This document shows, piece after piece, positions 1 through 29,134 of a stretch of DNA of 29,134 bases. Numbering within the stretch: position 1 is the first letter of the stretch; each line of letters opens with the position of its first letter. A program made the translations under genes and the position numbers. The notes below the pieces were generated by a model. The model searched no databases, was not told where the DNA came from, and worked only from the letters and a program-made list of their open reading frames with translations. The stretch is from Candidatus Roizmanbacteria bacterium CG_4_9_14_0_8_um_filter_34_12 (GTDB taxonomy: Bacteria; Patescibacteriota; Microgenomatia; UBA1406; GWC2-37-13): assembly GCA_002789465.1 (NCBI GenBank), contig PFTH01000074.1, forward strand, positions 1-29,134, in the 5' to 3' direction.

Positions 1-57
1 TAATGAGTTTAAGCGTTTAACGAACTTATTATTATTTTGCCTTTTAGGCTAATATCA

Positions 58-80
58 TACCACCACCTCTGGTGGTGGTA
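58..80. repeat. Perfect inverted repeat TACCACCACC-tct-GGTGGTGGTA
   Basis: 10-bp arms (58-67 and 71-80) with a 3-nt loop, just upstream of the GNAT reading frame. Confidence 0.8.
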
Positions 81-85
81 ATTGA

Positions 86-592
86 TTAAAGAAAGCAACT
101 ATAAAGGATATCGACGAAATTGTAAAAATTATAGACTTTGTTTTAAGTAATGATTTTTCTGCTTATAAAGACAAAACGATTCTTGCCTATCGAAAAAATG
201 TTTATACTAAAAAATATTTTCAAGAATTTCTTACTGATAAGAAAAATGTTGCTTTTGGAGCATATCATCAAAATAAATTAATTGGTTATATTGGGTTAAA
301 ACCTGAGCTTGGAGGTGTAATATTTATTGATTGGCTTGTGGTTAATAAAGATTATCGTAATTTGGGAATTGGTACAAAATTACTTCAATGTTGTGAAAAA
401 TGGGCATTAGAAAATAAGTTCCATTATCTTTTTCTTGGAACAATAATGGAACGAAAAGTTGAGTTTTATAAAAAGCATGGTTTTCGTATTCTAGGCACAC
501 ATGAAAACGGATGGTTTGGAGAAAATGATATTGTAATGTCCAAGAATTTGCGCGATAAACCGTTTGAAGAAATCTTCGAAATAAAAAATTAA
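86..592 (+). CDS. GNAT family N-acetyltransferase; start uncertain, longer than the 84-aa track call
   Basis: The frame of the 338..592 ORF is open back to 86 (LKKATIKDIDEIVKII...IGYIGL...IFIDWLVVNKDYRNLGIGTKLLQ...VEFYKKHGF). It has the acetyl-CoA motif A (RxxGxG) and FY.K.GF. No ATG/GTG/TTG occurs in frame before 338. Confidence 0.8.
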   Translation, partial: LKKATIKDIDEIVKIIDFVLSNDFSAYKDKTILAYRKNVYTKKYFQEFLTDKKNVAFGAYHQNKLIGYIGLKPELGGVIFIDWLVVNKDYRNLGIGTKLLQCCEKWALENKFHYLFLGTIMERKVEFYKKHGFRILGTHENGWFGENDIVMSKNLRDKPFEEIFEIKN

Positions 593-597
593 TCCAT

Positions 598-622
598 TTT
601 AGTTAATTAATTAACTAAAGTA
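598..622. repeat. AT-rich palindrome copy 1 (TTTAGTTAATTAATTAACTAAAGTA) between convergent genes; possible bidirectional terminator or REP-like element
   Basis: 598-619 is a perfect 22-bp palindrome; 598-622 is identical to 27885-27909. Confidence 0.8.
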
Positions 623-633
623 AAAACTTACAA

Positions 634-3564
634 TTACTTCCACGCGTCGCAGACGATTTTGAATGGGCAAAAGTCACAGTGGCGACCGGGTTGAGCAGGA
701 TATTGTTGCTGATTAATTTCTCCTGCAGTTTTAATAAGAGTATTCTTTATTAAAACAACATCGGTGTTTGTTTTTTTTATACTAATCTTTTCGTTGTTCT
801 GCAAATAAACGTATGAGAATGTAACTTGAGATAATTTTTTATTTAAAAATTGTTTATCGGTTACCGCCAGTGCGTAAACTGATAGTTGCAAATCTTTTTC
901 TAAGTCCTTAGGGGATGGTTGTTTACCGGTTTTATAGTCAATTATTTCCAGATTCCCCTTAGTATCAGTGTCAATGCGATCAATTTTACCGCTAACGTAG
1001 AGTTGCTGATTTATTTTTAGTTTAAAAAATTGTTCCAAACCAATAATTTTATTTTTCGGCGGATGGAATTTATGAAAATAACTTTCTAATATTTTTTTAC
1101 CTTCACTCTTTACACGGTTTTGATGAGCTTGAGAGTTAAAGCCGATTGGTATCCAGTTATCTCGATATATTTCCAATAATTTTTTAAATTTTACAGACCG
1201 ATTATTCAAATATTCTTTATAAAAATTTTGGAGCGTATTGTGAATGGTCTGTCCGAAACTCGCACTCGAATTGGTTTGATTTGGTAGGTTTAGTTGATAT
1301 CGATAAAAGTAGCGTAAAGGACAAGTTTGATATGTATCAAGATGAGAAAAAGATAATCTTTGTTGTTTAGATGTATGTGGAAGGCTGAGAGAAATTAAAG
1401 GTTTGTTAATTGCAAAGTCATATAAAACTTTTTTACCTTGTGCGAGTTTAGTCATTTGTGGTACATGATTATTTCCGAAAGTTTCTTCAACAAACTGCGA
1501 TATTTTTCGTGAACGTTTTCCATCACCATAGATTAAAGAAGAAGACAAAAATAATCTATTTTTCGCCCTGGTTATAGCAACGTAAAACAATCGTCTTTCT
1601 TCTAAAATATGAGGATTACCGGTTGGTAAAATTTCTTTGATTAATTCATCAGGGATAGGAATGGTTTCGTGGCGGTCATAGGTTGGAAAACGACCTTGAC
1701 TTAAGTTAACTAAAAATACAGTTGGAAATTCTAAACCCTTGGCAGAATGAATCGTTAGTATATGAACTGCGTTTTTATCTGAAAAATCATCACTTGCAGC
1801 TTGTGGTGATTCACCGATTTCTAAACTTAAATTAAGATACTCAACTGTTTGGAAAATCGAAGGTTCTTTCTGTTGATTTTCTAAAGCCTTAATTTTCGTA
1901 AAAAACTTAGCTAGATTAGAAACAGTTGTTTCCGCTAATTTTGTATCCTTTTGACTTAACGTTTTAATAGTGCCGGTTTTATCAAGAAAATCATAAATAA
2001 TTTGACTGGCAGGAAGATTACGTAGTTGTTTTAAATGTTCTTTTATTAAAGTGACTATTTTTAATAATTGTTTTTTGGTTTGACCTGATAAAAGTGGGAT
2101 ATATGGTTGGTAAATTTTATAGTTTTCGTCAAATACTGGTTCAAGTAAGTTTAAATAAATTTCACAAGCATTATATAAAGAAAGATTAGTTTTTCTAGCG
2201 AAACTTACCAAACGTGCAGTATCTTGCGGATTAGTATTGATTATTGACATAGTTAAAACACGGTAAAAAGAAGGAGTGTTTTCTAAATCAACAAGTGTCT
2301 GTAGATAAGCGATTAGATCTTTAATTGCAGGTTGTTTGAAAAGCGCTCCTGGACCGTGAAACTGATAGGGAATTCCATAGTGGGAAAGACTGCGTTGAAA
2401 AGGTTCGCTGTGATTATTGGCGCGAACTAAAATTGAAAAATCTGAAAAATTATTATTCTTACTCAACTTTTTAATTGTTTGTGCCACTGCTTCAGCTTCA
2501 TCAGTATCGTTTTGAAAGAGTTTAAATTCCGGTGGTTGGATACCTCTTTTTGTTTTTGGATATGAAAATAACTCTTTACTAATTCCCAGTTGTGTTTCCA
2601 AAGTGTCAGGATTATTATGACGAACAAGACGATAGGCAGAGTCAAGGATTGATTGATGAGAACGATAATTAGTTATAAGACTTACTTGTTTTGCTTTAGG
2701 ATAGTCTTTGATAAACGCAAGCAAATTTGAAACTGATGCGCCGCGAAATTTGTAAATTGCCTGTGAGTCATCGCCAACTACAGTAATTCTTGATTTTTTT
2801 GAGGGAGGACAAAGAAGTTTAATCAATTGATATTGTGCAATATTTGTATCCTGGAATTCATCTATCAATAGATACTTAAACTTTTGTTGATATATATGCA
2901 GTAAATTTTTTCGAGAACGAAATAACTGAAGTAATAACATAATCAAATCTGCAAAATCACAATATCCTTCTTTGGTTTTCAGTGTTTGAAAAATTTTATA
3001 TGCATTAGCAAGTTCTTGATATTTATTTAAATCTTCAGGATTTAATGTTTTTTTCTTTTTTTGAACTTTTACCCAAATCAAATAATCAAGTGGAGTGATG
3101 TCCTCATCGCGTAGTCTAGAGAAATGTTGAAGTAATCCCTCAATAAATTTATCAGGATTGTTAAGAGGACGATAATAATGAAGTGGTAATAAATATAAAT
3201 TTTTCCGTAAAAAGAGAATTGACTCGGCCTGTGATAATAATCTATACCCAGATGATAATCCAATATGATGAATTTCTTGACGCAAAATCTGGTCGGCAAA
3301 AGAATGAAACGTAGAAATCCAGGTTTGGAAACAACCATAGGGTAGTGCAATGTCAACCCGCTCTTCCATTTCCCGCGCCGCTTTTTCCGTGAATGTCAGA
3401 GCAACAATTTCTTCGGGTTTGGCAAGTTCTTTTTCAATTAAATATTTAATTTTTTCAACCAAGGTAAAAGTTTTTCCTGTTCCCGCCCCGGCAATGATTA
3501 AAAGAGGTCCTTGATGATATTCTATTGCTTGTTTTTGTTTGGAGTTGGGAAGATACGTTGACAT
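634..3564 (-). CDS. UvrD/PcrA-family SF1A DNA helicase fused to a C-terminal RecB-like PD-(D/E)XK nuclease with four Cys (AdnAB/AddAB-like)
   Basis: Helicase motifs AGAGTGKT, IDEFQD, VGDDSQAIYKFRGA, LTIHSAKGLEF and EERRLFYVAITRA; C-terminal CPLRY...GKIDRID...IIDYKTG...QLSVYA...CDFCPFKIVC. Confidence 0.92.
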   Translation of the reverse strand: MSTYLPNSKQKQAIEYHQGPLLIIAGAGTGKTFTLVEKIKYLIEKELAKPEEIVALTFTEKAAREMEERVDIALPYGCFQTWISTFHSFADQILRQEIHHIGLSSGYRLLSQAESILFLRKNLYLLPLHYYRPLNNPDKFIEGLLQHFSRLRDEDITPLDYLIWVKVQKKKKTLNPEDLNKYQELANAYKIFQTLKTKEGYCDFADLIMLLLQLFRSRKNLLHIYQQKFKYLLIDEFQDTNIAQYQLIKLLCPPSKKSRITVVGDDSQAIYKFRGASVSNLLAFIKDYPKAKQVSLITNYRSHQSILDSAYRLVRHNNPDTLETQLGISKELFSYPKTKRGIQPPEFKLFQNDTDEAEAVAQTIKKLSKNNNFSDFSILVRANNHSEPFQRSLSHYGIPYQFHGPGALFKQPAIKDLIAYLQTLVDLENTPSFYRVLTMSIINTNPQDTARLVSFARKTNLSLYNACEIYLNLLEPVFDENYKIYQPYIPLLSGQTKKQLLKIVTLIKEHLKQLRNLPASQIIYDFLDKTGTIKTLSQKDTKLAETTVSNLAKFFTKIKALENQQKEPSIFQTVEYLNLSLEIGESPQAASDDFSDKNAVHILTIHSAKGLEFPTVFLVNLSQGRFPTYDRHETIPIPDELIKEILPTGNPHILEERRLFYVAITRAKNRLFLSSSLIYGDGKRSRKISQFVEETFGNNHVPQMTKLAQGKKVLYDFAINKPLISLSLPHTSKQQRLSFSHLDTYQTCPLRYFYRYQLNLPNQTNSSASFGQTIHNTLQNFYKEYLNNRSVKFKKLLEIYRDNWIPIGFNSQAHQNRVKSEGKKILESYFHKFHPPKNKIIGLEQFFKLKINQQLYVSGKIDRIDTDTKGNLEIIDYKTGKQPSPKDLEKDLQLSVYALAVTDKQFLNKKLSQVTFSYVYLQNNEKISIKKTNTDVVLIKNTLIKTAGEINQQQYPAQPGRHCDFCPFKIVCDAWK

Positions 3565-3570
3565 GAGGTA

Positions 3571-3576
3571 ATTATA
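3571..3576 (-). promoter_or_regulatory. Putative -10 box TATAAT 6 nt upstream of the helicase ATG (leaderless geometry)
   Basis: The plus strand reads ATTATA at 3571-3576 and the start codon is at 3564; no clear -35. Confidence 0.4.
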
Positions 3577-3618
3577 AGGTAAAAGTAATAAGAATAATGA
3601 ATAAAGAATTATAAATAA

Positions 3619-3653
3619 TACAAAATTGAAAATTTTGTAATTCTTATAAGAAT
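3619..3653 (-). terminator. Possible weak terminator or hairpin pair downstream of the membrane protein gene
   Basis: TACAAAATT-gaa-AATTTTGTA (3619-3639) next to a 14-bp palindrome ATTCTTATAAGAAT (3640-3653); U-rich tail on the minus strand; the stems are AT-rich. Confidence 0.3.
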
Positions 3654-3665
3654 AAAAGACTGCTT

Positions 3666-4496
3666 TTATTTCTCAACTTTTTTTATCCGTAACATAAGGT
3701 AGAAAAAAAGCGTAGTGAGTAGAGTTTGGGAAATTAAAAGATAGATAAAGTTAAAACGGAAAACTGTCATTAAAATAAAAGTCAGCATAATCGGTGTGGT
3801 GGATGCGTGATAGGCAATATGATACAAACTATTCCTTTGCCAGTGATGTTTTTGTTTTAGATTACAAATAAAAAGATAAATTGTAATTAGAATAGTTATC
3901 AAAATAAACTGTTGGAACAAAAGCCAAGCGGGTAAAAAAACGATAAAGTAAATTAAAGCTAATTGATAAACAGAAACCAAGCTCCTATATATAATAGGTA
4001 TATTATTAATAATTGTTTTATGGTCGATTTGTAAAGAGGCGCTTGGCAATGGAAAAATAAAAGGTTTTTGTTGTTGCCACTTATTACTGACGACGATATT
4101 CGTTGCGGATAAAAGAATAACAGAGTTATATTCTAAAATTTTTTTAGTTTCAGCTGTTTCATCAACCACAACTAAGGGTTGGAAACGTTTTTGGTTTAGA
4201 CGAAAAAAATACGGTTTGTAATAATTAGTTGAAAGAAAACCCCGATCAATTTTGATAACTAACTCTTCAGGAAAAATAGAAAGTGCAGAAATAACTTGAT
4301 TTTTTAAAATCCTAAACTTACTTGGACGAAAATGCCAAAGATTAATCAATCCGCCCAATATTTGCAATATTATAGCTAAGACAAGTAGATAGTTTAAGGT
4401 TAAAGACCAATGAGAGTGAAAAAGATGATTATAAAAGTCGTGTTTGAGGGTAGCGCTTTGTATAAATGTTTGTAAAAATCGCTTGACTTTGTTCAT
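3666..4496 (-). CDS. Multi-pass membrane protein, possibly DUF1189-like
   Basis: N-terminal TM segment, soluble middle region and about three C-terminal hydrophobic segments. ATG 4496 (MNKVKRF) is preferred because the track's TTG 4535 coincides with a -35 box. The family assignment is from memory only. Confidence 0.65.
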   Translation of the reverse strand: MNKVKRFLQTFIQSATLKHDFYNHLFHSHWSLTLNYLLVLAIILQILGGLINLWHFRPSKFRILKNQVISALSIFPEELVIKIDRGFLSTNYYKPYFFRLNQKRFQPLVVVDETAETKKILEYNSVILLSATNIVVSNKWQQQKPFIFPLPSASLQIDHKTIINNIPIIYRSLVSVYQLALIYFIVFLPAWLLFQQFILITILITIYLFICNLKQKHHWQRNSLYHIAYHASTTPIMLTFILMTVFRFNFIYLLISQTLLTTLFFYLMLRIKKVEK

Positions 4497-4506
4497 TGAT
4501 ATCTTT

Positions 4507-4535
4507 ATCATAAAAAACATTGGTAATAAATTCAA
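4507..4535 (-). promoter_or_regulatory. sigma70-type promoter TTGAAT-17-TATGAT for the membrane protein gene
   Basis: Minus strand -35 at 4535-4530, 17-nt spacer, -10 at 4512-4507, 10 nt before ATG 4496. Confidence 0.55.
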
Positions 4536-4559
4536 CTCGCGTTATTTATCAAACTGCGG

Positions 4560-4588
4560 TTGCATTTTAATTTTGCGGCATCTATAAT
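4560..4588 (+). promoter_or_regulatory. sigma70-type promoter TTGCAT-17-TATAAT for tuf-rpsJ
   Basis: -35 at 4560-4565, exact 17-nt spacer, perfect -10 at 4583-4588, 47 nt upstream of tuf. Confidence 0.75.
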
Positions 4589-4635
4589 AATGCCAACTTA
4601 TTTATTATCATTATTTATAAATTTATTTTAATAAT

Positions 4636-5820
4636 ATGGCACAAGCTGTCTTTTTGAGAAATAAACCGCATTTAAACATTGGAACAATCGGTCATGTTGA
4701 TCATGGAAAAACCACTCTTACTTCCGCTATCCATTATGTTTTATCAAAAAAAGGATTAGCAAAATTTCTTAAATATGAAGAAATTGATAAAGCTCCAGAA
4801 GAAAAAGCACGTGGAGTGACTATTAATCTTCATCATTCTGAATATGAAACCGCAAAGCGTCACTATGCACATATCGATGCTCCAGGACACGCTGATTATA
4901 TTAAAAACATGATTACCGGTGCTGCTCAAATGGATGGAGCAATTCTTGTAGTTTCTGCTCCGGACGGACCAATGCCTCAAACACGAGAACATATTTTACT
5001 TGCTCAACAAGTTAATGTTCCGGGAATTATAGTTTTCTTAAACAAATGTGATATGGTTCAAGATAAAGAAATCCTAGATTTAGTGGAAATGGAAGTTCGA
5101 GATCTGTTGACAAAGTATAAATTCCCAGGTGATAAGATTCCTGTTATTCGTGGATCAGCATTAAAAGCCCTATCTGATGATCCAGAAGGAATCAAGGCGA
5201 TTGAAAAATTAATGAAAACAGTTGATGAATATTTTCCAGAACCGATTCGTCCACTTGACAAACCATTCTTAATGCCGGTTGAAGATGTTTTTACAATTTC
5301 CGGGAGAGGAACGGTTGCAACAGGTAGAGTTGAAAGAGGAGTAATCAAAACTGGAGAAGAGGTGGAGATCGTTGGTATTAAAAATACAAAAAAATCTGTC
5401 ATTACCGGAGTTGAGATGTTTAGAAAGACCTTAGATGAGGCTCGAGCTGGTGATAACGTTGGATTATTACTTAGAGGAATTGAAAAAGATGACATTCAAC
5501 GTGGACAAGTAATTGCAAAACCAGGCTCAATCACTCCACATACAGAGTTTGAAGCAGAAGTTTATATTTTAAAAAAAGAAGAGGGTGGTCGACACACACC
5601 ATTTTTTAAGGGATATCGTCCACAGTTTTACATCAGAACAACAGATATCACAGGTGAACTTAATTTACCAGAAAAGGTAGAAATGGTGATGCCCGGAGAT
5701 AATGTTAAGATCACTGGAAAATTAATTTATCCTGTTGCAATGGAAGCAGGATTAAAGTTTGCCATTCGTGAAGGTGGTCACACAGTTGGAGCTGGTGTGA
5801 TTACGAAGATTATCAAATAA
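4636..5820 (+). CDS. tuf: Elongation factor Tu
   Basis: [28 protein letters not shown]; 394 aa. Confidence 0.99.
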
Positions 5821-5863
5821 CAAAATCAGAGATAATCTATCAGTAATTGAGCTCTTTTAAATT

Positions 5864-6172
5864 ATGCCAAAGGGAAGAATTCGGATTAAACTTAAAGCGT
5901 ATGATTATCGTTTAATTGATGAAACCTGCCAAAAATTGGTTGATACGGCAGTGCGTACTGGAGCATCGGTTATCGGTCCAGTTCCATTACCTGTTCATAA
6001 AGAGACATATATGGTTAATAAAGCATCATTTATCGATAAAAACGCTCGTGAACGCTTTGGCTTAAAAATACACAAACGTCTACTTGACATTGTTAACCCC
6101 ACTAATCAAACAATTGATTCACTCATGCATTTAGAATTACCTGCCGGTGTTGAAGTGTTAGTCAAGATGTAA
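5864..6172 (+). CDS. rpsJ: 30S ribosomal protein S10
   Basis: RIRIKLKAYDYRLID...GPVPLP...HKRLLDI. Confidence 0.98.
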   Translation: MPKGRIRIKLKAYDYRLIDETCQKLVDTAVRTGASVIGPVPLPVHKETYMVNKASFIDKNARERFGLKIHKRLLDIVNPTNQTIDSLMHLELPAGVEVLVKM

Positions 6173-6181
6173 AAAATCTGG

Positions 6182-6210
6182 TTGACCGACAGTCTTTAAT
6201 AATATATAAT
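6182..6210 (+). promoter_or_regulatory. Internal sigma70-type promoter TTGACC-17-TATAAT upstream of rplC
   Basis: -35 at 6182-6187 (5/6 match to TTGACA), 17-nt spacer, perfect -10 at 6205-6210. Confidence 0.75.
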
Positions 6211-6218
6211 AGTTCCCG

Positions 6219-6260
6219 ATGATAATTTTGTATCAACAAACTTATTATTGTTATTTTTAA
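6219..6260 (+). CDS. Candidate leader peptide (uORF) MIILYQQTYYCYF*
   Basis: ATG 8 nt after the -10 box; TAA at 6258-6260 is 2 nt before the antiterminator 5' arm; four TAT codons. It is short enough to be chance. Confidence 0.4.
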   Translation: MIILYQQTYYCYF

Positions 6261-6262
6261 AG

Positions 6263-6293
6263 CAGATTGGTTGAAATTGTCAGCCCCAATCTG
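6263..6293 (+). promoter_or_regulatory. Putative antiterminator hairpin of the rplC leader
   Basis: CAGATT/AATCTG plus GGTTGA/TCAGCC: 12 pairs (one G.U), a 2-nt bulge and a 5-nt loop; sequesters the 5' arm and loop of the terminator. Confidence 0.65.
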
Positions 6294-6303
6294 GGGCTTT
6301 TTT
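6282..6303 (+). terminator. Intrinsic terminator in the rplC leader
   Basis: AGCCCCA-atc-TGGGGCT followed by TTTTT; 5 G-C pairs. Confidence 0.75.
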
Positions 6304-6322
6304 ATTTGATTAATTTCTATTT

Positions 6323-6997
6323 ATGACAGGTTTTATTCTTGGACAAAAAAATAAACAGACACAAGCATATAATACGGCTGGTATTCGTATACCAGTAACA
6401 TATATTAAAACCTCTCCTTGTTATTTAATTGCTATTCAAAAACCAGAAACACAACGTTATTTTGCTATTAAACTGGGTTTTGGATTAGCCAATCAAATTA
6501 AAAAATCAACTTTTGGAGAAGTTAAAAAGGCGGGGATAATGACCCCGCTTAATTTTTATAAAGAGTTTCGGTTAGAGAAACATCCAACAATTAAAGCAAT
6601 CGAAGAGAATGGAAAAAGTGGAATATCAGTCGGAGATAAAAAAATGCTAATTGGAGATTTGATTGATGCTTCTATTTTTTTTAAACCCGGTGATAAGGTG
6701 CAAGTCAGTGCCATTGCTAAAGGTAAGGGGTTTCAAGGAGTAGTTACTCGTCATCATTTTAAAGGTGGTCCTCATACTCATGGACAGTCAGATCGCGAAA
6801 GAGCTCCTGGTTCAATTGGGCAAACTACTACGCCAGGACGGGTTTATAAAGGAAAACGTATGGCAGGGCGAATGGGAGGACAACGGGTAACAATAAAAAA
6901 TTTAGTTATACATGAAGTTACAAAAGAAAGTATCGCCATTGCGGGTTTAATTCCGGGGAGTAAAAAAGCAAATGTCGAAATCATAAGTAAAACCTAA
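6323..6997 (+). CDS. rplC: 50S ribosomal protein L3
   Basis: KGKGFQGVVTRHHF, HGQSDRERAPGSIG, RVYKGKRMAGRMG. Confidence 0.98.
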   Translation: MTGFILGQKNKQTQAYNTAGIRIPVTYIKTSPCYLIAIQKPETQRYFAIKLGFGLANQIKKSTFGEVKKAGIMTPLNFYKEFRLEKHPTIKAIEENGKSGISVGDKKMLIGDLIDASIFFKPGDKVQVSAIAKGKGFQGVVTRHHFKGGPHTHGQSDRERAPGSIGQTTTPGRVYKGKRMAGRMGGQRVTIKNLVIHEVTKESIAIAGLIPGSKKANVEIISKT

Positions 6998-7011
6998 TTA
7001 TTAATAATAGT

Positions 7012-7710
7012 ATGGAAACAAAAAGTAAATTAAAAAAATTGGAAAAAAATCTTACTAAAAAGAAAGTTGTTGATTCAAATGGTACTAACTTGAATATTTA
7101 TAATAGTGAAGGTAAGCAAAGTGCTACGATTGAGTTGGATAAAAAATGGGCTAAGGTGAAAATTAATCCAAAGACTCTTGCTCAATATGTCCACATTTAT
7201 TTAACTAACCAAAGGCAAGGAACGGTTTCAGCAAAAACTCGGGGTGACATTATTGGTTCGACTAAAAAAATATACAAACAAAAAGGAACAGGACGAGCAC
7301 GGCATGGGAGTCGAAAAGCGCCAATTTTTGTTGGTGGCGGTGTTGTTGGAGGACCAAAACCAAGATTATTTTCTTCTCGTTTTAACAAACAACAGTTAAC
7401 AATAACCATTCAGGCGGCACTCGCAACAAAATTAAAAAATAAAGAGGTGATTATTTTAGAAGATAGTGCATTAAAAATGCCTTTAAAAACAAAGTCATAT
7501 GCACAAATGTTTAATCAAATTAATCCAAAACGCCAGGAATGTTTATTGCTCTTAACAGAAGATAATAATAACGCCCGTCAAGCATGTAATAATATTCCAT
7601 ATATAAAAATGGAAATTCTAAGAAATCTTAACCCATATATAATTTTAAGATATAAGTTAATAATAATGACAGTTAGTATGTTGACAGATTTAACAAAACA
7701 GCTTAAATAA
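7012..7710 (+). CDS. rplD: 50S ribosomal protein L4 with Lys-rich N-terminal extension
   Basis: QKGTGRARHGSRKAPIFVGGGVVGGPKPR. Confidence 0.98.
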   Translation: METKSKLKKLEKNLTKKKVVDSNGTNLNIYNSEGKQSATIELDKKWAKVKINPKTLAQYVHIYLTNQRQGTVSAKTRGDIIGSTKKIYKQKGTGRARHGSRKAPIFVGGGVVGGPKPRLFSSRFNKQQLTITIQAALATKLKNKEVIILEDSALKMPLKTKSYAQMFNQINPKRQECLLLLTEDNNNARQACNNIPYIKMEILRNLNPYIILRYKLIIMTVSMLTDLTKQLK

Positions 7711-7712
7711 AT

Positions 7713-8000
7713 ATGAAACTATCAGATGTGATTATAAAACCATTAATTACAGAAAAAGCTACTGGAAAAGCACAAATCGAAGTCTATACTTTTGTAATTC
7801 ATAATCAAGCTGGAAAAGCTCAGATAAAAACAGTTTTAGAAAGTATATATAAAGTTAAGGTTAAATCAGTTAACATTACGAATCGTCATGGTAAAACAAG
7901 AAGAGTGGGAAAATACCGATTAGTTAAAACACTACCAAATAAAAAAATTGCATACGTTACACTGAAGTCGGGTCAAATTGATATTTTTCCAAAAGCATAA
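7713..8000 (+). CDS. rplW: 50S ribosomal protein L23
   Basis: VIIKPLITEKA...KKIAYVTL. Confidence 0.96.
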   Translation: MKLSDVIIKPLITEKATGKAQIEVYTFVIHNQAGKAQIKTVLESIYKVKVKSVNITNRHGKTRRVGKYRLVKTLPNKKIAYVTLKSGQIDIFPKA

Positions 8001-8003
8001 CTT

Positions 8004-8765
8004 ATGAAAAATCAACCGAAATACTCAACCAAAAAGCTAAAAAAAATTTTGAAAAAACACTCAGGTCGTAATGGTGATGGAATAATTACTGTTCGTCATC
8101 AAGGGGGGAGACAAAAACGGTTTTACCGAACAATAGATTTTGTTCGAAGCAAAAAAGATATAACTGCAAAAATAATTGCGAATGAATATGATCCAAATCG
8201 TAACGTTACAATTGACTTGGTTGAATACTTAGATAAAGAAAAGCGTTATATTCTTCACCCAGAAGGATTAAAGGTTGGTGATACAATCACAGCAAGTGTT
8301 TCTGCAGATATTAAAGTGGGAAATGCTTTGCCGTTAAAATTGATTCCAATTGGAACACAAATTCATAACATTGAATTATATGCAAATAGTGGTGGTCAGA
8401 TGGTGCGTAGTGCTGGCGCATTTGCTTCAGTAGTGGCAAGAGAAGGTGGATTTGTTCATGTAAAGTTAATGTCTGGTGAAGTACGACGTTTTTTTGGAAA
8501 TTGTTGGGCAACAATTGGTGTGGTTGGAAATAGTGAATATAAAGACGAAATTCTTGGTAAAGCAGGACGTAGTCGTTTGATGGGTATTCGGCCAACAGTA
8601 CGAGGCACTGCTCAAAATCCTCGAAGTCATCCACATGGTGGTGGTGAAGGACGATCTGGTGAAGGAATGCATCCAAAAACTCCTTGGGGAAAGTCTGCGC
8701 GCGGAACTCGGACAAGAAACAAAAAAAGCCATAGTAACAAATTTATTATCAAACGTAGAAAATAA
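8004..8765 (+). CDS. rplB: 50S ribosomal protein L2 (N-terminally shortened, 253 aa)
   Basis: GRNGDGIITVRHQGG, EYDPNR, RPTVRG..QNPRSHPHGGGEG. Confidence 0.98.
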   Translation: MKNQPKYSTKKLKKILKKHSGRNGDGIITVRHQGGRQKRFYRTIDFVRSKKDITAKIIANEYDPNRNVTIDLVEYLDKEKRYILHPEGLKVGDTITASVSADIKVGNALPLKLIPIGTQIHNIELYANSGGQMVRSAGAFASVVAREGGFVHVKLMSGEVRRFFGNCWATIGVVGNSEYKDEILGKAGRSRLMGIRPTVRGTAQNPRSHPHGGGEGRSGEGMHPKTPWGKSARGTRTRNKKSHSNKFIIKRRK

Positions 8766-8766
8766 T

Positions 8767-9240
8767 ATGAACAATCAAACAATCATTAAAGACGTCCATG
8801 TTTCACCAAAAAAAATTAGATTTTTAATGGATTTTGTTAAAAAACTAAAACCAGTTGATGCAGTTGATCATTTAGCCTATATGTCACAACATAGTGCTCG
8901 AATTCTAAAGACTGCAATTCAAGCGGCCATCAGTAGCTCAGTATTGGCTTTAAAAACAGTACCTGATATGTTAAAATTTAGAGTTTTGATTATTGATCAA
9001 GGACATGTTTTAAAGCGATTTCGTGCAGGAGGACGGGGGACTGCAAAACCTATCAAACGAAGAATGGCACATATAAAAATAATCTTAGAGATTGATCAAC
9101 CAAAAGAAAAGAAAATAGAAAATAGAAAAGAGAAAAAAGAAAAAGTGAATAAGAAAACAATTAAAGAAAATACAAAAACTGTAAAACCAAAACGAGATAA
9201 TATTAAAAAACCAAAAAAAGTTACTAATAAAAAATTATAA
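8767..9240 (+). CDS. rplV: 50S ribosomal protein L22 with a ~49-aa Lys-rich C-terminal tail
   Basis: VSPKKIR...LKRFRAGGRG...KRRMAHIKI; the true ATG is 8767, 1 nt after the rplB stop (the track's 8635 start overlaps rplB). Confidence 0.95.
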   Translation: MNNQTIIKDVHVSPKKIRFLMDFVKKLKPVDAVDHLAYMSQHSARILKTAIQAAISSSVLALKTVPDMLKFRVLIIDQGHVLKRFRAGGRGTAKPIKRRMAHIKIILEIDQPKEKKIENRKEKKEKVNKKTIKENTKTVKPKRDNIKKPKKVTNKKL

Positions 9241-9242
9241 AA

Positions 9243-9884
9243 ATGGGTCAAAAAGTACATCCAAAAGGTTTACGATTGGGAATAATTTATAACTGGAATT
9301 CCCGTTGGTTTTTTTCGAACAAAAGGCAATATCGGGAAGCATTAATTGCAGATATTCAAATTCGAAAAAAGTTAATGACAAAATTTAGTTTTGCCGGTAT
9401 TACTCAGGTTGATATTGAAAGAGCAATTAAAAAATTAACAGTGATTATATATTCGGCTAAACCAGGAATGATCATTGGTCGAGGAGGAAAAGGACTGGAA
9501 GAATTAAAAAACTATTTGTTGGTAGAAATGAAAATTTCACCAAAAAAAAACAAAGAGATGAAGATTGATTTAAAAATCGAACCATTAAAAAAACCTTTTT
9601 TAAATGCTTATTATGCAGCTCAAACAATTGCTGAAAAACTTATACGTCGTTTTCCTCATCGTTCAGTGATTCATAACACAATGAATCGTGTGATTGAAGC
9701 GGGAGGCAAGGGGGTTAAAATTCAACTGGGGGGCCGTATTGCAGGAGCGGAGATTTCACGTCGGGAAAAATATTTTCAAGGGACAATTCCCACCTCAACT
9801 ATACGCGAAGACGTGGATTTTGCAATTTATCCGGCACTAACAAGATCAGGATATATAGGTGTTAAGGTATGGATCTGTAAGTGA
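9243..9884 (+). CDS. rpsC: 30S ribosomal protein S3
   Basis: MGQKVHPKGLRLG, PGMIIGRGG, GYIGVKVWI. Confidence 0.98.
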   Translation: MGQKVHPKGLRLGIIYNWNSRWFFSNKRQYREALIADIQIRKKLMTKFSFAGITQVDIERAIKKLTVIIYSAKPGMIIGRGGKGLEELKNYLLVEMKISPKKNKEMKIDLKIEPLKKPFLNAYYAAQTIAEKLIRRFPHRSVIHNTMNRVIEAGGKGVKIQLGGRIAGAEISRREKYFQGTIPTSTIREDVDFAIYPALTRSGYIGVKVWICK

Positions 9885-9908
9885 ATAATAAATTTATTAA
9901 TAATTATT

Positions 9909-9980
9909 AATTTGAAATTTGTAATTTGAATTCAATTTAAAATTGATTAAAAATTTTAAATTTAAAATTATTAAATTTAA
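9909..9980. repeat. Degenerate AATTTGA heptamer array in the rpsC-rplP spacer
   Basis: AATTTGA AATTTGT AATTTGA at 9909-9929, followed by AATTTAA/AAATTT variants. Confidence 0.55.
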
Positions 9981-9989
9981 AGTGTTATA

Positions 9990-10400
9990 ATGTTAGCCCC
10001 AAAAAGACAAAAATATCGGAAACAATTTAGAGGAATGTGGCGTCGTTTAGCAACGAAAGGAAACGATTTAAATTTCGCAGAGTATGGTTTAAAAACGATT
10101 ACTAAAGGTTGGATAAAGGATCGAGAAATTGAATCTGTAAGAGTAATCTTGGCTAGGGCAACGCGCAAAGTTGGCAAATTTTGGATTCGTATTTTTCCCG
10201 ATAAACCATTTACAAAAAAACCACCAGAAGTAACAATGGGCGCAGGAAAAGGAGATGTTGCATATTTTGTTGCATCAGTGGCACCAGGGCGGATATTATT
10301 TGAAATTGATGGTTTACAAGAGGCTGAAGCTCGAAGTGTATTCAAAAATTGCTCAGCTAAATTATCAGTGAGAACAAAGTTTATTACTAGAAGCTTATGA
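9990..10400 (+). CDS. rplP: 50S ribosomal protein L16
   Basis: MLAPKRQKYRKQFRG, WIRIFPDKP, MGAGKG. Confidence 0.98.
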   Translation: MLAPKRQKYRKQFRGMWRRLATKGNDLNFAEYGLKTITKGWIKDREIESVRVILARATRKVGKFWIRIFPDKPFTKKPPEVTMGAGKGDVAYFVASVAPGRILFEIDGLQEAEARSVFKNCSAKLSVRTKFITRSL

Positions 10401-10606
10401 AAAAAAACGTTAAGGAGTTAATGAATAAAGAACTTAAAGTGCTAGAAAAAGAAAAGCAAGAATTAATTAAAGCTATTGCAGAAGTAAAAATAAATAATAC
10501 TGTTAATAAATTCAAAGACACAAATACGATAGCTAAAAAACAAAAACAACTAGCAGTTTTATTAACAATCATTAATCAAAAAAAATCATTAAATAAAAAT
10601 ATATGA
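10397..10606 (+). CDS. rpmC: 50S ribosomal protein L29
   Basis: Position after rplP with an ATGA overlap, 69 aa helical hairpin (KKQKQLAVLLTIINQK); divergent. Confidence 0.85.
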   Translation: MKKNVKELMNKELKVLEKEKQELIKAIAEVKINNTVNKFKDTNTIAKKQKQLAVLLTIINQKKSLNKNI

Positions 10607-10845
10607 GTAATATTTTAACAGGAATCGTGACCTCAACTAAAATGGAAAATACAGTTGTGGTTAATGTAGTAAGGAAATATCGTCACTTGCGGTATCATAA
10701 GGTTATCACACGTCATAAACGTTGTCACGCTCATTATGAAAATATGTCAATCAAAGTTGGAGATCAAGTAAAAATTGAAGAATGTCGACCAATTGCCAAA
10801 ACCGTTCGTCATCAAGTTATAGAACAATTAAAAACAAACGTATGA
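10603..10845 (+). CDS. rpsQ: 30S ribosomal protein S17
   Basis: LTGIVTSTKMENTVVV, GDQVKIEECRPIAKT. Confidence 0.96.
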   Translation: MSNILTGIVTSTKMENTVVVNVVRKYRHLRYHKVITRHKRCHAHYENMSIKVGDQVKIEECRPIAKTVRHQVIEQLKTNV

Positions 10846-11216
10846 TTCAACTTAGAACAGTATTAACAGTTGCGGATAATACTGGTGCAAAAACAGCCTA
10901 CATGATTGGTATGGCTAAAAAAGGAAATAAAAAATTAGCTTATGTTGGGGACTCAATTAATGTTGTGGTAAAAGACGCAATTCCTTATGGTCAAGTAAAA
11001 AAGGGAGAAAAACTTTCCGCAGTTATTGTTCGCACACGTAAGGAAAAAAAAAGAGAAGATGGGAGTTATATTCGTTTCAGTGACAATGCTTGTGTTATTT
11101 TGTTTGATAAAGAAGTGAAAGATCCAAAAGGAACGAGAATTTTTGGACCGGTTGCAAAAGAAGTAAAAGAAAACGGATACAATAAAATTGCAAGTTTAGC
11201 AGAAGAAATTTATTGA
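10842..11216 (+). CDS. rplN: 50S ribosomal protein L14
   Basis: MIQLRTVLTVADNTGAK, GTRIFGPVAKE; the true ATG is 10842 (ATGA overlap with rpsQ). Confidence 0.98.
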   Translation: MIQLRTVLTVADNTGAKTAYMIGMAKKGNKKLAYVGDSINVVVKDAIPYGQVKKGEKLSAVIVRTRKEKKREDGSYIRFSDNACVILFDKEVKDPKGTRIFGPVAKEVKENGYNKIASLAEEIY

Positions 11217-11223
11217 TAAAAAC

Positions 11224-11535
11224 ATGAAAATTAAAAAAAAGGATAAGGTAAGAGTAATGTCTGGAAAAGATAAAGGTCGGGAAGCTGTGGTTGAAAAGGT
11301 ATATTCAAAAAGTCAAACTGCGATATTACCAGGAATTAATATTTATAAGAAGCATATAAAAAAGAATGAAAAGTTACCAAAAGGCGGAATTGTTGAGATT
11401 CCTCGACCGATTAGTGTTGCTAAATTAGGTTTGATTTGTCCAAAGTGTAATCAACCAACGCGTATTGGTTGGCAATTAAATAAAAATAAAAAAGTAAGAA
11501 TTTGTAGGAAATGTAAGAGCCTGTTTGAAAACTGA
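11224..11535 (+). CDS. rplX: 50S ribosomal protein L24 (CxxC...CxxC form)
   Basis: IKKKDKVRVMSGKDKG; CPKC and CRKC near the C-terminus. Confidence 0.97.
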   Translation: MKIKKKDKVRVMSGKDKGREAVVEKVYSKSQTAILPGINIYKKHIKKNEKLPKGGIVEIPRPISVAKLGLICPKCNQPTRIGWQLNKNKKVRICRKCKSLFEN

Positions 11536-11560
11536 ATCTAATAATTAATATCAGTTTTCA
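11526..11560 (+). repeat. Inverted repeat overlapping the rplX stop
   Basis: TGAAAACTGA (11526-11535) / TCAGTTTTCA (11551-11560), perfect 10 bp. Confidence 0.7.
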
Positions 11561-11569
11561 TTACAGGCG

Positions 11570-11605
11570 CTTATGAAGCTGTTTACTAAATTTTCAAACA
11601 GCTTC
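11570..11605 (+). repeat. REP-like hairpin family A, copy 1
   Basis: GAAGCTGTTT-N11-AAACAGCTTC perfect 10-bp stem; 29/36 identical to 20297-20332. Confidence 0.75.
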
Positions 11606-11625
11606 CAAGAACATAATTTAATAAT

Positions 11626-12204
11626 ATGGATACATTTAAAGATTATTATCAAAAGGAAGTGCAAAAAAAAATTAAGGATGCTTTAAAGCTGAATAATTAT
11701 TTGGCAGTACCAAAGATTATTAAAGTTGTTCTAAATGTTGGCGCAGGTGAGGCTGTTACCAATAAAAATGTTTTAGAAAAAATTCAAGAACAAATGTCTT
11801 GGATCGCTGGACAAAAACCTGTAATTACTAAAGCACGACAGTCGATATCAGCCTTTAAGATTCGAAAAGGTTTATCAATTGGAGTCAAAGTGACGCTTCG
11901 TGGAAAAAAGATGTATGCATTTGTTGAAAAATTAGTTAAAATTATCATTCCTCGAATTCGAGATTTTCGAGGAATCAATGATCATAGCATTGATCAAAGT
12001 GGAAATTTGAACTTGGGTTTTACAGAGCAAACAATTTTTCCTGAAGTAGAATTTGATAAAGTTGATAGGTTACGGGGACTACAAGTAACTCTAGTAACCA
12101 ACGCTGGTAGTTTTGATAGAGGTAGGTGTTTATTTGAAAAATTAGGAATACCTTTTAAAAAACAAGCTGTAAATCAGGAAAAAGCAATTTCTCAGAAAAA
12201 ATAA
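11626..12204 (+). CDS. rplE: 50S ribosomal protein L5
   Basis: [32 protein letters not shown]. Confidence 0.98.
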
Positions 12205-12205
12205 T

Positions 12206-12391
12206 ATGGCAAAAACATCAAATGTTGTGAGATCACAAAAAAAACAAAAATATCAAGTGCGAAAACATAGTCGTTGTCCGCTTTGTGGGCGAGCTCGAGC
12301 ATATATGAGACGCTTTGATTTATGCCGAATTTGTTTTCGCGAAAAAGCATTAACCGGTCAAATCCCCGGTGTTAGAAAAATTTCCTGGTAA
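12206..12391 (+). CDS. rpsN: 30S ribosomal protein S14, type Z (zinc-binding)
   Basis: [24 protein letters not shown]; 61 aa. Confidence 0.98.
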
Positions 12392-12397
12392 AATACT

Positions 12398-12682
12398 ATG
12401 TCAAGGTCAACTAAAAAAGGTCCCTATGTTGATGAAAAATTAATTGAAAAAGTTCGTCGTCAAAAAGTAAACGGAGAAAGAACAGCAATTAAAACTTGGA
12501 AAAGAGCATCTCAAATTCCACCGGATTTTGTTGGTCATAAATTTGGAATTCATAATGGAAAAAAGTTTATTGAGTTATTAGTTACGGAAGGTATGGTAGG
12601 TACGCGTTTAGGAGAATACGCACCAACAAGATCGTTTCGCGGTCATGGAAAAGTTACCAAACGTACCGCAGATAAAACATAA
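12398..12682 (+). CDS. rpsS: 30S ribosomal protein S19 (relocated)
   Basis: MSRSTKKGPYVD, IKTWKRASQI, HNGKKF, MVGTRLGEYAPTR. Confidence 0.98.
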   Translation: MSRSTKKGPYVDEKLIEKVRRQKVNGERTAIKTWKRASQIPPDFVGHKFGIHNGKKFIELLVTEGMVGTRLGEYAPTRSFRGHGKVTKRTADKT

Positions 12683-12686
12683 AAAT

Positions 12687-13070
12687 ATGTATACAATAGG
12701 AGATTTAATGATTCGATTAAAAAATGGTTATATGTCAAGGAAACCATCAGTTGAATGTTTATATTCTAATTTTAGTCTAGCTCTTCTTGACAAATTACGG
12801 CAACTGGAATACATTCAGTCATATTCTGTTGGTGATGACGCTAGAAAAACAATAACGGTTGAACTTCGATATAATGATGGACGACCTGCGATTACTGGTT
12901 TAAAGATTTTTTCAAAACCAGGTCAAAGGCGTTATACATCTGCCAAAAAACTTAGGCCGGTATTAAGTAATTTAGGACATGCGATTTTATCTTCTCCTCT
13001 TGGTCTTATTACAAATCATGAGGCAAGAAAAAAACATGTTGGGGGAGAGTTTTTATTTGAAATTTGGTAA
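12687..13070 (+). CDS. rpsH: 30S ribosomal protein S8
   Basis: IGDLMIRLKNG, SKPGQRRY, ILSSPLG, VGGEFL; the true ATG is 12687. Confidence 0.97.
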   Translation: MYTIGDLMIRLKNGYMSRKPSVECLYSNFSLALLDKLRQLEYIQSYSVGDDARKTITVELRYNDGRPAITGLKIFSKPGQRRYTSAKKLRPVLSNLGHAILSSPLGLITNHEARKKHVGGEFLFEIW

Positions 13071-13079
13071 AACAAAAAT

Positions 13080-13634
13080 ATGTCAAAAATAGGTCAAAAA
13101 CCAATTAGTATTAGTGCTGGAGTAAATCTTCAAATAAATGAAGGTTTAATCAATGTCAAAGGTCCTAAGGGAGAATGGAATGGGATATTACCGCGGGTTC
13201 TAGAATTAAAAAATAAAGATAACCAATGGACTGTTAGTCGTAAAAATGAAAATAAAACTAGTAAATCTTTACATGGGTTATATCGAACTTTGATTAATAA
13301 TGCGATAGTAGGGGTTGAGAAACCGTGGCAAAAACGACTCGAAGTGGTTGGTACGGGTTTTAATGTTAAGGTTCAGGGGAATGACATTGTTTTTAAAGTT
13401 GGATATAGTCATCCTGTTGTATTTAAGTCTGTTTCTGGTGTGACCTTGCAAGTTGAGGGGAATAATAAAGTAATTATTTCTGGAGCTGACAAACAATTGG
13501 TTGGACAGGTTGCTTTTCAGATAAAGTGTATAAGAAAACCAGATGTTTATAAGGGAAAGGGAATTCGTTATGAGGGGGAAGTATTAAGAATTAAGCCTGG
13601 AAAAAAGGCAAAGGCAGCTGGAGCAGCGGCATAA
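13080..13634 (+). CDS. rplF: 50S ribosomal protein L6
   Basis: MSKIGQKPI, VGYSHP, PDVYKGKGIRY. Confidence 0.98.
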   Translation: MSKIGQKPISISAGVNLQINEGLINVKGPKGEWNGILPRVLELKNKDNQWTVSRKNENKTSKSLHGLYRTLINNAIVGVEKPWQKRLEVVGTGFNVKVQGNDIVFKVGYSHPVVFKSVSGVTLQVEGNNKVIISGADKQLVGQVAFQIKCIRKPDVYKGKGIRYEGEVLRIKPGKKAKAAGAAA

Positions 13635-13638
13635 AAAT

Positions 13639-13998
13639 ATGAGAAAATCAATTGCTAGAAAAATCAAAGCAAAAAGACGCGTGAGTCCAAATGTCATTGG
13701 AACTGAGAAACGTCCACGTATAAATGTGTTTCGATCAAACTTGTATTTATTTGTCCAAGCAATTAATGATGACAAAAAACAAACATTAGTAGCATATTCA
13801 ACACGACATGTTCAAAAAGAAAAAGAATATAAAAAAATTACAAAAACTAAACAAGCATTTGTTCTCGGAGAGCGTTTAGCAGAAAAATTATTGAATTTAA
13901 AAATTAATGAAGCGGTTTTTGATCGTAGTTGCTATATTTATAAAGGAAGAGTAAAGGCAGTCGCAGAAGGTTTACGTTTGGCAAAAATTAAAATTTAA
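13639..13998 (+). CDS. rplR: 50S ribosomal protein L18
   Basis: RPRINVFRSN, VFDRS.YIYKGRVKAVAEGLR. Confidence 0.96.
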   Translation: MRKSIARKIKAKRRVSPNVIGTEKRPRINVFRSNLYLFVQAINDDKKQTLVAYSTRHVQKEKEYKKITKTKQAFVLGERLAEKLLNLKINEAVFDRSCYIYKGRVKAVAEGLRLAKIKI

Positions 13999-14002
13999 TT
14001 AT

Positions 14003-14560
14003 ATGAATAATACAGATACAACATCATTTTCGGAAAAACTTGAAGAAAGAGTCTTGTTGATTCGTCGTGTCTCTAAAAAAACCACTGGAGGCAATTATGT
14101 AACGTTTTCTGCATTAGTTGCAGTTGGTGACGGCAAGAATCGAGTTGGAATAGGCTTGGGACGGGGATTGGAAGTTCCCCAAGCAATTAATAAGGCGCTA
14201 AATTATGCAAAAAAACACTTACTAGTAATTCCAGTAACAAATAGTTCTTTACCACACCAGGTAAAGTTAAAGTTTAAAGCGGCATTAGTATTGTTAAAAC
14301 CAGCTCCTCTAGGGACTGGTTTGAAGGTTGGAAGCGTTGCTCGAGTTATTTTAGATCTGGCCGGAATTCATAATGCCTCTGGAAAAATTATTGGTTCACG
14401 AAATCAAGTTGTGAATACATATGCAATTATTGAAGCATTAAAACTTTTAAGACCACGCAAACCCCGTAACTTAGAATTTACACCTGAGGTATCTCAGGGT
14501 CATTTCGTGAAGAATACCAATTTATCTAAGTTAAATAAAGGTTCCGTGGTTACGGGGTAA
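14003..14560 (+). CDS. rpsE: 30S ribosomal protein S5 with a repeat-derived C-terminal extension
   Basis: RRVSKKTTGG, FSALVAVGDG, LKPAPLGTG; the last ~33 codons lie within the 14461-14558 element. Confidence 0.97.
   Translation: MNNTDTTSFSEKLEERVLLIRRVSKKTTGGNYVTFSALVAVGDGKNRVGIGLGRGLEVPQAINKALNYAKKHLLVIPVTNSSLPHQVKLKFKAALVLLKPAPLGTGLKVGSVARVILDLAGIHNASGKIIGSRNQVVNTYAIIEALKLLRPRKPRNLEFTPEVSQGHFVKNTNLSKLNKGSVVTG
14461..14558. mobile_element. 98-bp MITE/palindromic-like element with 10-bp terminal inverted repeats inside the 3' end of rpsE
   Basis: ACCCCGTAAC (14461-14470) / GTTACGGGGT (14549-14558); internal IRs TAACTTAGA/TCTAAGTTA and CCTGAG/CTCAGG. Mobility is inferred, not shown. Confidence 0.5.
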
Positions 14561-14567
14561 ATAATCT

Positions 14568-15017
14568 ATGGAAGTAACAAATTTATCAAGTCTACCAAAA
14601 ATTATCGGCAAAAAAACTAAGCGTATTGGTCGTGGTTTAGGTAGTGGGCGAGGAGCCAAATCTGGACGTGGAACAACTAGACATCAAAAAGCAAGAGAAA
14701 ATATTCCACTACATTTTGAAGGTGGACAGGGAAGAATGGTGAAGCGATTCCCATTGCTTCGGGGAAAAGGAAGGAATCAAGGGCGACAACATCCAATAGC
14801 AATTGACATTAAGCGATTAAACATTTTTGAAAATGGATCAACTGTTGATATTGATGCTTTAGTAAAAAGCGATATTATAAGAAAAGGAGAGGTGAAGCGT
14901 GGAGTAAAAATTGTTGGTAATGGTAAGTTAATAAAAAAATTGACAGTCAAATTACCAGTCAGTCAAGGAGGCTCTAAATTAATTAATGTAGCAGGAGGTA
15001 CTTGTATTAAATTATGA
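14568..15017 (+). CDS. rplO: 50S ribosomal protein L15
   Basis: RIGRGLGSGRG, FEGGQ, VKIVGNGKL. Confidence 0.97.
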   Translation: MEVTNLSSLPKIIGKKTKRIGRGLGSGRGAKSGRGTTRHQKARENIPLHFEGGQGRMVKRFPLLRGKGRNQGRQHPIAIDIKRLNIFENGSTVDIDALVKSDIIRKGEVKRGVKIVGNGKLIKKLTVKLPVSQGGSKLINVAGGTCIKL

Positions 15018-16300
15018 AATACATTCTTGAAAAACTTAAGCTTTTATTAGAAGACCCTCAACTTAAACGTAAAACCATCATTAGTTTATTTTTGTTTTTA
15101 TGTTTTCGTGTTTTTGCATTTTTACCAGTTCCTGCAATTGATTTAAATCGCCTACGCTTAATATTTTCTCAAAATCAGTTTTTATCGTTATTGGATATTT
15201 TTTCAGGAGGGACTTTAATAAATTTTTCAGTAATGGCATTAGGATTAAATCCTTACATTAATGCTTCAATTATGATTCAACTTCTTACAGTGCTTTTTCC
15301 TAAACTTGAACAATTAACAAAAGAAGGGGAATATGGTCGATATAAAATTAATCAATATACCCGTTTTATCACAGTTCCATTAACTATTCTTCAAGCAATA
15401 GGCATATATATGCTCTTACGGAATCAGAAAGTAATTGGAAATCTTATGCCGTTGGAATTTTTTTCATTCATCGTTACCATGGTTGCAGGGACTTTTATTT
15501 TAGTTTGGTTTGGGGAGTTAATTTCTGAATTTGGATTAGGAAATGGAATTTCACTTCTAATTTTTGTTGGAATTGTGGGAAGATTACCGGTAATTTTAGG
15601 GAGAACGGCTGTTTTGGTAAATCGCGAAGTAATTATTAATACAATAATTTTTTTACTTTTGGCAGTCTTAGTTATCGCAGCAGTTGTTTTCATTAATGAG
15701 GCAGTAAGAAAGATTCCGGTTTACTATGCAAAAAGAATTAAGGGTAATCGGATCTATCAAGGTGCTACAAATTTTCTTCCACTTAAATTGAATCAAGCAG
15801 GTGTTATTCCGATCATTTTTGCAGTTTCTTTTGTGCTGATGCCACAGATATTAGGTAATTCATTAGCCTCTGCAAAAAATACAACGATTGCTACAATTGC
15901 AAAATTCTTAGCTCAAGCATTCAATCCTTCAGGCTTTGTTTATAATGGATTGTATTTTGTTTTAGTAATTGGTTTTACTTTTTTTTATACTGTTATTGTT
16001 TTTAATCCTCAAAAAATCTCTGAAGAAATTCAAAAACATGGAGGTTTTATTCCAGGAATTAGACCAGGTATTGCAACAAAACAATATTTAGAAAAAGTGT
16101 TATATCGAATAACAAGCGTTGGGGCAGTTTTTTTAGGACTCATTGCAATTATGCCAGCGTTGATGTCGACGTTAACTAATATGAAGAATTTAGTAATTGG
16201 GGGAACCGGAATCTTAATTGTTGTTTCGGTAATTTTGGAAACGTTTAAAACAATAGAAGCGCAGTTAGTAATGAAAAATTACGATAAATTTACAAAGTAA
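15014..16300 (+). CDS. secY: Preprotein translocase subunit SecY
   Basis: FSVMALGLNPYINASI, GNGISLLIF, LPLKLNQAGVIPIIFA, IPGIRPG, GGTGILIVV. Confidence 0.99.
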   Translation: MKYILEKLKLLLEDPQLKRKTIISLFLFLCFRVFAFLPVPAIDLNRLRLIFSQNQFLSLLDIFSGGTLINFSVMALGLNPYINASIMIQLLTVLFPKLEQLTKEGEYGRYKINQYTRFITVPLTILQAIGIYMLLRNQKVIGNLMPLEFFSFIVTMVAGTFILVWFGELISEFGLGNGISLLIFVGIVGRLPVILGRTAVLVNREVIINTIIFLLLAVLVIAAVVFINEAVRKIPVYYAKRIKGNRIYQGATNFLPLKLNQAGVIPIIFAVSFVLMPQILGNSLASAKNTTIATIAKFLAQAFNPSGFVYNGLYFVLVIGFTFFYTVIVFNPQKISEEIQKHGGFIPGIRPGIATKQYLEKVLYRITSVGAVFLGLIAIMPALMSTLTNMKNLVIGGTGILIVVSVILETFKTIEAQLVMKNYDKFTK

Positions 16301-16328
16301 TAATTAATAATTAGATTTAAATAATAAT

Positions 16329-16502
16329 ATGGCTAAAAAAGGTGCAAGAATTTTATTTGGATTGATTTGCGAAGTATGTAAGAAACAGAACTATGTGAGT
16401 GAAAAAAATAAGATTACTACAACTAACGCAATAAAATTAATAAAGTATTGTAATAAATGTAAAAAAAGAACAACACATAAAGAAAATAAAAGGTTAGATT
16501 AA
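16329..16502 (+). CDS. rpmG: 50S ribosomal protein L33 (zinc-ribbon form), absent from the ORF track
   Basis: Manual translation MAKKGARILFGLICEVCKKQNYVSEKNKITTTNAIKLIKYCNKCKKRTTHKENKRLD*, 57 aa, two CxxC. Confidence 0.95.
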   Translation: MAKKGARILFGLICEVCKKQNYVSEKNKITTTNAIKLIKYCNKCKKRTTHKENKRLD

Positions 16503-16504
16503 AT

Positions 16505-17632
16505 ATGAAAATTGTACTGATCGGAATTCAAGGTTCTGGCAAGTCAACGCAAGGGAATTTACTCTCAAAACAGCTTAATATTCCATATCTATCAACCGGA
16601 CATATTTTTCGTGAAATCGCAAAAGAAAAAACACAACTAGGACGCTACGTCAAAGAAACAATTAATAGTGGGATATTAATTCCTGATGATAAAACGATTA
16701 AAATAGTTAACGAATACCTTAGTCGTAATGAATATAAAAAAGGATATATTCTTGATGGTTTTCCTCGTACGATGGAACAGGCACATGCTTTTCGCAATCA
16801 TGTTGATAAAGTCATTTACTTACAGATTACAGATAAGGAGGCGTTATGGCGTATTGCTCATCGAGACGATATAGCTCGTGCAGACGAAACTCTACCCGCA
16901 TTAAAAAAAAGAATTGAGTTATTCCATAAATTTACCAAACCAGTATTAGATTATTATCGTACAAAGGGAAAACTTGAAGATATTGACGCAACTCAATCAA
17001 TTAAAGAAGTAAATGAAAGCATTTTAAAAACAATCGGTAAACAGCTAGTCAAAAATCAGATTATTAGTTGGGAACTAAAACAAAAAACAATTATCGCAAT
17101 TGTTGGATTACCAGGATCTGGAAAAACCGTAGCAGCTGATTTCTTTCAAAAAAAGGGTTTAGTCGTAATTTCTTTTGGGAAAGCAATTAATGATTATATT
17201 GATCAAAAAAAACTAGAGCACTCAGAAAAAAATCATAAACAAGTGCGTGAAGGGCTGCGTTTAAAATATGGGAAAGAAGCTCTGGCAATTTTAAATGAAA
17301 AGAAAATTAGTCAGTTACTAAAAAAAGAAAAAATTTTAATCATTGACGGAATGCGTTCTTGGGAAGAGTACGAATATTTAATGAATAGGTTTCCTAGAGT
17401 TAGAATAGTGATTGTTGCGTTATTTGCTGACAAATTAACTAGGTATTATCGAATTTCACATCGTAAAGATCGTGCCCGTTTATTTGGAGCACAAAGAGAC
17501 TTGGATGAATTATTTGGAACTAATATGGGGCCAACGATTGCATATGCTGATCATTTAGTAAAGAATAATTTTTCTATTGAAGATTTTTTTGATAAATTGG
17601 AGATAATCTACCGAACGATATATTTTTCATAA
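16505..17632 (+). CDS. adk: Adenylate kinase fused to a second P-loop NMP-kinase domain (UPF0200/dephospho-CoA-kinase-like)
   Basis: Domain 1: GIQGSGKSTQ, STGHIFR, GILIPD, LDGFPRT, short LID. Domain 2 from about aa 195: GLPGSGKT, IIDGMRSWEE, RDLDEL, ADHLVKN. Confidence 0.88.
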   Translation: MKIVLIGIQGSGKSTQGNLLSKQLNIPYLSTGHIFREIAKEKTQLGRYVKETINSGILIPDDKTIKIVNEYLSRNEYKKGYILDGFPRTMEQAHAFRNHVDKVIYLQITDKEALWRIAHRDDIARADETLPALKKRIELFHKFTKPVLDYYRTKGKLEDIDATQSIKEVNESILKTIGKQLVKNQIISWELKQKTIIAIVGLPGSGKTVAADFFQKKGLVVISFGKAINDYIDQKKLEHSEKNHKQVREGLRLKYGKEALAILNEKKISQLLKKEKILIIDGMRSWEEYEYLMNRFPRVRIVIVALFADKLTRYYRISHRKDRARLFGAQRDLDELFGTNMGPTIAYADHLVKNNFSIEDFFDKLEIIYRTIYFS

Positions 17633-17635
17633 CAT

Positions 17636-18385
17636 ATGATAAACATAAAAACTACGATTGAGATTGAAAAGATGAAAGAAGGAGGATTGCTATTGCAAAA
17701 AGCAATGAAAGATTTATTACCATTTGTTAGAGTAGGTGTAACAACAAAAGAGATAGATCAAAAAGCTGAGCAGTTAATTCGAAGTTTAGGGGCACTTCCA
17801 TCATTTAACACAGTAAAAGGTTATAAATGGACGACGTGTTTACCGATAAATGAACAAATTGTTCACACAAAACCATCACAACGTGTTTTAAATGACGGAG
17901 ACGTTTTAACAATTGATATTGGTTGTTTATATAAAGGTTATCATACTGATTATGCGACTAGTTTTATCGTTGGCCAACCAAAATCAGTCAAAGATCAAGA
18001 GTTTCTTCAACAAGGAAGGGAAACGCTTAATTTAGCGATTAAGGCATTAAAAAATGGGAGTCGTTTAGGAGAAGTTTCAAAAATAATTTCGGATAATCTT
18101 AATAAATATAAATTAAGTGTAGTTAAAGAATTAACTGGCCATGGAATTGGGAGACAATTACACGAAGATCCATTTATTCCCGGATGGTGTGATAAACCAA
18201 TTGAAGAAACGATTATTGTTCGACCTGGCTTAGTGGTTGCGATTGAAGTAATTTATGCACATGGAAATGGAAAGATGAAATATGAAGAGGATAACTGGTC
18301 AATTGCGACGGCCGATCATAGTCTTTCAGCCTGTTTTGAACACACTGTGGCTGTTTATGAAAATAGCGCTTTGATTTTAACATAA
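17636..18385 (+). CDS. map: Methionine aminopeptidase type I
   Basis: INEQIVHTKP, TIDIG, D.ATS, GHGIGRQLHEDP, AIEV, ACFEHTV. Confidence 0.97.
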   Translation: MINIKTTIEIEKMKEGGLLLQKAMKDLLPFVRVGVTTKEIDQKAEQLIRSLGALPSFNTVKGYKWTTCLPINEQIVHTKPSQRVLNDGDVLTIDIGCLYKGYHTDYATSFIVGQPKSVKDQEFLQQGRETLNLAIKALKNGSRLGEVSKIISDNLNKYKLSVVKELTGHGIGRQLHEDPFIPGWCDKPIEETIIVRPGLVVAIEVIYAHGNGKMKYEEDNWSIATADHSLSACFEHTVAVYENSALILT

Positions 18386-18407
18386 TTACTGGTAAAATAG
18401 GAGTTTC

Positions 18408-18623
18408 ATGAAAACAAATGTGATTTTGGTTGAGGGTGAGGTGATTGAGAACTTGCCTAATACCTTATTCAAAGTCAAGCTGGCAAATTCGGAAAAGGTT
18501 ATATTGACCTATTTATCTGGAAAAATGAGAAAAAATTATATTAAGATTTTACCAGGTGACCAAGTTCAAATAGAACTAACCCCTTACGATCTTAATCGGG
18601 GTAGAATTATTTATCGAAGATAA
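18408..18623 (+). CDS. infA: Translation initiation factor IF-1
   Basis: [38 protein letters not shown]. Confidence 0.98.
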
Positions 18624-18625
18624 CT

Positions 18626-18739
18626 ATGAAAGTACAAGCATCAGTAAAAAAAATTTGCGCAAAATGTAAAATTGTTAAACGTAAAGGTAACTTATATATT
18701 ATTTGTCCAAATCCTAAACATAAGCAGCGACAGGGATGA
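18626..18739 (+). CDS. rpmJ: 50S ribosomal protein L36 (zinc form), absent from the ORF track
   Basis: Manual translation [37 protein letters not shown]. Confidence 0.98.
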
Positions 18740-18740
18740 A

Positions 18741-18775
18741 TAGAATTTAGAGTTTAGAATTCAGAATTTAGAATC
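18741..18775. repeat. Tandem heptamer array (TAGAATT)x5
   Basis: TAGAATT TAGAGTT TAGAATT CAGAATT TAGAATC. Confidence 0.85.
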
Positions 18776-18786
18776 ATAAAATAAAT

Positions 18787-19218
18787 ATGGTGAGAATATT
18801 GGGAATTACATTACCGGATGAAAGACGAATTGATTATGCTCTAACCCTCATTTACGGGATCGGTTGGAGTAACGGAAAAAAAATATTGCAGCAAGCAAGT
18901 GTAAAAGCTGAAACCAGAGTAAAAGCCTTAACAGAGGAAGAAATTAAAAAACTGACCAATATAATTGATAAAAATTACAAAACTGAGGGAGATTTGCGTG
19001 AGATAATAAACGAGAATATTAAGCGACTTAAAGAAATAGGATGTTACAAAGGAACAAGGCATATTAAAGGTTTACCAGTACATGGACAACGGACTAAAAG
19101 TAACGCTCGTACAAAACGTGGTAAGAGAAAGACAGTGGGAGCATTAAAGAAAGAAGTTTGGGCAAAGCTTGATCAAAATAAAACAGGAGCTGAAGCACCA
19201 CCGACAAAAACTAAATAA
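18787..19218 (+). CDS. rpsM: 30S ribosomal protein S13
   Basis: ALTLIYGIG, EGDLRE, GLPVHGQRTKSNART. Confidence 0.98.
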   Translation: MVRILGITLPDERRIDYALTLIYGIGWSNGKKILQQASVKAETRVKALTEEEIKKLTNIIDKNYKTEGDLREIINENIKRLKEIGCYKGTRHIKGLPVHGQRTKSNARTKRGKRKTVGALKKEVWAKLDQNKTGAEAPPTKTK

Positions 19219-19235
19219 TTTTTTCTAATGATAAT

Positions 19236-19610
19236 ATGAAAAAAAGTAAAAATAAAAGAATAATAAAAAATGGAAGAATTTATGTGGTTGCAACGTTTAA
19301 TAATACACTTATAACTATTACAGATGAAAAAGGAAAACCAATCGTTGTTAGTTCAGCAGGAATGTATGGATTTTCAGGAACGAGAAAGTCAACGCCACAT
19401 GCGGCTACAGTTGTTACAGAAACTGGATTAAAAAAGGCAATTGCAGAAAATGGCTTACAAGTTGTTGATGTTTTTGTCAAAGGGATTGGTCCAGGTCGTG
19501 AGGCTTCATTGCGTGCGATTAAAGCAGCCGAAGTTGAAGTTAATCGTTTGATTGATATAACGCCAATTCCACACAACGGAGTTAGACCACCAAAGGTTAG
19601 ACGAGTATAA
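19236..19610 (+). CDS. rpsK: 30S ribosomal protein S11
   Basis: ATFNNT, GTRKSTPHAA, KGIGPGRE, DITPIPHNGVRPPK. Confidence 0.98.
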   Translation: MKKSKNKRIIKNGRIYVVATFNNTLITITDEKGKPIVVSSAGMYGFSGTRKSTPHAATVVTETGLKKAIAENGLQVVDVFVKGIGPGREASLRAIKAAEVEVNRLIDITPIPHNGVRPPKVRRV

Positions 19611-19611
19611 A

Positions 19612-19625
19612 TAGAATTTAGAATT
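19612..19625. repeat. (TAGAATT)x2
   Basis: Two exact copies of the 18741 heptamer in the rpsK-rpsD spacer. Confidence 0.55.
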
Positions 19626-19634
19626 AACAAAATT

Positions 19635-20255
19635 ATGAGATACACGGGTCCAAAAAATCGAATTTCCAGACGCGAAGGTATTGATCTTGGATTGAAAACT
19701 CCAGGTTCAAAAGCCCAAGCATCATTGTTGAAAAAAATAAATATCTTACCTGGGCAACACGGAACAAAAGGTCGAAGAAAAGTCTCTGACCATGGAAAGC
19801 AACTACGAGAAAAACAAAAATTACGATTTTATTTTGGGCTTACCGAGAGTCAAATGAAAAATTATTTTAAGAAAGCTGTGCGGAAAACAGGGAACACGGG
19901 TTTATTTTTATGTCAAGCGTTAGAAAAAAGATTAGACAATATTGTTTATCGACTCGGAATGACACCAACTCGAGCATCTGCTCGACAATTGGTTACGCAT
20001 CATCATATTAAGGTTAATGGCAAATCCGTTGGTTCACCATCATATGTTGTTAAGATTGGTGATCAAATTGAATTTGCAAAAAATTCAACTACCAAAATTC
20101 CAGCGATTGAAAAAGCCGTGGGTAATAAAGATTTGATTTTACCAACATGGTTGTTACGTAAAGGAGCAGTTGGAAAGTTAAATGGGGAAACAACCAGTGA
20201 ATTAATTGAAAATCAATTTAATTTACGTTTAGTGATCGAATTTTATTCGCGTTAG
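19635..20255 (+). CDS. rpsD: 30S ribosomal protein S4 (no CxxC)
   Basis: MRYTGPK...RREG, QLREKQK, LEKRLDNIVYRLG, ARQLVTH. Confidence 0.98.
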   Translation: MRYTGPKNRISRREGIDLGLKTPGSKAQASLLKKINILPGQHGTKGRRKVSDHGKQLREKQKLRFYFGLTESQMKNYFKKAVRKTGNTGLFLCQALEKRLDNIVYRLGMTPTRASARQLVTHHHIKVNGKSVGSPSYVVKIGDQIEFAKNSTTKIPAIEKAVGNKDLILPTWLLRKGAVGKLNGETTSELIENQFNLRLVIEFYSR

Positions 20256-20298
20256 AGCATGTTTATTCCGACGTAACGTTGGGATTATTACATGCTCT
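20254..20298 (+). repeat. Long imperfect hairpin overlapping the rpsD stop
   Basis: AGAGCATGT/ACATGCTCT outer stem plus ATTCCGACG-taa-CGTTGGGAT inner stem (two G.U). Confidence 0.75.
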
Positions 20299-20332
20299 TA
20301 TGAAGTTGTTGTTATAATTTTTAAACAGCTTC
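20297..20332 (+). repeat. REP-like hairpin family A, copy 2
   Basis: CTTATGAAGTTGTT...AAACAGCTTC; 29/36 identical to 11570-11605. Confidence 0.7.
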
Positions 20333-20356
20333 TTAATTTATTAATTATATATTTTT

Positions 20357-21292
20357 ATGTTAAAACCTGAATTTCGTACTAAAAAAAGCCAAAACGGCAA
20401 TGTATCACAATTTGTAATTGGACCCTTACTTCCAAGTTTTGGTCAAACATTTGGAAATGCACTTCGCCGAACTTTATTATCATCAATAAAAGGTTCATCT
20501 GTAAGTTATGTAAAAATTAGTGGCGTTTCTCATCTTTTTACAACGATTAAAGGAATAAAAGAATCTGTTCTAGATTTGGTATTAAATCTTAAACAGCTGC
20601 GTTTTGAAGTTCCGGCAGATGGTAGTTATGAAGTGAGTATCGATTTAAAAGGTGCACAGATAATTAAGGGAAAAAATTTTAAAGGAGATCTATCTGTTGT
20701 TAACCCAGATATTTATATTGGAGAAATTACTGACGATAAAGGTAAGTTAGAAATTAGCTTATTGATTGAAACTGGCTACGGGTATATACCATCCGAAGAA
20801 AAAACTCCAAAAGCAGATTATATTGCAGTTGACTCTTTTTTTTCACCGATAAAAAATGTAAATTTTAAAGTTGAGGAAGCACGAGTGGGTAAGAAAAGTA
20901 ATTATGATCGCCTGATTTTGAGTGTTGAAACTGATGGAAGCGTTACAGCAGAAAAAGCAATAAAAGACGCAGCTTCGATTTTATCAGCACAATTTGCACA
21001 TTTATTATCAGGAGCTGATGATGTTCAAGAAGTTGACCTTGTTAAACAACAGGCAAAAGATAAAGAAGCGGTTGACAAAAAACTATATGAAATTATTATT
21101 GACGAATTAAATCTACCCTCCCGTGTTGTTAATGCTTTACTAAGAGAAAACATTGAGACTGTGGCTGACTTAGTAAAAACCGGACGAGAAAAACTAATTG
21201 GATTAAAGGGTTTAGGAAAAAAATCAATCATATTAATTGATGAAGAGTTAAGGAAAATTGGAGTTGAATTCACAAACGTACAAACTGTTTAG
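20357..21292 (+). CDS. rpoA: RNA polymerase alpha subunit
   Basis: GQTFGNALRRTLLSSIKG, HLFTTIKGIKESV, FFSPIKNV; alphaCTD IDELNLPSRVVNAL...GLGKKS. Confidence 0.98.
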   Translation: MLKPEFRTKKSQNGNVSQFVIGPLLPSFGQTFGNALRRTLLSSIKGSSVSYVKISGVSHLFTTIKGIKESVLDLVLNLKQLRFEVPADGSYEVSIDLKGAQIIKGKNFKGDLSVVNPDIYIGEITDDKGKLEISLLIETGYGYIPSEEKTPKADYIAVDSFFSPIKNVNFKVEEARVGKKSNYDRLILSVETDGSVTAEKAIKDAASILSAQFAHLLSGADDVQEVDLVKQQAKDKEAVDKKLYEIIIDELNLPSRVVNALLRENIETVADLVKTGREKLIGLKGLGKKSIILIDEELRKIGVEFTNVQTV

Positions 21293-21316
21293 TAATTGAA
21301 AAGAACTTAATAAAAA

Positions 21317-21748
21317 ATGAGAAAACCGAAATTCAAATTTGGACATGACGCAAATCGTTCTTTAATGAAGAAATCAGTATATAACTTTTTTCATTATGGA
21401 AAGATTACAACAACAAACGCAAAAGTTAAGCAGTTAAAACGTTTAATTGAAAAAGTCGTTGAAAAAACAAAAGTCGAAAACGAAGCAAATAAGAACATTT
21501 TATTGCGGTATTTTCACTCCGAAAAATTAGTTAAAAAAGTATATCAACAGGTGGGAAAAGTATTTCAAAAACGTCAGGGTGGTTATGTGTCTATAAATAA
21601 ACTTAATGAACGAATTTCTGATGGAGTGCAGATGGTTAGAATGCAGTGGGTTGAACCAATTGTTATTGACTTTAATGACGAAGTTAAAGCTGTCAAAATC
21701 GCGAAAAAAACAGAAACGGAAAAGGTTAAAAAGATAGAGAAAAAATAA
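21317..21748 (+). CDS. rplQ: 50S ribosomal protein L17
   Basis: GKITTTNAKVK, RQGGYVSI, R.SDG; position after rpoA. Confidence 0.92.
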   Translation: MRKPKFKFGHDANRSLMKKSVYNFFHYGKITTTNAKVKQLKRLIEKVVEKTKVENEANKNILLRYFHSEKLVKKVYQQVGKVFQKRQGGYVSINKLNERISDGVQMVRMQWVEPIVIDFNDEVKAVKIAKKTETEKVKKIEKK

Positions 21749-21752
21749 TATT

Positions 21753-22199
21753 ATGGTTAACTTAACTAAAACAACTAAATCAATATCTGTAGATGAAATT
21801 AAACGAAACTGGCATTTGATTAATCTTGAGGGTAAGATTCTTGGAAGAGCAGTCTCAGAAATTGCCAGGTTGTTACAAGGCAAGCATAAAACAAATTATA
21901 CTACGAATTTAGATATGGGAGATAATGTTGTGATAATAAATGCAGGAAAGGTTGTTATCACAGGAAAAAAAGCCAAGCAAAAACAGTATACGTTTTTTTC
22001 CGGATATCCGGGAGGATTGCGTCGAACTAATTATGAAAGACTTTTGAAAAGAAATCCTGATGCATTAATACGACATGCAGTGACCGGAATGTTACCAAAA
22101 AATAAATTAAGAAAGCGAAGATTAGCAAGATTATTCGTTTTTAATGATGCAAGTCATACATATTCAAATCAACTACTTAAAGAATATAAATTATTATAA
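21753..22199 (+). CDS. rplM: 50S ribosomal protein L13
   Basis: WHLINLEGKILGR, DMGDNVVIINA, SGYPGG, GMLPKNKL. Confidence 0.98.
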   Translation: MVNLTKTTKSISVDEIKRNWHLINLEGKILGRAVSEIARLLQGKHKTNYTTNLDMGDNVVIINAGKVVITGKKAKQKQYTFFSGYPGGLRRTNYERLLKRNPDALIRHAVTGMLPKNKLRKRRLARLFVFNDASHTYSNQLLKEYKLL

Positions 22200-22210
22200 A
22201 TTATCAACTT

Positions 22211-22675
22211 ATGGCAACCACAACTAAAAAAACTAAGGCACTGGAATATTATCAAGCAGTTGGTAGACGGAAAGAGTCTGTTGCTTCAGTGCGTTTATGT
22301 ATTGTTGGAAAAGAGGGTTCGATCACAAAACAAGGTATTAAAATGAAAAAGGGAGAAATATATGTTGGTAAAAAATTAATTACAGAAGTATTTCCAAATT
22401 TAGTTGATCGCGCCCGTTATCTCCAACCCTTAAAAATGACAAACTGTGAAGATCGTTTTATCGTTACAATTAATGTTAGAGGTGGTGGGAAAAAAGGTCA
22501 AATTGAAGCCATTATTCATGCTTTTGCTCGTGCATTGGATAAGGTTGATAAAGTTGCTTATCATTCACTTTTGAAAAAGCAAAAAATGTTCACTCGCGAT
22601 GCTCGTACTCGCGAACGTCGAAAAGTGGGAACTGGTGGCAAAGCCCGTCGTGTCAAACAATCTCCAAAGCGATAA
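22211..22675 (+). CDS. rpsI: 30S ribosomal protein S9
   Basis: AVGRRKESVASV, VRGGGKKGQ, TRDARTRERRK, KARRVKQSPKR. Confidence 0.98.
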   Translation: MATTTKKTKALEYYQAVGRRKESVASVRLCIVGKEGSITKQGIKMKKGEIYVGKKLITEVFPNLVDRARYLQPLKMTNCEDRFIVTINVRGGGKKGQIEAIIHAFARALDKVDKVAYHSLLKKQKMFTRDARTRERRKVGTGGKARRVKQSPKR

Positions 22676-22683
22676 GTTTCTTA

Positions 22684-22692
22684 TGCTATAAT
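22684..22692 (+). promoter_or_regulatory. Extended -10 promoter TGcTATAAT, 8 nt before the GT2 ATG
   Basis: Perfect TGnTATAAT at 22684-22692; ATG at 22701. Confidence 0.6.
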
Positions 22693-22700
22693 TTAGCCAT

Positions 22701-23549
22701 ATGGTTGATCTTTCTGTCATTGTCGTCTCTTTCAATACTAAAGCTTTGACGAAACAGTGTTTAGAGTCGCTTTTAAAGAATCTTCGTAATTATTCATCAA
22801 ACATAATCTACGAACTCATTGTTGTTGATAATGGTTCAGTTGATGGCTCGGTTGATTTGATAGAAAAACTTAAAATTAAAGATATTCATAATAATCTCAA
22901 AATTAAGTTTATTAAAAACAAGCACAATATTGGCTTTGGTAAAGCAAATAATCAAGCCCTAACTGTGGTATCTGGCAAATATGTTTTATTTTTAAATTCA
23001 GATGTAATTTGTCAAAATGTAAATTTCCCGGAATTACTGAGATATTTAGATCAAAATCAAAAAGTTGGAGCATTGACAGTTGATGTTCGTCTTGGAAACG
23101 GACATATGGATCCAGCTTGTCATCGTGGATTTCCAAATATCTGGAACTCATTTTGTTACTTTTTAAAACTAGAAAAACTAGGAGGTATTTTTGGAGGTTA
23201 TCATATGATCGGTAAAGATTTAAAGAAAATTCATAAAATTGGTTCTGGAAGCGGAGCATTCTTTTTAACAAGAAAAGATCTGATGGATAAATTAAATGGT
23301 TTTGATGAATTATTCTTTATGTATGGAGAAGATTTGGATTTGTCATTTCGAATAAAGCAAGTAGGTTATGACTTTATTTTTTATCCAAAATATCAAGTGT
23401 TACATTTAAAGCATCAAAGTGGCTTTCGTAAGCCGGCATTTTTTGAGGCGATGTTGATATTCTATAAAAAAAATTATGCCAAAAACAACTCTCCAATAAT
23501 TAACTGGTTTGTTTATTTAATCATTGATTTGAAAAAGAAACTATCATGA
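22701..23549 (+). CDS. GT2 family glycosyltransferase (WbbL/GT2-like)
   Basis: LSVIVVSFN, VVDNGSVDGS, NIGFGKANNQ, LFLNSD, FFMYGEDLDL. Confidence 0.93.
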   Translation: MVDLSVIVVSFNTKALTKQCLESLLKNLRNYSSNIIYELIVVDNGSVDGSVDLIEKLKIKDIHNNLKIKFIKNKHNIGFGKANNQALTVVSGKYVLFLNSDVICQNVNFPELLRYLDQNQKVGALTVDVRLGNGHMDPACHRGFPNIWNSFCYFLKLEKLGGIFGGYHMIGKDLKKIHKIGSGSGAFFLTRKDLMDKLNGFDELFFMYGEDLDLSFRIKQVGYDFIFYPKYQVLHLKHQSGFRKPAFFEAMLIFYKKNYAKNNSPIINWFVYLIIDLKKKLS

Positions 23550-24649
23550 AAAAAATCGGAATTGACGCTCGTTTATATTATCAAACCGGTGTGGGTGTGT
23601 ATCTTCGTAATTTGATTTCAGAAATTGGCCATCTCGATAAAGAGAATCAATATTATTTATATATCCGGCCTCAAGATAAAAAAAAGATAGAATTTCCCGA
23701 TAATTTTATAATTCGTTATACAAACGCTCCTTGGCATAGCTTTGCTGAGCAGTGGCAGTTTTATTGGCAGTTAATGTCAGATCGCTTAGATTTAATGCAT
23801 TTTACATATTTTAGTTATCCGATTCTGTACAAAAAACCATATATTGCAACAGTGCACGATATAACACCCTTGTTATTTAAAACCGGAAAAGCTTCCACGA
23901 AAAACCCTATAATTTATTGGATCAAACACAAAGTATTTTGTTACGTACTTAAGTCGCAAATATATAACTCTGAACATGTAATTACTCCAACCATTGCAGT
24001 AAAAGATCAAATCTTATCAATATATAAAAATATTAAGAATGAAGAAATTACATCTATTTACGAAGGAATTAACCAAGAACTACTATTTTGTAAAACTGAC
24101 GCAAAACAACAAGATAATCCACTGTTTCAGGGCAAATTTATGATTTATGTAGGTAATTTTTATCCTCATAAAAATGTAGAAAATTTAATAAGAGCTTTTT
24201 CAATCGTAAAGACGCAAGTTAAACTATTATTGATAGGTCCTCACGATCATTTTTCCAATCGAATTTTGAACTTAATTAAAGCAAAGAATCAAGAAGATAG
24301 AATCAAACTTTTTGATAACGCGACTATACAAGATTTGACGTTTGCCTATAAAAACGCAGTTGCACTAATTCATCCATCGCACTCGGAAGGATTTGGTTTA
24401 CCTATTGTTGAAGCAATGCATTTCGATTTGCCAATTATTGCCAGTAATATTCCTGTTTTTCAGGAATTAATGGAAAATCAAAATATATCTTTTGATCCAA
24501 ACAATATTAATGAAATGGCAGAGAAAATAAGTGAATTTATCAAGCAAGATAAGCAAAAAATAAAATATAATAACATGATCCGCTTTTCATTTTTGGAAAT
24601 GGCAAAAAAAACTCTGGTAATTTACAAAAAAATTCTGTATATTAATTAA
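23546..24649 (+). CDS. GT4 (GT-B) glycosyltransferase
   Basis: IGIDAR..TGVGVY, TVHD, YVGNFYPHKN, PSHSEGFGLPIVEAM...IIASNIPVFQE. Confidence 0.94.
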   Translation: MKKIGIDARLYYQTGVGVYLRNLISEIGHLDKENQYYLYIRPQDKKKIEFPDNFIIRYTNAPWHSFAEQWQFYWQLMSDRLDLMHFTYFSYPILYKKPYIATVHDITPLLFKTGKASTKNPIIYWIKHKVFCYVLKSQIYNSEHVITPTIAVKDQILSIYKNIKNEEITSIYEGINQELLFCKTDAKQQDNPLFQGKFMIYVGNFYPHKNVENLIRAFSIVKTQVKLLLIGPHDHFSNRILNLIKAKNQEDRIKLFDNATIQDLTFAYKNAVALIHPSHSEGFGLPIVEAMHFDLPIIASNIPVFQELMENQNISFDPNNINEMAEKISEFIKQDKQKIKYNNMIRFSFLEMAKKTLVIYKKILYIN

Positions 24650-24651
24650 CT

Positions 24652-25077
24652 ATGAACAATAATGATTCTTCCACAAACCAATCTACCATGACAATGGTAG
24701 AGCTAACAACAATTATAAAACGATATCTGGCAGATCTCAATAAGCTAAAAGAAGATATGAAGATGCAGAAACAAATGTATAATGAGGCGTTTAGTAACGA
24801 CGCAACATATTCTCAACAAAATGATAAAGTAAAAAAACTTAATCGAGAGACAGCAGTAATTAAAGAAAGAATAGTTAAACAACCAGCGATAGAACTACTT
24901 GTTACGAAAATCAAACAAATTAGAGATGAGATTAAAGTTTCTCAAGAAGCATTATCAGATTACCTGCGCGAATATCAAAAAGTGAGTAATGCAACAACGA
25001 TTGAAGATGACAAGGGAGAAGTTTTACAGATCATTCCAAGCTATCGATTAGTCAGGAAAAATAAATTTAATCCATGA
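24652..25077 (+). CDS. Hypothetical alpha-helical/coiled-coil protein
   Basis: 141 aa, charged heptad-like pattern, tight spacing with both neighbours (2-nt gap, ATGA overlap); no motif recognised. Confidence 0.75.
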   Translation: MNNNDSSTNQSTMTMVELTTIIKRYLADLNKLKEDMKMQKQMYNEAFSNDATYSQQNDKVKKLNRETAVIKERIVKQPAIELLVTKIKQIRDEIKVSQEALSDYLREYQKVSNATTIEDDKGEVLQIIPSYRLVRKNKFNP

Positions 25078-25826
25078 TTATGAGCAATAAAACAGCTCTT
25101 GTTATAGTTGGGATTTTATTTGTAATAATTATTATTTTAGTTTTTGTTTTATTGCAGCCAAGTCAAATAGCCAACATAAATGATTCAAAGTTAAAAACAC
25201 CTTTATCCCGTAACCAAAATACTTTAGATGCAAATCCAGAGAAAAATGAAAATTCATTACGCAATGATAGCGATGATGTTTCGAGTGATGCACAAGGGTT
25301 ACGGGGTGAACCAACTGTAACAAAAAATATAAATTCAGCCATAGAAATCGATATGAAAAAAACCTATCAGGCGGTGATTAAAACTTCAGAAGGAGAAATT
25401 ACTGTAAAATTAAACGCCAAAGAAACTCCAATTACAGTTAATAATTTTGTTAAGTTATCAAAAAAAGGTTTTTATAAAAATACAATTTTTCATCGTGTAA
25501 TTAAAGGATTTATGATACAAGGTGGAGATCCAAAGAGGGATGGAACAGGCGGTCCGGGATATAAATTTGAAGATGAACCTTTTAACGGAGAGTATACAAG
25601 AGGCACTATTGCTATGGCCAATGCCGGACCCAATACCAATGGAAGCCAGTTTTTTATCATGCACAAAGATTACGATTTGCCTAAAAATTATGTGATTTTT
25701 GGTCAAGTTGTTAAGGGAATTGAGGTGGTTGATAAAATTGCTGAAGCTCCGGTTGAACAATCTGGTGAAGGTTCAAAACCAATTAATCCAGTCAAGGTCT
25801 TATCAGTTTCAATTATTGAACAGTAA
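25074..25826 (+). CDS. Cyclophilin-type peptidyl-prolyl isomerase with N-terminal membrane anchor
   Basis: TM segment ALVIVGILFVIIIILVFVLL; TPITVNNF, FHRVIKGFMIQGGDP, GTIAMANAGPNTNGSQFFI; the start could be 25080. Confidence 0.95.
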   Translation: MIMSNKTALVIVGILFVIIIILVFVLLQPSQIANINDSKLKTPLSRNQNTLDANPEKNENSLRNDSDDVSSDAQGLRGEPTVTKNINSAIEIDMKKTYQAVIKTSEGEITVKLNAKETPITVNNFVKLSKKGFYKNTIFHRVIKGFMIQGGDPKRDGTGGPGYKFEDEPFNGEYTRGTIAMANAGPNTNGSQFFIMHKDYDLPKNYVIFGQVVKGIEVVDKIAEAPVEQSGEGSKPINPVKVLSVSIIEQ

Positions 25827-25840
25827 TTTCCATAGTTTTT

Positions 25841-25849
25841 TGGTATAAT
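25841..25849 (+). promoter_or_regulatory. Extended -10 promoter TGgTATAAT for typA
   Basis: Perfect TGnTATAAT, 134 nt upstream of the typA ATG. Confidence 0.55.
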
Positions 25850-25892
25850 ACAATATTCTTTTTAACTTCACTTATTTAATGCTTTTAGTTAA

Positions 25893-25970
25893 TAAAGTTC
25901 ATAAAGTTTGTAAAGTTATAAAGTTATATCATTATTTAAACTTTAAAAACTTGTCACTTTATAAACTTGA
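25893..25970. repeat. Array of four TAAAGTT direct repeats followed by four inverted AACTT-type copies
   Basis: TAAAGTT at 25893, 25902, 25911 and 25919; AACTTTA 25939, AACTTGT 25948, CACTTTA 25955, AACTTGA 25964. Confidence 0.75.
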
Positions 25971-25982
25971 TAACATATTTTT

Positions 25983-27824
25983 ATGCAAATTCGCAACATT
26001 GTCATTATCGCCCACGTTGACCATGGAAAAACGACCTTAGTTGACGCGCTATTAAAACAAACGCATGCTTTTCGTGACAATCAAAAAGAAATGTCCGAGA
26101 CTTTAATAATGGATTCTAATGATTTAGAGCGTGAAAAAGGGATTACGATTCTTGCTAAAAATACCGCAGTCTTTTATAAAGATACTAAAATTAATATTAT
26201 TGATACTCCGGGACATGCAGATTTTGGCGGTGAGGTGGAAAGAACAATCAATATGGCTAGTGGTGCAATTTTATTGGTTGATGCAGCTGAAGGTCCGCTT
26301 CCTCAAACAAAATTTGTTTTAAAAAAAGCCTTACTAAACAGCTTACAAATAATTTTAGTTATTAATAAAATTGATAAAAAAGATGCACGACCGGTTGAAG
26401 TTATTAATCAAGTTGAAAACTTATTTTTAGAGTTGGCTGATGACGATTCATCTTTGCAGTTTACAACACTTTATGCAGTTGGTCGTGATGGCAAAGCTTT
26501 CTATAAATTACCGGAAATTTATACTATTGATACTCCAGGTAACCTGGTACCCTTATTAGACACAATTATGCAGGAATTCCCTAATGTTGCAATAAATCAG
26601 GAAAAACCTTTTCAAATGCTTATCTCTACACTTGATTATGATGATTATGTTGGAAAGCTTTGTATTGGTAAGGTGACACGAGGTAGTTTAAACAAAGGAG
26701 ATGCGATTGTTTTAGTCGATAACGACAAAGCAATTGGTAGTTATCGGGTACAAAAACTTTATACTTATTCAGGTTTAAATAAAACCGAAGTAGATAAAGT
26801 AACAGCAGGAGATATTATTGCAATTGCTGGTATTCCTGAATTAACAATCGGACAGACAATCACCGATCCAAAATTTCCAGAAAGTTTACCAATGATTAAA
26901 GTTGAAGAACCTACAATCAAAGTGACAATCGGTCCAAATACTAGCCCATTTTCCGGTCGTGAAGGTAAATATTGTACCTCTCGTCAGATAAAAGAACGTC
27001 TTTTAAAAGAAAAAGAAACTAATTTGGGATTGCGGATTGAACCGGATGATGAGGGTGTTAGTTTTGTGGTTTATGGAAGAGGGGAATTGCATCTAGCAAT
27101 TTTAATTGAGACCATGCGTCGAGAAGGGTTTGAAATGCAGATTTCCAAACCGCACGTGATCTATAAAACAATTGATGGAGAAGTTTGCGAACCATATGAG
27201 GAAGTGACGATTGATGTGCATAAGGATTTTGTTGGTCAAGTGAGCCAAGAAATTGGAAAACGCAAGGGGATAATGCAAGATATGGTGACAGATGATAATA
27301 ACAATGTCCGTTTGACGTATAAAATCTCCAGTCAGAATTTATTGGGAATTCGTAGTACGATGTTAACCAACACACGAGGAACAGCAATTATGAACACATA
27401 TTTTTTAGGATATGAACCAAAAGGAGTGAAAATGGAGTCGCTACGTAATGGAGCGTTGGTTTCTACAAAACCCGGTACATCTTTAACTTATGGCTTAGTG
27501 AATGCTCAAGAACGCGGAACTTTATTCGTAGGTATTGGTGAAGAAATGTATGAAGGTATGGTGGTTGGAGTTTCTAGCCGGGAACAGGATATTGAAGTTA
27601 ATGTGTGCAAAGCTAAACAATTGACAAATAATCGTTCAGCTGGTGAAGGTGTGTCTGCAGGTCTTACTCCGGCTACCAAAATGAGTCTAGAACAGTGTTT
27701 AGATTTCATAGCCGAAGATGAGCTTTTAGAAGTGACTCCAATTAGTTTAAGAATGAGAAAAAAAGTTCTGTCTGAAACTCTTCGTCGCGTGACAAACCGT
27801 AACGAACGCCAACGTGATCATTAG
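25983..27824 (+). CDS. typA: Translational GTPase TypA/BipA
   Basis: [60 protein letters not shown]. Confidence 0.98.
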   Translation: MQIRNIVIIAHVDHGKTTLVDALLKQTHAFRDNQKEMSETLIMDSNDLEREKGITILAKNTAVFYKDTKINIIDTPGHADFGGEVERTINMASGAILLVDAAEGPLPQTKFVLKKALLNSLQIILVINKIDKKDARPVEVINQVENLFLELADDDSSLQFTTLYAVGRDGKAFYKLPEIYTIDTPGNLVPLLDTIMQEFPNVAINQEKPFQMLISTLDYDDYVGKLCIGKVTRGSLNKGDAIVLVDNDKAIGSYRVQKLYTYSGLNKTEVDKVTAGDIIAIAGIPELTIGQTITDPKFPESLPMIKVEEPTIKVTIGPNTSPFSGREGKYCTSRQIKERLLKEKETNLGLRIEPDDEGVSFVVYGRGELHLAILIETMRREGFEMQISKPHVIYKTIDGEVCEPYEEVTIDVHKDFVGQVSQEIGKRKGIMQDMVTDDNNNVRLTYKISSQNLLGIRSTMLTNTRGTAIMNTYFLGYEPKGVKMESLRNGALVSTKPGTSLTYGLVNAQERGTLFVGIGEEMYEGMVVGVSSREQDIEVNVCKAKQLTNNRSAGEGVSAGLTPATKMSLEQCLDFIAEDELLEVTPISLRMRKKVLSETLRRVTNRNERQRDH

Positions 27825-27881
27825 TCTACTCAGGCGAAATAATTCTATCACCCTTTCACCTTAAAATAAATTTTTATAATG

Positions 27882-27909
27882 TACTTTAGTTAATTAATTA
27901 ACTAAAGTA
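27882..27909. repeat. Perfect 28-bp palindrome TACTTTAGTTAATTAATTAACTAAAGTA (copy 2)
   Basis: Self reverse-complementary; 25 nt identical to 598-622. Confidence 0.85.
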
Positions 27910-27910
27910 T

Positions 27911-27939
27911 TTGTATTTATTATCAACTAATTTTATAAT
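27911..27939 (+). promoter_or_regulatory. sigma70-type promoter TTGTAT-17-TATAAT, 7 nt before the cupin ATG (leaderless geometry)
   Basis: -35 at 27911-27916, 17-nt spacer, -10 at 27934-27939, ATG at 27947. Confidence 0.65.
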
Positions 27940-27946
27940 TAGTGGT

Positions 27947-28315
27947 ATGGATTTAAAAAATATACTTCAAAGTCTTTCAAAACAATACCCTAATAGGAAA
28001 ATTATTATTAATTCTAAAAATTTTCCAACGGAAATTTTATGCGAAGTTGAACCTACAGCAAGTCATCCAAACTACAGTGTGGCAATTGCAGTGATTGATA
28101 AAACACATCCACATAAACACATAAAAACCACTGAAACTTATGAGGTGATTAGAGGTATTTTGACTTTAAATATTGATGGAAATATCACTGTATTAAATAC
28201 AGGAGAAAAGATAACGATAAAACCTAATCAAGTTCATGAAGCTGAAGGAAAGGAAACTTGGGTTAGGGTTATTTCAAAACCCGGATGGACAAAGGTGGAT
28301 CATTTATTTATATAA
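27947..28315 (+). CDS. Cupin-domain protein
   Basis: PHKHIKTTETYEVIRG...GEKITIKPNQVH metal-binding cupin motifs; ATG 27947 is preferred over TTG 27911, which is the -35 box. Confidence 0.85.
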   Translation: MDLKNILQSLSKQYPNRKIIINSKNFPTEILCEVEPTASHPNYSVAIAVIDKTHPHKHIKTTETYEVIRGILTLNIDGNITVLNTGEKITIKPNQVHEAEGKETWVRVISKPGWTKVDHLFI

Positions 28316-28319
28316 CAAA

Positions 28320-29087
28320 ATGAAGAGAATTACTTTTAAATCAAAAGATGGAACAAAATTAGTTGGCGTTTGGCATTTACCAAAGAGTAAAACAAATAAA
28401 GCAGTAGTCTTAGCTCATGGAATTACTGTTAATAAAGACGAATCTGGCGTATTTGTTCAGTTGGCAGATCAATTAGTTGAGAATGGTTTTGCGGTTTTTC
28501 GATTTGATTTTCGCGGACATGGGAAAAGTGGAGGAAAATCAGTTGACATGACTCTTAGTGGTGAATTGTCTGACCTTACAGCAGCCATTAATCTTGTAAA
28601 ACAACAATACTGTCAAATAGGACTACTTGGAGCTAGTTTTGGAGGTGGAATTTCTGCTCTTTATACTGCGAAAAATCAAGAGAAACTACAAGCGCTTTGT
28701 TTATGGAATCCAGTTTTAAACTATGATCATTGTTTTTTAAATCCAACTTTGCCATGGATTGCCGCGCGAAAAACACATATAAGAAATGATATTCAAACAC
28801 AAAGGTGGACTACATTAGGTAAGCGTAATTTTATTTTAGGCAGAAAATTATTTGAGGAAATGGTGATTTTCCGACCCTATGAAGAAATTGTTAAGATAAA
28901 TATTCCAAAGATAATAATACATGGTGACAAAGACACAAAAGTTCCATACGAAGACTCAAAAATGTACATAAATAATTCAGAAAGTTTAGTGACAATAAAA
29001 GAAGCAAAACATGGTTTTCATAAAAAACAAGAATTTGATCAAGCAGCAAAAGCGACTTTAGTATTTTTTAATAAATATTTTAAATAA
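28320..29087 (+). CDS. Alpha/beta-fold serine hydrolase
   Basis: LAHGI, FDFRGHGKS, GASFGG nucleophile elbow, IHGDKDTKVP, AKHGF; the true ATG is 28320. Confidence 0.92.
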   Translation: MKRITFKSKDGTKLVGVWHLPKSKTNKAVVLAHGITVNKDESGVFVQLADQLVENGFAVFRFDFRGHGKSGGKSVDMTLSGELSDLTAAINLVKQQYCQIGLLGASFGGGISALYTAKNQEKLQALCLWNPVLNYDHCFLNPTLPWIAARKTHIRNDIQTQRWTTLGKRNFILGRKLFEEMVIFRPYEEIVKINIPKIIIHGDKDTKVPYEDSKMYINNSESLVTIKEAKHGFHKKQEFDQAAKATLVFFNKYFK

Positions 29088-29088
29088 C

Positions 29089-29112
29089 GTACAATCGTTT
29101 AATCGATTGTAC
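29089..29112. terminator. Hairpin immediately after the hydrolase stop; possible terminator or palindromic repeat
   Basis: GTACAATCG-tttaat-CGATTGTAC, perfect 9 bp; the U-tract is not adjacent. Confidence 0.45.
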
Positions 29113-29134
29113 AACTTAACTAAATTTTTTATTC

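Follow-up and report, generated by a model that had tools for sequence, protein, structure and literature searches.

Why would a near-consensus promoter lead into a strong intrinsic terminator immediately before the main ribosomal protein genes of a bacterium? This question is raised by the spacer between rpsJ and rplC in the window studied here, i.e., the complete stretch of 29,134 nucleotides from the groundwater bacterium Candidatus Roizmanbacteria bacterium CG_4_9_14_0_8_um_filter_34_12 (Patescibacteria, Microgenomates; contig PFTH01000074.1). The control of ribosomal protein (r-protein) synthesis is known mainly from E. coli, in which r-proteins bind their own mRNAs, and most r-protein-binding RNAs of this type are confined to Gammaproteobacteria. 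CPR bacteria are ultra-small, possess minimal regulatory repertoires, and have not yet been grown alone. The answer favored here, with a confidence a little above even, is that the spacer encodes a ribosome-mediated transcription attenuator of the leader-peptide type. It would control the rplC-led operon, and its sensor would be the translation of a leaderless mini-ORF of 9-13 codons rather than an amino acid or an r-protein.

Locus and promoter

In the window, tuf (4636-5820, + strand) and rpsJ (5864-6172, + strand) precede rplC (6323-6997, + strand), which encodes L3 and is the first gene of the controlled S10-spc-alpha ribosomal gene block. The 150-nt spacer between rpsJ and rplC holds a promoter, a leader, and a terminator. 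The whole element spans 6182-6304 and consists of a near-consensus promoter, a leader of about 85 nt, and a strong intrinsic terminator, the end of which (6303) lies 19 nt before the rplC ATG.

The promoter is located at 6182-6210 on the + strand, with a -35 box TTGACC (6182-6187), a 17-nt spacer, and an extended -10 box TATATAAT (6203-6210). As TTGACC-17-TATAAT, it agrees with the consensus at 11 of 12 positions and is the strongest among 20 promoter-like sites within 5 kb. Sites of this kind are as frequent there as expected from shuffles; therefore, the scan alone proves nothing, and it is the comparison with relatives that carries weight. Relatives share the consensus TTGAc-N17-TATATAAT, kept at a fixed distance across leaders. 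Indeed, at least 4 of the 6 positions of the -35 box match in 109 of 123 leaders, compared to 17 of 123 at a shifted control position. From the promoter geometry, transcription is predicted to start at 6217-6219 (+ strand), 7-9 nt after the -10 hexamer. The sequencing runs found to contain this stretch were all of DNA, with no RNA run listed.

Further upstream, a boxA-like motif, GC(A/T)C(T/A)TTTAA, is found at 5849-5863, 5-10 nt 5' of the ATG (5864) of rpsJ, whose product S10 is NusE. This motif is kept in nearly all of the 27 relatives printed (from L001-L030), regardless of the upstream sequence. It could be a signal for translation or, alternatively, a site for Nus factors, and in the latter case read-through at the terminator further down would be affected.

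Distribution and linkage to rplC

In the first 30 relatives, the same parts are present just before rplC wherever rplC is within reach. They occur in the order TTGAC-17-TATATAAT, an ATG a few bases on, a variable hairpin, C(A/G)GATTGG, and GCCCCAATCTGGGGC followed by a T run. In L018, L020, and L021, an insertion of 0.7-1.2 kb after rpsJ, which includes a gene, leaves the element beside rplC. A covariance model of the arm-plus-terminator module (R1) was searched in 151 genomes sampled from the order and matched in 118 of them, with a single significant copy in 116 and a second weak match in 2 more. By family, R1 was found in 87 of 116 genomes of f1, 21 of 25 of f2, and all 9 of f3. The window genome has one R1 copy, and the loop motif is single-copy. 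The two weak second matches (G057:C1:722342-722409 and G031:C3:89159-89220; E about 1e-3) are not upstream of rplC and are probably ordinary terminators.

The search yielded 131 distinct leaders, about 128 of which lie directly upstream of the rplC start. The distance from the module end to this start has a median of 14 nt. As no second promoter fits into this gap, the operon must be transcribed through the terminator. Judged on the sequences compared, the element is a lineage-wide conserved feature and not the result of chance.

Several loci depart from the usual layout. Two reduced variants (L040, L126) have a P1-like hairpin and a T run without the arm-and-loop module. In L129, the terminator stands alone, directly after the promoter, and three loci (L045, L052, L072) have no terminator before rplC.

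Two competing hairpins

The intrinsic terminator at 6282-6303 (+ strand) comprises AGCCCCA-ATC-TGGGGCT at 6282-6298, which gives a 7-bp stem with a 3-nt loop, and six T up to 6303. Covariation in its stem is strong, with 50 cells altered on both sides and none of 500 shuffles reaching the observed score. With this covarying stem and the short distance to rplC, the locus shows a trait of leader-peptide attenuators, an intrinsic terminator directly before the regulated gene.

The 5' arm of the antiterminator is located at 6263-6270 on the + strand (CAGATTGG; order consensus C(A/G)GATTGG). Its 3' strand, CCAATCTG at 6286-6293 (+ strand), is pairable in 93% of cells in 128 distinct modules. This strand is composed of the last two C of the terminator 5' arm, the apical nucleotides 6288-6292, which form the ATC loop and its closing A-T pair, and the initial G of the terminator 3' arm. 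According to RNAfold, the minimum free energy structure of 6217-6305 is a long imperfect hairpin pairing 6259-6274 with 6280-6301, and the centroid structure is the terminator. Only the 8-bp perfect core of the long hairpin (6263-6270 with 6286-6293) is conserved in relatives. Constrained energies computed for 6217-6303 are -20.9 kcal/mol for the antiterminator vs. -21.0 kcal/mol for the terminator, and nascent RNA up to 6294 adopts the antiterminator fold (-21.3 kcal/mol). Compared to dinucleotide shuffles, the leader fold has a z of -2.7. Among 126 leaders, the two full-length conformers differ by 0.7 kcal/mol on average, and the minimum-energy fold of the nascent RNA is the antiterminator in 117.

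Covariation of the antiterminator does not rise above shuffles; on 128 modules, its score equals the shuffle mean (238 of 500; with 33 sequences, 7 of 500). The reason is that its two strands hardly vary within the order. Where they do change, the change is mostly wobble-compatible, e.g., A/G opposite U, and compensated variants can be seen by eye in a few leaders (L025 and L246, L244, L249, L047). That the antiterminator is real is supported by conservation, energetics, folding order, and the recurrent architecture in other Microgenomates, not by covariation. No conserved nucleotides were found outside its two mutually complementary strands. Within them, five freely variable loop pairs stay fixed, which suggests, and is the best argument for, an additional partner with sequence specificity.

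The first-pass annotation of this DNA had described the near-consensus promoter, a textbook intrinsic terminator 19 nt before rplC, and a 12-bp alternative hairpin that would form before the 3' arm of the terminator is made. The promoter holds up in the window and in relatives, as does the terminator, and the nascent folds agree with the postulated order of events in the window as well as across the leaders. The alternative hairpin is indeed the minimum free energy fold, but the conserved antiterminator amounts to 8-9 bp, not 12. Of the two helices proposed for a covariation check, the terminator stem covaries; the antiterminator is conserved in sequence instead. Furthermore, the element contains two parts beyond that description, a hairpin named P1 (6217-6250) and a 13-codon ORF (6219-6260).

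One leader upstream of rplC has a special arrangement (L243, G117:C2). Its arm CCAGATTGG is followed after 4 nt by a second CCAATCT copy and then by a normal terminator. This copy could lock the arm in a local hairpin and serve as an anti-antiterminator or decoy.

A candidate mini-ORF at the predicted 5' end of the RNA

A candidate leaderless mini-ORF occupies 6219-6260 (+ strand). It begins with an ATG at 6219-6221 and has 13 codons; its TAA (6258-6260) leaves a gap of 2 nt to the antiterminator arm. Of the 131 leaders, 126 have an ATG downstream of a -10 box, at a distance of 7-9 nt in 108 of the 126. Going by promoter geometry, transcripts would begin at this ATG or no more than 1-3 nt away from it. 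The ORF is 27-39 nt long in 105 of 126 leaders, with a mode of 11 codons and a typical frame of 9-13 codons. In leaders with an expanded P1, ORFs of 48-75 nt still end beside the arm. The stop codon is TAA in 78 leaders, TAG in 31, and TGA in 17; since three kinds are in use, the conserved feature is a stop and not a sequence motif.

In 119 of 126 leaders, 2-16 nt separate the end of the stop from the arm, most often 6-8 nt. This geometry is specific to the frame of the ATG. In a non-redundant set of 82 leaders sharing less than 70% identity, the ATG frame has a stop 0-16 nt before the arm in 75, whereas the +1 and +2 frames of the same leaders have one in only 18 and 21; the leaders are related by descent and their counts overstate independence, which leaves the contrast between frames of the same sequences unaffected. 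Dinucleotide shuffles of the 82 leaders gave a mean of 14.8 and a maximum of 30 over 100,000 simulated totals. ORF length also follows the position of the arm (Spearman 0.65, vs. 0.18 and 0.11 in the other frames). With an ATG in nearly all leaders and a stop that depends on its frame, the short ORF is conserved as an ORF, another trait of leader-peptide attenuators.

The encoded peptides are unrelated between lineages. They have no shared residue pattern, and no regulatory codon runs were found in the peptides of the leader set. For these reasons, the element is not an amino-acid attenuator, and only the general mechanism of leader-peptide control is claimed. The window peptide, MIILYQQTYYCYF, is Tyr-rich, with 4 Tyr among 13 codons. 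Tyrosine sensing was considered and rejected, as relatives have unrelated peptides.

In family f3 (L232-L240), the -10 TATAAT overlaps the stop codon of rpsJ (ATGTAATATAAT). In most of these leaders, 8-14 nt separate the -10 box from the ATG; the distance is 4 nt in L237, and in L232 the ATG is hard to assign. Seven of the nine retain a mini-ORF of 10-14 codons.

Hairpin P1 (6217-6250, + strand) is an RNAfold prediction and lies inside the mini-ORF. It is predicted at the same place in most relatives, with unrelated sequences and a mean z of -1.2 against shuffles (35 leaders). Its sequence diverges freely, and no conserved nucleotides were found in it across families. P1 may act as a pause or timing hairpin for RNA polymerase. 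Retention of the AUG through pairing at the base of P1 was rejected as an explanation, since full pairing of the AUG is predicted in no more than 9 of 35 folds.

Proposed mechanism

The 5'-terminal ATG and the frame-specific mini-ORF ending before the arm point to a translating ribosome as the factor that would block 6263-6274. In the proposed mechanism, transcription from the conserved promoter would begin at the ATG at 6219 or 1-3 nt away from it. As long as the leader is free of ribosomes or a ribosome is stalled in the ORF, 6263-6270 would pair with 6286-6293 as soon as the latter is made. The antiterminator would then block the terminator, and RNA polymerase would read into rplC. A ribosome that loads on the 5' ATG and reaches the stop at 6258-6260, 2 nt before the arm, would instead occupy or melt the arm. 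The terminator (6282-6298) could then form, and transcription would end at about 6303. The r-protein operon would hence yield more when translation capacity runs short and less when ribosomes abound. The net effect would be a negative feedback on ribosome production in which general translation capacity is the signal. Translation of the ORF, the pause or timing role of P1, and the sign of regulation are what we infer from this arrangement. On the strength of the leader sequences, the translating ribosomes themselves probably set r-protein output.

The effect of a ribosome at the stop was simulated by forcing the leader single-stranded from the ATG to 9 nt past the stop. This footprint raised the number of leaders folding the terminator from 83 to 107 of 126. 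The mean number of antiterminator pairs fell from 7.3 to 5.8 only, because the usual gap between stop and arm is 6-8 nt and a terminating ribosome would cover only the first bases of the arm. In the window, with a gap of 2 nt, the footprint leaves the terminator only. The near-invariance of the antiterminator strands suggests some sequence-specific recognition, which is not needed by the ribosome model.

If this mechanism is true, CPR bacteria have found a different solution to the control of r-protein synthesis, in which the ribosome reading a tiny frame throttles the transcription of its own protein genes. As the element is short and conserved, and as the effects of mutations in it can be clearly predicted, a heterologous or cell-free system would suffice for tests, with no need to culture the organism. 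As a convenient marker, it also shows where the S10-spc transcription unit really begins in these genomes, namely after rpsJ.

Alternative explanations

The main alternative is an r-protein-binding leader like that of E. coli S10. L4, L3, or another protein of the operon would bind P1 and/or the arm and bring about termination when free r-protein accumulates, and the mini-ORF would be incidental or secondary. Such leaders are the established pattern for r-protein operons, and an L4 leader stands before rplC in Archaeoglobi (PMC7247131). The near-invariance of the arm and the terminator loop, with a varying stem and a varying P1, is what sequence-specific recognition would be expected to produce, and P1 is kept as a structure. 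Nevertheless, P1 has no conserved nucleotides across families, no Rfam r-leader matches, and the 5'-terminal ATG, the frame-specific ORF, the three stop codons, and the length of the ORF tracking the arm would all be left unexplained. Moreover, no conserved copy of the arm or loop was found in the rRNAs compared: their 7-8-mers are absent from the genome's own 16S save for one chance 6-mer, and the 23S of five relatives shows no consistent position for them (the assembly lacks the 23S of this genome). We regard this explanation as rather improbable. The first-pass annotation had read the locus as a lineage-specific r-leader; what stands of this is a conserved, lineage-wide attenuator before the rplC-led operon, while an r-protein effector such as L4 is not supported. 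An amino-acid-specific attenuator, which would sense tyrosine in the window, could account for the composition of the window peptide. Yet relatives' peptides share neither residue pattern nor codon runs, TAT is common in AT-rich DNA, and the controlled genes are not amino-acid genes, which makes it the least credible of the explanations considered.

A simpler possibility is an unregulated, leaky terminator, which would end the tuf-rpsJ transcript and damp a strong promoter to a fixed level, the arm having no switching role. No terminator was found between rpsJ and the promoter in the window, so upstream transcripts run into the leader hairpin, and the lack of significant covariation in the antiterminator is in line with such a function. 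On the other hand, the element travels with rplC and not with rpsJ, it has its own promoter upstream of the terminator, and its arm, ATG, and ORF geometry have been conserved in an order-wide set of leaders. The complementarity of arm and loop also exceeds that of shuffles in many leaders, including those of non-Roizman types (about 20 of 60 at p <= 0.05, counted by hand). A leaky terminator is, thus, quite unlikely. The linkage to rplC and the promoter contradict, in particular, the option, held out in the first-pass annotation as a refutation of its reading, that the hairpin only ends the tuf-rpsJ transcript. The element could also be a stand-alone small RNA of about 85 nt that possibly acts in trans via its conserved loop after termination. 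In favor of this are its own promoter and terminator and the near-invariance of its loop, and a small RNA derived from an attenuator has reportedly been found in Sinorhizobium. Against this speak its location immediately upstream of rplC (about 128 of 131 leaders) and the lack of another promoter there for the operon. The arm 8-mer is also neither rarer nor commoner in the genome than uniformly expected, and no target set emerged. A role of this kind appears very doubtful.

Relation to known regulatory leaders

Leader-peptide attenuation itself is textbook knowledge; what would be new is an attenuator on an r-protein operon in this form. With Rfam 15, no match was found in the whole window at the gathering score, and a search of 5600-6600 at E <= 10 returned chance-level matches only. 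For instance, the rimP model scores 19 bits here, compared to a cut-off of 47 bits. The literature search found no description of such an element in CPR bacteria and no leader-peptide attenuator on an r-protein operon. The lack of a described family, already remarked upon in the first-pass annotation, is therefore upheld.

The closest mechanistic counterparts are trpL, hisL, pheL, and ilvL of Proteobacteria. They likewise have a short leader ORF with an overlapping hairpin. As in the layout proposed here, the ORF stop lies a few nucleotides before the 5' strand of an antiterminator, whose competitor is an intrinsic terminator immediately preceding the first gene. In contrast, the element described here has no regulatory codon runs, its peptide is not conserved, and its candidate ORF is leaderless, whereas those of the trpL type are SD-led. 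Without translation, read-through rather than termination would be expected, since the element also lacks the 1:2 anti-antiterminator. As the controlled genes encode ribosomal proteins, the signal would be general translation capacity. In ermC-type leaders and the drug-response uORF attenuators of Firmicutes, the uORF has no amino-acid specificity either, and the position of the ribosome selects the RNA fold. These systems, however, control resistance genes and respond to drug-stalled ribosomes, and ermC acts on translation. The present element would instead act on the operon for the ribosome's own proteins, through an ORF predicted to start at the 5' end of the RNA.

Among leaders of translation-related operons, the S10 leader of E. 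coli, which depends on L4 and NusA, is also a transcription attenuator with a regulated terminator hairpin just upstream of the homologous block from rplC-rplD-rplW-rplB onward. The present element differs in its place after rpsJ, not before it, and in its explicit antiterminator and conserved mini-ORF; no relation in sequence or structure to the S10 leader is detectable. The L4 r-leader of Archaeoglobi stands directly before rplC-rplD-rplW-rplB (Eckert and Weinberg 2020; PMC7247131) and is, as far as the literature search found, the only described leader directly before rplC. It has this position in common with the element but is archaeal and a different RNA motif, and the Rfam models have no match here. 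The rimP leader is an attenuator with an unusually conserved terminator hairpin sequence (Naville and Gautheret 2010; PMC2965389). It resembles the element as an attenuator of a translation-related operon with a conserved terminator hairpin sequence, but operon and sequence are different, and no ORF or antiterminator was reported for it (PMC2965389).

rplC leaders in other Microgenomates

Beyond Roizmanbacteria, rplC leaders of other types occur in the Microgenomates. A wider interpretation, held tentatively and with less than even confidence, is that a direct sensor of ribosome capacity governs the main r-protein operon in Roizmanbacteria and also, with different sequences, in a large part of the Microgenomates. 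A free ribosome catching the nascent 5' end in time would translate the leaderless mini-ORF and thereby switch off about 25 r-protein genes, replacing the r-protein autoregulation of model bacteria. Different lineages might reach the same logic differently, e.g., through an SD or through a three-codon ORF inside the antiterminator.

In the Levybacteria type, an SD is followed after 5-7 nt by TTG, two codons, and a stop that falls inside the predicted antiterminator arm. By analogy, this layout supports the ribosome-sensor logic as a parallel design. The rplC leaders of the Levy- and Woesebacteria types have a perfect SD-like GGAGG(TG) (L069, L078, L084, L096, L130, L135, L141; also L050, L066, L081, L102, L104). 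The 3' end of the window genome's 16S rRNA (L196, G000:C208) is the canonical anti-SD GGATCACCTCCTTTCT.

The rplC leader of Gottesmanbacteria differs in sequence, with CCAAAAGTCTCGGATGAG followed by the terminator GACCTCAACCGAGGTC. In this type, CTCGGATGAG pairs with CTCAACCGAG and is complementary to the 5' arm, the loop, and the first 3' bases of the terminator, which is the same architecture in another sequence. Sixteen loci are of this type (L055, L056, L058, L060, L063, L064, L067, L071, L132, L139, L140, L143, L146, L153, L156, L161). In several leaders of the Woesebacteria type, the terminator loop contains CCTCC, which can pair with the SD-like box.

Follow-up and report, generated by a model that had tools for sequence, protein, structure and literature searches.

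A short reading frame with conserved start and stop in a candidate transcription attenuator upstream of rplC in Patescibacteria

How do bacteria with minimal regulatory repertoires, as Patescibacteria are, adjust the output of a ribosomal-protein operon? Such operons are classically controlled by their own proteins, which bind mRNA mimics of rRNA, and the RNAs concerned are narrowly distributed. To our knowledge, nothing is known of this control in Patescibacteria. The question is raised by the 150-nt spacer between rpsJ and rplC in a Candidatus Roizmanbacteria genome (1.15 Mb, ~31% GC, 241 contigs), which lies in a window of 29,134 nt (the whole stretch of DNA that was analysed). A first-pass annotation had pointed to a leaderless 13-codon upstream ORF (uORF) in this spacer, placed so that a ribosome at its stop codon might flip an antiterminator/terminator switch. 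We compared the spacer with related loci, whose sequences are labelled Roizmanbacteria, Microgenomates or Patescibacteria.

Anatomy of the spacer between rpsJ and rplC

The gene order on the + strand is tuf (4636–5820), rpsJ encoding S10 (5864–6172), the spacer and rplC encoding L3 (6323–6997), which is followed by a long ribosomal-protein operon. The limits of rpsJ and rplC were taken from the ORF list, and the rpsJ product has matches of 72–85% identity in 40 of 41 relatives. rplC, the first gene of the operon that the leader would control, has no preceding SD. Within the spacer, a promoter (6182–6210) is formed by a −35 element TTGACC (6182–6187), a 17-nt spacer and a −10 box TATAAT (6205–6210); it matches the consensus at 11 of 12 positions and is the top promoter match within 3500–8000. 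The −10 box is of the extended type (TATATAAT, from 6203). Among 59 related leaders, the extended box is present in 43, and a −35 element matching at least four of six positions at 16–18 nt spacing is found in 50.

Eight nucleotides (6211–6218) separate the −10 box from the ATG of the uORF (6219–6221), which runs through 13 sense codons to a TAA at 6258–6260 and encodes the peptide MIILYQQTYYCYF, with four TAT codons. In MFE folds, a hairpin that we call P1 (6219–6248) lies inside the uORF with the AUG paired at its base. The 5′ arm of the antiterminator (6263–6274) carries the conserved core CAGATTGG (6263–6270), which begins 2 nt past the uORF stop and whose exact reverse complement, CCAATCTG (6286–6293), sits within the terminator hairpin (6282–6298). 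The 3′ arm of the antiterminator (6280–6293) overlaps the terminator, taking in its 5′ arm, the loop and two bases at the start of its 3′ arm. The intrinsic terminator itself (6282–6307) is composed of a 7-bp stem (6282–6288 / 6292–6298), the loop ATC and a T-run. The coordinates given in the first-pass annotation hold to the base.

The leader motif was not found elsewhere in the genome, which makes it a single-locus element. Among public sequencing runs, the sequence was found only in DNA metagenomes of groundwater and aquifers, with no RNA run among those listed. Within rplC, a GC-rich 8-bp hairpin with T-rich flanks (6528–6550) was flagged on both strands by the terminator scan.

Conservation of the leader and its uORF

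Relatives were collected in two samples. The first was an unbiased set of 41 genomes from the same order, covering three families (f1–f3), from which the regions upstream of rplC were taken. The second was a pattern scan with one genome per species; it returned many chance matches in unrelated phyla, and loci were retained only if the L3 gene was adjacent. Because loci from the scan were ascertained on arm and terminator, we restricted the pairing statistics to the unbiased relatives. A looser, class-wide pattern was too noisy to set the distribution beyond the order. Leaders of at least 70% identity were merged into 30 clusters; single linkage at 60% had put them all into one cluster and was not used.

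In 37 of the 41 sampled genomes, and in all three families, rplC is preceded by the same leader, with a shared layout of promoter, variable hairpin, C(A/G)GATTGG, spacer and GCCCCAATCTGGGGC-like terminator. The four genomes without it belong to the same family (G005, G007, G016 and G020; loci L157, L158, L163 and L164, respectively): G005 has a different hairpin and no ATG, the rpsJ–rplC gap of G007 is only 39 nt, and no leader was seen before rplC in G016 and G020. In family f3 (L165, L167, L168, L170, L172, L174, L176 and L178), the promoter of the rplC leader lies inside the end of rpsJ, with TTGACG in the last codons and TATAAT overlapping the TAA stop, and the leader begins directly at that stop. 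The uORF ATG of these f3 leaders is 8–21 nt past the −10 box, and the f3 uORF is not strictly leaderless. Several metagenome-assembled contigs titled "uncultured Gammaproteobacteria" (L037, L047, L050, L053, L086, L090, L096, L098, L099 and L106) carry a Patescibacteria-type rpsJ–leader–rplC locus with S10 identity of 75–84%; these titles look wrong.

An ATG is kept in 59 unique leaders upstream of rplC and lies 7–10 nt past the −10 box in 47 of them, a count affected by bias in that the ATG was hand-picked for the eight f3 leaders and for L037. The uORF is 9–13 codons long in 52 of the 59 (mode 11). Its stop falls 5–10 nt before the 8-nt core arm in 42 leaders, with a mode of 6 nt (17 at exactly this distance). 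When all three frames were compared, 57 of 59 leaders had their first frame-0 stop between −3 and 16 nt before the arm; the other two frames gave counts of 5 and 16, and any given frame has a stop in this arm-proximal interval in only 53% of cases. In frame 0, 58 of 59 leaders have no stop as far as 16 nt before the arm, the corresponding counts for frames +1 and +2 being 16 and 33. The pattern persists after clustering: the first in-frame stop lies 0–16 nt before the arm in 28 of 30 clusters, compared with 3 and 5 for frames +1 and +2. About 20% of shuffles show the cluster stop pattern, which gives a naive P of ~6e-18 that is inflated by relatedness, although the ORFs have diverged to the point that their peptides no longer resemble each other.

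The first-pass annotation had named, as an outcome that would count against its reading, relatives that retain the hairpins but not the start and stop of the uORF; the opposite was observed, with both positions conserved across the three families. Judged by this comparison, the leader has at its start a positionally conserved short ORF of the kind found in attenuators, and we consider it probable, with a good degree of confidence, that the uORF is real and tied to the switch. Departures from the pattern were also identified. In L015, ATT replaces ATG in an intact 11-codon frame, and L131 and L110 retain the arm and terminator without an ATG.

The uORF peptides are unrelated among leaders, with no residue or codon conserved, which suggests that the act of translation and not the peptide is what is conserved. 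Regulatory codons for a cognate amino acid were not found across the 59 uORFs. The first-pass annotation had drawn attention to the tyrosine codons, and we rejected tyrosine-codon sensing: tyrosine makes up 2.8% of uORF residues, at least two tyrosines occur in only 3 of 59 uORFs, and the four TAT codons are peculiar to the uORF of the window.

The wider genome offers a context for a start codon so close to a promoter. Of 843 ORFs of at least 120 aa, 137 have a TA.AAT box whose end lies 6–9 nt 5′ of the ATG (60, 32, 32 and 13 ORFs at offsets of 6, 7, 8 and 9 nt), as compared with ~5 ORFs at each other offset. The leaderless placement noted in the first pass, with the ATG 8 nt past the −10 box, is the norm of this genome. 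SD-like tetramers gave no genome-wide peak before ORFs; the 16S 3′ end still has CCTCC. This box-to-ATG geometry and the absence of an SD signal together suggest that a 5′-terminal AUG is a normal start signal here, and first genes in this Patescibacterium seem to be translated mainly by leaderless initiation. None of eight tRNA genes has an ATG 6–9 nt past its upstream TATAAT, which argues that the uORF ATG is not a generic promoter element. The uORF AUG is ~2 nt further from the −10 box (mode 8–9) than the AUG of leaderless genes (mode 6), so a 5′ UTR of 1–3 nt is possible.

Two paralogous leaders with leaderless uORFs were observed on another contig of the same genome (contig C110 of G000; L155:1100–1270 and L155:2350–2570). 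Each has TTGACA..TATAAT, 7 nt, an ATG and a uORF of 22 or 24 codons, with two adjacent Arg codons (AGG CGT) placed in the loop of a hairpin that is long, followed by a strong terminator. Within an arginine-biosynthesis cluster, these leaders stand before a gene for an ArgE-like M20 peptidase and before argG, with OTCase and an ArgH-like lyase downstream. From their sequence, they look like classical Arg attenuators on leaderless leader peptides, and their presence in the same genome suggests that this lineage builds attenuators on leaderless uORFs.

Terminator, antiterminator and P1 hairpin

Pairing was evaluated on 28 alignable leaders from the unbiased relatives. The terminator stem covaries: four of seven pairs change on both sides, and none of 500 shuffles reached the observed score. 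By this test, an intrinsic terminator lies between the uORF and the first structural gene, as is expected of an attenuator. In the same leaders, 95% of antiterminator cells are paired; there are 19 one-sided changes, all of which keep a G.U wobble on the + strand, and one both-sided change, and variation in the helix is too low to compute a covariation statistic. Putatively compensatory variants were identified in L178 (loop AATCC, arm AGGATTGG) and L025 (loop TGTCT, arm GGACAG). These data favour the antiterminator/terminator pair described in the first pass. A palindromic operator acting at the DNA level was considered and rejected, given that arm spacing ranges from ~15 to 37 nt and that G.U is kept on the + strand only.

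The two alternative structures are predicted to be nearly isoenergetic, at about −11 versus −8 to −13 kcal/mol. When the leader in the window was folded stepwise, P1 together with the antiterminator gave the MFE structure for transcripts ending at 6293–6295, and the terminator became the preferred fold only from 6297, after its 3′ arm had emerged. Masking the transcript up to 6266–6272, which leaves the first arm bases single-stranded, results in a predicted fold with the terminator only. As a rule, the best antiterminator duplex runs beyond the 8-nt core in the 5′ direction (mean 9.7 bp) and pairs with the G-run of the terminator 3′ arm. Measured to this extended helix, the gap from the uORF stop has a median of 5 nt; it is at most 5 nt in 36 of 59 leaders, at most 8 nt in 47 and at least 10 nt in 10. 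In the short leaders L003 and L045, which have no P1, the arm falls inside the uORF, which fits masking of the arm by a ribosome.

The arm and the terminator loop are nearly invariant in the three families, with the outer terminator pairs and P1 varying freely. Specifically, GATTGG and CCAATCTGG are nearly invariant across families whose L3 proteins are only 45–60% identical. This near-invariance beyond the needs of pairing, together with the leaders that have no uORF, suggests an additional trans factor that would read the sequence. We found no resemblance to rRNA at the sequence level when the arm, terminator loop and P1-loop motifs were compared with the genome's own 16S and with the 23S of three relatives. 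Searches against Rfam, at gathering thresholds and with E up to 10, yielded no match above threshold; those below it were driven by the terminator.

P1 is a hairpin of variable sequence that occupies the same place in nearly all relatives, with a predicted dG of about −4 to −16 kcal/mol and a mean z of only −1.2 against shuffles. The AUG is partly or fully paired at its base in ~27 of 43 predicted folds. One subfamily (L002, L007, L018, L037, L047, L048, L086, L090, L096, L117 and L125) keeps UUGUUCGGGAA in the P1 loop, and this motif (UUCGGGAA / UUGUUCGGGAA) has its complement in UUUCCGGA, a sequence that overlaps the antiterminator arm. Their pairing could form a pseudoknot or act as an anti-antiterminator. 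An anti-antiterminator common to the leaders found no support, the mean z for complementarity between upstream sequence and arm being −0.33. Separately, the distance from the terminator T-run to the rplC start is often at most 10 nt in relatives (L002, L042, L086, L110 and L120); a start so near the T-run means that the terminator hairpin could also gate rplC translation.

Candidate mechanism and alternative readings

We propose, with moderate confidence, that the leader is a ribosome-mediated transcription attenuator of the leader-peptide type that acts before rplC without regulatory codons. Transcription would start at the AUG or 1–2 nt before it. We infer that a ribosome captures this 5′ AUG, and it would then translate ~11 codons (13 in the window), melt P1 and halt at the stop just 5′ of the antiterminator, at a distance from the core arm of 2 nt in the window and of 6 nt at the family mode. 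The halted ribosome would occlude the outer antiterminator pairs, those that hold the G-run of the terminator 3′ arm, upon which the terminator would form and transcription would end before rplC. If the ribosome were absent or lagging, P1 and the antiterminator would fold first and RNA polymerase would read through. This direction of effect, in which uORF translation favours termination, is in our judgement an even call.

With no codon or residue conserved, translation itself is what can be sensed. The leader would report how quickly ribosomes engage with the nascent mRNA, and so would exert negative feedback on ribosomal-protein synthesis. As a matter of speculation, closure of P1 over the AUG may end the period open to leaderless initiation and make the leader sensitive to the concentration of free ribosomes. 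More tentatively, and with some doubt on our part, the leader might serve as a repressor-free gauge of ribosome capacity, the frequency of abortion being set by 70S capture of the 5′ AUG before P1 closes.

The reach of the halted ribosome deserves consideration. Its footprint edge usually lies ~9–10 nt past the stop codon, as toeprints and frameshift-spacer geometry indicate, and the 12–15 nt assumed in the first-pass annotation is too generous. Helices that stimulate frameshifting are intact at the ribosome entrance. The modal 6-nt gap puts the core arm about where such helices stay intact, so occlusion would be partial at best.

That the uORF is a chance ORF in AT-rich spacer DNA has a virtually negligible probability. 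The expected length at this composition is ~12 codons, and the first-pass caveat that 13-codon ORFs arise by chance is sound for the window alone, where such an ORF is unremarkable at 31% GC; it does not survive the inclusion of relatives, since the comparative data (28 of 30 clusters; 57 of 59 leaders) make the frame significant and refute chance. We also regard it as highly improbable that the ATG and the frame are conserved for a non-translational reason, such as a 5′-end RNA motif or the base of P1, in a uORF that is never read. This reading draws on the frequent predicted pairing of the AUG at the P1 base, yet a paired triplet would covary and the ATG is invariant whatever its partner. 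Neither the frame-specific openness of the uORF nor its frame-specific stop interval has an RNA-only explanation, and the distance from −10 box to ATG matches that of 137 real genes of the genome.

The two remaining alternatives accept a switch and differ on what drives it. With the polarity reversed, the ribosome would melt P1 and competitors of the arm and stop just short of the arm, the antiterminator would form, and the operon would be transcribed only when its leader is translated. On its left side, the distribution of gaps breaks off sharply at 5–6 nt in linkers that are otherwise unrelated, as if the ribosome must abut and not enter the core arm. Sequestration of the arm would be provided in one subfamily by the P1-loop motif, which can pair over it, and the full-length MFE fold of the leader in the window pairs the 5′ part of the uORF with the arm/spacer region, beside the terminator. 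Nevertheless, this polarity is unlikely: complementarity between upstream sequence and arm is not general (~10 of 58 leaders below z −2, partly P1 itself), the arm is predicted to be mostly free as long as the terminator has not emerged (mean pairing probability 0.35), and in eight leaders the stop is at most 2 nt from the arm or inside it, where a ribosome would destroy the antiterminator. Feedback would moreover be positive, an odd arrangement for ribosomal proteins. Alternatively, one of the operon's own ribosomal proteins (L4, if E. coli is a guide, or else L3 or another) might mainly run the switch by reading GATTGG / CCAATCTGG, with the uORF as an auxiliary that, for example, releases a P1-induced pause, excludes Rho or loads ribosomes. 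We place this on the unlikely side. It would account for the near-invariance of arm and loop beside freely varying outer terminator pairs and P1, and for the leaders L131 and L110 that keep arm and terminator without a uORF; Rho is encoded in the genome, and comparable attenuators are known in the S10 leader with L4 (PMC3616713), rplJL (PMC4538822) and infC with L20 (PMC1865079). It leaves unexplained why the stop keeps so tight a position with respect to the arm, however, and is not helped by the lack of sequence resemblance to the genome's own 16S or to relatives' 23S rRNA, or by a leader that is short and C-poor and hence a poor Rho substrate. The uORF stop and the rplC AUG are ~50 to >200 nt apart with a hairpin between them, and we judged re-initiation at rplC unlikely over so variable a distance.

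Comparison with known systems and significance

The proposed ribosome-mediated attenuator shares with the trp, his, phe, thr and leu attenuators a promoter-proximal short ORF with a 5′ hairpin inside, antiterminator and terminator hairpins, which in the rplC leader are predicted to exclude each other, and a stop beside the 5′ strand of the antiterminator. Unlike those systems, the rplC leader has neither conserved regulatory codons nor a conserved peptide, its ORF is putatively leaderless, and its target is a ribosomal-protein operon. Moreover, its 5′ hairpin does not overlap the antiterminator, so the predicted default in the untranslated state is read-through and not super-attenuation. Attenuators of the ermC, vmlR and bmrCD type also sense the state of the ribosome translating a short uORF and not an amino acid; there, stalling is induced by drugs and the peptide sequence matters, whereas the peptide of the rplC leader is free to vary.

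Leaderless uORFs have been described in other bacteria. In Deinococcus deserti, 14 leaderless leader peptides are predicted (PMC4007540), and polycysteine leaderless uORFs have been shown to act in mycobacteria for cysteine (10.1101/834739). As is predicted for the uORF described here, these start at the transcript 5′ end without an SD and govern downstream genes, but each is enriched in a single amino acid, the supply of which it senses, a bias that the rplC uORF does not have. The true counterpart of this class is found in the Arg leaders of contig C110.

Among ribosomal-protein operons, the E. coli S10 leader mediates L4- and NusA-dependent attenuation (PMC3616713) and is likewise a terminator-based attenuator for rplC-rplD-rplW-rplB and the following genes. 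It is located before rpsJ, has five hairpins and no leader peptide, and is confined to Gammaproteobacteria, whereas the leader described here lies between rpsJ and rplC and does not share the E. coli HD/HE hairpin architecture; no Rfam family came near threshold. The B. subtilis rplJL and infC-rpmI-rplT leaders also combine ribosomal-protein operons with antiterminator/terminator alternatives, but in both a ribosomal protein binds an anti-antiterminator (PMC4538822, PMC1865079). rplJL has a leader peptide as well; it is encoded 3′ of the terminator behind an SD and has been proposed to block Rho.

Placed before rplC, a leader peptide that lacks regulatory codons would follow a different logic from these systems, with the ribosome itself as the sensed quantity. 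The reliance of the lineage on leaderless mRNAs rather than SD can be read from the genome sequence alone. The element is short and sharply defined and can be tested in vitro with existing 70S and PURE systems. If the proposed attenuation is correct, it would constitute direct feedback from the ribosome to an operon of ~30 ribosomal-protein genes, conserved across an order of Patescibacteria.
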